Part shown: positions 1-64,000 of the stretch, one piece after another
Position numbering within the stretch: the first letter of the stretch is position 1
Layout of the letters: the number at the start of each line of letters is the position of its first letter
Assembly (NCBI GenBank): GCA_043822065.1
Contig: JBDRCC010000020.1
Location: forward strand, 80,598-144,597
Direction of reading: 5' to 3'
DNA from: an archaeon
Lineage (GTDB): Archaea; Undinarchaeota; CAZHTU01; JBDRCC01
Length of the DNA: 64,000 nucleotides
Notes under the pieces: model-generated
Told to the model about the DNA's origin: nothing
Database searches by the model: none
Seen by the model: the letters and a program-made list of their open reading frames with translations, nothing else
Made by a program: the position numbers and the translations under genes

Positions 1-565
1 GGCAAAGGGCGGCGAACTCGAGAAAGAGATTGACGCAATCAAAGAAATTCTAAAGGACACAGTTACCATATCAAAACTCAACGCCAGCGCGGAGGAGCTT
101 GTCAGCAAGCTCATCGACATGGTGAAGCTCAGCCAGGACATGACGCGGAGCGTCTCAAAGAGCAACGAGGACGTGTCCCGCCAGATAAACAAGAGCATCC
201 AGGAGATGCGGGACAGCAACAGGGAGCTCAGCCAGAAGCTTGACGCCCTCCTTGAATTCTTCGCCGAGGCAGGCGAGAAGGAGGAGATTGAGCGGAGCGA
301 GATTGAGTCCGACATGCAGAAAGTATTATCACAGGTCTCCAGCAAGATAGACAACCTAGTCAGGAGCAACCAGGAAATCAGCAGCAAGACTAAGGAGCTT
401 GAGTTTAAGATGGAGGACCTTTCAAAGAAAAAGCACGTGCTAAGGCCAGCGCCGTTGCCTTCCGTGATGGAGCAGCCGGCGTTCCCAAAGCCGGAGCGGC
501 CAATGCCGCCGCCCCTTTCCAAGGGAGGCATCCCAGCCCCAAAGCCGTTCAAGCTTGAGGATTAA
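1..565 (+). CDS. 5'-truncated coiled-coil protein with Pro-rich C-terminal tail, upstream of pilus locus
   Basis: Frame is open from position 2 through the ORF-track ATG at 119; E/K/Q/L heptad-like helices; tail PAFPKPERPMPPPLSKGGIPAPKPF. Confidence 0.65.
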   Translation, partial: AKGGELEKEIDAIKEILKDTVTISKLNASAEELVSKLIDMVKLSQDMTRSVSKSNEDVSRQINKSIQEMRDSNRELSQKLDALLEFFAEAGEKEEIERSEIESDMQKVLSQVSSKIDNLVRSNQEISSKTKELEFKMEDLSKKKHVLRPAPLPSVMEQPAFPKPERPMPPPLSKGGIPAPKPFKLED

Positions 566-571
566 TCAAAA

Positions 572-1276
572 ATGGAGTCCAGGCAAATAGCAACCCATGC
601 GATAGTTTTCTGTTCGCTACTTCTTGCGATTGTTATAGTGATAGTCGGCTCTAATTTTCCAGGGCTTGCCTACCTGAACCTAATACTGCAGGCTGTCCTA
701 GTCTGCCTCCTGGCGGGAGTGATATTCATTCTAGACCGGATTCTCACAAAACTGGGCAAACGGGCAATAACGCCGGTCATCTCCGTCGTCCTGCTCCTCA
801 TGATGACTGTTGCCATCGCTGGCATAGCATGGTTCTGGCTCCAGGGCATGACCCAGCAGATACTCAACGCGACAGAGCAGACTGCAGACACCCAGCTCGG
901 CAGGCTCACGTTCGACCTCGACTTTGGAAGCGCGAAGGTCTACTGCAGCGGCCCGAACCCGTCTGACTCAGTAACCGCAGTCTCGGTCTTCGTTGCGGTA
1001 AACGCCGGCGCCAATAACATCCTGCAGGGCGTAATCCTCAACGGCAACGTCGTCGAGGAGGCAGACTTCGAGATAGTCAAAGTCGGGGACAGCCTCGGCA
1101 ACGGTGAATACAAGGAGATAAAGATACTCAACGGCGGCAACAAGTACACTGCCGGAGTCCTTGAGAAGGCTGACGATTCTGCCGACCTGGAAGTCGTCGT
1201 GAGGACGAACATCGACAAGGAAAAGGCGATAATGACCTTCGACGCCGACGCGCCATCCTCGACGACCTGCAACTAA
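572..1276 (+). CDS. Archaeal type IV pilin (class III signal KRA|ITPVISVVLLL) with a long N-terminal extension containing two hydrophobic segments
   Basis: KRAITPVISVVLLLMMTVAIAGIAWFW resembles the archaeal pilin N-terminal motif; context is a pilus operon. Confidence 0.8.
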   Translation: MESRQIATHAIVFCSLLLAIVIVIVGSNFPGLAYLNLILQAVLVCLLAGVIFILDRILTKLGKRAITPVISVVLLLMMTVAIAGIAWFWLQGMTQQILNATEQTADTQLGRLTFDLDFGSAKVYCSGPNPSDSVTAVSVFVAVNAGANNILQGVILNGNVVEEADFEIVKVGDSLGNGEYKEIKILNGGNKYTAGVLEKADDSADLEVVVRTNIDKEKAIMTFDADAPSSTTCN

Positions 1277-1872
1277 TGAGAGGCCAGTTCACACCGATAG
1301 GAGCAATACTAATTGTAGCAATCCTAATAGCCCTGATAAGCTGGACCTATCTCTGGGCAATCCCCGTCATAGAAAAGCAGAAGACCGCAGTCCTTTACGA
1401 ATACTCAAAAAGCGAGCTTGAGGAAATGCGCGACGCGGTCAGGTCCGTCGCAGGCGCGGAGGGCGCCCAGCGGACCGTCAATGTAAACCTCAAAAGCCTC
1501 GAGTTCCGCCTCAACGAGCGCGGAGGCGAATTCTCAAACTCAATTGACATGAAGATAGGCTCGGACGTAAAGCTGCTCTCGGACAGCTGGTCTGTTGTTG
1601 ACTCCTCCGAGGACGACAAGGAGGCCGTCGGCGTGCTTGGCGAGGACAATGCAGGCGTCATAATAGGCAAGCAGGAAAAAGGGATACTATTCCTCCGCCT
1701 CTGGTACCGCGACCTTTACGACAGCCAGACAAAAAATTATTACAGGATAAACCTCGTCCGCAGTACCCCGTGGATAGTTGAGTCCGGGCGCCAGGAATTC
1801 GTCCTGAAGAATACTGCCCAGTACAAAGAGGGCGGCTACATAACAACCAACATAACGGTGTCGGTGAAGTAA
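1276..1872 (+). CDS. Pilin-like protein with class III signal peptide
   Basis: MRG|QFTPIGAILIVAILIALISWTYLW. Confidence 0.75.
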   Translation: MRGQFTPIGAILIVAILIALISWTYLWAIPVIEKQKTAVLYEYSKSELEEMRDAVRSVAGAEGAQRTVNVNLKSLEFRLNERGGEFSNSIDMKIGSDVKLLSDSWSVVDSSEDDKEAVGVLGEDNAGVIIGKQEKGILFLRLWYRDLYDSQTKNYYRINLVRSTPWIVESGRQEFVLKNTAQYKEGGYITTNITVSVK

Positions 1873-2271
1873 ATGCGCGCGCAGGCGACCATCATTGAGC
1901 AATTCATCCTCTTCGCAGCAGGCTTTGTCCTTTTTATCTACATCGCCGTAGGATTTGGCGGGATACAGGGCAAGTTCTTTTTTGAGGCGCAGGAGGGGGA
2001 CCTCCACTACGTCTCCGAATACGTTGCCCTAGAAATCGAGCGCGCCTGGAGCCTGATGGAGATCGGGCACGATGCCGAAGTCGAGATTACAATTGGCATT
2101 CCGGCGCCGAGGAACACCCTCCTCGAGCTTGACGGCAGCAGCGTCTGCGCGTCCGCCGACGAAAACCGGGTTTGCACGAAGGCAAACGTTCCCGCATCCC
2201 TGAAAGGAAAGACTTATAGTTTAGAAAGATTTAGCATATTCGGCTCCGGGCAGGAGATCAGGATAGAATGA
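1873..2271 (+). CDS. Pilin-like protein with class III signal peptide
   Basis: MRA|QATIIEQFILFAAGFVLFIYIAVGF. Confidence 0.7.
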   Translation: MRAQATIIEQFILFAAGFVLFIYIAVGFGGIQGKFFFEAQEGDLHYVSEYVALEIERAWSLMEIGHDAEVEITIGIPAPRNTLLELDGSSVCASADENRVCTKANVPASLKGKTYSLERFSIFGSGQEIRIE

Positions 2272-3809
2272 AGGAAATATCGAGAAAGCACATGGGCGAG
2301 TGGATGCCGGAAGACAGGAGCAAGGTCGACGAGACTTACGACCTGATAAAAGTTGGCTCAAAGGCATTTGCCAAGGCGCGCATACACTGGGATGGGAAGA
2401 CAAACTCCCTCAAGTACGAAGTCATCGAGCCGAAGATAGACGACAGGCTCAAGGGCATACTCAAGCAGATTGAGAGCATACTGATAGACCGGCTCGAGAT
2501 TAAGTACGACAAGTTCGACATAAAGAAGAGCGAGGACTTCATAGGGCGCGAGATGGACGTCATCGCATCAGAGTACAACTTCACGCTTTCCGAGGCAGAC
2601 AAGACCGCCCTTAGCTATTATCTCCAGCGCGATTTCATCGGGCTCGAGCGGGTTGAGCCGCTCTTCCAGGACATCAAGCTTGAGGACATATCCTGCGACG
2701 GGACGAACGTGCCAGTCTTCGTCTTCCACAGGAACCCCTCGTACGGCTCCATCCAGACAAACACAATCTTCAGCACTCAGGACGAAATAGACTCCTTCGT
2801 GATGAAGCTCGCCCAGAGGTGCGACCGGGCGATAAGCGTCGCAGAGCCTCTCCTCGACGGGACCCTCCCAGACGGCTCAAGGGTCCAGGCAACGTTCGGC
2901 ACTGACGTCTCAAGGCGCGGCTCGACATTTACCATTCGTAAGTTCACGCCGGAGCCGCTTACGCCGGTGGACCTCCTAAAATTCGGCACGACTGATACTA
3001 GGACTCTCGCTTACCTCTGGCTCCTCATCGAGCACGGCTACTCCATCCTTGTCGCCGGCGCCTCAGCCACCGGCAAGACTGCCCTCCTGAACGCGCTTTC
3101 GCTCTTCATCCAGCCGGACGCAAAGATAGTCAGCATAGAGGACACTGCCGAGCTCAGGCTTCCGCACGAGAACTGGATACCGCAGGTCGCAAGGATAGGC
3201 TTCGGGCCGAGGGACGAGACCGGGGACAAGCTCGGCGAGGTAAGCATGTTCGACCTGCTCAAGGCAAGCATGAGGCAGAGGCCGGACTACATAATAGTCG
3301 GCGAGGTCAGGGGGCAGGAGACCTACGTCCTCTTCCAGGAGATGGCATCCGGCCACCCCGGGCTCAGCACCATGCACGCGGACTCCATAGACGCGGTCAT
3401 GGACAGGCTCGTAACCGAGCCGATATCCCTCCCGCCGAGCCTGATAGAGAACCTCGACGTCCTGATAGTCATAGTCCGCGAAAAGATCAAGGGCAAATAC
3501 GTCAGGCGGATAAAGCGGATTGTCGAGGTCACCGGCTTCGACGCCAGAAACAACAAGCCGATAATAAACGAGGTCTTCAGGTGGGACCACGCAAAGGACA
3601 GCTTCCTGACCGTCTCCGAGAGCAAGCTCCTCAAGGACATAATGAACGAGCGCGGGGCAAACAGGGAGAGCCTCAATGAGGAGCTCCACCGGAGGGCGCA
3701 GATACTCGAGTGGTTTGTCAAGAAGAAGATTACAAACTACCGCGACGTTCACAAGTACATAGACATGTACTACACTGACCCTGCCGCGCTCCTTGACACA
3801 CTAGGATGA
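2268..3809 (+). CDS. Type IV pilus assembly ATPase (FlaI/TadA/VirB11 family)
   Basis: Walker A GASATGKT, SIEDTAE, RQRPDYIIVGEVRG, GHPGLSTMHA. Confidence 0.95.
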   Translation: MKEISRKHMGEWMPEDRSKVDETYDLIKVGSKAFAKARIHWDGKTNSLKYEVIEPKIDDRLKGILKQIESILIDRLEIKYDKFDIKKSEDFIGREMDVIASEYNFTLSEADKTALSYYLQRDFIGLERVEPLFQDIKLEDISCDGTNVPVFVFHRNPSYGSIQTNTIFSTQDEIDSFVMKLAQRCDRAISVAEPLLDGTLPDGSRVQATFGTDVSRRGSTFTIRKFTPEPLTPVDLLKFGTTDTRTLAYLWLLIEHGYSILVAGASATGKTALLNALSLFIQPDAKIVSIEDTAELRLPHENWIPQVARIGFGPRDETGDKLGEVSMFDLLKASMRQRPDYIIVGEVRGQETYVLFQEMASGHPGLSTMHADSIDAVMDRLVTEPISLPPSLIENLDVLIVIVREKIKGKYVRRIKRIVEVTGFDARNNKPIINEVFRWDHAKDSFLTVSESKLLKDIMNERGANRESLNEELHRRAQILEWFVKKKITNYRDVHKYIDMYYTDPAALLDTLG

Positions 3810-4678
3810 GCAAATACAACGAGCTGGCGCACAGGCTGTTCAAGAGGCAGGCGGACAGCTACAAGCATTATTTTGACAACCTCCGGATAGACCTCAAGAA
3901 GGCCAACATGGCAATCACGATTGAGGAATACCTGTCCACTGCCATGCTTTCTTCAGTCATCTCTTTTGTCTTCATCTCGCTAATCTGCCTCCCAGTCCTT
4001 TCGCTCCTTATCAAGGAAATCAACCCGATATTCCTCGTTCCGCTGTCCCTGGTCCTAGGCGTTTCTACCGGCTCGGCGGTTTTTGTCGCCTACCTCATGT
4101 ACCCAACTTCCCAGGAGACAAGAATTAGCAAGCAGATAGACATGAACCTCCCGTTTGCTTCCATATACATGGCGACGGTCTCAGGCGCAGGGATACCTGC
4201 CCACCAGATGTTCAAGCTCCTCTCCCAGTTCAAGGAATACGGCGTGGTCTCAAGGGAGGCAGGCACAATCTCCACAGAAACCGAGCTCTTCGGAAAGGAC
4301 ATCCAGGAGGCCATAAAGCGCGCAGCGGAGCGGACGCCAAACGAGGACTTCAAGGAGATGCTCTGGGGGATACACACCATAGTCTCCAGCGGCGGGAGCC
4401 TTAGGAATTTCCTGAGCAGCACGAGCAAGAACCTCATGCGCCAGTACAACATGAGGATAGAGCAGTTCGGGAAGAAGCTCTCCATGTTCCTTGAGCTTTA
4501 CCTGACGCTGATATTCGTCGGGGCGATATTCTTCCTCATACTCAGCACCATCTTCGGGGCGATAGGCGCCGCGACCTCAACTGTGCTTTTCATGAACAAG
4601 CTGATAGTCTACTTCGCCCTCCCAGTCATCACAATCTTCTTCATAGCAATAATAAAGAACATTTCACCAGGCGGATGA
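3806..4678 (+). CDS. Type IV pilus membrane platform protein (TadC/FlaJ, T2SSF domain)
   Basis: IDMNLPFASIYM...GKDIQEAI...RTPN...SGGSL; multiple TM segments; follows the ATPase. Confidence 0.9.
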   Translation: MSKYNELAHRLFKRQADSYKHYFDNLRIDLKKANMAITIEEYLSTAMLSSVISFVFISLICLPVLSLLIKEINPIFLVPLSLVLGVSTGSAVFVAYLMYPTSQETRISKQIDMNLPFASIYMATVSGAGIPAHQMFKLLSQFKEYGVVSREAGTISTETELFGKDIQEAIKRAAERTPNEDFKEMLWGIHTIVSSGGSLRNFLSSTSKNLMRQYNMRIEQFGKKLSMFLELYLTLIFVGAIFFLILSTIFGAIGAATSTVLFMNKLIVYFALPVITIFFIAIIKNISPGG

Positions 4679-5592
4679 TAGACCTAAAAGAGATGGCACC
4701 GGAAAAGAAGGTCCTTGTGTTCAGCGGAGCGAGTGCAGTTGTTCTCCTGCTCATCCCGTTCCTCTTCTACGGCAAGCCGGTTTTCCTGAAGCTGATAGGC
4801 GGCTTTACCTTTGGTGCCATCCTAATCGCGGCGATACCCTACCTTGCGATACTCTACATCCGGAAGCGGCGCGTGGTCGTCCTTGAGGACCAGTTCCCGA
4901 ACTTCCTGCGGGACATTGGCGAGACTAAGAAGTCCGGCATGACACTCCCGCTTGCCATCCAGACAGCGACAAAGATAGACTACGGCGGGCTGAACGACGA
5001 CATAAAGCTGATGGCAAACCAGATTTCCTGGGGCGTGCCGTTCCCAGACGTAATCGAAAGGTTCTCCAAGCGGGCAAACTCCCCGTTTATCTCCAGGGCC
5101 GTAAGAATCATACTTGAGGCTGAGCGGAGCGGCGGGAACATCGCCGACGTGCTGGAATCCGTTGCTGAGGACGCAAGGATGATAAAGGAGGCTGAAATCC
5201 AGAGGGAGGTCTCCATGAGCGAATACCTCGCGACAGTCTACACTATATTCTTTATCTTCCTTGGCATAATCGTTGCGCTCAACCGCATCCTCCTCCCGCT
5301 CGCGTCAATCCCGGCAATCTCCGGATTCGGCGTAACCATGGCTGGCGGGACATACATCTTCAACGTGTCGTTCAAGATACTTTTCCTGCACATGACCCTG
5401 ATACAGGGGTTCCTCAGCGGCCTCCTTGCAGGGGAGATAAGCAAGTCCTCGCTGGTCGCAGGGCTCAAGCACTCCCTTATTTTCGTGCTTGCGGCATTCT
5501 TCGTGTTTATGGTCGCAGTCTATGACTTCCAGATCCAGTGCATGTTTGCGCCCACAGTGTCCATGTTCGAGGCGATGGGCTGCATCGGCTAA
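4675..5592 (+). CDS. Second type IV pilus platform protein (TadC/FlaJ)
   Basis: QFPNFLRDI...SGMTLP...DYGGL...ISWG...SGGNIADVLE. Confidence 0.9.
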   Translation: MIDLKEMAPEKKVLVFSGASAVVLLLIPFLFYGKPVFLKLIGGFTFGAILIAAIPYLAILYIRKRRVVVLEDQFPNFLRDIGETKKSGMTLPLAIQTATKIDYGGLNDDIKLMANQISWGVPFPDVIERFSKRANSPFISRAVRIILEAERSGGNIADVLESVAEDARMIKEAEIQREVSMSEYLATVYTIFFIFLGIIVALNRILLPLASIPAISGFGVTMAGGTYIFNVSFKILFLHMTLIQGFLSGLLAGEISKSSLVAGLKHSLIFVLAAFFVFMVAVYDFQIQCMFAPTVSMFEAMGCIG

Positions 5593-5593
5593 G

Positions 5594-6058
5594 ATGAGGG
5601 GACAAAACTATCTGGGCTTCTTAGTGTCATCCGTAGTCCTCCTGATTGTTGTTGCCTATGCCGCATCATCCATGGTCGACATCGTTGTCCCTGCGCTGGA
5701 GGACAGGCAGGAAATGCTGATGGAGGTCCGCGCCTACTCTATCTTCCACCAGCTAGTGTCTTCGCCAGGCTACAAGGCGTCCTGGGAGGCAAGCCCCGGC
5801 TCGGTTGAGTTCATAGGGCTTGCAGAGGAATACGGCACCCTCTCATCGGCAAAGCTGCAGGCGCTGAAAAAGGCAAGCCCGGAAAAAATAAAGCAGTCTT
5901 TCGGCGATGAATACGACTATCAGATATGCCTTGGCGGATGCGGCGCGTACAGCGTCTCGACATCCTCTGTTGTCGAATCCCAAAGCGAGGTGTTTGTCCA
6001 ATTCCCGGTAGCGATTGACGACGGGACTTACTCAACCTTGCGGGTGGTTGTCAGATGA
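5594..6058 (+). CDS. Pilin-like protein with class III signal peptide (start moved to ATG 5594)
   Basis: MRG|QNYLGFLVSSVVLLIVVAY; ATG lies 1 nt after the upstream stop. Confidence 0.7.
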   Translation: MRGQNYLGFLVSSVVLLIVVAYAASSMVDIVVPALEDRQEMLMEVRAYSIFHQLVSSPGYKASWEASPGSVEFIGLAEEYGTLSSAKLQALKKASPEKIKQSFGDEYDYQICLGGCGAYSVSTSSVVESQSEVFVQFPVAIDDGTYSTLRVVVR

Positions 6059-6456
6059 GGGCGTGGCTTAGGATTATCGAGGTCGTGATGGCAGCAATCC
6101 TGCTTATATCCTTCCTGCACCTTGCGCAGTCCCTTGCCTTTTACGAGCCTGACGTCAACCGCAAGCTGGCTGACCTGAACGTCCTCTCCCAGCAGGTCCT
6201 GCTTACGCTTGATAGCACCCCCATTGGCGAGAGCTACCTTCAGGAGGCAGTGCGCGCATCCGATTATGCAATGCTTAACGAGAAGACTGCGGAGATAGTC
6301 CCGCCGACCTACTTATTTGCTTACTCTACCGATGCAGTCTCAGCTAAGCTCCCTGCAGAGCCAGACATAGGCCACAGCTCTTATCTTGTTTCTTATCTCT
6401 CAGGCGGGGAAGTCAAGACAAAAAAAGTCGTGCTGTATGTCTGGAGGGCGATATGA
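6055..6456 (+). CDS. Pilin-like protein
   Basis: MRA|WLRIIEVVMAAILLISFL; ATGA overlap. Confidence 0.65.
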   Translation: MRAWLRIIEVVMAAILLISFLHLAQSLAFYEPDVNRKLADLNVLSQQVLLTLDSTPIGESYLQEAVRASDYAMLNEKTAEIVPPTYLFAYSTDAVSAKLPAEPDIGHSSYLVSYLSGGEVKTKKVVLYVWRAI

Positions 6457-6830
6457 GGGGGCAGTTCTTCATCCTCAGTGCAGTGATAATAATCGCGGCC
6501 ATAGCTGGCATCGTCGTGCTCCTTTCCGGCGAGACAGTCTCACTCTACGCCAATGTAAACGATGACACGGACTTCAGGCTTTACAACCTCGAGTCGCAGG
6601 CCGAGACTGTGCTCCGGCTTTCAGTCCAGGCCGGGCTCTCGCTAAGCCAGATTGAGGACGCGTTCTCAGGTTACGCCGAATACTCGGAGCGCGAGCTTGC
6701 AAAGGAGAGGATTTCCGCAACTTGGGAGTATGAGCTGTCCGGCAGCCAGTCAAGCCCAACCCTCACCTACACGCTAACCCTGAAAAACGGAAAAACCGTC
6801 GTGCGGGACTCAGCAGCCGTTTCTCCATAG
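6453..6830 (+). CDS. Pilin-like protein with class III signal peptide
   Basis: MRG|QFFILSAVIIIAAIAGIVVLL. Confidence 0.7.
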   Translation: MRGQFFILSAVIIIAAIAGIVVLLSGETVSLYANVNDDTDFRLYNLESQAETVLRLSVQAGLSLSQIEDAFSGYAEYSERELAKERISATWEYELSGSQSSPTLTYTLTLKNGKTVVRDSAAVSP

Positions 6831-6845
6831 GAAAAGATTTATACT
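6831..6845 (+). promoter_or_regulatory. BRE/TATA promoter of the pyr operon (probably leaderless)
   Basis: GAAAAGA-TTTATA ending about 24 nt before the pyrE ATG. Confidence 0.55.
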
Positions 6846-6866
6846 ATCCACCCATTAAAATGCACC

Positions 6867-7481
6867 ATGATTGAGGAGCTTCTAGGGGAGGTTGGAGCCG
6901 TCAAATTCGGCGAATTTACCTGGAAATCCGGAAAACAGGCGCCTTATTATGTCGACCTCAGGATACTGCCAAGCTTTCCGGAGGCGTTCAAGATAGTCGC
7001 GTCACAGATGGCGGAAGCCGTGAAAAAAATCCCAGACTACCAGTCGCGCAGGCTGGTTGGCGTCCCGCTGTCCGGCATATCCTTTGCGACCGCTGTCGGC
7101 CTGGAGCTGAACATGCCGGTGCTCTTTGCCAGGAAAGAGGCAAAGGGGCACGGCACCAAGAAGCTGCTTGAGGGGATTTTCAAGGCAGGTGACAGGGTAA
7201 TTCTCATAGAAGACGTAATCTCGACAGGCGTCAGCTCATCAGAGACGATAAGCAAGCTAAAAGAGGGGGGCCTTGCCGTCGAGGACATAGTCGCCGTGCT
7301 TGAGCACGGGATTGGCGGCAGGGAGAACCTGCACGCGCTCGGCCTTAGGGTCCACACCCTCACCAACATGACAAAGATTGTCAAGAGGCTTTCTTCCGGC
7401 GGAAAGGTCCCAAAGGAAAAGGTGAAAACAGTTGAGGAGTTTGTCAAAGCCGCCCTTACGGAACGAAATGCTAAGAACTAA
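6867..7481 (+). CDS. pyrE: Orotate phosphoribosyltransferase
   Basis: KFGEFTWKSG..PYYVDLR, RKEAKGHG, PRPP motif ILIEDVISTG. Confidence 0.95.
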   Translation: MIEELLGEVGAVKFGEFTWKSGKQAPYYVDLRILPSFPEAFKIVASQMAEAVKKIPDYQSRRLVGVPLSGISFATAVGLELNMPVLFARKEAKGHGTKKLLEGIFKAGDRVILIEDVISTGVSSSETISKLKEGGLAVEDIVAVLEHGIGGRENLHALGLRVHTLTNMTKIVKRLSSGGKVPKEKVKTVEEFVKAALTERNAKN

Positions 7482-8355
7482 GCTCGCAGGCGTCGAATTA
7501 AGGAACCCGCTTATACTTGCCTCAGGCATACTTGGGGACACAGGGCCCTCCCTCAAGCGGGCTTATGAGGCTGGCGCAGGCGCGGTCACGACAAAGTCGA
7601 TAAACGCAACAGAGCGCGAAGGCCACCCCAACCCGATAATAGTCGAGTACGAGCACGGCCTCCTGAATGCGGTGGGGCTTTCCTCCCAGCCGGCCGAGAA
7701 GTTCCTAAATGAGATAGACGCGTACTCCTTCCCGATCATAGTCAGCGTCCAGGGGCGCAAGCCGGAGGACTACGTGTCCGTCATCAAGCGGCTTGAGCAG
7801 AAGGCTGCAATTTTTGAGCTTAACCTTTCCTGCCCCAACATAGAGGGCATCATGCCGGCCGGCGACCCTGGCGAGGTGAAAAAAATAGTCTCCCTGGCAT
7901 CAGCCTCAACCCAAAAGCCGGTTTTCGTCAAGCTAAGCCCTAACGTCCCTGACATTGCATCAATCGCAATGGCTGCCGAGCGCGCAGGTGCGGACGGAAT
8001 AACCGCGATAAATACAGTCGGCCCTGGGATGGTTATCGACATAGAGACAAAACAGCCAATACTCTCCTTCAAGAAGGGCGGCGTCTCCGGGCCCGCCATA
8101 CGCCCGGTCGCGGTAAGGTGTATCTACGATATCTACGAAGCAGTGGAAATACCAATCATCGGCGTCGGCGGGGTTTTAACATGGGCGGATGCAGTCGAAT
8201 TTGTCCTTGCGGGCGCAGTAGGCATCGGCGTCGGCACTGCGATAATGTACAGCGGCCTCCCAATCTTCAAGGAAATAGAGCAGGGGCTTTCTGCCTACCT
8301 CAAAAAGAACAAATTCAGCTCGCTTGATGAGCTCAGGGGGCTTGCCCATGAATAG
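7468..8355 (+). CDS. pyrD: Dihydroorotate dehydrogenase B catalytic subunit
   Basis: NPLILASG, ELNLSCPN, VKLSPN, GGVSGPAIRP; start moved to MLRTK. Confidence 0.95.
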   Translation: MLRTKLAGVELRNPLILASGILGDTGPSLKRAYEAGAGAVTTKSINATEREGHPNPIIVEYEHGLLNAVGLSSQPAEKFLNEIDAYSFPIIVSVQGRKPEDYVSVIKRLEQKAAIFELNLSCPNIEGIMPAGDPGEVKKIVSLASASTQKPVFVKLSPNVPDIASIAMAAERAGADGITAINTVGPGMVIDIETKQPILSFKKGGVSGPAIRPVAVRCIYDIYEAVEIPIIGVGGVLTWADAVEFVLAGAVGIGVGTAIMYSGLPIFKEIEQGLSAYLKKNKFSSLDELRGLAHE

Positions 8356-9097
8356 GCCGGAGGTAGTCTCAATAACAAAGGTCGTCCAGCACGCCCCTGA
8401 CATACGGACGTTCATCCTCTCAAAAAGCTTCTCCCCGCGCGCCGGGCAGTTCTGCATGGTTTGGGTGCCTGGCACGGGCGAGATACCAATGTCCTTCTCA
8501 CATGAGAACGGATTCACCGTCAGGAAGGTCGGCAAGGTCAGCTCTGCCCTTTTCAAAATGAAGCCGGGCGACAAGCTTGGAATCCGCGGCCCGTACGGGA
8601 ACGGGTTCAAGCTCAAGGGGAAGAGCGCGCTCATCGTCGCGGGCGGCTGCGGCGTTGCTCCGCTCCTTTTGCTTAACAAGCAGCTAAAGGCGAAAAAGGC
8701 AGTCATACAGGGCGGCTCAACCAAGCGCGACCTCGTCTTCAAGGGGGAGCTCGGCAGCATAAAATGCACCGACGACGGCTCGGAAGGCTACAAGGGGTTC
8801 CCTACATCCAAGGTCGAGGAGCTCCTGAATAAAACGAAGTTCGACCAGATTTACACCTGCGGCCCGGAAGCCATGATGGCAAAGGTAGTTGAAATCGGGG
8901 CGCGGCACAGGATTCCTGTCCAAGCCAGCCTTGAGCGGTACATGAAGTGCGCGTGCGGCATCTGCGGCTCGTGCGTCCTTGACCCGAGCGGCCTTCTGGT
9001 CTGCAAGGACGGCCCAGTATTTACCGGGCGGCAGCTGCGCGGGACAAGCTTTGGAAAGACAAGGAGGTCGAAATCAGGTAAAAAATGCACGATTTAG
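8348..9097 (+). CDS. pyrK: Dihydroorotate dehydrogenase electron transfer subunit
   Basis: GIRGPYGNGF, AGGCGVAP, CGPEAMM, [2Fe-2S] motif MKCACGICGSC...C. Confidence 0.93.
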   Translation: MNRPEVVSITKVVQHAPDIRTFILSKSFSPRAGQFCMVWVPGTGEIPMSFSHENGFTVRKVGKVSSALFKMKPGDKLGIRGPYGNGFKLKGKSALIVAGGCGVAPLLLLNKQLKAKKAVIQGGSTKRDLVFKGELGSIKCTDDGSEGYKGFPTSKVEELLNKTKFDQIYTCGPEAMMAKVVEIGARHRIPVQASLERYMKCACGICGSCVLDPSGLLVCKDGPVFTGRQLRGTSFGKTRRSKSGKKCTI

Positions 9098-10362
9098 TCA
9101 TCCTCAACGCAAAGGTCATGCGCCCAAAGGGGCTGGACGGGGTAAACATTGGAATCGACGGCGGCAAGATAACTGCCTTTGCAAAAAGCAAAATCCGCGC
9201 CGAGCGCACAATAGATGCGACCAGCTTCATAGTGCTTCCTGGGCTGATAGACATCCACGCCCATTTCCGCGACCCAGGCGAGACAAAAAAGGAGGACTTC
9301 TTCACAGGCACCTGTGCGGCGGCGCACTCCGGCGTGACTACTGTCTTTGACATGCCGAATAATGACCCTCCAATCAAGAGCATGTCCGACCTGAGGCGGA
9401 AGGACAAGATAGTCTCAGGCAAGGCGGTTATTGACTATGCGCTCTACCTTGGGGCAAAAAACCCCTACGAGGTTAAGGAGTCCCCGCTCACCAAATTCTA
9501 CACCGGCGGCTCCCAGCAGCTCTCAGTCTCCGAAAGGGAGTTTGAATCGTGCTATGCCGAAGCCAAGCACGCAGTCGTCCACGCAGAGGACTCGCAGGTC
9601 GTCGAGGCGAACCGGGCCAAAATAAAGAACCCGACAATCAAGGACCAATGCAGGATACAGGACGCCGAGTCTGCAGTCAAGGGGATAGAATTTGTCGGCA
9701 GGATGTACCGGACCCACCAGCGCCAGACGCACGTAACCCACATTTCGACTCCAGCAGAAATATCCGCGCTCCTTCCGGGGATAAGCTGCGACATGACGCC
9801 GCACCACCTCCTCCTCAGCAGGGACGATGCGGTCAACAACTTCTACAAGGTCGACCCGCCCCTCAGGCCGAAGGAGGACCAGAAAAAGCTCTGGCAGGAG
9901 CTCGAGGCAAGGGTCACAATGCTCTCCACCGACCACGCGCCGCACCTTAAGTCTGAAAAGGAGAAGGACTTTGAGGAAGCGCCGTCCGGCCTGCCAGAAC
10001 TGGACACTTACCTCCCCCTAATGCTAACAAAGGTAAACCAGGGCCTTCTCTCGCTGACTACATTTGTCAAGATGGCGTCTTCAAATCCCGCAGCGATATT
10101 CGGCTTAGAGTCAAAGGGCGCGATAGACATCGGCAAGGACGCCGACTTTGCGATAATAAACCTAAAAGAGGAAGGAGCTATACGGTCTGACAGCCTTTTC
10201 ACCAAATGCGGCTGGACGCCGTACGAGGGCTGGAAAACTATAGGAAGCCTGAAAACGACGATAGTCCGCGGAGAAATTGTTTTTGATAACGGCGAGGTGA
10301 CAAAGAAAAAATGGGGCAAGAATCTCCTATTGTCCTCGCGCTCGACACAACAGACAGAGTAA
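9085..10362 (+). CDS. pyrC: Dihydroorotase
   Basis: PGLIDIHAHFRDPG, DMPN, HAED, STDHAPH, KCGWTPYEG. Confidence 0.93.
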   Translation: MHDLVILNAKVMRPKGLDGVNIGIDGGKITAFAKSKIRAERTIDATSFIVLPGLIDIHAHFRDPGETKKEDFFTGTCAAAHSGVTTVFDMPNNDPPIKSMSDLRRKDKIVSGKAVIDYALYLGAKNPYEVKESPLTKFYTGGSQQLSVSEREFESCYAEAKHAVVHAEDSQVVEANRAKIKNPTIKDQCRIQDAESAVKGIEFVGRMYRTHQRQTHVTHISTPAEISALLPGISCDMTPHHLLLSRDDAVNNFYKVDPPLRPKEDQKKLWQELEARVTMLSTDHAPHLKSEKEKDFEEAPSGLPELDTYLPLMLTKVNQGLLSLTTFVKMASSNPAAIFGLESKGAIDIGKDADFAIINLKEEGAIRSDSLFTKCGWTPYEGWKTIGSLKTTIVRGEIVFDNGEVTKKKWGKNLLLSSRSTQQTE

Positions 10363-10940
10363 GGGCGCTCGAGGTTGTTGAGAAGACAAGGGACCATTTG
10401 GCTGCGGTTAAGATAGGGTGGCCTGCACTTCTCAGCCTTGGCAAGGGCTTCATAACGGAAATCCGCAGAATGGGCATTCCTGTAATCGCAGACCTCAAGC
10501 TGGCTGACATTGACAACACAATAAAGCTCATAGTGGACCAGGTGCTCGCCGCCGGTGCGGAATACGTCATCGGCCAGCCGTTTGTCGGGAAGCAGTCCTA
10601 CGGGCTTGTAAACCCGAAGAAGCTGATTCTCGTCGTTGAGATGAGCCACCCAGGCGCGCTTGAGTACATCCAGGGGCACACGGAGGCGTTCTGCAAAATG
10701 GCAAAGGAGCTTGGTGTGCATGGGATAGTCGCCCCCGCGACCAGGCCTGAGCGGGTCAGGCAGATACGCGAGTGGGTCGGCCCTGACATAAAGATATACT
10801 CCCCTGGGGTCGGAGCCCAGGGCGGAAGTGGAAAAGACGTGCTTGCCGCAGGCGCGAACTACATCATCGTCGGAAGGACGATATACGGCGACAAGGAGCC
10901 GGGAAAGGCAGTAAAAAAAGTTTTAGATTCCCTGAAGTAA
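10311..10940 (+). CDS. pyrF: Orotidine 5'-phosphate decarboxylase
   Basis: IVLALD, ADLKLADIDNT, MSHPG, SPGVGAQGG, IIVGR. Confidence 0.95.
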   Translation: MGQESPIVLALDTTDRVRALEVVEKTRDHLAAVKIGWPALLSLGKGFITEIRRMGIPVIADLKLADIDNTIKLIVDQVLAAGAEYVIGQPFVGKQSYGLVNPKKLILVVEMSHPGALEYIQGHTEAFCKMAKELGVHGIVAPATRPERVRQIREWVGPDIKIYSPGVGAQGGSGKDVLAAGANYIIVGRTIYGDKEPGKAVKKVLDSLK

Positions 10941-12020
10941 CTAATCCATCTTGTATCTCAGGAAGGCGGCAAACCCGCCAATCCTGAAAAGCTGTTCGCC
11001 CTCAGGCGTCTCACGCGATATAAGCATGACCTTCGTCCCGAACTCCTGGGACCTCTTGACTATGCCATCGGCAACCGCCTTGTCCGCGCCCTCTGATACC
11101 AGTATGGTGTCCGCAGCCCCCTGCTCAAGCGCCTTTAAGACATAGTCCTTGCCGTACGTCACAGCGCCGTCTTTTGCAATCTCGTCCAGAAGCCTCCGTA
11201 TCACCTGCTTCTCTTTCGTTATCTCCGCATCCTTGAGGAGGTCCTCTGACCTCTGGACAAGCTCCTCCAGCCCGTAGGATCCTGTATACCCGATGTCGAC
11301 GACGCCAAGTATCTTGCTGGTGAGGCTCGGCGGTATATTGTCTAAAAATTCGTTCTTGCTATGGCCAGGTCCGCCGACTATTATCCCCTTAACTTCAGCA
11401 TCCTTGAGTATCTCTATCGAGGACTCTACAATCTGCTTGTACCAGTCCTTTGCGAGGTTCTCTATGACGCGCTCGAACCTTGCCGCGGACTGCCCCCCTG
11501 CCCTGAATTTTCCGGGAACCATGCTTGACATGTGCTTTACCGGGACAATCCTCTTGCCCTTCAGGAATGCGATGTCAGCCTCCCGCCTGTCGACTACTAT
11601 CAGCGCATAAACGTCCTTTTCCTTGACCATCTCGAGCAGCGGGTCGAGGACGAACTCCTGCGAGCACCGGTAAAGCGCAATCTTCAGCGGGTCCGGCGGG
11701 ATTAGGGAATGCAGCTGGATGTCCTCCCTGCCCTCCGTCTGCGAGACGTTCCCGCAGAAAACGGCCAGCCCGTTTTTCGGCGTCTGCTTGAAGAGCTTGA
11801 GGTGCTGGATTATCCGCTCAAGGGCGGCTGTGACGTTTTTCCTTGTCGTCTTGGACTTGATGTTCTGGCTCGTCCCCTGCTCGTCGTAAAGCTTGCCTAT
11901 GACCTTGTTGATGTCGTAGCCGTCAGGTATGTAGACCGTAATCAGTTCGGTGTGCCTCCCGCGCTGGTTGGTGAGCTCTTCAATCTCCCGCTTAAACCTG
12001 TATGCTTCAATATCCGTCAT
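10941..12020 (-). CDS. prf1: Archaeal peptide chain release factor aRF1
   Basis: NIKS, YRCSQEF and GGQS motifs. Confidence 0.97.
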   Translation of the reverse strand: MTDIEAYRFKREIEELTNQRGRHTELITVYIPDGYDINKVIGKLYDEQGTSQNIKSKTTRKNVTAALERIIQHLKLFKQTPKNGLAVFCGNVSQTEGREDIQLHSLIPPDPLKIALYRCSQEFVLDPLLEMVKEKDVYALIVVDRREADIAFLKGKRIVPVKHMSSMVPGKFRAGGQSAARFERVIENLAKDWYKQIVESSIEILKDAEVKGIIVGGPGHSKNEFLDNIPPSLTSKILGVVDIGYTGSYGLEELVQRSEDLLKDAEITKEKQVIRRLLDEIAKDGAVTYGKDYVLKALEQGAADTILVSEGADKAVADGIVKRSQEFGTKVMLISRETPEGEQLFRIGGFAAFLRYKMD

Positions 12021-12030
12021 ATAAAGAGGA

Positions 12031-14439
12031 CTAATCTTCTACTTTTATAAATATTCTCTCAGAAACCTTGTCGCCGCCTTTTTTGTCAGAATACTCGATT
12101 TCGCCTATTTTCATGGTCGCCTTAATCGTGGATTCCATCCCCCTCAAGTCTTCCTCCGAGCTGATGACCACCTTGCCGAGCGCGGCATTCATTGACATGT
12201 TCCGCTCCGTCTTGTACTTCCTTAGGTAGGCGATTGCCTCTATCGCCTGCGAGACAAGCCCTTCCGCTCCCTTGTCGGCTTCTTCAGCCTCAGGCCATTT
12301 CGCGAATGAGATGCTGGTCTCCTTTTTCCCTGGAAGGCATGAGTATATTTCCTCGCAGAAGAACGGGGCTACTGGCGAGAGCAGGGTGGCAGTTGTCTTC
12401 AGGACGGTGTACAGCGTGTACTGCGCAGCTTCCCTGGTCGCCTTCCCGTACTTCTCCGGCTCGTACAGCCTGTGCTTTACCATCTCAAGGTAGTTGTCGC
12501 AGAAGTCCTTCCAGATGAACTGCTGGACCGGCTGGACCGCATTTATGAACTCAAACTTCTCGAACGCATCCGTGACCGAGGCGGCAAGCGCTGACAGCTT
12601 TGAGAGTATCCACCTGTCTTCGGCTTCAAGCTTTGGCGCATTCCCTCCCTTGTAGTCCTCAAGGTGCATCATGGCGAACCTAGCGGCGTTCCAGAACTTC
12701 GTAAGGAACTTGTGGGAGTACTCGACGTCCTTCCAGGAGAATGGCAGGTCTGAGCCCGGAACGGAGTATGACGCCCACATCCTAAGCGAGTCTGCGCCGT
12801 ACTTCCTTATCGCCTCGTCCGGCGCGACGTAGTTGTTGAAGCTCTTGCTCATCTTCCTCCCGTCCTCGCCGTGGACCATACCGTTTACCATTACCTCCTT
12901 GAACGGGACCTTCCCTGTCAGCTCAAGGCACCTGAAAGTCGTATAGAACAGCCAGGTCCGTATTATCTCGTAGCCCTGCGGCCTGTTGCTCACGGGGTAT
13001 GCCATCTTGAAGACGTCGTCTTTCTTTTTCCATCCGCTCGCGACAAGCGGGCTTATTGACGAGTCAACCCAGCAGTCGCACACTTCGGGCGGCGCGTCCA
13101 TTTTATCAGAGCCGCACTTGGGGCACTTCTTAATCGGCGGCTTCTGCGTCGTCGGGTCTACGGGCAGGTCATCCTCCCTGGCAGGTATTATCTCCCCGCA
13201 CTGGCAGTACCAGAAGGGTATCGGCGTGCCGAAGACCCTCTGCCGGGATATTACCCAGTCCCAGTCAAGGCCGTACGCCCAGTCCGTAAGCCTCCTAAGC
13301 ATGTACTCCGGGAACCACTTCATCTGCTTCCCGCCCTCTGCAATCATCTCGCTCTTATCCCTGAGCTTTATGAACCACTGGAAGGTCGGTATCATCTCGA
13401 CCGGCTGCCTGCAAGCGCCCCTCTCTGCGTGGACGAGGACGTTGTGCCTGAACTTTTCGGTCTTCTTCAGCGCACCCTCCTTCTCAAGGTCCTTGAGGAA
13501 CTGCTCTCTCGCCCCCTTCGCAGTCAGGCCGGCATACTTGCCTGCCGCCTCAGTCATCTTTCCGTCCCTTCCTATGGCGCTTATGACCGGCAATTTGTAT
13601 TTCGCCTGCCACTTGAAGTCCATCTCGTCGCCGTAGGTGCAGACGTACACTGCGCCTGTCCCGAACTCCCGGTCAACGTCAGAGTCTGCAAGTATCGGCA
13701 CCTGCCTGTTGAAGACCGGCAGGGTCGCCTTCTTGTTGTGAAACGCCTTGTACCTCTCGTCGTCCGGGTGGACGAGAACGGCAACGCACGCCGGGCTTAG
13801 CTCCGGCCGCGTGGTCGCAATCTGTATCGGCTTTCCTGCGTCAGTCTTGAACTCGATGTAATGGAGCGTGCCGTCCATCTCGGAATATCCGAGCTCGGCG
13901 TTCGCTATCGCAGTGCCGCACTTCGTGCACCAGTGGGTCGGGTGCTCCTTGCGGTATATCATTCCTTTCCTGAAAAATTCAAGAAGCGACGACTGGACCC
14001 GCGCCTTGTAGTCCGCATCCATCGTCCTGTACTCATAATCCCAGTCCGCAGAGTAGCCCATCTCGTCAAACTGCCGCTTCATACCGGTTATGCACTTCTC
14101 TGTCCACTCTATGCACTTCTTCCTGAACTCATCCCGGTTCTCCTTTGGTATCTTGTACTCAGTCTCGACCCTGAGCTCTGTAGGCAGGCCGTGGCAGTCG
14201 AACCCCTGCGGGAGGAGGACGTTGTGCCCGGTGAGCCTCTTGTACCTGGCAACAAAGTCTATCCATGAGTGGTTGAGCGAATGCCCCATGTGGAGGGTGC
14301 CGGAGGTGAACGGCGGCGGCGTGTCAAAGGAGTAGACCGGCTTCTTTGACTTCCTGTCAAAGGCGAAAATCTTCTCCTTCTTCCAGAGGTCAGTCCACTT
14401 CTTCTGGAGCTCAAGATGGTCATACCTCTTGCCTAGCAT
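12031..14439 (-). CDS. valS: Valine--tRNA ligase
   Basis: DTPPPFTSGTLHMGH, ATTRPE, WVISRQR, KMSKS. Confidence 0.95.
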   Translation of the reverse strand: MLGKRYDHLELQKKWTDLWKKEKIFAFDRKSKKPVYSFDTPPPFTSGTLHMGHSLNHSWIDFVARYKRLTGHNVLLPQGFDCHGLPTELRVETEYKIPKENRDEFRKKCIEWTEKCITGMKRQFDEMGYSADWDYEYRTMDADYKARVQSSLLEFFRKGMIYRKEHPTHWCTKCGTAIANAELGYSEMDGTLHYIEFKTDAGKPIQIATTRPELSPACVAVLVHPDDERYKAFHNKKATLPVFNRQVPILADSDVDREFGTGAVYVCTYGDEMDFKWQAKYKLPVISAIGRDGKMTEAAGKYAGLTAKGAREQFLKDLEKEGALKKTEKFRHNVLVHAERGACRQPVEMIPTFQWFIKLRDKSEMIAEGGKQMKWFPEYMLRRLTDWAYGLDWDWVISRQRVFGTPIPFWYCQCGEIIPAREDDLPVDPTTQKPPIKKCPKCGSDKMDAPPEVCDCWVDSSISPLVASGWKKKDDVFKMAYPVSNRPQGYEIIRTWLFYTTFRCLELTGKVPFKEVMVNGMVHGEDGRKMSKSFNNYVAPDEAIRKYGADSLRMWASYSVPGSDLPFSWKDVEYSHKFLTKFWNAARFAMMHLEDYKGGNAPKLEAEDRWILSKLSALAASVTDAFEKFEFINAVQPVQQFIWKDFCDNYLEMVKHRLYEPEKYGKATREAAQYTLYTVLKTTATLLSPVAPFFCEEIYSCLPGKKETSISFAKWPEAEEADKGAEGLVSQAIEAIAYLRKYKTERNMSMNAALGKVVISSEEDLRGMESTIKATMKIGEIEYSDKKGGDKVSERIFIKVED

Positions 14440-14475
14440 AGCAACAAAATAGGGGGAGTATATTATAAGCGTTAC

Positions 14476-15081
14476 CTAAACTGCTATCATCCCGACCAGC
14501 TGCGCCCCGAAAATCCAGAAGAACCACATGTGCCAGATGGTGTTGAAGAGGGCGTACTGCAGCTGGAAGAACGGCGGCCTTTCCCCCAGGACAATCCTGA
14601 GCGGCGTCGTGACGATGTACTGCGGTATTATGAACTGGAGGATGTACAGCACCATGCTGCCGCCTGCGTACGGGTACATGCTCGGCAGAACCACGCAGAA
14701 GACAATCCTCGTAAGGAACGTCACAGGCGTCTGCTGTGGGAACTCAAAGCACGCCAGCGCCTCTATTATCACTGTGACTATCGAAAATATCAGCCCGTAA
14801 AATACCCCGCCATAAATCGTCACTAGTATAGTCAGCCCCATCCCGACCTTGAACGACAGCGCCGGCCTGAACCTGTCCGGGAACCTCGTGAAGACGCTTA
14901 TCGCCATGAATGTAATCAGCGCAAAATAGAACCCGCCTGGCTTCTCAAGCCCGTACTTAAGGGCGAGGAAGTAAAAGGCAAAAAGGAATGCCGAGCCAAG
15001 GGCGAGTATGCTGGCTATGCCTGAGCTAGTTGGGACCATGTCTATAACTACATCCGTGATACCGCGCTTTCCCCCGTACAT
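14476..15081 (-). CDS. Polytopic membrane protein of unknown function
   Basis: 201 aa with about 6 hydrophobic segments; preceded by BRE/TATA (cgaaagg-TTTATATT). Confidence 0.6.
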   Translation of the reverse strand: MYGGKRGITDVVIDMVPTSSGIASILALGSAFLFAFYFLALKYGLEKPGGFYFALITFMAISVFTRFPDRFRPALSFKVGMGLTILVTIYGGVFYGLIFSIVTVIIEALACFEFPQQTPVTFLTRIVFCVVLPSMYPYAGGSMVLYILQFIIPQYIVTTPLRIVLGERPPFFQLQYALFNTIWHMWFFWIFGAQLVGMIAV

Positions 15082-15154
15082 GCCTCTATATACTAGTGCT
15101 CTGCCTGCTTAATATAAACCTTTCGCTGATACCGTATATACTATCAGCTTATAA

Positions 15155-15541
15155 TCAGCCAGACGCAGGGGGCTGCTCTTCGCGCGTGAGTATCCGCCTC
15201 TCTATGTCCCGCTTAAGCGCGTCAATGTCAAGCTGAACCTTCTCAAGCCCCTTCAGCAGCCTTTCCTTCTCTGCGTCGAGCTCGTCAGCAATCTGGTACC
15301 TCTTTATCGCCTCGTTGAAGTCGTCCAGGTCAAGGGTAGAATAGCGTGATTTGCCCATTCTCTTAGCCACGTTTTTTGAAATCTCGCCAAGCCAGAAATT
15401 CATAGCATTTTTTACCCTCCAGGATATTATGTGGTCCGGGGCGTTAGCCCTGATTATCCTGACAATCTGCGCCCTAGGGAACGGGCCGTTCGGAACCTCT
15501 TTTGGCTTTAGTTTATCACTCTTCGTGGCTTTTTTGGACAT
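15155..15541 (-). CDS. Histone-fold protein with Lys-rich N-tail and C-terminal coiled coil
   Basis: FPRAQIVRIIR...IS..VK.AM...RYSTLDLDDFNEAI parallels archaeal histone LPxAPxxRII/RKTIxxEDIxLA; start at MSKKATK. Confidence 0.7.
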   Translation of the reverse strand: MSKKATKSDKLKPKEVPNGPFPRAQIVRIIRANAPDHIISWRVKNAMNFWLGEISKNVAKRMGKSRYSTLDLDDFNEAIKRYQIADELDAEKERLLKGLEKVQLDIDALKRDIERRILTREEQPPASG

Positions 15542-15622
15542 AAAAATCACCGTATAAGCTAATGCACCAATAGTAAATAAACTTATCCTTGGCAACCTAT
15601 TTAAGCAATTTTGCCGATATAA

Positions 15623-16168
15623 ATGGGCATGGCAAAGGTTGAAAAAAAGGGCAAGGGGCGTGCCCCTCCGCAGCTTTACAAGCCAAAGAAAAGGCTGAGG
15701 GAGCGGTTTTCCCCGGTCTTAATCGTTTCGATAGTTGGGCTGATCATTATGATTGGCTCAGTCGTAGCCTCATCTTTCAGCAACTACTTCAGCGAGACGC
15801 AGACAGCATCCAACACAGAAAATGAAACGGAATCCCCCCAGTTCACGGAAAATCTCATCCGCGCCCAGATAATGTCTGACAGCGAAATCCAGCGGCTGAA
15901 CTCCGAGGGGAAAACAGTCCTGCGTGCTGTTGACTTTCCGACATCGCCTTCCTCAAAGGAGCTCTCAAACCTCAACGTCCAGAACCTGGTAATCGAGCGG
16001 ATAAACTACAACGACGAGTGCTTCGGAAAGGTGCGCGCCGAATTCACGAATATCTGCCCTCCGGATGCGACGAAGCTCCCAGTCTACATAATCCTCAGCC
16101 CAGACGGTAGCCAGTCCGTCGTCTACGGCTACAAGACAATACCCGAGCTTGTTGCGCTCCTAAGCTGA
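15623..16168 (+). CDS. Single-pass membrane-anchored hypothetical protein
   Basis: Basic N-terminus, one TM helix, then a soluble domain. Confidence 0.6.
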   Translation: MGMAKVEKKGKGRAPPQLYKPKKRLRERFSPVLIVSIVGLIIMIGSVVASSFSNYFSETQTASNTENETESPQFTENLIRAQIMSDSEIQRLNSEGKTVLRAVDFPTSPSSKELSNLNVQNLVIERINYNDECFGKVRAEFTNICPPDATKLPVYIILSPDGSQSVVYGYKTIPELVALLS

Positions 16169-17935
16169 AGTCTCTTCTATCCTTACCTCAGCCTCAGACC
16201 GCAGGATTCTCTTTCCTTCCTTGGATCTCTTCCTCACCTTTATCTCGCCCTTTGAGCCAACGAGCGCGGAGAGGACAAGCCCCCGCCCGGCATAGACGTT
16301 CGCCCTCTTTCCGGCGAGTCCCTTGCCTACGGATATCACCAGGTTTCCAGAAGTCTCCTTAACATCATACTCGACGGATTTCTCAGCCGAGGTCACGGGC
16401 TTCAGGTTTATCCGTATCCCGAATTTTTTCTCAATCCGGCTTATGTTCGAGCCCTCCCTGCCTATTATCTGCGCCATCACGTGCTCTGGCACGTACACTT
16501 CCGCAAGCGAAGGCGAAACCGCGTCCACCCTGAAGTTCCGGGTGTAGCCCCGTATCTCGTCCGCAAGCTTCTCCTCGACAATCTTCTGGACGCCGCCCTT
16601 CTCCCTCTTTTCGACAGGCATCACTACGACCTCTTCGCCATACGAGTATATCTCGTACTCGACCTTGCCGGTGCCGAAATCCGAAACCTCTATCACAGGC
16701 CTAGCCAAGTCCTGCTCAGTCATGCCGTTCGGGACCTTGACTGTGAATTTCAGGCTGAGCACTTTGCCGGCTGCGCCTTTTTCTATGTGTATTATAGTGT
16801 CCACAAGCTGTGGAATTACGCCGAGCTCCACCCTGCCGATGAGCCGCTGTATAGCGTCTATCGGCTTTCGGGCGTGGACGACCCCGACCATCCCGACGCC
16901 AGCAAGGCGCAGGTCTGCGTAGGTCTCGAAGTCTGCGGTTTTCCTCAGCTCGTCGAATACCGTGTAGTCGGGTCTTACTAGAAGGAGGATGTCCGCAGTC
17001 TTTGCCATGTTGCCCTCAAGCGCGGAATACTGCGTTATGTCCGGCGATACCTGGAGGTCGCGCGGGTGCTCCATCGTCTTGACTATTTTTCCCATCCCAA
17101 GGTACATCTCTGCAACCGCCTGGACGAACGTAGACTTACCAGAGCCCGGCGGGCCTGCGACGAGCACGCCCTCTGCAGCTTTGAGCCGCTCCAACAGCCC
17201 CTTGTCGAGCTTGTAGTCTTCTATCGCGAGCTTTTTTACAGGCCTCACTGCGGTTATCTCGGTCCTCTCAGAGAACGGCGGCTGGGTCACGGCTATCCTG
17301 TACTCGCCGAGCTGGTATATTGAGGCGCCGTACATTTTCATCTCCGTGCCTCCTGAAACCCTTGCGTGGTCGTTTATGTTTTTGACAATTTTGTTTATCT
17401 CATCCTTTGGTATCTCATTGCCGCTGATTTCGACAAGCTTTGTTTCGCCTGGCAGACCGACTTTTGCCTTAGGCGTCCTCCCCTCTTTTAGGTGGACGCT
17501 CTGGGCTCCCTCAGAAAAATAATTCGAGACAAGAAGCTTTTCTATGTACGGCTCCACATAATCGCATGAAATCCCCTTTGCGTTTGCGACCTCTGCCTGG
17601 ACTATGTCAGCCGTCAGCAAAACAGCGCCCTGCTTCTGGGCGGTGTCCCTTATGATTGCGTCAAGCGAGCCGGCTTTTGCAAGGCGTATCTCCTCTGCCG
17701 TCGGCCTTTCACCGATGTACTCTAATTTTATTTTCCCTTCCGCCTCAAGCCCCCGCAGCTTTTTTATCTCTTCAAGCCCCTCAAATCCAATCTGCCTGCC
17801 CCGGTTTGCCTGGCCCTCAAGCTCGGAGAGGACAATCTCCGGGATTATTATCGTCGCGCCATCATACTTGCCGCTTGAGATAAGCTCTGAAAGCTTTTTT
17901 TCAATTATGACTGATGTATCTGGAACTACTTTCAT
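16160..17935 (-). CDS. PIN-domain ATPase with KH domain (PINA family)
   Basis: N-terminal VPDTS PIN motif, GPPGSGKST, LLVRPDYTVFDELR, KH motif IIGREGSNI. Confidence 0.92.
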   Translation of the reverse strand: MKVVPDTSVIIEKKLSELISSGKYDGATIIIPEIVLSELEGQANRGRQIGFEGLEEIKKLRGLEAEGKIKLEYIGERPTAEEIRLAKAGSLDAIIRDTAQKQGAVLLTADIVQAEVANAKGISCDYVEPYIEKLLVSNYFSEGAQSVHLKEGRTPKAKVGLPGETKLVEISGNEIPKDEINKIVKNINDHARVSGGTEMKMYGASIYQLGEYRIAVTQPPFSERTEITAVRPVKKLAIEDYKLDKGLLERLKAAEGVLVAGPPGSGKSTFVQAVAEMYLGMGKIVKTMEHPRDLQVSPDITQYSALEGNMAKTADILLLVRPDYTVFDELRKTADFETYADLRLAGVGMVGVVHARKPIDAIQRLIGRVELGVIPQLVDTIIHIEKGAAGKVLSLKFTVKVPNGMTEQDLARPVIEVSDFGTGKVEYEIYSYGEEVVVMPVEKREKGGVQKIVEEKLADEIRGYTRNFRVDAVSPSLAEVYVPEHVMAQIIGREGSNISRIEKKFGIRINLKPVTSAEKSVEYDVKETSGNLVISVGKGLAGKRANVYAGRGLVLSALVGSKGEIKVRKRSKEGKRILRSEAEVRIEETSA

Positions 17936-18042
17936 CTGGAGCCGCATTTCAGAAATAGCCGGATACATCCCATTTATCCGCTAGCTTTTTATCCTTTTTG
18001 CAGGGGGCAAGGGTTAAATACCAATCAAAATTTACCCATCGC

Positions 18043-18480
18043 ATGCTCTCTGAAAAAAACCTCAAGACGCTTCTGCTCGCGCTCATGCCAAAGCAGTTCC
18101 CTGGCTACACCTTCGCCCAGGATGTAAAGGCCGGCGCATGGAAGATACCCCTACTTGGGACTGCCCAGACGCCGGAAAGGATTCTGCGCCAGGCCTTCAT
18201 CCAGGTCGAGACCGAGACGAACTTTGTCAAGGAGAATATCGAGGCCCACACCTTCATCCTTGGGAACCTTGCGAAAAAGGGCTTCCTAAAAAAAGGGGAC
18301 GCTTACTGGGTAGTCCACGGCGGCGAAGTCCTCCCTGAAGTAGAGCAGTATGCAAAGGACAGCGGCATAACCATCAAGGACAGGAAATGGCTCATCGCTA
18401 TGGTCACTAAGCACAAGGCAGACAAGGCAGTCAAGTACGTTATTCAGACGCTTGAGGCAGCCAATTCCTGGAACCCCTGA
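18043..18480 (+). CDS. Hypothetical protein, possible degenerate restriction-endonuclease-like (Mrr-like) fold
   Basis: AFIQVET and EQYAKDSGITIKDRKWLIAMV resemble Mrr-type segments, but catalytic D and K appear absent. Confidence 0.4.
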   Translation: MLSEKNLKTLLLALMPKQFPGYTFAQDVKAGAWKIPLLGTAQTPERILRQAFIQVETETNFVKENIEAHTFILGNLAKKGFLKKGDAYWVVHGGEVLPEVEQYAKDSGITIKDRKWLIAMVTKHKADKAVKYVIQTLEAANSWNP

Positions 18481-19448
18481 AGGGCTCCGTTTTCCATAAG
18501 CACAAACCCGCTCTCAAAGCTTATCGTCGGGTTTTTTATCACCATGTCTATGTGCAGCGGCACGCTGACGCCGCCGCCGAAACCTGTGTTGTTCCCGAGC
18601 GCAACATGGCACGTCCCAAGTATCTTCTCCCCTTCGAGCGCGGTCTCAAATCCCACTGCCTGCTTGTTCGTCCCGATTCCGAGCTCGGCAATATTGTACA
18701 CCTTGTCCCCGAGCTTCTCCGGCATGAGTATCCTTTTTAGTTCATCCGCCCTGGAGCCTGATAGCGACTTAACCATCCCGCCCTCGACCTCAATTGTCAG
18801 CGGCTCCTTCAGCTTTCCCATTTGGCTTATGCCGCCGTCGACGACTATCTTTCCGTACGACTTTCCCTCGTTCGGCGCAAAGAAGGCCTCGCCCGCAGGC
18901 AGGTTTCCGCCTGACCCCTTGCCAGTGTAGATTCCATTGTCCTCGTGGACAGTCCGCCCGGTCCGGTATACTGTGAAGTCAGTCCCAGCCGCCGTCCTTA
19001 TCTTTACCCTTTCGGCGTGCCGAACCTTCCTTGCCACGTAGTTCGTCACGGGCACAACCTCTGCCCGGTAGTCAAGCGAAAGCGTCCTCAGGAACATGTC
19101 CTTGGTAATGTGCGGCATCGACGCCCAGCGCACCCCCATCCCGCTCGCAGCCTTTCTCGCGGCAGTGTGTGAGAGGGAGTATGTAGTCGGCATAAGGAGG
19201 ATGTCCGCGTCAAGCATGTTGTGGCTTATCTCCTCAGGCGGCTCCGTCCCGTCCCCGCCGGTTTCAGGCATTACTTCCATGAAAGAGTCCGAAGCGATTT
19301 CTTTTGACGCCTTGAGCAGCGCCTTTGCAATCGCAGCCCTCTGGCGGCTTCCCCTGTCGGTTATTATGTAAGCCCGCTCATTGTAGTAGAGCCCCATGTT
19401 TTCCTTTACCACCTTCCGGGCAACTTCAAGGAGCTTCTTTCCAATCAT
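18444..19448 (-). CDS. Aminopeptidase, M29 (aminopeptidase T-like) family
   Basis: NLPAGEAFFAP, IAELGIGTN, EKILGTCHVALG, LHID. Confidence 0.88.
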   Translation of the reverse strand: MIGKKLLEVARKVVKENMGLYYNERAYIITDRGSRQRAAIAKALLKASKEIASDSFMEVMPETGGDGTEPPEEISHNMLDADILLMPTTYSLSHTAARKAASGMGVRWASMPHITKDMFLRTLSLDYRAEVVPVTNYVARKVRHAERVKIRTAAGTDFTVYRTGRTVHEDNGIYTGKGSGGNLPAGEAFFAPNEGKSYGKIVVDGGISQMGKLKEPLTIEVEGGMVKSLSGSRADELKRILMPEKLGDKVYNIAELGIGTNKQAVGFETALEGEKILGTCHVALGNNTGFGGGVSVPLHIDMVIKNPTISFESGFVLMENGALQGFQELAASSV

Positions 19449-20698
19449 GCGAAGAACTCTGCTATTTTTTTCAGCTCGACCTTTTTCTCATCGCCAGTCT
19501 CCATGTTCCTGACCGTCACTTTCTTTTCCTCAAGGTCGCGCTTTCCGACTATTATGCAGTATGAAACCGAATTCGAGTTTGCCCACTCAAGGTTTTTAGA
19601 AAGCTTCCTGCCTGCGATGTCATACGACGCGCTAAGCCCCGTTTCCCTAAGTGCTGATGCTATCCCTATCGCCTCGCCAAGGACGTCCGGCCCTACCGGC
19701 ACTACGAAAATGCTTTTCTCGCCTTTGAAGTCTGGAACCTTTTTCTGGCTTTCAAGCGCCATGAGCGCCCTTTCTATCCCGCCGGCGCACCCAGTCGCTG
19801 GCATGTCCTTTCCGGAGAAAATCTTGACTAGAGAGTCGTACCTTCCGCCGCCGAAGAGCGCGCCAAGGTTCGGGTTACCATTCTCATAAGCCTCAAACAC
19901 AACCCCAGTGTAGTACCCTATCCCCCTGACCACTGTCAGGTCAAGCTCAGCCTTCTTGCCAAGCTTTCCAAGGTATTCGAAAACCTTTTCGAGGCTTTCA
20001 ACGCCTTTTACTTTTTCTTTCTTCAGCCCAGCAAGGTTCTTCGCCCTAAGCTTTTCCAGGACGGAGTCTGCAGTCTTCTTGTCTACGCCATACTTCCCGA
20101 ACTCCCTGTACAGCTCCTCCTTTGATACCTTCTTTATCTTGTCTATCGTCCTGAGCGCCCCGTCAATCTGCTTCACGCCTGCCTTCTGGAGGATGTCCTC
20201 CGCAATCTCCCTGTTTCCGACAAGAACCTCGCAGCCCTTCAGCCCGAGCTCGTCCAGGATGTCAATCGAGAGGGCTATGACCTCGGCATCGGCCTCAGCG
20301 CCGTCTACTCCGAAGACTTCTACGTTCCACTGGTAGAACCACCGCTTCCGCCCGTATCCCGGGCGGTCGTACCTCCACATTGAGGAGATGCAGGCGAGCT
20401 TTACAGGCTTCTGCCAGTTCGGGTTTGCCGCGACCATCCTCGAGCACCCGACCGTCAGGTCGAACCTCAGCCCGAGCTCCCTGCCTGACTTGTCCTTGAA
20501 GTCATAAATCTCATTCCTTATCTCTTCCCCGGACTTTGCCGAAAGGGTTTCGAACTCCTCAACAAAGCTCGGCTCGACCAGCCTGAAGCCGTACCTCTTG
20601 AAGACCGACTTTATCCTGGAGTAAACCCACTCCCTCGTGAGCATCTCTTCCGGTCCAATGTCTGCCATGCCTCGCGGCGGCTGGAATCCCATGCCCAC
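19445..20698 (-). CDS. hisS: Histidine--tRNA ligase
   Basis: PPRGMAD, LRFDLTV, WRYDRP, RGIGYYTG, GGGRYD. Confidence 0.96.
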   Translation of the reverse strand: MGMGFQPPRGMADIGPEEMLTREWVYSRIKSVFKRYGFRLVEPSFVEEFETLSAKSGEEIRNEIYDFKDKSGRELGLRFDLTVGCSRMVAANPNWQKPVKLACISSMWRYDRPGYGRKRWFYQWNVEVFGVDGAEADAEVIALSIDILDELGLKGCEVLVGNREIAEDILQKAGVKQIDGALRTIDKIKKVSKEELYREFGKYGVDKKTADSVLEKLRAKNLAGLKKEKVKGVESLEKVFEYLGKLGKKAELDLTVVRGIGYYTGVVFEAYENGNPNLGALFGGGRYDSLVKIFSGKDMPATGCAGGIERALMALESQKKVPDFKGEKSIFVVPVGPDVLGEAIGIASALRETGLSASYDIAGRKLSKNLEWANSNSVSYCIIVGKRDLEEKKVTVRNMETGDEKKVELKKIAEFFA

Positions 20699-20745
20699 TA
20701 TAATGAAATAATAAGTTTTTAATACTTAGGTTCCTTAGTGTTTTC

Positions 20746-21513
20746 ATGCTATCTATACGGAAGGCAGTTTCGCAGGGTGTCGAGGTGATAAGCTCGAACA
20801 CAATAATAATTTTCCCGATACTGCTTTACTCAATATTCGTCTCTCTCGTCGTGGCATTTAGCTTCATGCCCATCCTGGGGACGAGCCAGGTTGACCTCAT
20901 GGCAATAGACCTTTCCCTTCTTGCCCGAAACACCGACGCCCTCTTCGGCGCCTTAATCATCGACGCGCTTTTCCTCCTCATCCTCGGAGCCTTCTTCAAC
21001 TCGATAACCCTCTCAATGATAAAGGAGGGCTGGAAGCGGGGCATAACCGGCTTCGCGCTTTCCTTTGGCTCAACATATTTCGCCCCAATCCTGGGGGTAA
21101 CACTCGCCAAGGGGCTGATAACCGGATGCCTCCTTTCCCTTGCAGCACTCCCCTTATTCATCGGCCCTTCCGTGCCGGCGGTTATAATTTCCGCCACGTC
21201 CGTTTTCCTTCTTGTAATCGTCCTGTTGGGGCTCTTTTGGGTCAAAGAGAGCGTGGTTGCCGAGAACAAGGGCGTCGCTGCCGCCTTGCGGAACTCCTGG
21301 AACTTTACGCGGCTCAACCTCTATGGCACAATCATGATAATAGCTGCCGTCGCAGCCCTTGAAATGATGGCATTTGCTTCCCGCCAGAGCGTGCCCCAGG
21401 CAGCCACCCCAATCACTCCATTAATCGGGGTAATAGCACTTTTCCTTGAGCTTTTCCTGTCTGCCACGGCCAAGTCAGTCAAGCTCGCCGCATACCTAGA
21501 AACACACAAATAG
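20746..21513 (+). CDS. Polytopic membrane protein
   Basis: About 6 TM segments; AALRNSWNFT motif seen in uncharacterised membrane families. Confidence 0.6.
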   Translation: MLSIRKAVSQGVEVISSNTIIIFPILLYSIFVSLVVAFSFMPILGTSQVDLMAIDLSLLARNTDALFGALIIDALFLLILGAFFNSITLSMIKEGWKRGITGFALSFGSTYFAPILGVTLAKGLITGCLLSLAALPLFIGPSVPAVIISATSVFLLVIVLLGLFWVKESVVAENKGVAAALRNSWNFTRLNLYGTIMIIAAVAALEMMAFASRQSVPQAATPITPLIGVIALFLELFLSATAKSVKLAAYLETHK

Positions 21514-21597
21514 AAAAATTATAAAAGGCAGTTTTCCTTAAAGTTGGAACTTCAAGGGACGCATTCTGTTCCTTACAGTTATAAAGGATAAACAAAA

Positions 21598-23403
21598 ATG
21601 GCCAAATCTAAAACTTCGAAAAAGAAAACTGGCAAGGTCATGACCCTTGCCAAAGAAAAGGGAATGAAACATAGCTACTATGTTGTCGAGAAGCACCTCG
21701 AGAATTTCCCTGCGAAACCAAATATGCCTAGCTACGAGAAAGCCAGGAAGACCTTCAAGTGGAAAGACCTCAAGAAGGAAATTGACTGGTTTGACGGCGG
21801 CAAGCTGAACGTCGCGTACAATGCTATCGACAGGCACACAACGACCTGGAGAAAGAACAAGGTAGCGCTCTATTGGGTCGGCGACGACGACAGGCTCGAG
21901 AAATACACTTTCCTCGAGATGTCAAAGCTTACCAACAAATTCGCCAATGTCCTGAAAAAGCTTGGCGTGAAGAAGGGAGACCGTGTCTTCATATTCATGC
22001 AGAGGACGCCGGAGATATACGTCGCATTCCTCGGAGCCCTCAAGATAGGGGCTATCGCGGGAACACTGTTCCCTGCGTTCGGAAGCGACGCACTCAAGGA
22101 CAGGCTCGGGGACTGCGGTGCAAGCGTGCTTGTAACCGACTCTGTGCTTGCAAAGCGGGTATACCCGGTAAAGAGCGAACTTCCAAACCTCAAGAACATA
22201 GTCCTTGTGGACAAGGAGACAGAGCTCAACCCGGGCGAGTGCAGCTACAAGGCGCTCATGAAAGAGGCGTCCGACAAATTTGATGTCGTAGAGATGGACC
22301 CGGAGGACTACATGTACATGCTCTACACTTCCGGCACGACCGGCAAGTCGAAGGGCGTAGTCCATGCCTCTGCTGGGGTCATCCAGCAGATGATTACCTC
22401 CCGGTGGGTTCTTGACCTCCAGGAAGACGACGTCTACTGGTGCACCGCAGACCCAGGCTGGGTCACGGGCATTGTCTACGGCATTATCGGGCCGTGGGTC
22501 AATGGCGTGTCTTCTGTCGTCCATGGTGGAAGGTTCAGCCCCGACGTCTGGTACAAGATAATCCAGGACTTCAAGGTGACCGTCTGGTATTCCGCACCGA
22601 CAGCGGTAAGGATGCTGATGTCCGCAGGCGCTGACGTCGTCAAGAAGTACGACATGTCAAGCCTGAGATACCTCAACAGCGTCGGCGAGCCGCTGAACCC
22701 AGAGGCAATCAAGTGGAGCTATGACGTCTTCGGCCTTGTTTTCCACGACAACTGGTGGCAGACCGAAACCGGCTCAATCCTGATTGCGAACTACCCGTCA
22801 ATGAAGATAAAGCTCGGCTCCATGGGCAGGCCATTCCCAGGAATCGAGGCTGCAATCATTGACGACAGCGGGAAGAGGCTCAAGGCCGGCGAAGAGGGCC
22901 ACCTTGCAATAAAGCCGGGCTGGCCCGCAATGATGCGGACCATCTGGAAGAACCAGCCGAAGTACGACTCGTGCTTCAAGAACGGCTGGTACTACTCCGG
23001 TGACAAGGCCTGGATGGACAAGGAAGGCTACTTCTGGTTCATCGGCAGGGCTGACGACGTCATAAAGACGTCGGGCGAAAGGGTAGGCCCTTTCGAGGTC
23101 GAGTCCGCCCTTGTCTCCCACCCGGCGGTTGCCGAGGCAGGAGTCATAGGCAAGCCAGACCCGCTCAGGGGAGAGATAATAAAGGCTTTCATCACCCTGA
23201 GGAAGGGCTACACCTGGTCGGATGCTCTCAAGGACGAGATAGTAAAGCACACCAAGAAGCACCTGGCAGGCCACGCCTACCCGCGGGAAATTGAGGTCGT
23301 GGACAAGCTCCCGAAGACAAGGTCCGGCAAAATCATGCGCCGCGTCCTTAAGGCGAAGGAGCTCGGCCTCCCGATAGGCGACACCGCAACCCTCGAAGAT
23401 TAG
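21598..23403 (+). CDS. acsA: AMP-forming acetyl-CoA synthetase
   Basis: YTSGTTGKSKG, WCTADPGWVTG, DNWWQTETG, LPKTRSGKIMRR. Confidence 0.93.
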   Translation: MAKSKTSKKKTGKVMTLAKEKGMKHSYYVVEKHLENFPAKPNMPSYEKARKTFKWKDLKKEIDWFDGGKLNVAYNAIDRHTTTWRKNKVALYWVGDDDRLEKYTFLEMSKLTNKFANVLKKLGVKKGDRVFIFMQRTPEIYVAFLGALKIGAIAGTLFPAFGSDALKDRLGDCGASVLVTDSVLAKRVYPVKSELPNLKNIVLVDKETELNPGECSYKALMKEASDKFDVVEMDPEDYMYMLYTSGTTGKSKGVVHASAGVIQQMITSRWVLDLQEDDVYWCTADPGWVTGIVYGIIGPWVNGVSSVVHGGRFSPDVWYKIIQDFKVTVWYSAPTAVRMLMSAGADVVKKYDMSSLRYLNSVGEPLNPEAIKWSYDVFGLVFHDNWWQTETGSILIANYPSMKIKLGSMGRPFPGIEAAIIDDSGKRLKAGEEGHLAIKPGWPAMMRTIWKNQPKYDSCFKNGWYYSGDKAWMDKEGYFWFIGRADDVIKTSGERVGPFEVESALVSHPAVAEAGVIGKPDPLRGEIIKAFITLRKGYTWSDALKDEIVKHTKKHLAGHAYPREIEVVDKLPKTRSGKIMRRVLKAKELGLPIGDTATLED

Positions 23404-23413
23404 AGATTCATCA

Positions 23414-23447
23414 GGGAGGGGCAGTCCCCTCCCCTTTCTATTTTTTT
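23414..23447 (+). terminator. Hairpin plus T-tract terminator after acsA
   Basis: GGGAGGGG-cagt-CCCCTCCC (8-bp stem) followed by CTTTCTATTTTTTT. Confidence 0.75.
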
Positions 23448-23465
23448 AGCAGCCCAGCACCAGCT

Positions 23466-23930
23466 TCAGTAGAAAATCGACAGCCCTGCGAAAAGTATTA
23501 TGGCGAACAGGATTTTCTCCGTCAGCGAGCCGGTCCTTATCGGCCCGGAAATCTTTTTGTTCCAGAATGGGTAGAAAAGTGCGACGCCCTCTTTGGTCAT
23601 GGCATCAAGGGCAAGGTGGCTCATGTACCCTGCGAAAAACGGCAGGAAAATCCTTTCCGCAAACGCCAGCGAGAGCATCCCTACAATAACCATCGCAACA
23701 GCAAATCCGCTGAACGAGTGTATCCATCCCCTGTGCCCCGCAAGCCAGCTTATTATGTCGGAAAGCGGCCTTACCTTCCGCCCCAGCTTAGACTTCGGGG
23801 TGTCAATGTCCGGCAGGAGCGCGCCCAGCGCGAGGAATATGACAAAGAGGAGCCCCGGCTCAAAATAGCCCTTCTGCGCCCCGTAGACTCCTACCACGAT
23901 TGCAAAAAGTATGTGGGTTTCCCAAAGCAT
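23466..23930 (-). CDS. Membrane-bound metal-dependent hydrolase (YdjM family)
   Basis: TH, LLPDID, HRGWIHS, SHLALD motifs. Confidence 0.88.
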   Translation of the reverse strand: MLWETHILFAIVVGVYGAQKGYFEPGLLFVIFLALGALLPDIDTPKSKLGRKVRPLSDIISWLAGHRGWIHSFSGFAVAMVIVGMLSLAFAERIFLPFFAGYMSHLALDAMTKEGVALFYPFWNKKISGPIRTGSLTEKILFAIILFAGLSIFY

Positions 23931-23955
23931 GCCTTCACTATAAAAGAAGTCTTAT

Positions 23956-24438
23956 TTAATCTTTCTTGAGCCTTGCAATGTCTCCGAGCGTTAGCGGCTG
24001 GTCGGACGGCTTTTTCTGCCCGATGACGTCCTTTATCTGCTGCCGCAGGCTTACCCTGAAAAGCCTTTCTATTTTCCTTACAGTCTCGTCATTGGGCCGT
24101 ATTGCCTCGTGCTCCATGCTCTTGACAACAGACTCTTTCTCATTTAGCTTCAATCCCAGCTCCTTCAGGGACCAGCCATTCTTCTCGCGCTCGTGCCTTA
24201 TCATCTCGCCATACCCTGAAATCAGGTAATCCTCTGCATCTATCTCGCCCGGGTCAAGCCTGGCTTCAAGCCTTGATTTGTGCACTATCCTGCCGTCGTC
24301 AGCCGGCACAGGCCTTGGCTGCGCCACCTGCCCGACAACACTCCCGAATTTCGAGCAAGCCTTGCAGACCTTCAGCTTGGTGCCTGAAACCTCGGCAATT
24401 ACCAGCTCCCCAGCCCTGCCGCAAATTTCGCAGTCCAT
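23956..24438 (-). CDS. mbf1: Archaeal multiprotein bridging factor aMBF1
   Basis: CEICG...CKAC zinc ribbon, HTH, C-terminal LTLGD. Confidence 0.92.
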   Translation of the reverse strand: MDCEICGRAGELVIAEVSGTKLKVCKACSKFGSVVGQVAQPRPVPADDGRIVHKSRLEARLDPGEIDAEDYLISGYGEMIRHEREKNGWSLKELGLKLNEKESVVKSMEHEAIRPNDETVRKIERLFRVSLRQQIKDVIGQKKPSDQPLTLGDIARLKKD

Positions 24439-24489
24439 CGCCTATCTTATCTCCATAAAAGATTTAACTGTGCCGGTCATAGGAACTGC

Positions 24490-25404
24490 ATGGTTTCCAA
24501 AGCATCGGCTCCTGGCAAGCTGATACTCTTCGGCGAGCACGCAGTCGTCTACGGCGTTCCGTCAATCGTCTGCGCCATAGGCAAGCGGATATTCGCGACG
24601 GTGGAGCCAGCCAAAAAAAGCTCCCTCGAGTTCGACTCAATCAGCATCAGCTCCCCGCTTGACGGAGAGCTTGAGCTGCTCAAGTTCTTCAAGCGCGGGG
24701 TAGGCCTCATAGGCAAAGAGGCGAAAATAAGGATTGACTCCCAGATCCCAATTGGCGCGGGCCTTGGCTCGTCCGCGGCTATGGCATGCTCCTTCCTGAA
24801 AGCCGCCTCTGCAGAGTTCGGCTTGAACCTTGGCACCGCGCAGATAGCTGAATACGCCCTGGAGATGGAAAAAATCGTCCATGGGACCCCATCCGGCGTC
24901 GACCCGGCAGTTTCTGCCAATGGGGGGTTCATCGAATTCCAGAAGGGGGTTATAACTCCGCTGAAGCCCACTAACCTGCCTTTAATCATCGGCTACACCG
25001 GCAAGGAGCGCAGCACAAAGCAGACAGTCTCCCACGTCGCCGAGCTCCATAGGGAAAAGCCGGAGATGACTGGCAAAATCTTCTCACAGATACACGAAAT
25101 TGTCCGCAAGGCAAAGGCTGAAATACAGCAAGCCAGCCCAGACCTTGGCAAGATTGGAAAGCTCATGACAAGAAACCACGAGCTCCTCCAAAAGCTTGAA
25201 GTCAGCTCTGCCGAGCTTGATAAGCTAGTCGGGGCGGCGCTCGAAGCCGGCGCCCACGGCGCAAAGCTTACTGGTGCCGGAGGCGGGGGCTGCATGGTCG
25301 CCCTTGGCGGCCCGGAAGTTTCCGAAGCAATTAAAAATTCAGGGGGCATAGTAATAGAGTCGGGAATCTCAAAGGAGGGAGTCAGAGATGAGAGACTTTC
25401 TTAA
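24490..25404 (+). CDS. mvk: Mevalonate kinase
   Basis: PGKLILFGEHAVVYG, PIGAGLGSSAA, GTPSGVD, KLTGAGGGG. Confidence 0.95.
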   Translation: MVSKASAPGKLILFGEHAVVYGVPSIVCAIGKRIFATVEPAKKSSLEFDSISISSPLDGELELLKFFKRGVGLIGKEAKIRIDSQIPIGAGLGSSAAMACSFLKAASAEFGLNLGTAQIAEYALEMEKIVHGTPSGVDPAVSANGGFIEFQKGVITPLKPTNLPLIIGYTGKERSTKQTVSHVAELHREKPEMTGKIFSQIHEIVRKAKAEIQQASPDLGKIGKLMTRNHELLQKLEVSSAELDKLVGAALEAGAHGAKLTGAGGGGCMVALGGPEVSEAIKNSGGIVIESGISKEGVRDERLS

Positions 25405-26611
25405 CCTGCTCAGGGAAAGCAAGCTCCTGCGCGAAGAGGAGGCTACGCTTAAGTCTGTCCCCGAAATCCTCAAGAAAAACCCAGAGGACGCGTTCCTTTT
25501 CGACGTCGGCAAGGAATTCAAAGTCGTGTCTGGCATCCTTGCGACCCGCCACAAGTTTGCACTCGGGCTCGGGGTGAAGGAATCCAGGCTTTTGGACGAA
25601 ATCTCAAAGTCCTATGCTTCGAAGGGAAAAATATCAAAAGCCAAAACCGCACCGTTCTTTGAGAACTCCGCAAGGGACCTGAAAAAAATACCCATCCCAA
25701 TCCAGTACAAGGGGATGCCTAAGTACTTCACATCATCAATCGTCGCCGCAAAGGACCCGGAATACGGGCTTAACCTCTCCTACCACAGGATGCAGATAAA
25801 GGACGGAAAAACCCTCCATGCCCGCGTCGTCAGACGGCACCTCTTCGAGTTCATCCAGCGCAACGGCGAGATGGACATAGCAATAATACTCGGCGCAGAC
25901 CCGTCGATACTCCTCTCTGCCGCGGCGACGGTCGAAATCGGAAAGAGCGAGTATGAAATCGCCTCCTACTTCAAAGACCTCAAGCTCGTCGAGCTTGACA
26001 ACGGTATCCCTGTCCCGCAGAACGCCGAGATTGTGATTGAGGCAAGGATAACCAAAGAGCGCGCCTACGAAGGCCCGTTCGTCGACCTGACCGGAACCTG
26101 GGACATAATCCGAAAGGAGCCGGTAATCAAGGTCAAGAAGGTGCACTACCGGAACGACCCGATATTTTACACTATAATGACCGGGCTGAGGGAGCACGCC
26201 CTCCTGATGGGTATGCCCAGGGAGCCGGCGATATACAACGCGGTAAACAAGGTGTCAAAGTGCATAGGCGTCGTTCTGCCTGTTCCTGGGTGCTCCTGGC
26301 TGCACGGCGTAGTCTCAATCGACAAGAAATCAGACGACGAGATCCCGAAAGTTGTGGAAGCCGCGTTCGGCGCCCACTCGAGCATGAAGCACCTGTTCAT
26401 TGTCGACTCTGACATCGATGTCAAAAACGCAGCCCAGGTCGAATGGGCGCTTGCCACAAGGTTCCAGGCGGACAAGCACCTGACCGTTTTCCCGCGGCAG
26501 TACGGCTCCTCGCTAGACCCCTCGATTAAAGAAGGGCTGACCGCAAAGGCGGCATTCGACTGCACGATACCGGTAAAAAAAGACAGGTCCAAATTCAAGC
26601 GGCAGATATGA
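25388..26611 (+). CDS. UbiD-family decarboxylase, likely anhydromevalonate phosphate decarboxylase
   Basis: NLSYHR, EGPFVDLTG, VEWALATRFQ, GSSLDPS; context with mvk, AcnX and UbiX. Confidence 0.88.
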   Translation: MRDFLNLLRESKLLREEEATLKSVPEILKKNPEDAFLFDVGKEFKVVSGILATRHKFALGLGVKESRLLDEISKSYASKGKISKAKTAPFFENSARDLKKIPIPIQYKGMPKYFTSSIVAAKDPEYGLNLSYHRMQIKDGKTLHARVVRRHLFEFIQRNGEMDIAIILGADPSILLSAAATVEIGKSEYEIASYFKDLKLVELDNGIPVPQNAEIVIEARITKERAYEGPFVDLTGTWDIIRKEPVIKVKKVHYRNDPIFYTIMTGLREHALLMGMPREPAIYNAVNKVSKCIGVVLPVPGCSWLHGVVSIDKKSDDEIPKVVEAAFGAHSSMKHLFIVDSDIDVKNAAQVEWALATRFQADKHLTVFPRQYGSSLDPSIKEGLTAKAAFDCTIPVKKDRSKFKRQI

Positions 26612-27264
26612 GATTCGCAATTTTCGACCTTGACGGCACATTAGTTGACACTCTGAAGCCACATGTCGACTCCTTCATAGCGATAGCCGAAAAGTACGGG
26701 GTCGAAACCAACCGCCGGGAGATTGAGGACCTCTTCGGGGTCAGGGCAAAGGAGATATACCAGCTCCTTATCGCCCGCCAGAAGCTTGACCTCGATGCAG
26801 GAAAGCTTGCGGAGGAAAAATACGCCTACATGCAGGCGCACCTCAAGCCGTTTGAGCTTCTGCCCGGCGTGAAGGCGCTGCTTGAGCACATGCAGTCAAG
26901 AAAAATCAAGATGGCGGTGGCGACCGGGACGAGCAAGCCAGTCCTTGTGAAAAATGTATTGGGCATGGCAGGCATCCTGCAGTATTTCGACAAAATAATC
27001 ACTGCCGAAGAGGTTTCATTCACAAAGCCTGACCCGGAGATATACCTCAAGGCAATCTCCGCCCTCGACCCGGAACAAAAATACCCAAAATCCGAATTCC
27101 TCGCTTTTGAGGACTCAACCTACGGCGTCCAGGCAGCTCACGGCGCCGGCTTGCGCTGCGTCGCGGTTGCAACTGGCAGGGCAAAAAAAGTGGACCTGAC
27201 AAAGGAAAAGCCATACCTTCTTCTCGACACATTAGAGGATGCCGCCCTAAAGCAAATACTATAG
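26608..27264 (+). CDS. HAD-superfamily phosphatase (beta-PGM-like subfamily)
   Basis: FDLDGTLVDT, KPDPEIY, FEDS. Confidence 0.88.
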   Translation: MRFAIFDLDGTLVDTLKPHVDSFIAIAEKYGVETNRREIEDLFGVRAKEIYQLLIARQKLDLDAGKLAEEKYAYMQAHLKPFELLPGVKALLEHMQSRKIKMAVATGTSKPVLVKNVLGMAGILQYFDKIITAEEVSFTKPDPEIYLKAISALDPEQKYPKSEFLAFEDSTYGVQAAHGAGLRCVAVATGRAKKVDLTKEKPYLLLDTLEDAALKQIL

Positions 27265-27308
27265 CCTCAAGGATAGCTTTTTAACTGCCTCACCTTATTC
27301 CTTTATAG

Positions 27309-28463
27309 ATGCACATTACAAAATCCGAGGAGAAAATACTCAGCGGCGAGGAAGGCCCTGTTAAGCAGAAGGCATTGGAGCTCCTTGTCGGCCTTGGAAA
27401 GATATTCGGCGCAGAGAGGCTCATCCCTGTCAAGTCCGTCCAGGTTGCCGGGGTCTCTTACCAGAACATTGGCGATGCCGGGCTGGACTTCCTGAACGAC
27501 TGGGCTGCAGAGGCAAAGGTCGTCGTCCCAACAACCCTTAACCCCGCAGGCATGGACCTCGAGAACTGGGAGCCGTTTGTCGGTCACGAATTCGCTGAAA
27601 AGCAGCTTGAAATCATAGACGCCTACCGCAGGATGGGGATTCAGATAACCTGCACCTGCACGCCGTACTACGTCGGCAACGTCCCGAACGCCGGCGACCA
27701 CATCGCCTGGTCGGAGTCGTCAGCCGTCGTTTATGCAAACTCAGTGCTTGGCGCATACACAAACCGCGAAGGCGGTCCGTCCGCCCTTGCGGCGGCAATC
27801 ATCGGAAAAACCGCATGCTATGGCTACCACATTGACGAAAACCGCGTCCCTGTGGTCCAGGTAACCGTCCCGGAAACGATGTTCGACTACTCAGACTACT
27901 CTGCCGCAGGCTACTGGATAGGGAAAAATACAGACGGCGTGCCAATCGTAGACTTTGGCCAGGCGCCAAAGAACGAATACCTCCGCGGGTTTTCCGCAGG
28001 CCTCGCTGCAAGCGGGGACAAGGCCATGTTCCACCTTGGCAGGCGCGAAGGCCTGCCCGAAGTCGTCATGCACGAGGAAGACCTGATTGGCGTCTATGCC
28101 AGCTTCACCTCGGAGTCCGAATTTGATGCGGTCTACCTTGGCTGCCCCCACCTGTCCTTCCAGGAGGTTGGCAGGGTGGCAAGGACTGTCTCGAACAAGA
28201 AGCTCAGGTATCCACTCCTTCTCTTCTGCTCGCGGGAAATCTACCGCCAGGCATTTTACAAGGGCTACCTCGACATCCTAAAGCGCGCCGGCGCATACCT
28301 CATCGCTGACACCTGCATGGTCGTTTCACCCCTAAAATACAAGTCCGTACTCACAAACTCTGCCAAGGCTGCGCACTACCTCAAGAGCTTCGGCGTCAAG
28401 GTCGAGCTGGCTTACACAGACGACTGCATAAAATACGCCCTCGGAGGAAAGTATGAAGGCTGA
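27309..28463 (+). CDS. Aconitase X large subunit (phosphomevalonate dehydratase large subunit)
   Basis: GVSY, TCTPY, WSESSA, GCPH, DTCMVV. Confidence 0.9.
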   Translation: MHITKSEEKILSGEEGPVKQKALELLVGLGKIFGAERLIPVKSVQVAGVSYQNIGDAGLDFLNDWAAEAKVVVPTTLNPAGMDLENWEPFVGHEFAEKQLEIIDAYRRMGIQITCTCTPYYVGNVPNAGDHIAWSESSAVVYANSVLGAYTNREGGPSALAAAIIGKTACYGYHIDENRVPVVQVTVPETMFDYSDYSAAGYWIGKNTDGVPIVDFGQAPKNEYLRGFSAGLAASGDKAMFHLGRREGLPEVVMHEEDLIGVYASFTSESEFDAVYLGCPHLSFQEVGRVARTVSNKKLRYPLLLFCSREIYRQAFYKGYLDILKRAGAYLIADTCMVVSPLKYKSVLTNSAKAAHYLKSFGVKVELAYTDDCIKYALGGKYEG

Positions 28464-28866
28464 GAAAGAGGTCAGGGGGCGCATCGTCTACCATGGCATA
28501 GCCAAGGGCAAGGCGCTTGTCTCAAAAAAGCGGCTGAGCTTTTACGGCTCAATAGACTTCAAGACCGGAAAAATCCAGGAGAAGGACTCCGACATATATG
28601 GCAAATCAATCAAGGACACAATCCTTGTCTTCCCAGGCGGCAAGGGCTCGACCGTCGGGAGCTTCGCCCTCTACAGGCTCCACAAGTCCGGGCTTGGCCC
28701 GAAGGCGATAATAAACTCCGAAACCGAGCCGATAATTGCGGCAGGCGCAATCCTCTCCGGAATCCCGCTAATCGACAAGCTCGAGAAAGACCCTGCCAAG
28801 TTTATAAAAACCGGGGACATTGTCTTAGTAGACTGCAATAACGGGGTTGTTTCAGTAGAAAAATGA
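28453..28866 (+). CDS. Aconitase X swivel subunit (phosphomevalonate dehydratase small subunit, DUF126)
   Basis: [18 protein letters not shown]. Confidence 0.9.
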
Positions 28867-29384
28867 AAATTTTGGTTGGCGTCACCGGTGCTTCAGGAGC
28901 GATATACGCAAAGCGCCTTATAGAAGAGCTGAACGGCAGTGAGGTCATAATAAGCGAGTCCGGGAAAAAGGTCGCAGAGCTCGAGGGCGTAGAGCTTCCC
29001 GAAGGGGACTATGGCTATAAGGACATGGCCGCCCCGCCAGCTTCCGGCTCGGCAGGCTACACCCACATGGTAATCATACCTTGCTCTATGAAAACCCTTG
29101 CCTGTGTCGCGAACGGCATCTCTGACAACCTGATAACCCGTGCGGCTGACGTCATCCTGAAGCAGAGGGGAAAGCTTGTCGTCGTCCCGCGCGAGACCCC
29201 GCTAAGCCTCATCCACATCAAGAACATGGAGCGCATAACCCTCGCCGGCGGGATAGTCCTCCCCGCCATGCCTGGGTTCTACCACAAGCCTAAAACAATA
29301 GGCGACCAGGTTGATTTTGTCGTTGGAAAGGTATTAGAAACTCTCGGTATTAATCATAACCTGTACAAAAAATGGGGAAAATAA
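28863..29384 (+). CDS. ubiX: Flavin prenyltransferase
   Basis: [39 protein letters not shown]. Confidence 0.95.
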
Positions 29385-30187
29385 ATAGACTCAGAAAGCC
29401 GAAGCAGAAGCGCAGCCTTACGGTCCTCAAGCTCGGCGGCAGCGTCGTCACAAAGAAGGCGAACGCATTCACGCTTTCCGACCACCTCCCTCGGTTGGCC
29501 AAGGAAATCAAGGGCTCGGGGGTGCGAAACCTGATAATCGTCCACGGCGGCGGCTCGTTCGGCCACTATCCTGCGCACAAGCACGAAATAAACAAGGGGT
29601 TCAAGCACGAGTCCCAGATTTTCGGCTTTGCAGAGACCCAGAAGGCGATGGAAGTGCTGAACAACCACGTCGTAGAAGCCCTTCAGGCGGAGGGCATACC
29701 CGCCTTTCCAATACAGCCCTCCGCAATAACCATAATGGAGAACGGTAAAATCAAGATATTGTACTCCGGAATAGTCAAGCGCGCCCTGCATATAGGGCTG
29801 GTCCCAGTCCTCTACGGCGTCCCGGCACTTGACCTGAAAATGGGCTTCTGCATACTTTCCGGCGACGAAATCGTAAACAACCTCGCAAACAACCTCAAGG
29901 CGACGCGCGTCCTCCTTGCCTCCGACGTCACCGGTGTCATGACTGCCGACCCGAAAACTGCAAAAACCAAGCCAAAGCTCATAAAAACTGTCACAGAGAA
30001 GAACTATAAGCGGCTCAGGCTTTCACTCCCTGGCGTCACTGACGTCACAGGGGGAATGTGGAAAAAGGTGAACGAGCTGCTGAATCTTGCAAAGTTTGGC
30101 ATCCAGAGCGAGATAATCGATGCCACCCTCCCTGGAAACCTGAAGCGCGCGCTTCGCGGGGAAAAAATAGGGACTACGATAAAATGA
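29372..30187 (+). CDS. ipk: Isopentenyl phosphate kinase
   Basis: [24 protein letters not shown]. Confidence 0.92.
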
Positions 30188-31182
30188 CTGCGATAAAGAA
30201 ACGAAAAGCGGACCACATAAACATCTGCATGGAGATGGGAGTCGAGTCCGGGTTCACCGGGTTTGAAAGCTTGAACTTTGCCCACAGGATTCCCACGATA
30301 AGCAAGAAGGACATTTCAACAAAAGTCAAGTTCCTCAAGTGGGAGTTTGACCTTCCTTTCCTGATATCCTCAATGACCGGCGGATGCAAGGAGGCAATTG
30401 ACATAAACCGCAACCTTGCGGGCGCGGCGCAGTCCATGAACGTCCCGATTGCCCTCGGCTCCGGCAGGGCCGCGCTTGACGACAAGTCACTGGCAAAAAG
30501 CTACTCTGTCGCCAGGAAGGCAGCGCCAAACGCAGTCATATTCTCAAACATCGGCGCCCACCAGCTTAAGGAGTACTCCCCCTCGCAGATAAGCGAGCTG
30601 GTAAAAATGGTAGACGCAGACGGAATTTTTGTCCACTTCAACCCGCTTCAGGAGGCAATCCAGCCGGAGGGCGAGACAGACTTTAGAAACGTGTTTTCTG
30701 ACGTCAAAAAGCTTGCGTCGTCAGCGAAAGTGCCGGTAATCGCAAAGGAAACCGGCTGCGGATTCTCAGGCGAGGACGCCAAGAAGCTCGAAAAGGCAGG
30801 CGTCGCGGCAATAGAGATAGCCGGATGGGGCGGAACAAACTTCTCGCTTGTAGAAGCATACCGCAGAAAGGATGAAATCGGCAGGACTTTCAGTGCCTGG
30901 GGGATACCAACCCTCCAAAGCCTGATGGAATGCGTCGACGCAGTCAAGATACCCATCATATGCTCCGGCGGGATGCGCACCGGAATAGACGCTGCCAAGG
31001 CAATTGCCGTCGGGGCGTCCCTTATCGGCTTTGCCAAGCCCCTGCTCGGGCCTGCAGTGACAAGCAAGGCGGCAGTAGAGCAAAAGCTCCAGCACATAGC
31101 TTCAGAGCTGAAAATATCCATGTTCCTTACCAACTCCAAGAACCTTCCTGAGCTAAGGAAAGCAAAACTCTACGTGATATAA
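30184..31182 (+). CDS. fni: Type 2 isopentenyl-diphosphate delta-isomerase
   Basis: RKADHI, MTGG, HFNPLQE, KETGCG, GGTNF, WGIPT; start moved to MTAIK. Confidence 0.95.
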   Translation: MTAIKKRKADHINICMEMGVESGFTGFESLNFAHRIPTISKKDISTKVKFLKWEFDLPFLISSMTGGCKEAIDINRNLAGAAQSMNVPIALGSGRAALDDKSLAKSYSVARKAAPNAVIFSNIGAHQLKEYSPSQISELVKMVDADGIFVHFNPLQEAIQPEGETDFRNVFSDVKKLASSAKVPVIAKETGCGFSGEDAKKLEKAGVAAIEIAGWGGTNFSLVEAYRRKDEIGRTFSAWGIPTLQSLMECVDAVKIPIICSGGMRTGIDAAKAIAVGASLIGFAKPLLGPAVTSKAAVEQKLQHIASELKISMFLTNSKNLPELRKAKLYVI

Positions 31183-32166
31183 ATGCCGATTGTAGGACTA
31201 CTGCTATACGTAATACAACTCCTTTCCGAGCTTATAATCGGGATGCTGCAGGCGGTTGTCATAATCATTGCCACAATCATCTCCCAGCTGTTCGAGATGA
31301 AGCGGATTAAAACATACCTTGAGCTCTCCAGGGCAGGGAACAGCATCCTCACCGCGCTTTTTGTCATCGTTGTCTGCCTCATGAGCGGCCTGAACCGCTA
31401 CGATCTCATGTTTTCCGCAGCCGCAGCCGCCACACTAGTAACTGCCGCAGGAAACTCGATAAACGACTACTTTGACCGAGGGATAGACAAGATAAACAAG
31501 CCCAAGCGCCCGATACCATCTAGGCGGGTTTCGGCAAAATACGCATACCATTACTCCCTGCTGCTGTTTGCGGCTGGAATTGTGATAGCGGTCTTCATCA
31601 ATGTCCCGACCGCGTTCATAGCAATCGTCAACGCATTCGTGCTCTATGCCTACGCCGCTAGGTGGAAGCGCAGCGGGTACTTTGGGAACATAGTCGTCAG
31701 CTATCTTGCCGCAAGCGTGTTCATCTTCGCCGCCGGAGTCGCCAGCACCCTTTTCAGCTGGCTCATAGGTTTCACAATCGCGGTTTTCGCATTCCTCGTA
31801 ACTATGGGGCGGGAAATATCAAAGGACATGGAGGACTTCGTCGGGGACAGCTCGGTCAACGCGAAGACCCTGCCAGTAATCAGGGGAATGCCTTTTTCAG
31901 GCAAGGTCGCAAGCAGCTACCTCGGGGTTGCAATCTGCTTCAGCTGGGTACCCTACCTGCTTGGCGTCTTCACTTCATTTTACCTGATAATAATCTGCCT
32001 CGCAGATATCATCCTGCTGTCTGCGATATACCTGCTTGTAGAGAAGCCAAGTGAGGAGTCCGGCGCCAACGTCCAGAAGGCGCTCAAGGCTGCCATGTTC
32101 GTCGCCCTGATAGCCTTTATTGTCGGCTCTCCGAATATTTATGAACTAGTAGCCAGTTTACTATAA
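31183..32166 (+). CDS. Digeranylgeranylglyceryl phosphate synthase (UbiA family); alternative start at 31297
   Basis: NSINDYFDRGIDKINKPKRPIPS, REISKDMEDFVGD. Confidence 0.9.
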   Translation: MPIVGLLLYVIQLLSELIIGMLQAVVIIIATIISQLFEMKRIKTYLELSRAGNSILTALFVIVVCLMSGLNRYDLMFSAAAAATLVTAAGNSINDYFDRGIDKINKPKRPIPSRRVSAKYAYHYSLLLFAAGIVIAVFINVPTAFIAIVNAFVLYAYAARWKRSGYFGNIVVSYLAASVFIFAAGVASTLFSWLIGFTIAVFAFLVTMGREISKDMEDFVGDSSVNAKTLPVIRGMPFSGKVASSYLGVAICFSWVPYLLGVFTSFYLIIICLADIILLSAIYLLVEKPSEESGANVQKALKAAMFVALIAFIVGSPNIYELVASLL

Positions 32167-32168
32167 CC

Positions 32169-32927
32169 ATGATTCCAGGAAAAATAGAGAACTACCTCAA
32201 TAAAAGAAAAGCAGAAGAAGGGTGCCTCTTCTTTGGCGTAATCGACCCAGTCGACCACCTCAGCATAGAGTCTGCGGTAAAGGCCGCGGTGCAGACCTAC
32301 AAGGACGGTGCGGACGCGATTGTCGTAGGTGGCTCAATCGGGGCGCAGGGATTCATACTCAACCGGACAATCAAGGGAATCAAGGAGCAGACTGACGCAC
32401 CGGTCATCCTCTTCCCGGGAAACATCGCGACAATAAGCCCGTATGCCGACGCGATATACTTCATGTCAATGTACAACTCAAGGAACCCGTACTGGATATT
32501 CGGCGCCCAGCTGATGGCTGCGCCGGTCATAGAGAGCATGAAGCTCGAATCCATCCCAACTGCTTACCTCATGGTCGAGCCGGGCGGGACTGCCGGCTGG
32601 GTTGCTGACTGCAAGCTCATACCAAGGGACAAGCCGAACTTCGCGGCTTATTCCGCACTGGCGGCTGACTTGATGGGTTCAAGGTTCGTGATAACTGATG
32701 TCGGCTCTGCGGCGCCAGCCCCTGTGCCAGCCAAGATTGTTGAAGCGGTCCGCAAGTCAATATCCGGCTTCTACATCGTCGCTGGCGGCATAAGGTCGCC
32801 GAAGCAGGTCAAGGACATAGTGTGCGCCGGCGCTGATGCGATACACGTCGGCACTGCGATTGAGAAGAAGGGCAGCGTCTCAAACCTCATCAGGGCCTGC
32901 AAGTCAGAGGCAAAAAAGCGCCTATAA
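32169..32927 (+). CDS. Geranylgeranylglyceryl phosphate synthase (PcrB/GGGPS group II-like)
   Basis: IDP, VGGS, PVILFPG, NSRNPYWI, YLMVEPGG, GGIR; YLEAGS motif altered to ITDVGS. Confidence 0.88.
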   Translation: MIPGKIENYLNKRKAEEGCLFFGVIDPVDHLSIESAVKAAVQTYKDGADAIVVGGSIGAQGFILNRTIKGIKEQTDAPVILFPGNIATISPYADAIYFMSMYNSRNPYWIFGAQLMAAPVIESMKLESIPTAYLMVEPGGTAGWVADCKLIPRDKPNFAAYSALAADLMGSRFVITDVGSAAPAPVPAKIVEAVRKSISGFYIVAGGIRSPKQVKDIVCAGADAIHVGTAIEKKGSVSNLIRACKSEAKKRL

Positions 32928-33641
32928 CAGCGCAACTGCGACAGCTATCGGAATTGTGAAATTGTCGTCTATGGGCAGGTTCAGCCAGTCCATAAGCATT
33001 CCTATCACCGCAGCTATCAGCGCCATGTTCGGCGCGATAACTGTCTTGCATATCATGAACGCGGCTATCAGCCCTGCAAAGCTGCCTTCCGCTGTCCTGT
33101 TCTCCGCAATTTTCATCGTCCCGAACGCCATCCCGAACGCGGTCGAAAACGAATCGCCGAATGCGAGCACGAGCACGGCAGCCATTACGGCACTCTCATG
33201 CGGCGCAAGCCCGAGGAGCGGCGGCAGGACTCCGAAGAGGAAAATAGTCAAAAAGACCCCAATCGAGTAGAAAATTGCGCCCTTGAACGGTCTGACATCA
33301 GCCCTCTCAAAATGGCGGAGTGAATGCGACGCAAAAGGCACCTTAACCCCTCTGCCCACTAGCTGGGATACGGTAGCAAATACAAGCATCACAGCAGATG
33401 CGATTGCCAATGCTTCGAGCATGCCCCAGAGCATTATAGAGTAAACTATGAGTATCCCATACGACAGGTGGACTATCTGCCTGCCTTTCTCCCTGTACTT
33501 TGTGTGCGGGAGCATCTTTACCACAAAAAGAACAGCTATTGACGCGATGCAGGTCAGGAAGAAGTCGTCAATTCCGTGGAGGCTGCCTAGCAGCAATGTC
33601 ATAATTGTAGCGCCAGTGGCGGTTATAACAACTTTTCTCAT
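32922..33641 (-). CDS. Dolichol/phytol kinase-like CTP-dependent membrane kinase (SEC59/VTE5-like)
   Basis: RQIVHL, LAFGDSFST..G..FG, RTAEGS, DDNFTIP. Confidence 0.82.
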   Translation of the reverse strand: MRKVVITATGATIMTLLLGSLHGIDDFFLTCIASIAVLFVVKMLPHTKYREKGRQIVHLSYGILIVYSIMLWGMLEALAIASAVMLVFATVSQLVGRGVKVPFASHSLRHFERADVRPFKGAIFYSIGVFLTIFLFGVLPPLLGLAPHESAVMAAVLVLAFGDSFSTAFGMAFGTMKIAENRTAEGSFAGLIAAFMICKTVIAPNMALIAAVIGMLMDWLNLPIDDNFTIPIAVAVALL

Positions 33642-34912
33642 TTTTTTCTCCCCTTCATGTAGAAGTATATCGGCATCCCGCTGATGACTAGCCCGCCCCC
33701 TATCGATAGGTACACCCAGCTGGTTTGGCTAAGGAGGAATAGGGATAGCCCGACAGCGATTGCAACGACGACATGCACAAGCGGGACTTTATATGGTATG
33801 TTCTTCAGCCGCTTCCTTTCGACCAGGACGGAAAGAAATACTGGTATGTACATAAACATTGCGACAACAACCAAAATACCGATTATCTCCTCAAATCCGC
33901 CCAGCAGGATTGCAAGCGATGCAAATGCCATCTGGAACAAAAGGGACTTGTACGGCGTGCCAAGCTTCCCGTGGACTGCGCACAGGAAGTTGGGGAAGAG
34001 GCCGTCCCTTGCAAGTGCAAATGGAAGCCTGGCAGTCCCGGCAACCCATGAGTTCAGGCACCCCAGGAGAACCGCAACCGCGCCGCCCGCGATTACCAAA
34101 GCGCCCTTTTTCCCAAGGAACACCTCTGATGCAACCGCAAGCGGGTACTTTGACGCCGCTATGGACGACTGGTCTATCAGCCCAAGGGTGACGAATATCA
34201 CTGCGCAGTAAATCAGGGTTACAAAGACGCTGGAGTAAACCACCGCCCTAGGAACGTCCCTCGTCGGGTTTTTGGCGTCCTCTGCAAAATATGTTATTGT
34301 CTCCCACCCCATAAACGGCTCTACCACCCATACTGCCGCCGCAAGCAGAATTGGCAAAGTAACTACTTGGGTGGGCCTGAAATTTGAGATGTCAATCCAG
34401 TATACTCCCCACGTCACGAACATCCACAGCACCAGGATGGAGATTGTGGTAAGGATGTACTGTGCCTTCAGCCCCCACTTCATCCCGAAGATGTTTATCG
34501 CAGTTATCAGCACGAGGATTGCGATTGCGAGGGCAATTTCCATCCCGTGCCCCATCGGAACGAAATACGATATGTAGAAGCTTGTCGCAATCGCGAGCGA
34601 AGCTATCGTAACCCAGCTGACCAGCCAGGCAGACCATCCGGAGACAAACCCTGCGAACTCCCCGAAAGCCTCCTTTACGAATATGTAAGGTCCGCCCGCG
34701 TTTGGGTGGATGCTTGAGAGCTCGGCAAAGCAGAGCGCCATGAATATCGTCAGGACTCCGAGCTCAAGCCATACGAAAAATGATGCGACCCCTGCGATGT
34801 TCGTAACTATCGCCGGGATTACGAATATGCCGGTCCCGACTATCGCGCCTATCCCAAAAAAGACAAGCTCCACAAGCCCTAGGTTTTTTGATAGACGCCC
34901 GGCTTTTTCCAT
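33638..34912 (-). CDS. APC-family amino acid permease
   Basis: GAIVGTGIF, FAELSS..PNAGG.Y, GWE, AEDAKNP. Confidence 0.9.
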   Translation of the reverse strand: MEKAGRLSKNLGLVELVFFGIGAIVGTGIFVIPAIVTNIAGVASFFVWLELGVLTIFMALCFAELSSIHPNAGGPYIFVKEAFGEFAGFVSGWSAWLVSWVTIASLAIATSFYISYFVPMGHGMEIALAIAILVLITAINIFGMKWGLKAQYILTTISILVLWMFVTWGVYWIDISNFRPTQVVTLPILLAAAVWVVEPFMGWETITYFAEDAKNPTRDVPRAVVYSSVFVTLIYCAVIFVTLGLIDQSSIAASKYPLAVASEVFLGKKGALVIAGGAVAVLLGCLNSWVAGTARLPFALARDGLFPNFLCAVHGKLGTPYKSLLFQMAFASLAILLGGFEEIIGILVVVAMFMYIPVFLSVLVERKRLKNIPYKVPLVHVVVAIAVGLSLFLLSQTSWVYLSIGGGLVISGMPIYFYMKGRKK

Positions 34913-34953
34913 CGCTCTCTTTAAATATTACCATATTATATAAATCCTTACAA

Positions 34954-36498
34954 ATGGACACGATTCTTGTTGTTGATTTTGGCTCTCAGGTAGCCCATTT
35001 GATATCGCGGAGGGTGCGCGAATTGGGCGTCTATTCCGAGATAATCCCCTACGACACCAGCATCATTTCGCTAAATAAGAAGATAAAAAAGCTCAGCGTC
35101 CGAGGCATAATACTTTCAGGCGGGCCTGACTCAGTCAGGGGTGGGCCAAAGGTCCCGAAGCAGATGTTCTTCCTTGGAGTCCCGGTGCTCGGAATATGCT
35201 ACGGCCACCAGCTAATCGCCCACATGCTCGGCGGAAAGGTAGTGCCATCCAAGCAGAGGGAGTACGGCTTTTCAGTCCTAAGGCACAAGCCAGGCTCCAC
35301 GCTGCTCAAGGGCCTCAAGCCAGAGGAGCGGATATGGATGAGCCACGGGGACACCGTCTCCGAACTGCCGCCTGGATTTAAGGGGATAGCGTCGACGCCC
35401 AAAATAAAAATAGCAGCATTCGAGGGCCCGAACGGAATCTACGGCGTCCAGTTCCACCCAGAGGTCAGGCACACAGTCTCGGGCATGAAAATCCTGCGGA
35501 ACTTCCTTACAATCTGCAAGGCAAAACGCGACTGGGCAATGGGCGATTTCATAAAAACCCAGGTCGCTGGGCTGAGGCGGCAGATAGGCTCCGGGCGCGT
35601 AATCCTCGGGTTAAGCGGCGGCGTCGATTCCTCCGTTGCGGCAGTCCTTCTGGACAAGGCAGTCCACGAAAACCTCCACTGCGTTTTTGTCGACAACGGG
35701 CTGGTCCGCCTTGGGGAGCCGGAATATGTCGCATCCACTTTCAAGAAGCACTTGGGGTTCACACACTTCCATTCCATCGATGCAAGCAAGGAGTTCCTTT
35801 CCAAGCTTGCCGGGGTCACAGACCCTGAAAAAAAGAGAAAGATAATAGGGGAGACATTCATCCGCGTCTTCGAGCGGAAGGCGCGCGAGCTTGAGAAGAA
35901 GCACGGAACGTTTGACTTCCTTGCCCAGGGCACGATATACCCTGACCGCATAGAGTCCGCAAAGGCAAGCAGGGCTTCCACCAGGATTAAGAGCCACCAC
36001 AATGTCGTCCTCCCCAAAAAGATGAGGCTCAAAGTCGTCGAGCCGCTCAAGGACTTGTACAAGGACGAAGTCCGCGTCGTGGGCAAAAAGCTCGGCCTCC
36101 AGAAGGGGATACTCTGGCGCTGGCCGTTCCCTGGCCCAGGGCTTGGGGTCAGGTGCCTTGGAGAGGTTACAAAAGAAAAGCTCGAGATACTCAAGAAGGC
36201 AGACAAAATCGTCGACTACGAGCTGAAGAAGGCAGGCCTTGAGGGCCGCATCTGGCAGGCGTTCCCAGTAATCCTCCCTGTAAAATCGGTCGGCGTCATG
36301 GGGGACTCGCGCACATACTCCTTCATCGTCGCCATACGCTCGGTCGAGAGCGTCGACGCGATGACCGCGAACTTTTCAAAGCTCGACTGGGCGCTTCTCG
36401 AGCACATAGCCTCAAGGATAGTCAACGAGGTCAAAGGGGTAAACCGAGTACTATACGACATAACCAACAAGCCGCCGGCGACCGTCGAGTTCGAATAG
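34954..36498 (+). CDS. guaA: GMP synthase (fused glutaminase plus synthetase)
   Basis: DFGSQ, GICYGHQ, QFHPEV, SGGVDS, KSHHNV, KPPATVEFE. Confidence 0.97.
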   Translation: MDTILVVDFGSQVAHLISRRVRELGVYSEIIPYDTSIISLNKKIKKLSVRGIILSGGPDSVRGGPKVPKQMFFLGVPVLGICYGHQLIAHMLGGKVVPSKQREYGFSVLRHKPGSTLLKGLKPEERIWMSHGDTVSELPPGFKGIASTPKIKIAAFEGPNGIYGVQFHPEVRHTVSGMKILRNFLTICKAKRDWAMGDFIKTQVAGLRRQIGSGRVILGLSGGVDSSVAAVLLDKAVHENLHCVFVDNGLVRLGEPEYVASTFKKHLGFTHFHSIDASKEFLSKLAGVTDPEKKRKIIGETFIRVFERKARELEKKHGTFDFLAQGTIYPDRIESAKASRASTRIKSHHNVVLPKKMRLKVVEPLKDLYKDEVRVVGKKLGLQKGILWRWPFPGPGLGVRCLGEVTKEKLEILKKADKIVDYELKKAGLEGRIWQAFPVILPVKSVGVMGDSRTYSFIVAIRSVESVDAMTANFSKLDWALLEHIASRIVNEVKGVNRVLYDITNKPPATVEFE

Positions 36499-37449
36499 TC
36501 AGATAAAAAGATACAGCATATTCCCGAATATCAGCGTCGCGAATATCGCTATAAGGAAGACTGGCACAAACGGCAAGCCCCACTTCACTATAAAACCATC
36601 CTGCAACTTCCCGCTTTCCACGAGCTTGTTTATCTCCGCAACCTGGTCCTTCGTCAGCCCGTTCGGGTCTGAGGAGTCATAGACTACCTTTGCCGCACGC
36701 TTCCTCCGAGCCTTTGTGCTTTCCTTTTCAGGCACCTTAAGCAGCTTCTTTCCCTCCTGCAGTATGTCGACCGTGAGGAGGTCGAACTCCACGAGCTGCT
36801 TTGCCCTCGCCGGAAGCCTGAAGCAGACATCCTCAACGACCTTGACGAACTTCACCAGCACCCAAAACATCGGAACGAGCGCAGCCAGTGCCAGCAGGGG
36901 GTACATCAGCATAAGCGCAGCCGCGCCCCACACCCCAAGGCTGTAGTTTATGTACAGCCCGGCTGCAAGCAGCATCCCAGCCACGAGGGCGAGCAGCCCA
37001 GCAATCTCCTTTGCGCCAGCCGAGACCGAAAGCCTGAACCTGCTCTTGACATCCTTGTTCCCAAGCGAAATCCCGACCGAGTAGGCTATCGAGTAAAAAA
37101 ACGCCACTATGAAGACGTTGATGAAATAGTCGAGCAAAAAGTACTGCCCTCCCCAGGTAAGCCCGCCGAACATTATGCCAAGCGCGGCAAGTATCTTGAC
37201 GTCCGCCCCGCCCCACTGCCCCATCATGAACATTATGTAGCCGAAAATAAAAAGCGCCACCCCCGCAACTGCGGCGTAGACTGCTATGTGCATGTCCCCG
37301 TAGTAAAATCCTGCAGCTAGCTGGTAGACAAATGCGGCTATTATGAACCCGTCAGTGACCTTGTCGTCAACCTCCCGCGTCTTGATGTCGAGCCAGCTTG
37401 TGTAGGCAAGGTATATTGTCGCCGCAAGCACCGGCAAAAGAAAATTCAT
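36499..37449 (-). CDS. Prepilin peptidase, A24 family (FlaK/PibD/EppA-like)
   Basis: WLDIKTREV first Asp, WGGADVK, C-terminal PFVP. Confidence 0.88.
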   Translation of the reverse strand: MNFLLPVLAATIYLAYTSWLDIKTREVDDKVTDGFIIAAFVYQLAAGFYYGDMHIAVYAAVAGVALFIFGYIMFMMGQWGGADVKILAALGIMFGGLTWGGQYFLLDYFINVFIVAFFYSIAYSVGISLGNKDVKSRFRLSVSAGAKEIAGLLALVAGMLLAAGLYINYSLGVWGAAALMLMYPLLALAALVPMFWVLVKFVKVVEDVCFRLPARAKQLVEFDLLTVDILQEGKKLLKVPEKESTKARRKRAAKVVYDSSDPNGLTKDQVAEINKLVESGKLQDGFIVKWGLPFVPVFLIAIFATLIFGNMLYLFI

Positions 37450-37934
37450 ACGACTTTCCCGCCCTGGTACCTTCCCGAGTATGCCTTCGTCCTGCCTTCA
37501 ACAGTCTCAAAGACAATCTGGCATATCCTCGCGCCCCTCTCAAGGGCAAGGTTGTAGTGGCCGTCATTCTTCAGGCCGACCGTGAGCTTCCCCTTGTAAC
37601 CTGGGTCGACGACCGCGTGCCTCAGGCTTCCGCCCATCCTGAAGAGCGAGCTCCTTGGGAGAAGCCTCGCAAGCAGGTCGTCCGGCATGTTGACTTTCTC
37701 CATTGTGTCGACCAGGACGTACTCGTTTGGCTTTATTATGAACTTCTCGCCGCCAACCTTCTCTACCTCGGGCATCACCCTCTCATCCTTGCCGAGCTTA
37801 CCCTCACCCGTTGCGCGGTATACGGAATCCAGCCTCAGGTCGACTCCGGCGCCGCCGACGTTCGCATGCTCAGAATTCTCTAACAGCATCTCCTTCTCAA
37901 CTCGTTTTACAATCTCTTCGTATCCAAGTATCAT
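37446..37934 (-). CDS. dCTP deaminase/dUTPase family protein
   Basis: GVDLRL, PRSSLFRMG, VDPGYKG, RICQIVF, YSGRYQ; start at MILGY. Confidence 0.88.
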   Translation of the reverse strand: MILGYEEIVKRVEKEMLLENSEHANVGGAGVDLRLDSVYRATGEGKLGKDERVMPEVEKVGGEKFIIKPNEYVLVDTMEKVNMPDDLLARLLPRSSLFRMGGSLRHAVVDPGYKGKLTVGLKNDGHYNLALERGARICQIVFETVEGRTKAYSGRYQGGKVV

Positions 37935-37965
37935 ACGACCCCAATGGAGCCGAGAAATAAAAACC

Positions 37966-39306
37966 TTAGCATAAGCCGTCAAGCGTTGAAAGGAACTCGC
38001 CGACGCGGTCTGTAGGCACATATGCCCCGCATGCAACAGTGTGCCCGCCGCCTATGCCACCGGATGACTTCGCAGCACTCCTGAACCTTTCGCCAAGGTC
38101 GAACCCGTCCAATACCAGGAGCCTGGAGCACCTCCCGCTTATCTTTGCTGTCCCGTTGCCCGAAGAGGAAATGCCGACTATCGGCTTGTACGGGTCGGAC
38201 ATCTGCGAGCCCAGCAGCATGCCGGCTACCGTCCCGACAATTGTCTCGCTTATCTGGTCCCGCGCGTCAAAGTACTGTATCCTGTCCTTTTTCTGGACGC
38301 CATCCGCTTCGATGAACTCCATCCCCCTTGCGAGGTTCTGCCGGTGCCTCTTGAGCAGCTTAAGCATTTCTGAATACGCGCCTTTCCTGTCCCCCTTGCA
38401 TACCTCCAGCGCAATCTCCGGCTTGCCGTTCCTGCCGCAGGCATTAAGGCACGTCGTGTACTCATCAATGTCCCTCAGCTCGGTCCGCGGCTCCTCGTCC
38501 GCTAGCTGGTACGTCTCCCCGACTATGAGGCTGCCCACGTACCTCCTAAGCTTTTCAGGGGCGTGGTACAGCGCCCTTTTCGTAAGCGCGGTCCCTAGCT
38601 TCTGCTTTTCTTCAAGCGTAAAATCGGCAATGGCCCTCCATTTGCCTTCGGACTTCTGCTCTATGCCCAAGTCCTTTAGGAGCATGTGGCTCCCTGCCTG
38701 GGAGTTGCTGACGTTTGGTATGTACGGGTCTGTGAAGTACTGCAGCGCCATAAACGCCGGTCTGGTCTGCCTGCCGTATATCTGCAGGTCATTCTGGACA
38801 AGCACCTTTCCGCTGGCGACTGCCTCCTTTAGTATTTTGCTGTTCGCGCCATCAAGCCTGCCCCAAAAGTTCTGCACGTCCCCGACTGCGCCGATGACTG
38901 CAAGGTGCGCGAGGTCGGAATTCTCCCTGCTCATATGCCTTGCAAAAAGGTAAGCCATTCCGGCGCCGCTTATCTCCGTGGCTCCGTTGTGCCCGAGGTT
39001 GTGCGCGTTGAGATGGATTATTCCCTCCGGCTTTTCCTGCGCCGGCTTGTGGTGGTCCAGTACAATCCCCTCTGTTCCCATAAGGAGCTCCAACTGCCCA
39101 GAGCCCAGGTCGGAGAAAATGTAGAAGCCGTCCCCTGGCGCCTCTACCAGCTGTTTTACGAAGCTGACTTTGTGGTCTATCCCTGCCCTCCCCAATGCGG
39201 TGCTGAGGATAGCCGCTGCTGATATGCCGTCTGCGTCTATGTGGCTTATCAGCTCGACAGAACTTTCCTGCTTCAGCCTGTCGATAGCCTTGCTGAATCC
39301 TTCCAT
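37966..39306 (-). CDS. RecJ/GAN-like DHH phosphoesterase
   Basis: HIDADG, SDLGSG, DHH, GGGHTVACGA. Confidence 0.9.
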   Translation of the reverse strand: MEGFSKAIDRLKQESSVELISHIDADGISAAAILSTALGRAGIDHKVSFVKQLVEAPGDGFYIFSDLGSGQLELLMGTEGIVLDHHKPAQEKPEGIIHLNAHNLGHNGATEISGAGMAYLFARHMSRENSDLAHLAVIGAVGDVQNFWGRLDGANSKILKEAVASGKVLVQNDLQIYGRQTRPAFMALQYFTDPYIPNVSNSQAGSHMLLKDLGIEQKSEGKWRAIADFTLEEKQKLGTALTKRALYHAPEKLRRYVGSLIVGETYQLADEEPRTELRDIDEYTTCLNACGRNGKPEIALEVCKGDRKGAYSEMLKLLKRHRQNLARGMEFIEADGVQKKDRIQYFDARDQISETIVGTVAGMLLGSQMSDPYKPIVGISSSGNGTAKISGRCSRLLVLDGFDLGERFRSAAKSSGGIGGGHTVACGAYVPTDRVGEFLSTLDGLC

Positions 39307-39650
39307 TCCAGAGTATCTCCTTCAGAAAAGCCGGAGTTGGTGTTTAACTCAAGCACGTACCTTACTGCAGTCTTAGGATAATAAACTTTCCATGTCTTTG
39401 GGTCGGACGTAATCGGCCTTGCGGACTGAACAGTAACTACGCGCCGCTTCTCATCCACAAAGACTATGTCCAGCGGGAACAGCATCTTCCACATCCATAT
39501 GCCGTGCCGCCTGCTGTAGCCGAAGTCCATTAGTATCCCGGCGTCATCCGCAAGCGAGCCCCGCCGGCTAAGCCCCAGGGTGCGCTCCCTCAAAGTCTTT
39601 TTTACCTCAACCTTGTACTTCCCCCCAGTCCTTATGTTCTTCACTATCAC
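39273..39650 (-). CDS. DUF192 family protein
   Basis: RTLGL, IWMWKMLFPLDIVFVD, YVLEL. Confidence 0.85.
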   Translation of the reverse strand: MIVKNIRTGGKYKVEVKKTLRERTLGLSRRGSLADDAGILMDFGYSRRHGIWMWKMLFPLDIVFVDEKRRVVTVQSARPITSDPKTWKVYYPKTAVRYVLELNTNSGFSEGDTLEWKDSARLSTG

Positions 39651-39692
39651 CCATGAAGAATGGTTAAAAACAATAAAAACCTATGCTTCTCA

Positions 39693-40208
39693 ATGAAGAC
39701 AGCCCTTTTGGTCGGCAGGTTCCAGCCTTTTCACAACGGCCACCTTTTCCTGATAACGCACATACTCTCCTGCGAGGACAAGCTCACAATCGTTGTCGGC
39801 AGCTCGCAGGAATCAAGGACCGAGCGAAACCCATTCACCGCCGCAGAGCGCATCTGCATGATACACCGTGCGCTTGAGAATGAGGCCATCCTTGAAAGCA
39901 GGTTTAACCTGATAGCCGTTCCGGACCAAAAGGACGACGCTGCGTGGCTGGACCGCCTCTTGCATGCCTCCCCTCCCTTCCAAACGGTCTACGCAAATGA
40001 CGACTGGGTCAGGGGAATATTCAAGTCAACCGGGTTTAAGGTTGTTAAGCCGCCATTCTTCGGCAGGGACGTCCACAAGAGCAAAGAGATCCGGAACAGG
40101 ATGAAAATGGACCTCCCTTGGAAGGAATTCGTCCCTGAGAAGGTGGCGCACTACCTTGAGGAGATAAACTGGCACCAGATTTTTGAGCAAATAGGCGGCA
40201 GCTCATGA
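39693..40208 (+). CDS. nadM: Nicotinamide-nucleotide adenylyltransferase
   Basis: VGRFQPFHNGH, VGSSQ, NPFTAAER. Confidence 0.9.
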   Translation: MKTALLVGRFQPFHNGHLFLITHILSCEDKLTIVVGSSQESRTERNPFTAAERICMIHRALENEAILESRFNLIAVPDQKDDAAWLDRLLHASPPFQTVYANDDWVRGIFKSTGFKVVKPPFFGRDVHKSKEIRNRMKMDLPWKEFVPEKVAHYLEEINWHQIFEQIGGSS

Positions 40209-40589
40209 GGCGACTGCTGAAAATGATTTTCCGCTTTTCTCAGCCGCCGCCCTGCTTACTTTGTACTTCTGCCCTTCGGTCCTCTCCAGCCCTTCTGGCG
40301 GCAGAAACCTCCAGTCCTCATAATTGAACCTGACTCCGATAAGCGCCTGTGCCCCGAACTTTTTCGAGAACTCTAAAAGGCCCTCCACCTGCTCCGGTTC
40401 TATATACACTGTCGAGCTCTTGGACGCCTTGCACTCAACCGCGAGTATTTTCTTCCCGTTCCCCACAATAATGTCCGGTGCCGGGTACCTGCTTACCCCG
40501 GAGCCGGCAGACCTCACCACACCGTAGCCAGCGTCATAAAACATCTGCATAAGCTCCCTTTCAAGCCTTGAGCCCTTTTTTGACGACAT
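40203..40589 (-). CDS. hjc: Holliday junction resolvase
   Basis: KGSRLEREL, RSAGSG, PDII, VECK. Confidence 0.95.
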   Translation of the reverse strand: MSSKKGSRLERELMQMFYDAGYGVVRSAGSGVSRYPAPDIIVGNGKKILAVECKASKSSTVYIEPEQVEGLLEFSKKFGAQALIGVRFNYEDWRFLPPEGLERTEGQKYKVSRAAAEKSGKSFSAVAS

Positions 40590-40646
40590 TTTTGCGTTTT
40601 GAAGCTAAAGTATTTATAGCTCCTTGGATTTTATAACGTAGGGGAC

Positions 40647-41195
40647 ATGGATAATAGAATAATTACTGTCAAAGAGGCTATGACGCCCGAGGTTAAGACG
40701 GTCAGCCCTTCTGACAGCCTTGAAAAAATATCGAAGTTTATGGTTGACCACCACATCGGCTGTGTTGTTGTTTCAGATAAAAAGCCGGTTGGGATAGTAA
40801 CCGAGGCAGACGTAGTAATGGCTGTTTCGCAGGGGATGGACCCAAAGAAGCTGAAGGCCCAGGAGATAATGACCTCGCCGGTTATTTCTGTTAATCCACA
40901 CGAAGATGTCATAGAGGTTTCGAAGAAGCTCTCAAAATACAACATACGCAGGATTCCAGTTATGGACGGGGACAAGCTTTTGGGGATAGTGACCTCCCAC
41001 GACCTGCTCAGGGTTGCGTCCGAAGAGGAAGCCATCCTGTCGGAGATTGTCGACGTCCGCCTTGGCCACATTTTCGGCTCAAAGAAGCACAGGTACTTCA
41101 CAGGCAGGTGCGAGGTCTGCACCGAATATTCTGACTTCCTGAGGGAAATAAACGGCAAGCTTGTCTGCCAAGAATGCGTTGATTCCGAAGCATGA
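40647..41195 (+). CDS. CBS-pair protein with C-terminal C4 zinc ribbon
   Basis: Two CBS motifs plus GRCEVC...LVCQEC. Confidence 0.9.
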   Translation: MDNRIITVKEAMTPEVKTVSPSDSLEKISKFMVDHHIGCVVVSDKKPVGIVTEADVVMAVSQGMDPKKLKAQEIMTSPVISVNPHEDVIEVSKKLSKYNIRRIPVMDGDKLLGIVTSHDLLRVASEEEAILSEIVDVRLGHIFGSKKHRYFTGRCEVCTEYSDFLREINGKLVCQECVDSEA

Positions 41196-41920
41196 TACTA
41201 AAAGACATACTGGTTAAGCCAGTCACAATCGACTGTGCACAGTTAGCGACGAAGGCGCGCGCCATCCTCAAGAAAAAAAAGGCTAATTACCTGATTGCCA
41301 CTGAAAAAGGGAGGCCTTCAGGGATAATCGACCTCAAGCACGTCATCCGGCTGAAGGACAAAAAGTCAAACCTCCTCTGCAAGAGCCTGGCTGAGCCGGT
41401 AAGGGCGATATTCTCGCCTGACCTGCCGCTGCTTGATGCCGCAAAGCTCCTGCTCACATCAAAGTCAGAAGTTGGGATTGTCCTTGAAGCCGGGAAAATG
41501 CGCGGCGTTGTCGACTACCCTGCTCTGCTTGATGGCTTTATAAAAGCAAGATACGCTCCGAAAAAAATGGCAGTCTCCGACCTAAAGCCTTCGATGCTTT
41601 CAATCAGCTCAAAGTCCTCAGTCAGTGCGGCGCTGAAGCTGCTGTCTGATGCGCCGGCTGTTGCAGTCCTCCAAGGCAGCAAGGTAGTAGGCGTTGTCTC
41701 AAGGCACGACTTCCTCCGCCACAGCGAAATGCGGCAGGGCGGCAGGCACATTAGCGGGGCTACAAATTCCCCTGCCGTAACCGTGGTGCCGGGCTCAACG
41801 GTAGCCGGTGCGGCAAAGATGATGGTGTCGAAAGGGCTTTCCCTTCTCCCTGTGGTCGAAGGGGATTCATTCGCAGGATCAATTACGGCTGCAGACCTCG
41901 TGTCTGCTTACGTGGGGTGA
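41192..41920 (+). CDS. Multi-CBS-domain protein
   Basis: Repeated [LV]PVV...G[IV][IV][TS]xxD-like CBS motifs. Confidence 0.85.
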   Translation: MILKDILVKPVTIDCAQLATKARAILKKKKANYLIATEKGRPSGIIDLKHVIRLKDKKSNLLCKSLAEPVRAIFSPDLPLLDAAKLLLTSKSEVGIVLEAGKMRGVVDYPALLDGFIKARYAPKKMAVSDLKPSMLSISSKSSVSAALKLLSDAPAVAVLQGSKVVGVVSRHDFLRHSEMRQGGRHISGATNSPAVTVVPGSTVAGAAKMMVSKGLSLLPVVEGDSFAGSITAADLVSAYVG

Positions 41921-41923
41921 AAC

Positions 41924-42808
41924 ATGCAAAACAGGATACGGGATTCGTTAAGGAAAACATTCAACAGAAGGATTTCTGACTACGGCCCGGTTGACTTCGG
42001 CACGCACAGAGCAGAGAAGCCCTCGCAGATACTCCCAATCGCCTCAAAGAAGGTCGTCAGCGTTACCAAGACCACCCCGATAAAAAAGGCAACCCAGGTG
42101 ATGGCTGAGATGGGCGTTAGGAGAATACCCGTCGTGGACCCGGGGACAAACCGGCTTGTCGGCATATTCACGTCCACTGACGTAATGGACTTTTTGGGCG
42201 GAGGGCAGAAATCGAAGCTTGCCGACAACATAAGCAAGGCGCTGAACTATCCAGTCGGCCGCCTCATGGAGGAAAAGGTAAGAACACTCTCCGAGAGCTC
42301 AACAATTACTGATGCGGTTGATACATTCCTCTCCGTCGGCGTAGGGGGCGTTCCGGTAGTCGGCAAAAAAGGCGAGCTTATCGCAGTTCTGACAATACGC
42401 GACTTAATGCACCTTATCGCTGGCAGGGATACCGGCGTAAAAGTGCGCGACGTCATGTCCAAGCCAGTGGTCGCAAGCCCCAACATGGGGGTCACAGACG
42501 TCACAAAGGTCATGGTCCGGAACAACTACTTCCGGCTCCCAGTTGTGGAGAATGACACCGTTGTCGGGATGATAACTTCCATGGACCTTGTAAGGGCGGT
42601 TGCGAGCTCGGAGATATTCAGCCCGAGCATTCTGGTCAAGGACGTCATGACAAAGAAGGTCACGGCAACTAGGCCTGAAACAGACATAGGGCAGATAGCC
42701 CAGATAACGTACGAGCGCGGAACCGGGGCATTCCCAGTGATATCCCAAAACAAGCTCGTAGGCATAATAACCGAGTACGACGTAATGCGGGGTGCATTTA
42801 AAAAATGA
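41924..42808 (+). CDS. Multi-CBS-domain protein
   Basis: RRIPVVD..LVGIFTSTD, GGVPVV, FRLPVV..VGMITSMD, FPVI..VGIITEYD. Confidence 0.9.
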   Translation: MQNRIRDSLRKTFNRRISDYGPVDFGTHRAEKPSQILPIASKKVVSVTKTTPIKKATQVMAEMGVRRIPVVDPGTNRLVGIFTSTDVMDFLGGGQKSKLADNISKALNYPVGRLMEEKVRTLSESSTITDAVDTFLSVGVGGVPVVGKKGELIAVLTIRDLMHLIAGRDTGVKVRDVMSKPVVASPNMGVTDVTKVMVRNNYFRLPVVENDTVVGMITSMDLVRAVASSEIFSPSILVKDVMTKKVTATRPETDIGQIAQITYERGTGAFPVISQNKLVGIITEYDVMRGAFKK

Positions 42809-43560
42809 TAGCCAAGGACTACCTAGAGCAGACCTTCTCCGTAGAGGCGAACGACACACTCTCCCATGTAAAGAAAATGATGCTGCGGCACAAGTCCACT
42901 TTTGCCCTCGTCTTTGACAACGGGGCGTTCTCAGGGCTCATAACTGCCAAGAGCATGCTCCAGAAAAACAAGACAGGCGCAAAATGGAAGCGGCGCAACG
43001 TCGAGCTTCTCCTTGCGAGAAACGCAACCCTGCCAAACGTCCCAGTTATAACTCCGGACTACTCCGCTGCGAATGTCGCAAAGCTTCTGGTGCGGGATTC
43101 GCTTCCAGCGGTTCCAGTCAGCGACGGCAAAAAAATAATAGGCGTCGTCACAAGGTACTCACTCCTTGAGCACTTCAACAAGAATTACAAGAACGCGTAC
43201 AAGGTCTCAGACCTCATGCACAAGGACATAGTCACCGTCAACAAAATGCACTCGGTAAAGCATGCGCACCAGCTCCTCTTCAAGAGGGACCTGACCAAGA
43301 TTGTGGTAGAAGATGAGCGGATGCCAATTGGCGTCGTTACGGACCGGGACCTGCTGTTCAAGTCCGAGGACGGCGCGCAGGTAAAGGACATCATGTCCAA
43401 GGGCGTCTATACTGTGAAGCCGACCGATGACGCAGCCGCAGCAGGCGCGCTGATGCTGAAATACCGGGTTTCAAGCCTTCCAGTGGTGGGGGCGGCCCTA
43501 ATGGGCGTGCTTACCCGCTCAGACCTAATAAAGAAGATCAAGGAGCCGCAGGGCAGATAG
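42805..43560 (+). CDS. Multi-CBS-domain protein
   Basis: Four CBS-like units, e.g. IGVVTDRDL and SSLPVV..GVLTRSDL. Confidence 0.88.
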   Translation: MIAKDYLEQTFSVEANDTLSHVKKMMLRHKSTFALVFDNGAFSGLITAKSMLQKNKTGAKWKRRNVELLLARNATLPNVPVITPDYSAANVAKLLVRDSLPAVPVSDGKKIIGVVTRYSLLEHFNKNYKNAYKVSDLMHKDIVTVNKMHSVKHAHQLLFKRDLTKIVVEDERMPIGVVTDRDLLFKSEDGAQVKDIMSKGVYTVKPTDDAAAAGALMLKYRVSSLPVVGAALMGVLTRSDLIKKIKEPQGR

Positions 43561-43572
43561 GATGGAGGAAAA

Positions 43573-44343
43573 ATGAAGATATCAAGCATTATGCAAAAAG
43601 ACGTTACGACGATTGACAAGGACGAGACGGTCCACAACGCCATCTCAAAAATGTCAAAGGCATCCGTTTCCAAGCTTCCGGTCTTGAACAACGGGAAACT
43701 AGTTGGCATAGTCACCTATTCCGACCTGCTAAAGGTCCTTGGCTCGTCAAGGCAGCAGGCAGTGCCGACCCACATTCACGTCAGCAATGCGATGCAGCGT
43801 GACGTCAAAATTGCGAGTGAGGATCACGAGCTTTCCCATGCCGCCAGCCTTATGGTCACCTACGGCATATCCTCGCTTCCGGTCATGCGCGGCGACTCCA
43901 TAGTCGGCATAGTGACAAAGACTGACCTCGTTGGAACTTTCACGGACAAGGCCGCCAAGGTAAAAAGTTTGATGATCCATCCGGTAACGATCTCTCCGAC
44001 CGACCGGATAGTGCATGCGCGCGAGATAATGTTCAAAAAGGGCATCTCAATGCTGCCTGTTGTCGACGATGGGGAAGTTCTCGGGACAATAAATGAGGGG
44101 CACATAGCTGAGACGCTGGACGTCTTCAGGCGGAAAACAGAAAAGCACCAGGCGAAGCGCGTTGCAGAGATACTCGTTGAGGACATCATGTCCAGGGAAA
44201 TCCCGTCAACTACCCAAGATACCTCGGTCGTCGACGCAATAAAAGCCATGAAGCAAAAGGGGACGACATCGCTTCTCGTCATGGACAAAGGCAAAGTAGT
44301 GGGCGTCTTTTCTAAGACAGATATACTCCCTCTTCTGAGGTAA
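43573..44343 (+). CDS. Multi-CBS-domain protein
   Basis: SKLPVL..LVGIVTYSDL, SSLPVM..VGIVTKTDL, MLPVVD, VGVFSKTDI. Confidence 0.9.
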   Translation: MKISSIMQKDVTTIDKDETVHNAISKMSKASVSKLPVLNNGKLVGIVTYSDLLKVLGSSRQQAVPTHIHVSNAMQRDVKIASEDHELSHAASLMVTYGISSLPVMRGDSIVGIVTKTDLVGTFTDKAAKVKSLMIHPVTISPTDRIVHAREIMFKKGISMLPVVDDGEVLGTINEGHIAETLDVFRRKTEKHQAKRVAEILVEDIMSREIPSTTQDTSVVDAIKAMKQKGTTSLLVMDKGKVVGVFSKTDILPLLR

Positions 44344-44365
44344 CCTATATAAAGCATGTCCAAGA

Positions 44366-44692
44366 ATGAGTAAGTACATCCTAAATCCTACTGATTCTGG
44401 GTGCGAATTGCGCATCCAGGTATCGGCAAATTCCAAAGATTTCAAGATTACAGGATTAACATTTGATAATGTCGTAAAAATCAAGTGTACCCAGCCCCCT
44501 TTAGAGGGCCGCGCCAACCGCGAGATCGAGTCTCGCCTGGCTGAATTCTTTGGAGCTAAGACACAAATAAAGCAAGGCAGTGAAAAAAGCACTAAAAAGT
44601 GGGCTGTTATTGACCTCCCAATTGGCGAGGCCAAGGCAAAGCTCGACAAAGTGCTCGCTGCAACGGAGGAAAAATGGCAAAAATCGCGTTAG
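44366..44692 (+). CDS. DUF167/YggU (UPF0235) family protein
   Basis: PPLEGRANREI...LAEFFG...IKQGSEKSTKK. Confidence 0.78.
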   Translation: MSKYILNPTDSGCELRIQVSANSKDFKITGLTFDNVVKIKCTQPPLEGRANREIESRLAEFFGAKTQIKQGSEKSTKKWAVIDLPIGEAKAKLDKVLAATEEKWQKSR

Positions 44693-45990
44693 CGACTGAA
44701 AAGTACATCATATATGCAAAGTTCGAGGCGGCAGGAATCGTTGAGAAGCCTGACATTATCGGAGCAGTTTTCGGGCAGACCGAGGGGCTCCTCGGCGACG
44801 AGCTCGAGCTAAGGGAGCTGCAGAAGAGCGGAAGGATAGGGCGGATTGACGTCGACCTGTCGACCAGGGACGGAAGGTCGGAGGGCGTCATAAAAATCCC
44901 ATCGTCCCTCTCCAAGGAGGAGACCGCACTCGTCGCAGCTGCAGTTGAGACCATCGACAGGGTTGGCCCCTGCGAGGCAAAGCTGAAAATCGACAAGGTC
45001 GAAGACGTCAGGATGGAAAAGCGCCAGTACATCATGGGCCAGGCTAAGAAAATACTGGACGGCATGATTGTCTCAAGCGTCGGGTCATCCGAAATGTCCC
45101 GGACTGTCAAGAGCGATTACCGCATCTCAAAAATTGGGAGCTACGGCTCCGACGCGCTTCCGGCGGGGCCGGAGGCAGAGTCCTCAAGCGAGATAGTGCT
45201 CGTTGAGGGCAGGGCTGACGTCCTGAACCTCCTGAAGGCAGGGATAAAGAACTGCGTTTCAATAGAGGGCACGGCAATACCCCCGTCCGTCGTTCAGCTG
45301 TCAAAAGACAAAAGCGGAACAATTTTTGTCGACGGCGACCGCGGCGGAGACCTAATAATCAAGGAGCTTATGCAGAAGGCAAGGGTTGACTTCTTTGCGA
45401 AGGCGCCGGATGGAAAGGAGGTCGAGGAGCTTACCCAGAAGGAGATTCTCCAGTGCCTCCGGAACCGGAAGCCAATTGCGGAGTTTTCGACATATCCGAC
45501 AAGGCAGCCCGCAAGGGACTACTCTGACCGGCCCTCTCGGGGCTACTCTGAGCGGCCCAGGCGGGAATACTCAAGCAGGTCTTCGAGCAGCCGGGATGGC
45601 AAGCCCCGTGTGCGGCGCGATTCCCACAGTGATGTGCCTTACAGGTCCTCGCACGACACAGACGAGCCGCGCGAAAGGGCGCCATTCGCGCCCTCGCGGA
45701 AGTTCCCAGAGTTCCAGCCATTCATGAGGCGGGCTATGCAGTACAGCTCAGCAATACTCCTCGGGCCTTCGAACGCCGAAATCGGCGAGGTTCCCGCGAA
45801 GGAGCTTTCGAAGGTTCTTGACGACCTTGGCAATGACTCCAAAGTCGAGGCAGTGGTCGTTGGCAGCACCGTGACACAGGAAATAGTCGACGCAGCCCAG
45901 CGGAAAGGCGTGAAATACCTTGCTGGCGCGCGCAGGATGTATTCCAAAAAGTCGCGGGACCTGACCGTCTTGGGGCTTTCAGACCTGTAG
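44674..45990 (+). CDS. dnaG: Archaeal DnaG (primase-like, exosome-associated)
   Basis: GIVEKPDIIGAVFGQTEGLLG, TOPRIM VEGRADV and DGDRGG. Confidence 0.96.
   Translation: MAKIALATEKYIIYAKFEAAGIVEKPDIIGAVFGQTEGLLGDELELRELQKSGRIGRIDVDLSTRDGRSEGVIKIPSSLSKEETALVAAAVETIDRVGPCEAKLKIDKVEDVRMEKRQYIMGQAKKILDGMIVSSVGSSEMSRTVKSDYRISKIGSYGSDALPAGPEAESSSEIVLVEGRADVLNLLKAGIKNCVSIEGTAIPPSVVQLSKDKSGTIFVDGDRGGDLIIKELMQKARVDFFAKAPDGKEVEELTQKEILQCLRNRKPIAEFSTYPTRQPARDYSDRPSRGYSERPRREYSSRSSSSRDGKPRVRRDSHSDVPYRSSHDTDEPRERAPFAPSRKFPEFQPFMRRAMQYSSAILLGPSNAEIGEVPAKELSKVLDDLGNDSKVEAVVVGSTVTQEIVDAAQRKGVKYLAGARRMYSKKSRDLTVLGLSDL
45514..45585 (+). repeat. Degenerate 24-nt (8-aa) tandem repeat in the DnaG linker
   Basis: RDYSDRPS / RGYSERPR / REYSSRSS. 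Confidence 0.6.
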
Positions 45991-46077
45991 CCAGCTTTTT
46001 CCAAACTGGCCCAAGAACAACCGCCGGCTTAGCAAGCCGGTCAGAACTATCTCCGAGCCAGGCAGCCGCCTGGCCGG
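45990..46077. other. Three consecutive hairpins in a convergent intergenic gap (terminator or structured RNA)
   Basis: GCCAG/CTGGC, CCGGCTT-agc-AAGCCGG, GCCAGGC-agcc-GCCTGGC. Confidence 0.55.
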
Positions 46078-46293
46078 CTAGATTAGGTTCATCTTTTTGG
46101 AAACGTCCAGAAGCGTGTCGACGTCCTTCACGTCCATCGGGCCCACTATCCCGAACATCCATGGCTCTACGTCAGCGCCTATCTCCGCAATAGTATTTCC
46201 CCTGTAGTTTATCTTGACGTTGTAGCCGTTGTCCGCAAGCTCTTCGCACAACCCCTTTATCTTCGAGTATTTCCCGATAATCGAGTCTATCAC
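46078..46293 (-). CDS. Small hypothetical protein (71 aa)
   Basis: GTG start with GGGGAG upstream; translationally coupled to the upstream small ORF. Confidence 0.6.
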   Translation of the reverse strand: MIDSIIGKYSKIKGLCEELADNGYNVKINYRGNTIAEIGADVEPWMFGIVGPMDVKDVDTLLDVSKKMNLI

Positions 46294-46448
46294 TTCTCCC
46301 CCTTGAAAATCTCGCCTATTAAGTTTGGCTTCAGAATGTCGACGCTTATGTTTTTGCCGTCGCCAGTTATCCTGACTGCGACGTGGCCTTTTATCTTGAT
46401 GTCCACCTCAGCCCCGGACTTCAGAAGCGCATCAACAATCTCATTCAT
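46290..46448 (-). CDS. Small hypothetical protein (52 aa, not in ORF track)
   Basis: Hand translation MNEIVDALLKSGAEVDIKIKGHVAVRITGDGKNISVDILKPNLIGEIFKGEK; GTGA overlap with the next gene. Confidence 0.6.
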   Translation of the reverse strand: MNEIVDALLKSGAEVDIKIKGHVAVRITGDGKNISVDILKPNLIGEIFKGEK

Positions 46449-46526
46449 GCCATCTAAGAAAGCGCGTTACTTAATAACCTTTTTCAATGCAACACCCTAA
46501 AAAACAAGCCCGCACTCTTATCCGGC

Positions 46527-47147
46527 ATGGGAATTGCCAGGCTCGCAAGTGACCTGCGGAAGCTTCCAATAGCGCAGGAGGTGGCTGACAGGGTATCCGA
46601 GTTCCGGCTTCTTGGAAAGAAGGGCAGCCAGGCGTGGTTCTCCGAGCTTAGCTTCTGCGTCCTGACTGCAAACGCGACCGCCCAGAAGGGGATTGAGCTC
46701 CAGGAAAAAATTGGGCACGGCTTTCTTACCCTGGTAGAAACGCAGCTCCAGGCAAAGCTGAAGTGCCACGGCTACCGCTTCCACACCAGGGCGGGCTTCA
46801 TCGTATACAACCGCAGGTTCTCTAACCTCAAGGACATCATACTCCGGTTCCGGACGTCTGCCGAAGCCCGCGAATGGCTTGCCAAAAACGTAATGGGCGT
46901 AGGCTACAAGGAGGCGAGCCACTTCCTCAGGAACGTCGGCTTCATGGACGTTGCCATCCTCGACAGGCACATATTAAATGTCATGAAGGAGTACGGCGTC
47001 ATAATGGAAATTCCGAAGGCGCTGACGCCAAAAAAATACCTCGAGATTGAAAAAGCCCTTCTCCCGCTCTCAAGAACAACCAAGCTGTCCCTGGGGGAGC
47101 TCGACCTCTACCTTTGGTACATGAAAACCAGCAAGGTGCTGAAATAG
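46527..47147 (+). CDS. ogg: 8-oxoguanine DNA glycosylase/AP lyase (N-glycosylase/DNA lyase)
   Basis: ELSFCVLTAN, HhH GVGYKEASHFLRNVG, AILDRH, DLYLWYMKT..VLK. Confidence 0.93.
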   Translation: MGIARLASDLRKLPIAQEVADRVSEFRLLGKKGSQAWFSELSFCVLTANATAQKGIELQEKIGHGFLTLVETQLQAKLKCHGYRFHTRAGFIVYNRRFSNLKDIILRFRTSAEAREWLAKNVMGVGYKEASHFLRNVGFMDVAILDRHILNVMKEYGVIMEIPKALTPKKYLEIEKALLPLSRTTKLSLGELDLYLWYMKTSKVLK

Positions 47148-47179
47148 AGAACGGGTTTTGCGTCAAAACTGGCACGGTC

Positions 47180-48322
47180 CTAAAGTACGAAGTTGAAGAC
47201 GTATCCGAGCAAAAGTATCTGCGGCACGGTTATTACAGGCAGCCAAAGCGCCGTCCTCCTTCCAATGTTCGACCACAGCACGCCTATTTCGGTGTAATCA
47301 GTTGCAACGCCCGCCATGAGGAAGACAAAGCTGTTTCCGAATGCCCCAGTCTGCCTGAAAATCTCGAACGCCATTGGCGAGCTGCCCTCTGAGCAAATCT
47401 CAATTACTGTCGCCACCGTAAGAGTCACAAGCATGCCGAGCGCGCTGGCGCCCATGAACCTCATAAAAAAGTGCTCAGGGACGAACGCCCTCGCGGTCGC
47501 AGCGAACATCATCCCGATTATTATCCACCAGACCACCATCCTGGTGAGCGACCAGCAGCCCATCAGGACCCCGCTCAGCATCTCACCGGCCTGCTTTGGC
47601 GACTTCCTGTAGGCCGCCCACCGCCTCCTGACGTCCTTTCTTATGGAAAAGCCGCTCGAAACCTTGACGCTGTTTGGGTTCCTGTCCATTTTTCCAATCC
47701 CATCAAGGGCCTGGTAGGCAAAGCCCGTTATAACGGCTATCACTATCGCTGACGCCACAAGATACAGGGCTTTAAACCCGAAAAAGCCGAACAGGAGGAT
47801 GGTCACTGGCAGGTTTGCCCATGGGCTTGCAAGAAGGAATGCCACCACCGCCGGGACAGATGCTCCCTTTTTGTATAACTGCACGGACAGGGCGAGAATT
47901 CCGTGGCTGCATGCGCTCATCATAAACCCAAGCAGGACGGCATACAGCACCGTGATTCTTTTCGTGCCTGAAAGGTACTTGGATATGTACTCCTTCGGGA
48001 TGAAGTAATCTATTGCCCCGCCCAAGCCGAGCCCGAGCAGTATTGCCCACCAGATTATCCTGAAATAGTCCAGAAACGCCAAGCGCCACGGCATCAGCGG
48101 CTCAACAAAATACGATGCTCCAAGAATGCCTACAGCAACAAGCGAAACGATGTAAACCTTCTCTTTGTACCAAGGGTGGCTCTCTTTTCCGCATGCTATG
48201 CAGATTGAGTGCGGGATTTTGTTCTCTTTCTCGTATTTCCTAAGGCAGCGCTCGCTGCAGAAATACTCACCGTGCATGGGAATTGTCCCGTCCATTCCGC
48301 AGACAGGGCATTTTTTAGCCAT
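47180..48322 (-). CDS. DUF318/ArsP-like permease with N-terminal TRASH/YHS-like metal-binding domain
   Basis: CPVCGM...YFCSERC; ACSHG and ICSEG TM motifs; AFLLASP. Confidence 0.85.
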   Translation of the reverse strand: MAKKCPVCGMDGTIPMHGEYFCSERCLRKYEKENKIPHSICIACGKESHPWYKEKVYIVSLVAVGILGASYFVEPLMPWRLAFLDYFRIIWWAILLGLGLGGAIDYFIPKEYISKYLSGTKRITVLYAVLLGFMMSACSHGILALSVQLYKKGASVPAVVAFLLASPWANLPVTILLFGFFGFKALYLVASAIVIAVITGFAYQALDGIGKMDRNPNSVKVSSGFSIRKDVRRRWAAYRKSPKQAGEMLSGVLMGCWSLTRMVVWWIIIGMMFAATARAFVPEHFFMRFMGASALGMLVTLTVATVIEICSEGSSPMAFEIFRQTGAFGNSFVFLMAGVATDYTEIGVLWSNIGRRTALWLPVITVPQILLLGYVFNFVL

Positions 48323-48327
48323 GCCTG

Positions 48328-48663
48328 CTAGAACACGTCCACGCTATATATTGCTTCCCACTTTCCGTGGATGTTGCAGCTTTCCCTCGCAGCAAGGCTG
48401 CCTGATTTTGAAAGCTTTATCCTAAAAACCGCTTCCGCTACTGTGTCTGGAGGGACCTTGAAGCCCTTTTTGGCTATCTCCTTTCCCCCGAACCAGAGCG
48501 AGACCCACTCTATATGGTGCGCCCCTTCCATAGGGTGCGGGACGCTCCCGACATTCACCCTCACTTCAAACTCCTTTCCGGCTGAAATCCTCTTAGGCAG
48601 TTCTGCTACCGGCAGGTGCTTTTCGTTTCCAGGCGCTTCCTTGTGCTTATATTCTGAGTCCAT
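48328..48663 (-). CDS. Superoxide reductase (1Fe, neelaredoxin-type)
   Basis: EKHLP, HPM...HHIEW, CNIHG. Confidence 0.92.
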   Translation of the reverse strand: MDSEYKHKEAPGNEKHLPVAELPKRISAGKEFEVRVNVGSVPHPMEGAHHIEWVSLWFGGKEIAKKGFKVPPDTVAEAVFRIKLSKSGSLAARESCNIHGKWEAIYSVDVF

Positions 48664-48671
48664 TTTTCCAC

Positions 48672-48785
48672 CTACTGCAGGGTCATGTCCTGGCCGCAGC
48701 AGACCAGAGTACCGGCTCCAGCCCCGACAACCTTGACCTTGTTCCCGCAGATTTCACACAGGTATGTCTGTCCAATCTTAGTCAT
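48672..48785 (-). CDS. Stand-alone desulforedoxin (37 aa, not in ORF track)
   Basis: MTKIGQTYLCEICGNKVKVVGAGAGTLVCCGQDMTLQ; CxxC...CCG..M motif. Confidence 0.88.
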   Translation of the reverse strand: MTKIGQTYLCEICGNKVKVVGAGAGTLVCCGQDMTLQ

Positions 48786-48793
48786 TTTTCCCC

Positions 48794-48904
48794 CTATTCA
48801 CAGTTGCACTCCAATCCCGTTTCATCGCATTTGCACAGATCCTTTCCGCAGTTCGGCATGTCGCACTTCTCACTATCTTCCTTCTTTTTCTTTTTCCAAA
48901 ACAT
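48794..48904 (-). CDS. Cys-rich microprotein (36 aa, metallothionein-like)
   Basis: MFWKKKKKEDSEKCDMPNCGKDLCKCDETGLECNCE; tiles the gap with 1-nt and 8-nt spacers. Confidence 0.6.
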   Translation of the reverse strand: MFWKKKKKEDSEKCDMPNCGKDLCKCDETGLECNCE

Positions 48905-48905
48905 C

Positions 48906-49007
48906 TTATCCGCAGCAGCCGCACCTGCAGTCGCAATCCACCATCTTCTTGCCGCAGCACATGGCAGACGTCCTAGAATGCTTTCCGCATTTTTTGCAGT
49001 GGTACAT
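48906..49007 (-). CDS. Cys-rich microprotein (33 aa, 9 Cys, metallothionein-like; not in ORF track)
   Basis: MYHCKKCGKHSRTSAMCCGKKMVDCDCRCGCCG; GAGGAG 8 nt upstream. Confidence 0.68.
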   Translation of the reverse strand: MYHCKKCGKHSRTSAMCCGKKMVDCDCRCGCCG

Positions 49008-49019
49008 GCTCTTTGCTCC

Positions 49020-49241
49020 TCAATCGTGCTCTTCGAACACCTTATTCTGGACTTCGTCGCTCTTCCTGAGGTACTCCACGAGCATCGCCACATGCTCCTT
49101 CTCCTCGTTCATGTTGTGGGTCAGGACTTTTTTCAACTCCTCATCATGGGTCGTGTCTATCCGCCCCTGGTACTTGTTTATCGCGTCCAGCTCTTCAATC
49201 AGTGACTGCCTTGCAAAATTCAAATCCATCGAACTTACCAT
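49020..49241 (-). CDS. Short ferritin-like protein of the encapsulin-cargo (EncFtn-like) type
   Basis: SLIEELDAINKY...HNMNEEKEHVAML; GGAGGT upstream; start at MVSSM. Confidence 0.82.
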   Translation of the reverse strand: MVSSMDLNFARQSLIEELDAINKYQGRIDTTHDEELKKVLTHNMNEEKEHVAMLVEYLRKSDEVQNKVFEEHD

Positions 49242-49242
49242 T

Positions 49243-49746
49243 TTAACCTCCAAAGACCATGAATTTCGAACCATCGGTGCCGCACAGCGGGCACCTGCCC
49301 GGCCTTGACTCGTGTGTATACCCACATACCGGGCATACATAAAACTCTTTCTGCCGGATGTCCCCTCCTGACTCAAATGTTTCTAGGGCTTTCCTGAAAA
49401 GGCCCTCATGTATCTTCTCAACCTCGTTTGCCCAGTTGAAGGTCTTCCAGGCATCGTCGTTTTTTTCCTCTTTTGCATTCTTCATGAATTCAGGGTACAT
49501 CTTCTGGTGCTCGTAGGCTTCACCCTCAATCGCCTTTTTGAGGTTCTCTTTTGTATCCTTAACACCGTTCATTATGCCAAGGTGGTTGTGCGCGTGCACA
49601 GTCTCCGCCTCGGCAATTGCCCGGAACATGTTAGCGATATTCTTTTTGCCGTCCTTCTCCGCCCTCTTTGCAAAGGCAAGATACGCCCTGTTTGCCTGGC
49701 TCTCGCCGGCGAAGGCGGCCTTCAAATTTTCATCAGTTTTCCCCAT
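49243..49746 (-). CDS. rbr: Rubrerythrin
   Basis: AFAGESQA, EAETVHA, EKIH, CPVCGY...CPLCG. Confidence 0.95.
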   Translation of the reverse strand: MGKTDENLKAAFAGESQANRAYLAFAKRAEKDGKKNIANMFRAIAEAETVHAHNHLGIMNGVKDTKENLKKAIEGEAYEHQKMYPEFMKNAKEEKNDDAWKTFNWANEVEKIHEGLFRKALETFESGGDIRQKEFYVCPVCGYTHESRPGRCPLCGTDGSKFMVFGG

Positions 49747-49757
49747 GTCCCCTCCAA

Positions 49758-49798
49758 AACCTTATAAGCAATACTAATTTTAGCTCACTTATAACTAT
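49758..49798. promoter_or_regulatory. Divergent promoter region between the two rubrerythrin-type genes
   Basis: Two TTATAA boxes (about 49762 and 49789) flanking the small palindrome CTAA-TT-TTAG. Confidence 0.45.
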
Positions 49799-49818
49799 TC
49801 TGTTCTAGGAGGTATATC

Positions 49819-50340
49819 ATGATGCAAGTGTTCCGGTGCAAGATATGCGGAGACCCATACATAGGCGAGGCGGCACCGACCCACTGCCCGTTCTGCGGCG
49901 CGCCAAAAAAATACATAATCCTTGCGAAGGACTACGTTGAACCGATTATAAAGAGTATGTCCGAGGCTTCACGGAAGAACCTCGAAGCGGCGGTAAAGCT
50001 CGAAGCGAGCAACTCCGCGTTCTATAAATGCGCCTCAACCAAGGCGCTGGCGAAGAAGGACCAAATCGGGTACGCAATGTTCAAGGCGCTTTCGAAAGTC
50101 GAAGCTGAGCATGCAATAACCCTGGCAAAGGCGCTCGGCGCCCCGCGCCCGGAAATGGGCGAGGAAAGCTGCTCTGCAGAGTTCCCAGAGAACGTTGCCA
50201 GCGCCAAGCAGAGGGAGGCGCGCGCAACCAAGCACTACGGCGAGTTCCTTGCCGCAGCCACTGAGCCAAGGCTGAAGGAAATCTTCGGTGCACTAATCGA
50301 GGTGGAGAAGACCCACGCGGAGTTGCTAAACTCAATATGA
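49819..50340 (+). CDS. Reverse-rubrerythrin-like protein (rubredoxin plus ferritin-like domain)
   Basis: CKICG...CPFCGA, then E..EAEH / E..EKTH diiron motifs. Confidence 0.88.
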   Translation: MMQVFRCKICGDPYIGEAAPTHCPFCGAPKKYIILAKDYVEPIIKSMSEASRKNLEAAVKLEASNSAFYKCASTKALAKKDQIGYAMFKALSKVEAEHAITLAKALGAPRPEMGEESCSAEFPENVASAKQREARATKHYGEFLAAATEPRLKEIFGALIEVEKTHAELLNSI

Positions 50341-51326
50341 GCCAGATGCTAAAAAAGCTGCAGCGCCGGCTGGACGGGAACACACTGTTCCTGATAAACC
50401 TCCGCCAGAGGGACCCGAATTTAGTTTACCTCACCGGCCTCTCTGGTGCCTACGGCGGCTGCGCCCTTATGGCGACCGCAAGCCGTACCGTGTTTCTTGT
50501 CAACGAGATGGAATTCGGGCATGCCAAGTCCGAGCTCGCCATCCCTGTCAAGCAGGTCAAGGATGTCTTCGAATACTTGAAGAAAAACCGGGAGGGCAAT
50601 ATACTCGCAAACGAGAAATTTGTCCCGCATTCCACCTACTTAAAACTCCGCAAAGCAGGTCCTGTAAAAGACTGCTCTGACCAGCTCTTCAAGATGCGGA
50701 TGGTCAAGGAGAATGAAGAGATAGAAAAAATCCATGCCGCAAAGAAAATCGCACTCTCTGCGTACAACAAGCTGAACCTCCGCATGCCGGAAGCCGAAAT
50801 CGCCCGCGACTTCGCATACCTTATCTCTGACAGGGCAGAGCCCGCATTCGAGACGATATCCGCCGCGGACTCTAACTCGACAAAGCCGCACTATACTACC
50901 GGAAGAAAAAAGGCGAAACGCCTTTTGCTCTTCGACTTCGGCGCGAAGTACCAGAACTACTGCTCAGACCTGACGCGGATGAAGTTCTTCAAAAAGACGC
51001 CAGCCATGAAAAAGGTCGAGGAAGCCGTCCTCTCCGCAAGGGACGCAGCAATCGATGCTGCAAAACCGGGCGCTACGGCTGGCGATGTCGCGAAAGCTGC
51101 AAATTCTGGGATACGAAAGGCAGGGTTCGGAAAATACATCCTCCACAGCATAGGCCACGGCATCGGCGTCGAAGTGCACGAGGAGCCGTTCTTCGGCGAG
51201 AAGTCAAAGACCATACTTGAGCCAGGAATGGCATTCACAATTGAGCCGGGAATATACACAAAGACGTTCGGCGTCAGAATCGAGGACGACTACGTCCTCA
51301 CAAAAAACGGCTGCGGGCTAATATAG
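50337..51326 (+). CDS. Xaa-Pro peptidase (M24 family)
   Basis: PHY, DFGA..YCSDLTR, HSIGHGIG.EVHE, TIEPGIY, GVRIED. Confidence 0.92.
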   Translation: MSQMLKKLQRRLDGNTLFLINLRQRDPNLVYLTGLSGAYGGCALMATASRTVFLVNEMEFGHAKSELAIPVKQVKDVFEYLKKNREGNILANEKFVPHSTYLKLRKAGPVKDCSDQLFKMRMVKENEEIEKIHAAKKIALSAYNKLNLRMPEAEIARDFAYLISDRAEPAFETISAADSNSTKPHYTTGRKKAKRLLLFDFGAKYQNYCSDLTRMKFFKKTPAMKKVEEAVLSARDAAIDAAKPGATAGDVAKAANSGIRKAGFGKYILHSIGHGIGVEVHEEPFFGEKSKTILEPGMAFTIEPGIYTKTFGVRIEDDYVLTKNGCGLI

Positions 51327-51731
51327 TTCAAGGAAAACCTCTATCTGCTGGTTCTCGCCCTTCAGCTTTTCTTTAAACTCTTTGGAGAAATCCTTCGCTG
51401 CCTTGTCAGCGCGTATCGCAAGCGTCCTGTTTGAAGCAAAATCAGTTTTTCTCACCACCATCTCAGTTGGGTGGCTCAACTCCAAGTCCGGCGAGCCGCG
51501 TGCATCTACCACTTCCTCTAAGCCCCCTGCAACGAGCCTTACGGTCAGGTTGCGGCCTTTCCTCAGCATCTGCTTAAATGCAGGCGATAACTCATTCAGC
51601 CCCCTGTCAGCCCTTACTCCGACTATGCAGTCGCCGGTTTTGCTCAGCTCAGCGTCCTTGGTAATCTCTAAGGTCGTCGGATGGCTGGCAGAAATGTTTT
51701 TATGCCCAAAGCACACTATCTTCTCTATCAC
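51318..51731 (-). CDS. DUF371 family protein
   Basis: GHKNISASHPTTLEITKD..L...GDCIVGV.AD; GTG start at 51731. Confidence 0.85.
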   Translation of the reverse strand: MIEKIVCFGHKNISASHPTTLEITKDAELSKTGDCIVGVRADRGLNELSPAFKQMLRKGRNLTVRLVAGGLEEVVDARGSPDLELSHPTEMVVRKTDFASNRTLAIRADKAAKDFSKEFKEKLKGENQQIEVFLELY

Positions 51732-52505
51732 ATGGCAAAGAAAATCAAACTTGCAATTATAGGTTGTGGTGCCATAGGCAAATACGTCTACGATTACGCC
51801 AGCAAACGCATGAAGGCCGAGTATGACGTTGTGCGTGTTCTTGACAAAAACGCGAGAGCCATTTTCGGGATAGGCAATATCACAGACGATTTCGATGAAT
51901 TTATGCGCGGTCTGGATGCGGACATTGTCTTGGAGTGCGCCAGCCATGCGGCAGTCCGCGACTATGCAGAACGGGTGCTCGAATCCGGCAAGGACCTGAT
52001 TGTGATGAGTACCGGGGCCTTCCTGCTGTACGATAGACTGCTCCAGAGGCTTGAGAAAATCGCAAAAGAAAAAAATATCAAGATTTACGTCCCTGCCGGG
52101 GCGTTTGGCGGCATAGATGCCCTTGCAGCGGCAGCTGTCGGCAAAATTAACAGGGTCAGGCTGGAAACGGAAAAGCCCAAAGGAAGCCTGAAGCCGGCAT
52201 CCGGCGGCAAACCGCACCAGCTTAAGAGTGCAACTGCCCTGGAAGCTGTCAGGGAGTACCCGCGCAACGTGAACATCGCCGCAACCATAGCCATTGCGGG
52301 GGCCGGAAAAGAGAGGAAATTTGTCAATGTGATCCCAAAAAATAACGGCATGAATACTCACCGCCTTGAGGTCGACGGCGAATTCGGGGATTTTGTATTC
52401 AGAATCAGCAGCAAGCCTTCGGAAAATGCCTCAACGTCTGCCATTGCGGCAATGAGCGCGGTTGCCTGCCTGAAAAAAATTGCTAGCCCCCTGCAGATAG
52501 GATAA
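51732..52505 (+). CDS. nadX: L-aspartate dehydrogenase
   Basis: IIGCGAIG, ECAS, MSTGAF, GAFGGIDAL, YPRNVNIAA, NTH. Confidence 0.85.
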   Translation: MAKKIKLAIIGCGAIGKYVYDYASKRMKAEYDVVRVLDKNARAIFGIGNITDDFDEFMRGLDADIVLECASHAAVRDYAERVLESGKDLIVMSTGAFLLYDRLLQRLEKIAKEKNIKIYVPAGAFGGIDALAAAAVGKINRVRLETEKPKGSLKPASGGKPHQLKSATALEAVREYPRNVNIAATIAIAGAGKERKFVNVIPKNNGMNTHRLEVDGEFGDFVFRISSKPSENASTSAIAAMSAVACLKKIASPLQIG

Positions 52506-53019
52506 GCTCGTCGAGTCCGTCAACATAATTCAAGTAATCTACAATGCCGTATCTTGCTTCATTTTTGCCGTCTATAACGTTTATTGCCTCCTGTATGCTG
52601 GCCTGCAAGCTTGTGGTGTTGTCAATTTCAGCGACCAGCTGGTTGTGTTCCAGCGCTTGCTGCAGGCAGTAGTCCAGGCATTCCGCCTCCGCATTCTCCC
52701 TGACTTTTTTGAAAGGGTAGTTTCTCGCGACAAGCCTTTTGACAAGCTCTCCCGGATGGCATCTTATCACGAAAACAATGTCTGCCGGAATAAGCTCTGC
52801 GTAATTCGAGACGAATATTACATCGCCCTTGTCCTTGAGCAGCTCCTTTAGCTTTTTTACATTCACTTCGAGGGTGTGCCTTTCCTCGTCCGGAGTTGTC
52901 AATCCCTTCTCCTTTGCAAAGCTCCCAAGGTCAATTAGCTCAAACTTCAGCCTCTCAGCCAGCCTTCTTGCAATGGTGTGCTTGCCAGTCCCAGGTGTCC
53001 CGGTTACAGAAATCCGCAT
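52483..53019 (-). CDS. Adenylate kinase 6/Fap7-like kinase
   Basis: VTGTPGTGK, RNYPFKKVRENAEAE. Confidence 0.88.
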   Translation of the reverse strand: MRISVTGTPGTGKHTIARRLAERLKFELIDLGSFAKEKGLTTPDEERHTLEVNVKKLKELLKDKGDVIFVSNYAELIPADIVFVIRCHPGELVKRLVARNYPFKKVRENAEAECLDYCLQQALEHNQLVAEIDNTTSLQASIQEAINVIDGKNEARYGIVDYLNYVDGLDELILSAGG

Positions 53020-54404
<1,385 letters not shown>

Positions 54405-54449
54405 TTATATCGCAATTCTTAAGTACTGGCTCTTTTTATCTTTATCCAA

Positions 54450-55301
54450 ATGATACTATCCCTAAGCCACCAGGCGCTCTGGAACTTCTCGACCAGCACA
54501 TTCCTTAACGTCGCGAAGGACTACTTCCGCGGGGTCGAGCTCGTAGACGAGCCAAGGCTCTTCAGCTGGGAGCTTGAGGACAACCTCCAGCCGGTCAAGG
54601 AAAAGCTTTCGACCATGGACATGCGGGTCACGCTGCATGCCGCCTACCGCGACCTGAACATCTCTTCCACAATCCCTCCTGTCAGGTCCCTAAGCATCGA
54701 GCTCATCAACCGCTCGATAGACAAGGCAGCCGAGCTTAACGCCGAGGTCGTCACCGTGCATCCAGGCAAGATGTCCGGGCGCAAGATTGACAAGGCAGAC
54801 GCGGAGATGCTCCTTGTCGAGAGCCTCGACAAGATATGCAAGCACGCAGAGGAGCGGAATGTCAAGGTGGCGCTTGAAAACATGACGCCAGGTCCAAAGA
54901 AGCTCTGCCAGACGCCCGAGGACTTCCTCAACATACTCTCAAAGGTCAATTCCAGCGCACTCGGCATCTGCGTTGACTTTTCCCACGTCCACCTTATGAA
55001 ATACCGCCCTGACAAATTTGTCGAGCCGATAAAGAAGCACATAATTAACGTCCACCTGTCAGATTCCGCTGCGGACGAGGACCACCTCTACCTTGGCGGG
55101 GGCATGATTGACGTCGAGGAGATATTCGAGCTGCTCGGCGACATCGGATACACCCGCTCCTGCGTCCTTGAATTCTGGTTCCCGAAAGACCCGCTTGAGG
55201 GGCTCCTGAAATCCGCAAAGACTGTGCGCGAGGCTTTTGACAAGATAGAGCAGAAGCGGCTTGCCCCGCCAAAAAAAGCTAAGACTTCCTCGCGAAAGTG
55301 A
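54450..55301 (+). CDS. Xylose isomerase-like TIM barrel (sugar phosphate isomerase/AP endonuclease 2 family)
   Basis: TLHA...DLN, VHPG, ALENM, CVDFSH, VHLSD, DHL, VLE. Confidence 0.85.
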   Translation: MILSLSHQALWNFSTSTFLNVAKDYFRGVELVDEPRLFSWELEDNLQPVKEKLSTMDMRVTLHAAYRDLNISSTIPPVRSLSIELINRSIDKAAELNAEVVTVHPGKMSGRKIDKADAEMLLVESLDKICKHAEERNVKVALENMTPGPKKLCQTPEDFLNILSKVNSSALGICVDFSHVHLMKYRPDKFVEPIKKHIINVHLSDSAADEDHLYLGGGMIDVEEIFELLGDIGYTRSCVLEFWFPKDPLEGLLKSAKTVREAFDKIEQKRLAPPKKAKTSSRK

Positions 55302-56004
55302 GAAACGCAGTGTGCCCTATTCCCTGGGTCTTTGGCCTTGTTTTGTTGTCGCCTATTTCCCACTCACGCTCAATTATCTCCTTTGTCCTTATGTACCTGA
55401 AGCCGCCAAGCTTCTGGTAAACCCTCTGGACCTGCTCGATGACTGGCGAGTAGACAATCAAATATCCCCCTGGCTTCAGGCACTTCTTGGCAGTTTCAAC
55501 CGCCAGCTCAGGCGAGCCCATGTCAAGCACAAACACGTCGCACTTCTCCTTCACGCCCTGGCAGACGTCCTTGTTCCGCAGGACTGCATTCTTCGCTCCG
55601 GCAAGCCTAATATTCTTTTTTGCCACCTCAAAAAAGTCCGCTCTAATCTCATAGGAATAAACCTTCTTCGCTATGCCTGCAAGGAAAATGCAGAGCGCCC
55701 CAGAGCCAGTCCCGGCTTCGATGACAACGTCTTTTTTGCTCAGGCCAGTGTACGCGGCTATAATCCCCGAATCCTTCAGGGTGATAATCTGCGGCATCCG
55801 CCTTATCTTCCTGAGCATGTCAGGGAGCCGCGGCTCAAGGCAGAAGAACTCCACCCCCATATGGCTCTTCACCGTTATGCCGTACTTTTTTCCTATTAAC
55901 GCGCCGAGGTCTATCTCGCCGTGCTGGGTGCTGAACTTCTTTTTTTCCACCCTGACCACGTAGCTCCGCGGCCCGGAAAGGAGGACCCAGTCGCCGGATT
56001 TCAT
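55279..56004 (-). CDS. trmI: tRNA (adenine-57/58-N1) methyltransferase
   Basis: PQIITLKD, EAGTGSG, LDM, TRP...GHTAFL. Confidence 0.92.
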   Translation of the reverse strand: MKSGDWVLLSGPRSYVVRVEKKKFSTQHGEIDLGALIGKKYGITVKSHMGVEFFCLEPRLPDMLRKIRRMPQIITLKDSGIIAAYTGLSKKDVVIEAGTGSGALCIFLAGIAKKVYSYEIRADFFEVAKKNIRLAGAKNAVLRNKDVCQGVKEKCDVFVLDMGSPELAVETAKKCLKPGGYLIVYSPVIEQVQRVYQKLGGFRYIRTKEIIEREWEIGDNKTRPKTQGIGHTAFLTFARKS

Positions 56005-56243
56005 GCGGCACCCCGCATCAGCATGGGCAGAAGGAACACAACCAGGAATATTGCAAACGCCGCTACCGTAATCATTCTTAGCATGCGCGGGTCGTTCCCG
56101 AACCCGAACGGTATCGGGCCGATAAAGCCGGCAACTGCGACCTTCGATTCGCCGCTTGCCGCCCCTGAAACGCTTCCTGCGATTACCAGCAGTATTCCTA
56201 TGAATACTGTTATAAATCCGATTGTAATTAGGTACTCACTCAT
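56001..56243 (-). CDS. Small membrane protein (DUF131-like)
   Basis: Two TM helices flanking the FIGPIPFGFG motif. Confidence 0.75.
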   Translation of the reverse strand: MSEYLITIGFITVFIGILLVIAGSVSGAASGESKVAVAGFIGPIPFGFGNDPRMLRMITVAAFAIFLVVFLLPMLMRGAA

Positions 56244-56279
56244 AAATAACCTAAAGAAGAGTTTTTTAAATTGGTTGCG

Positions 56280-57143
56280 ATGGACGTCCTTAACGTAAAA
56301 GAGCAGACCTACAGAAAATTGTTCATAATCCCACTTCTCCTGCTGTCTTTTTCACTGATTGTTTTGGCAAACGCCTACCTGCACGGGGACATCCTTGAGC
56401 GCGACATTGACCTTAAGGGCGGGGTCCAGATATCCATGGCATATTCAACGCCAGTTGACGCCTATTCGTTTGAGCGCCAGCTTACTGAAAAGGGCATACC
56501 TGACGTCCGCGTGAGGACTACGAGCGACTTTTCTGGCGAGCAGACCGGGCTCCAGATAGAGGCGGGAGTAGACAACCCGGACGAGTTTGAGTCCGCTGTA
56601 GAATCCATCATAGGCATGGAGCTGACCGACGAGAACCGCTCAATAACCAACTTCGGCTCAACCCTTGCCGAGTCCTTCTGGAAGCAGGCAAGAAAAGCAA
56701 TCCTCTGGGCCGTTTTCCTTATGTGCACAATAATCGTCATCGCCTTCAGGAAGCCAGTGCTCTTTGGGGCAATACTCCTCAACGTATTCGCTGACATAGT
56801 CACAACTTTGGCATTCATGAACCTCTTTAGCATCCAGCTCTCCCTTGCTTCAATCGCCGCCCTCCTGATGATACTCGGAACCGGCGTCGACAGCAACATA
56901 CTCCTTAGCACCCGCGCCTACCGCCAGCGCGGGGGGGAGATGGTTTCAAGGATCAACGAGGCGCTCCTTACCGGGCTTGTGATGTCAGCCGCCATCCTGC
57001 TCGTGCTGCTCTCAATCCTATTTTTTGCAAGGGCCCCTGCCCTGACCACAATAACCTCAGTCCTCTTCATTGGGATGTCTGTTGACACCCTATACACATG
57101 GATTATGAACGTCAACATACTCTTGAGGTGGGGCAAAAAATGA
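56280..57143 (+). CDS. secF: Protein translocase subunit SecF
   Basis: DIDLKGG, FGSTL, AFR, IAALLMILGTGVDSNILL. Confidence 0.85.
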   Translation: MDVLNVKEQTYRKLFIIPLLLLSFSLIVLANAYLHGDILERDIDLKGGVQISMAYSTPVDAYSFERQLTEKGIPDVRVRTTSDFSGEQTGLQIEAGVDNPDEFESAVESIIGMELTDENRSITNFGSTLAESFWKQARKAILWAVFLMCTIIVIAFRKPVLFGAILLNVFADIVTTLAFMNLFSIQLSLASIAALLMILGTGVDSNILLSTRAYRQRGGEMVSRINEALLTGLVMSAAILLVLLSILFFARAPALTTITSVLFIGMSVDTLYTWIMNVNILLRWGKK

Positions 57144-58654
57144 ACAAAAAAATGTTCATGGAATGGCGCGTCATAGCACTCTTCCTATTCCTGTTGCTGT
57201 CCCTCATGTCAATCGGCCCGCGGTCAACCACTTACCTGGACATAACCCACGTAGAATTCAACTCCACTGCCTGGAATTATGGAATCCGCCCAGGCATGAC
57301 AATCTACCAAGTAAACGGAAAGGCTGCAACCAGCGTTGATGTTTTCGTGTCAGCGACAAGCGGCCTCTCCGAGGGCGACACCCTCACTATGGTCATAGAC
57401 AAGCGCGCCGCGTCTCTCCTGATCACAGGCCCCCTTGGAATTGAAGTCATTGATCAGAGGCCGACAAACATCCGCCTCGGCCTGGACATCCAGGGAGGCA
57501 CAAGGGCGATAGTCAAGCCGGTTACAAATTCGCCCTCAAAGAACGTCACGATTGCAACGCTCGAGGTCCTTGAGGCAAGGATGAACACCTACGGGCTCCA
57601 AGAGGTTAAGTCAAAGCCTGTCGAGGACGCATATGGAAACTGGTACATCCAGGTAGAGCTCGCAGGCCCCGGCAGCGAACGGGTCCTCAACGTAATAAAA
57701 AATGTCGGGCGGTTCGACGTCCGCGTCAGGAACCAGACAATATTAACCGGCTCTGACATCGCAACAGTCGGCGCACCCCAGGCCCAGATGCAGGGCGGCT
57801 ACGGAACGCCGTTCACAATAAGCCCAGACGCCTCAGACTCCCTCCAAAAGGCATACTTCTCAGCAGTGAAGAGCAACGAGACCACATGCCTAACCGAAGA
57901 GGACTGCCCTGGATTCTACCAGTGCGTCCCGGGCATAAAGCTCTGCAGGCCGCTCATCGAGATGTACCTCGATGACGAGCTCAAATTCTCAGCGCCAGCC
58001 CAGACCCAGCTCCACGAGTCATTCCTCGCAGGCATCCAGACCCAGGAGCTGATTGCTTCGGTCGGAGACCCTGACACTGCGAAGAATTTGGAGGTCGTCA
58101 TGCGCTCTGGAACCCTGCCAGCTGGAGTGACCGGCGCCGAGGTAATCTCGCGTGACTTTGTAGACCCGACGCTCGGAAAGGACTTTGTCAGGTCAACCCT
58201 AGTCGCAGCAGTTGTCTCCCTGCTTGCGGTCTCTGCAGTAGTCCTCATTAGGTACAGGAACCTCAAAATATCATTTGCAATAATGTTCACCGGAATATCC
58301 GAGGTAATAATACTCCTCGGCGCGGCTGCCTTCCTCAGGCAGGACCTCGACCTTCCGGCGATTGCAGGAATCATAGCTGCGATAGCCACGGGCGTCAACC
58401 AGCAGATAATAATGACCGACGAGATCCTCGGGAAGGCCGGTGCTGGGCAATCCACATCCCAGAAGATGAAAACTGCATTCTTTATCATAATTCTTGCTAC
58501 CCTGACAATCATGGCGACAATGCTGCCGCTTATGACGCTCGGCATAGGGCTTGTCAAAGGATTCGCCATAATGACGTTCCTTGGCGTCCTCTTTGGATTC
58601 TCAATAACCAGGCCGGCATACGGCAAGATACTGACCTATCTCATCAAGAAGTGA
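57140..58654 (+). CDS. secD: Protein translocase subunit SecD with PDZ-like insertion
   Basis: LGLDIQGGTR, RSGTLP, PTLG, LDLPAIAGII, KGFA, ITRPAYG. Confidence 0.87.
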   Translation: MNKKMFMEWRVIALFLFLLLSLMSIGPRSTTYLDITHVEFNSTAWNYGIRPGMTIYQVNGKAATSVDVFVSATSGLSEGDTLTMVIDKRAASLLITGPLGIEVIDQRPTNIRLGLDIQGGTRAIVKPVTNSPSKNVTIATLEVLEARMNTYGLQEVKSKPVEDAYGNWYIQVELAGPGSERVLNVIKNVGRFDVRVRNQTILTGSDIATVGAPQAQMQGGYGTPFTISPDASDSLQKAYFSAVKSNETTCLTEEDCPGFYQCVPGIKLCRPLIEMYLDDELKFSAPAQTQLHESFLAGIQTQELIASVGDPDTAKNLEVVMRSGTLPAGVTGAEVISRDFVDPTLGKDFVRSTLVAAVVSLLAVSAVVLIRYRNLKISFAIMFTGISEVIILLGAAAFLRQDLDLPAIAGIIAAIATGVNQQIIMTDEILGKAGAGQSTSQKMKTAFFIIILATLTIMATMLPLMTLGIGLVKGFAIMTFLGVLFGFSITRPAYGKILTYLIKK

Positions 58655-58711
58655 GGCGGCATGCAGGCTCACGTTCAAAATCTAATCTTGTCGGGCTAAG
58701 GCCTACCTTTT

Positions 58712-59071
58712 CTAATTGTTGAAGGCGTTCTCTCCGCCATCCTGGATGTCGACTATCGCCTGTGCAAGGTCCCCGCCTGCGGACTTAAGGGCGTTTGCCG
58801 CGACGTTAAGGTCCGCCCCGGTCTGCTCCATGACCATCTTGAGGTCGGCCTCGTCCACGTCGTCTCCCTCTTCGGCATCCCTCTCGACGCCCTTGCCTAT
58901 TACCTGCCAGGTCTCCTGGCCCATAAGGTTCATCCTCTGGACCTGCGGGTTCTCGATTATTATGTCCTTGTCCTCTGTTTCGATTATTACCCGCTTCGCA
59001 TGGATGTCCTCCATGTTCATCTGCTTCATCATCTTCTTTATCTGCGACGGATTTATTCCCATTCCCTTCAT
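58712..59071 (-). CDS. nac: Nascent polypeptide-associated complex protein
   Basis: MMKQM...IIIENPQV..M..MGQETWQ; UBA-like GDLAQAI. Confidence 0.92.
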   Translation of the reverse strand: MKGMGINPSQIKKMMKQMNMEDIHAKRVIIETEDKDIIIENPQVQRMNLMGQETWQVIGKGVERDAEEGDDVDEADLKMVMEQTGADLNVAANALKSAGGDLAQAIVDIQDGGENAFNN

Positions 59072-59119
59072 GCCAGTAGATATCCCTCACCTAATTGATA
59101 AGCTTAACGGATTTTCGAA

Positions 59120-60136
59120 TCAAAGCGCATTGAAATCTATGCAGGCAATCCACTCTTTTGGGCTTACCTGCCTGCCCTTGTTCCACTCAAGGAGCCTGAA
59201 CTTCCGCTTATTTGACTCGACAATCCCTTTCGTTTCCAGTATCTTTTCCTCAAACATGCCGCCCTTTACAAGTACGTGGTAATGCACAACCCCCTCTGGC
59301 TTCAGCACGCCAAGCGCTACCGGGAGGAAGCCCTCCGCCATCTTCGGCAGGTTCATGACCACCCTGTCGACCTTGAATCCTCTGCAGACATCCCTCGCGT
59401 CCCCCTCGCGCACTTCGACAAGCGAGTCCACCTTATTCAGCCCAACATTTTTTCTCATGTACTCCACCGCATCAGGGTTTATCTCCACGGCAATTACCCT
59501 TGCCCCGGATGTTTTTGCAATAAGCACCGCAAACGGCCCGACCCCTGCGAACATGTCCAGGACGGTTTCGTCTTTTTTCACTTTCTTCGCAACCCGCAAT
59601 CTCTCCGTCGCGAGCCGCGGCGTGAAAAAGACCTTTGACACGTCAAGCAGGTACCTGCACCCGTGCTCCCTATGGGTGGTCTCCGTCCTTTTCTCCCCGG
59701 CGAGGAACTCTACATCTCTTACCCGGTACTCGCCCTCGACCTTTCCTAGCCTCTTGACCACCGTCTTGACGTTCTTGTGCACCTTTAGTATCGCTTCCGC
59801 AACCAGCCGCTCCCTCTTTTCAAGCTCCGGCTTGATTAGGAGCACGGCAATATCGCCTATGACGTCGTACGCCCGGGTGACCTCTTTCAGCTCCCCTTCC
59901 GGCAGCCTGCCCCTCAGGACCTCCATTATGCTCTTCGGCTGGGCTGCCCGCTTCCTTATCTTTTTCTTGGAAGCCTGTGCGCCGTATCTCTTTAGAATGC
60001 TGTCGCCTGCCTTTCCAGCAAAGCCAAAATAAACGTACTTCTCGTCCGAACCAGCAGCCCCCTGTTCGAGAAGCCCTCTTTTTGCAAGCTCCCGCCTCAG
60101 CTTCTCTGCTTTTTTCTTTTCAACCCGGATAATCAT
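59120..60136 (-). CDS. trm5: tRNA (guanine-37-N1) methyltransferase Trm5
   Basis: YDVIGDIA, FFTPRLATER, DMFAGVGPF, MNLP. Confidence 0.9.
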   Translation of the reverse strand: MIIRVEKKKAEKLRRELAKRGLLEQGAAGSDEKYVYFGFAGKAGDSILKRYGAQASKKKIRKRAAQPKSIMEVLRGRLPEGELKEVTRAYDVIGDIAVLLIKPELEKRERLVAEAILKVHKNVKTVVKRLGKVEGEYRVRDVEFLAGEKRTETTHREHGCRYLLDVSKVFFTPRLATERLRVAKKVKKDETVLDMFAGVGPFAVLIAKTSGARVIAVEINPDAVEYMRKNVGLNKVDSLVEVREGDARDVCRGFKVDRVVMNLPKMAEGFLPVALGVLKPEGVVHYHVLVKGGMFEEKILETKGIVESNKRKFRLLEWNKGRQVSPKEWIACIDFNAL

Positions 60137-61662
60137 CTTATGTGCAAATGTGGGTGGATTTTCTCCAGCACCATGCTCTCAACAGAAACCGGCTTTACAG
60201 TGTCCGCAATCCTCCTTGCGAGCATGAGCTTTTCCTTGTTGTCTGCGTATATGGTGTAGAGCTTGGTGCCCTTTGCGACTTTCTCCCCGACTTTGTTATC
60301 TAAATACACGCCTGCGCCCTTGTCACGCGGAGCCCCAGCGGCGCGGGTTACCATCTTGATTCCGTGGTTGCTTATCCTTGCCACATATCCCCTCTTTTCG
60401 GAGTACACCGTTGTAGCGTACTTCCCAGGCTTAAGCTTCGTAGACTTTACATCCGGGTTTCCGCCCTGAGCCTCTACTATCTCCTTGAACTTTTTCATGG
60501 CGTCGCCGCTTTCGAGAATCTTCATTGCGTCCTCTGAACCGTGCCCCTGCCGCGAATAGCCGCCAAGCTCCAGCAGCATCCCTGCTATGCCGGTCGACTT
60601 CTCAATCAGGGATGTCGGGTGCCCTTTGCCCTCAAGGACCTCGAGCGCCTCCTTTGCTTCTATTATTGGGCCCATCGCATGCCCTACAGGCTGGGCGCCG
60701 TAGGTCAGTGCGCACTCCACTTGTATGCCCATCCTCCTTCCAATCTCTATAAGGTCGCGTGCGAGCTCTTCGCCTAACTTCCGGTCAGGTATCTTTGTCT
60801 CGCTGCCTATCGGTATGTCCATGACGACATAATCCGCGCCGACCGCCTTCTTCTTGCTCATTATGCTCGCGAGCAGGAGCGGCCGCGGGTCTATGTCCAG
60901 CGGGTACTCGACCTGTATCATCATGTCGTCAGCAGGCGCCAGGTCTACTGCGCCACCCCATACCAGGCAGCCGTTCGTCTTCTGAACGACTTTCTTTATC
61001 TGGTTTAGGCCGAGGTCGACAGGGCACAGGACCTCCATCACGTCTGCCGTTCCCGCCGGGCTGGTTATCGCCCGTGAACTCGTCTTGGGTATGGTAAGGC
61101 CTGCGCTTGCAATTATCGGCACTATTAACAGGCTTATCTTGTTTCCCGGCACCCCTCCAATTGAGTGCTTGTCGAAGACCGGGCCCTCTATGTCCAGGAC
61201 GTCCCCGCTTTCCGCCATTGCACGGGTGAGCACCTCGACCTCTTCCATGTCCATCCCCTTGGAGTGGAGGCCGCAAACGAACGCTGCAATCTCTATGTCC
61301 GAAAGGCTTCCATCAACCATCTCGGAAATAATCCGCTCTATCTCCTGTTTCGACAGGTTGTGCCCGTTCAGCTTCTTGACTATGCTGCTTACCGATTCCG
61401 GCTTCTCAAGGTGTGAAACTAAGACGTTTGAATTTCTTTTCATGTTCAGGGCCTTCTGGACTTCGTCGAAAATCCCGACCTCGCCTGGCTTGACAAACTT
61501 GCCAGTAGTATTGACTATCGCTGACGTGAAATCCCCCTCGTATTCAACCCTTACCCTAGAGCCTGCCCTTACCCCAAGGTCTGCGGCATCAATGTCGTTG
61601 AGGACAACCTCTTTTTGTGCAAAGTCTACGTCAATTATCCTGGCTTTCAGCTTTTTCTTCAT
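60133..61662 (-). CDS. deoA: AMP phosphorylase (archaeal thymidine-phosphorylase family)
   Basis: DKHSIGGVPGNK, KTSSRAITSPAGTAD, extra N-terminal domain. Confidence 0.92.
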   Translation of the reverse strand: MKKKLKARIIDVDFAQKEVVLNDIDAADLGVRAGSRVRVEYEGDFTSAIVNTTGKFVKPGEVGIFDEVQKALNMKRNSNVLVSHLEKPESVSSIVKKLNGHNLSKQEIERIISEMVDGSLSDIEIAAFVCGLHSKGMDMEEVEVLTRAMAESGDVLDIEGPVFDKHSIGGVPGNKISLLIVPIIASAGLTIPKTSSRAITSPAGTADVMEVLCPVDLGLNQIKKVVQKTNGCLVWGGAVDLAPADDMMIQVEYPLDIDPRPLLLASIMSKKKAVGADYVVMDIPIGSETKIPDRKLGEELARDLIEIGRRMGIQVECALTYGAQPVGHAMGPIIEAKEALEVLEGKGHPTSLIEKSTGIAGMLLELGGYSRQGHGSEDAMKILESGDAMKKFKEIVEAQGGNPDVKSTKLKPGKYATTVYSEKRGYVARISNHGIKMVTRAAGAPRDKGAGVYLDNKVGEKVAKGTKLYTIYADNKEKLMLARRIADTVKPVSVESMVLEKIHPHLHIR

Positions 61663-61755
61663 GCCAAAGGAAAAGCTTTACCTGTTAAAAAACCTTTGTA
61701 ATAATAATGCCTGGTGGTTTGGGGTGCCTGCCGCAGTCCAATGCCGCAAACAACG

Positions 61756-62040
61756 CTATAACCTATTTTTCAAGGGAATGTCTATCGTCGAGACGTTTGT
61801 CTCGCCCGATTCCCCCATCAGCTTTTCGGTCCCTATCTTTATCTCGCCGACCTGCGCAGTCTTTACGAATCTGTTCCTTACAATCTCAGCGACGTCGACT
61901 GCCTTGGATATGGTCCTTCCGCGGGCCCTTATGCTTACCTCCGAGGTCTTGTTGTTGAACTGCGTGACAACTGCCAGGACGTAGTTCATGACTGGCTTGC
62001 TGCCGATAAACACTGTGGAGTCGTCTTTTCTCTCTGGCAT
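61756..62040 (-). CDS. albA: DNA/RNA-binding protein Alba
   Basis: [28 protein letters not shown]. Confidence 0.96.
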
Positions 62041-62125
62041 AAGTATCCCCCCGTCGGTTCTATAGCTAATACTACTTTTGCGGCTCTTTTAACATTACCG
62101 CATATTCTTCAAAATATTATAAAAA

Positions 62126-62198
62126 TGGGCCCGGCCGGATTTGAACCGGCGACCTTCGCCGTGTGAAGGCGACGTCATAGCGACTAGACCACAGGCCC
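62126..62198 (-). tRNA. tRNA-Val(CAC), CCA not encoded
   Basis: GGGCCTG acceptor stem, anticodon arm TCGCC-TTCACAC-GGCGA, T arm GCCGG-TTCAAAT-CCGGC, followed by a T-tract. Confidence 0.93.
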
Positions 62199-62208
62199 CC
62201 GCTTCTAT

Positions 62209-64000
62209 CTACTCCACCGGTTTAATAAAACTTTCGGCGTAGACCCGCTCATATGAGCTTGCCGTCTTCTGGTATATCTGGAGGTCGACCCAGTTTCCTG
62301 CCTCCCTTGAGAACTGTGCGTAAATGAATTCAGTCGGCCGCCCCCTTACCCGCGTTTCCGCATAGACAAAGAATGCGTCATCGTCGACCGGCACCACCCA
62401 GCTCTCGGTCTCGTACATCCCGTCCTCGACCTTCCAGTGCGAATTCGGCTTGAAGCCGCCCTCCCACGCGCCCTTTGCGGCTGGCTGTATCGCCTGCGGG
62501 TTTATAGATGTCAGGGCGTCCACGAATCCCTCTGAGAAATACGCGTCGCCCTGGCTCGACGCCCGGTTTATCCGCTGGGCGCTAAGCTGCTGGCCGTCAT
62601 AGAAAAGGAAAAGCGTCTCAAAAATCCCGGGCTTCTCCTCAAAAGCATAGTCATAGCTGTTGAGATTGTCCGGTATGCTCCACACAATTGCAAGCATCTG
62701 TGTATCCTGGTTGTACATGAACGTGGTCGGCTGGTAGTTTTCGTAAACAAAGTCACGTATTTCCGTCTGCGTCCACCAATAGTCAGTGGAATACACTCCG
62801 CCTGCGACCGGCCCGCGCACGTCAATTATCTTCGAGGGCGTTTCGCGCTGCAATTTTCCAACTACCTCCTCCGGGCGTATATCCCCGACCGCGAACCGCC
62901 TTGGGTTCATGTCCACAAGGTCCCCAGCTATCCTGAGGTCGCGCGACAGCGCAAAATACGGCCCCATCGGAGACGAGGTGTCAAATATTACCTGCCCCGG
63001 CCTGAGGTCAAAGCTGTCATAAAAGCCGCTGTAGACATCAGCCTCCTTGAACCAGACTGTATTGAAGTAGGTCCAGAATCCGACGGCCACTGCAGCCACC
63101 AATATTATCGCGAGCCCCATCTTGTATGCCTCGTTCCGCTTGCCCTCCCTGTTCCACAAGTCCGCGAAGAGCATTCCCCCGAGTATGCAGAAGAACGGGA
63201 CGATGTACATCACATACCAGAAGTATACTTCCGAGATGAGGAAGTACCCCAGCAGGCTGCTCGCAACCGCAAGCGAGCAGAGCACGGCGAGCTCCTTATC
63301 CTTCTTGAACGCGAAGTACGCCATTGAGAGCATGGCTATCAGGAAAAGCGGCATCTCATGCCAGAATAGCTGGAAAAACCCGTACTTGAAGCCGAAGACC
63401 GTGGCGCCCTTTCCAATGTGGTACAGAACCGTATTCTCCACAAAATTGGGCACGAACGCAAGCAGGACGAAGACCGGCGCGATGGTCAGGGCTCCGTGGA
63501 CGACCTTGTACTGCTTCTTGTAAATGTTGTACGCGAATATGACAATCATCACCGGGAACGTCGAATACCTCACGAGCGCGGCAAGCCCAAGCATGATGCC
63601 TGCGCAGTACGGCTTCTTTTCCAGGCTGTAATACGCCGCCGCCATTATGAACGCGAGGTTAAGCGCGGCGCCGACGGTAAAATACGTAGTGTACTCAAAA
63701 AACGGCGACGACAGGAGCAGCACTGCGGCGATAAGCCCGGCATACCTCTTGTGCCTCTCGCCGATTAGGTAGACTGAAAACAGTATTGCAATCCCTGCAA
63801 CGGCCGGCTGGATTATTCCTGTGCCAATGCCTGCGCCGAATATCTTGTATATCAGCGCTGTCGGGAAAATAAGAAGCGGCGGGTGGGCAAAAAAGAAGTC
63901 CCTGTACGGAATCACGCCGTCGGCAAATATCTTCGCCATGTACAGGTAAATGGCATTGTCCCCGTGTATCGGCACTACGCCGGATGCCAAAGCCAGGAGC
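62209..64000 (-). CDS. GT-C fold membrane glycosyltransferase (ArnT/PMT-like), 5'-truncated
   Basis: GDNAIY...G.IPYRDFFFAHPP motif, many TM helices, C-terminal soluble domain; frame is open to the window end. Confidence 0.8.
   Translation of the reverse strand, partial: LLALASGVVPIHGDNAIYLYMAKIFADGVIPYRDFFFAHPPLLIFPTALIYKIFGAGIGTGIIQPAVAGIAILFSVYLIGERHKRYAGLIAAVLLLSSPFFEYTTYFTVGAALNLAFIMAAAYYSLEKKPYCAGIMLGLAALVRYSTFPVMIVIFAYNIYKKQYKVVHGALTIAPVFVLLAFVPNFVENTVLYHIGKGATVFGFKYGFFQLFWHEMPLFLIAMLSMAYFAFKKDKELAVLCSLAVASSLLGYFLISEVYFWYVMYIVPFFCILGGMLFADLWNREGKRNEAYKMGLAIILVAAVAVGFWTYFNTVWFKEADVYSGFYDSFDLRPGQVIFDTSSPMGPYFALSRDLRIAGDLVDMNPRRFAVGDIRPEEVVGKLQRETPSKIIDVRGPVAGGVYSTDYWWTQTEIRDFVYENYQPTTFMYNQDTQMLAIVWSIPDNLNSYDYAFEEKPGIFETLFLFYDGQQLSAQRINRASSQGDAYFSEGFVDALTSINPQAIQPAAKGAWEGGFKPNSHWKVEDGMYETESWVVPVDDDAFFVYAETRVRGRPTEFIYAQFSREAGNWVDLQIYQKTASSYERVYAESFIKPVE

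Follow-up and report, generated by a model that had tools for sequence, protein, structure and literature searches.

What does a reading frame of only 33 codons, nine of them for cysteine, encode in an archaeon? The frame lies in the window, the 64,000-nucleotide stretch of an Undinarchaeota contig analysed here, and was initially annotated as a candidate archaeal metallothionein of a possibly new family, a hybrid of a desulforedoxin-like half and a metallothionein-like tail. It runs from 49007 to 48906 on the minus strand (the initial annotation gave no strand), and its translation is exactly as quoted there, with nine cysteines (residues 4, 7, 17, 18, 25, 27, 29, 31 and 32) and two histidines (residues 3 and 10). 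Reading frame, cysteine rank and family profile together describe a microprotein gene whose product, hereafter called P0002, appears to join a miniature desulforedoxin core to a cysteine tail. The core spans residues 2–22 (YxCxxCG-x8-CCGxxM; 48942..49004, minus strand), and C4, C7, C17 and C18 are predicted to form a tetrahedral metal-(SCys)4 site. The tail, residues 25–33 (CxCxCxCC; 48909..48935, minus strand), is modelled with low confidence and may provide a second, looser metal or thiol site.

P0002 is a real gene and a conserved coding module, and the strongest evidence for this is its family. That the frame is a chance cysteine-rich stretch and no gene is a reading we hold to be very improbable. 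P0002 was missed by gene finders, and it is absent from the 16 other genomes of the same phylum that we used for comparison; on the other hand, it has a Shine-Dalgarno sequence, it is packed into an operon and it ranks first in cysteine content among small frames. The Shine-Dalgarno sequence GAGGAG (49016..49021, minus strand) lies 8 nt before the ATG and overlaps the stop codon of the upstream gene for an encapsulated-ferritin-like (EncFtn) protein. The gaps to the flanking frames are 12 nt upstream and 1 nt downstream. The cysteine fraction of 27% is the highest of 9,483 ATG-started frames of 20–70 aa in all six frames of the host genome (1.03 Mb, 82% complete). Codon adaptation resembles that of the neighbours (0.725 versus 0.675–0.705), which is weak evidence by itself because random stop-free stretches place the value at just their 77th percentile. 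Moreover, the complete family motif would be expected by chance once per ∼3e11 bases, by our own arithmetic. A search of the genome with the family profile gave P0002 as the sole clear copy (E 9.6e-9, P0002 itself being a row of that profile). The exact peptide is absent from the called proteins of a 15-billion collection, and P0002 has no match at E≤1 in Pfam and NCBIfam and none among PDB sequences. A search of the ESM Atlas provided leads only, with best scores of 0.84 for P0002 and 0.78 for the next frame, P0003.

The family came to light in a scan of GTDB genomes with a DNA pattern for [YF]xCxxCG-x8-CCGxxM. At least 117 loci carry the core motif, versus ∼4 expected by chance (our own arithmetic, with uniform bases). 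In 115 of the 117 listed loci it sits inside a short frame of ≤63 aa, with starts that we chose ourselves and with one frame running off its locus. Two of the 117, a poly-cysteine shadow and an out-of-frame match, were dropped. Among the matches listed, and including the window copy, 116 loci divide into 66 with the core only (median 28 aa), 27 with extra cysteines and 23 with tandem double cores; since a free core-only protein occurs at 66 of these loci, the core needs no tail. A profile search found 181 representatives at E≤0.001 among 1.84 billion. The best 150 of these comprise 88 core-only proteins, 22 with N-terminal, 12 with C-terminal and 2 with both-end extra cysteines, 18 tandem forms and 8 that lack the exact spacing, counts that are partly blurred by mis-called starts. 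The 24 copies in one bacterial phylum differ by 1,848 synonymous and 608 non-synonymous single-base codon changes, counted over non-independent pairs and with six residues fixed by the pattern.

The members are almost always stand-alone microproteins of 27–60 residues. They make up a widespread family, often overlooked by gene callers and unnamed in the libraries searched, so the suggestion of a possibly new family is supported. In a larger collection, only 2 of 22 near-length matches bear a source name, in both cases ‘hypothetical protein’. The literature searched, which included few subscription papers and no supplements, holds no description of the family and does not contain the phrase ‘archaeal metallothionein’; in its accessible text, ‘desulforedoxin-like’ occurs in C. 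difficile work only (PMC7482061). The label ‘archaeal’ fared less well. The family is mostly bacterial and not specifically archaeal: the matches listed come from Rokubacteria, Bacillota, Omnitrophota, Ratteibacteria, Firestonebacteria, Patescibacteria, Bathyarchaeia and Woese-/Pacearchaeota. Its distribution is patchy, with 24 copies in 23 of the 65 genomes of one bacterial phylum (that of G152) and copies in 7 of the 401 genomes of the phylum that contains Woesearchaeota (one of the seven, G399, is unpublished). The core pattern was found in 0 of 150 archaeal relatives. The family profile found no true member in the 16 same-phylum genomes; of two weak partial matches, one is in what we take to be an RNA polymerase subunit P-like gene and the other lies inside a 395-aa frame.

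Some members depart from the stand-alone form. The tandem double-core proteins, of ∼52 aa with 8 cysteines and some with CH for CC, occur at L014, L022, L049, L060 and other loci of Bacillota, where GPI, PrkA or two-component genes are frequent neighbours. The core also occurs joined to SEC-C-like motifs (P0087, P0127, P0156), is repeated at the end of thioredoxin-like proteins (P0017, P0103, P0157) and is present in a receiver-domain protein (P0161). A dedicated fusion search returned five longer proteins: a thioredoxin-like protein, a receiver-domain protein and three C2H2 zinc-finger proteins, the last three taken as chance and left unused. Scoring of 7,996 candidates showed no fusion of the core to a superoxide reductase, but this absence is weak evidence.

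Where does the core come from? Desulforedoxin is a homodimer. The protein from Desulfovibrio gigas (1dxg, 1cfw) and centre I of desulfoferrodoxin (PF06397, TIGR00319) share with the core the YxCxxCG start, the CCGxxM end and the four cysteine ligands, as well as the predicted fold and a place next to superoxide reductase and rubrerythrin. The echo of desulforedoxin heard in the initial annotation proved real on comparison of profiles: aligned to 22 desulforedoxin domains by hhalign, the core scores a probability of 96.2 (E 2.8e-9) over 23 columns with one 6-residue gap. In the alignment of the family itself the invariance of the C, G and M columns is partly built in, because the search pattern fixed them. 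The desulfoferrodoxin N-terminal model PF06397 matches 36 of 57 members weakly at E≤1 (best 2.2e-5), and TIGR00319 gives weak matches in 25 of the 57.

The predicted structure points the same way. The AlphaFold model of P0002 has a mean pLDDT of 81.6, with 88–90 in the first 20 residues and 57 at the end. All three Foldseek matches to it are desulforedoxin or desulfoferrodoxin (best E 0.8, prob 0.69), and VIA-align superposes it on desulforedoxin 1cfw with Z 2.3 and an rmsd of 1.0 over 24 residues. In VIA-align, however, 1cfw ties with the heavy-metal-binding domain (HMBD) of a copper ATPase (8ovl, Z 2.4), eIF2gamma and Nob1. The tiny size of the protein keeps these scores low; each is weak, and it is the agreement of the methods that argues for kinship. 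HMBD (PF19335) and the rubredoxin-like domain of rubrerythrin (PF21349) share a small knuckle architecture with P0002 (8ovl: rmsd 1.9 over 28 residues), but their ligand sets, CPMH...CxxC or CxxC...CxxC, are unlike those of P0002. The hhalign comparisons of the core with these two domains are partial, with probabilities of 23 and 55 from only 5 and 2 sequences, and the sole match of the HMBD profile in the genome is the C-terminus of the rubrerythrin, with none in P0002.

Judged by its sequence and predicted fold, the core is a relative of desulforedoxin whose hairpin appears shortened by six residues. It is not a desulforedoxin proper. P0002 itself has no match to PF06397 or TIGR00319 at E≤1, it carries five extra cysteines, and its operon holds a separate canonical desulforedoxin. 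We call it a shortened relative and not a member because its spacing is CX2CX9CC, whereas the desulforedoxin centre is defined as CX2CX15CC in the accessible text of PMC3116461.

The tail is less constant than the core. About a fifth of the relatives have an extra cysteine cluster at one end or the other, with 2–6 additional cysteines. Among the listed relatives the cluster is N-terminal in 20 of 26 and contains CxxCGC in 10 of 26; the N-terminal clusters of L061 and L176 closely resemble the tail of P0002. Five of the six published archaeal copies, all from the Woesearchaeota-containing phylum, have two or three C-terminal extra cysteines, as P0002 does. Cysteine totals are 6–8 in the 26 other extra-cysteine relatives and 9 in P0002, the densest complete frame, with 10 in one incomplete 63-aa frame. 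The hybrid build proposed at the outset, a core plus a variable cysteine cluster, therefore recurs among relatives, and by its distribution in these sequences the tail appears to be a movable module of variable size, of which P0002 carries the densest version. Conservation of the cysteine pattern, on which the initial annotation had staked its proposal, is found for the core and not for the exact spacing of the tail: the pattern CxxC-x9-CCGxxMxxCxC gave 26 matches in metagenomes, none credible (out of frame, low-complexity or startless shadows). Both histidine positions vary in the family alignment, and histidines were rejected as ligands. A precedent for a short cysteine cluster that binds one ion tightly is E. 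coli HypB, whose N-terminal CxxCGC is a high-affinity Ni/Zn site according to the accessible text of PMC12284835. Ten of the 26 extra-cysteine relatives have this motif at the N-terminus; the cluster of P0002, by contrast, is C-terminal (CxCxCxCC), so the N-terminal amine required by the HypB site is out of its reach.

Does the cysteine-rich protein end where P0002 ends? One nucleotide past its stop begins P0003 (48794..48904, minus strand), a 36-aa frame with 6 cysteines and a run of five lysines, whose status as a gene is uncertain. It lacks a Shine-Dalgarno sequence and has a codon adaptation of 0.574. A homologue search found none, matches to PDB sequences were at E≥0.96 only, and a single-sequence model (pLDDT 70.6) had no Foldseek match. 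P0003 might be a remnant, a metal-binding peptide without known kin, or the latter part of a split gene. In the last case, P0002 and P0003 would be one metallothionein-like protein of ∼70 aa and 15 cysteines, split by an assembly error or joined by +1 frameshifting. The adjacency without a Shine-Dalgarno sequence is what such a split would leave, the frame of P0003 is open across P0002, and in relatives the cysteine cluster is often followed by a lysine-rich linker like the start of P0003. Nevertheless, most relatives run at most a few residues past the core or tail, the search for homologues of P0003 found none, and the junction is presumably no recognised slippery site. We consider a split gene improbable.

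P0002 is the third gene of a tightly packed minus-strand run with gaps of 1–12 nt: rubrerythrin, EncFtn-like protein, P0002, P0003, desulforedoxin, superoxide reductase and ArsP_1 permease. The rubrerythrin (49243..49746, minus strand) matches PF02915 and PF21349, and the 73-aa EncFtn-like protein (49020..49241, minus strand) matches PF22277 (E 8e-23). Neither an encapsulin shell gene nor rubredoxin was found in the 82% complete genome. The stand-alone desulforedoxin (48672..48785, minus strand; 37 aa) is full-length, with CX2CX15CC, a PF06397 match at E 1e-16 and a TIGR00319 score over the cut-off. It is followed by a one-iron superoxide reductase of neelaredoxin type (48328..48663, minus strand; PF01880 E 1e-26, TIGR00332 over the cut-off). 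The last gene encodes an ArsP_1-family permease (47180..48322, minus strand; PF03773 E 1e-32) with an N-terminal cysteine-rich, treble-clef-like domain; it is distantly like the SO_0444 Cu/Zn efflux proteins (NF033936, below its cut-off). Upstream of the run, an AT-rich divergent intergenic region (49747..49818, no strand assigned) holds two TTATAA boxes that may be archaeal promoters. Beyond it lies a divergent, reverse rubrerythrin-like gene (49819..50340, plus strand) with the rubredoxin-like domain first (PF21349 at 5–32, PF02915 at 53–171). The operon is a non-haem-iron oxygen-defence cluster. Within it, desulforedoxin and superoxide reductase (48328–48785, minus strand) are separate neighbours with a stop codon and a Shine-Dalgarno sequence between them, like a split desulfoferrodoxin. 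A free-standing desulforedoxin also occurs in the cluster of a same-phylum genome (L225, G005).

Do relatives keep the same company? We scanned up to two genes per side of 66 of 80 loci with flanks, 13 redundant Rokubacteria and a shadow match being excluded. By our own tally, neighbours involved in O2 defence, non-haem iron or thiol redox flank 8 of 18 extra-cysteine loci, 4 of 33 core-only loci and 0 of 15 tandem loci. The eight positive extra-cysteine loci represent about four lineages (four from one phylum, two from another), and we claim no statistic for these counts for that reason. Every one of the 24 copies in the bacterial phylum of G152 has an N-terminal cysteine cluster, 23 of 24 have neighbours of these kinds (a few identified from their N-terminal sequence) and 13 of 24 lie within ∼1.5 kb of a superoxide reductase. 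No heavy-metal ATPase was seen among the scanned neighbours of the 66 loci. Three loci with N-terminal clusters (L038, L046, L082) sit between an Orn/Lys/Arg decarboxylase gene and a DUF1858 gene.

Is P0002 a metallothionein? If so, all nine thiolates would build one polynuclear cluster (M3S9 with zinc or cadmium, or several Cu(I) ions) nucleated by the knuckle core, and the protein would store or detoxify soft metals together with the downstream permease. We consider this unlikely on balance. Nine cysteines are the ligand count of a three-metal domain and would fit a three-metal cluster. Small size and high cysteine content, which mark a metallothionein, are both found here (33 aa, 27%), in the densest complete-frame member of the family; like the bacterial SmtA/BmtA (PF02069) and the mycobacterial MymT, P0002 has CxC and CC motifs; and its operon ends in a permease that resembles SO_0444, below the cut-off. 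Moreover, the accessible text of PMC10612145 describes a zinc-finger fold as the frame of bacterial metallothioneins too, and a knuckle with extra ligands would be analogous to the zinc finger and cluster of SmtA described there. A GATA-type zinc-finger fold is not among the listed fold matches of the 33-residue model.

The metallothionein label is not borne out by other evidence. P0002 has no match to a metallothionein family in Pfam and NCBIfam, PF02069 has no match in the genome (it does in a control genome, Synechococcus), and the top 25 families matched by the 57 members include no metallothionein. Both histidines are unconserved and the exact tail was not found again. The extra cysteines vary in number and position, as would be expected of an added site more than of a fixed cluster. 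An SmtB/ArsR metal-sensing repressor typically adjoins a metallothionein of SmtA/BmtA type; P0002 has none adjacent, ArsR-type regulators (PF01022) matching on contigs C11, C19 and C21 alone while the locus is on C20. The scanned neighbours of relatives include no heavy-metal ATPase, and both the desulforedoxin-type core and the oxidative-stress operon set P0002 apart from SmtA/BmtA and MymT.

The explanation we favour, to which we give about an even chance, is that P0002 is a mini-desulforedoxin with a cysteine tail and plays an accessory part in the operon's defence against oxygen and peroxide, with one Fe(Cys)4-type site and a second site that holds metal more loosely. Because the core is a desulforedoxin relative in an oxygen-defence cluster, a small helper in iron or electron handling is more likely than a classical metallothionein. 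P0002 would be made with the operon on exposure to oxygen. C4, C7, C17 and C18 would hold one tetrahedral metal, most probably redox-active iron as in desulforedoxin, and the flexible five-cysteine tail would hold one further, more exchangeable ion. The protein might then shuttle electrons, iron or both to the non-haem iron enzymes of the operon, and metal released by oxidation would be buffered by the tail. The tail would be partly metallothionein-like in action, with two separate sites and not one cluster.

Several observations count against this helper role. The HMBD of a copper ATPase ties with desulforedoxin in fold. Same-phylum archaea keep clusters of rubrerythrin, desulforedoxin and superoxide reductase, yet a true family member is present in none of the 16, and superoxide reductase adjoins none of the six other archaeal copies examined. 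An extra electron carrier is not needed, because the operon has its own desulforedoxin and rubredoxin is present in all four bacterial genomes tested. In the 82% complete host genome we did not find FMN reductase, the flavoprotein that lies beside most bacterial family copies.

Alternatively, P0002 might be a structural adaptor, in which a zinc-binding core docks on a partner to regulate or chaperone it, with the tail as a redox switch. Unrelated genes (thiolase, KaiC-like ATPase, PrkA, GPI) flank the core-only and tandem forms, which makes the core a general-purpose module, and its fusion to thioredoxin-like proteins in P0017, P0103 and P0157 would suit an adaptor. We nevertheless rate this as rather unlikely, given that the tail-bearing forms are enriched in iron and O2-defence operons and that the only partners shared between this operon and its bacterial counterparts are non-haem iron enzymes.

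We think it unlikely on balance that P0002 is an archaeal metallothionein of independent origin, made from a desulforedoxin-type knuckle and a cysteine tail, with a three-metal nine-thiolate cluster and soft-metal buffering coupled to O2 defence. It would then stand at the cysteine-richest end of an undescribed modular family leading from one-metal carriers to metal stores. Should tail and core form such a cluster, an archaeon would possess a metallothionein, and a path by which an electron carrier can turn into a metal store would be shown. If they do not, P0002 is still a missing small part of the oxygen-defence operons of uncultured anaerobes. Either way, the core may be among the smallest natural four-cysteine metal sites, and it can be made by peptide synthesis, which opens its metal preference and redox potential to direct test.

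Three minor observations concern other parts of the genome. Two small frames of 71 and 52 aa (46078–46448 in the window, minus strand) have no notable family match. Three consecutive genes (41924–44343 in the window, plus strand) look to us like CBS-domain proteins. Another small cysteine-rich frame of 35–37 aa, CxxC...CxxC...CxxC..H/C and zinc-finger-like, lies on contig C4 near 18001 (minus strand).
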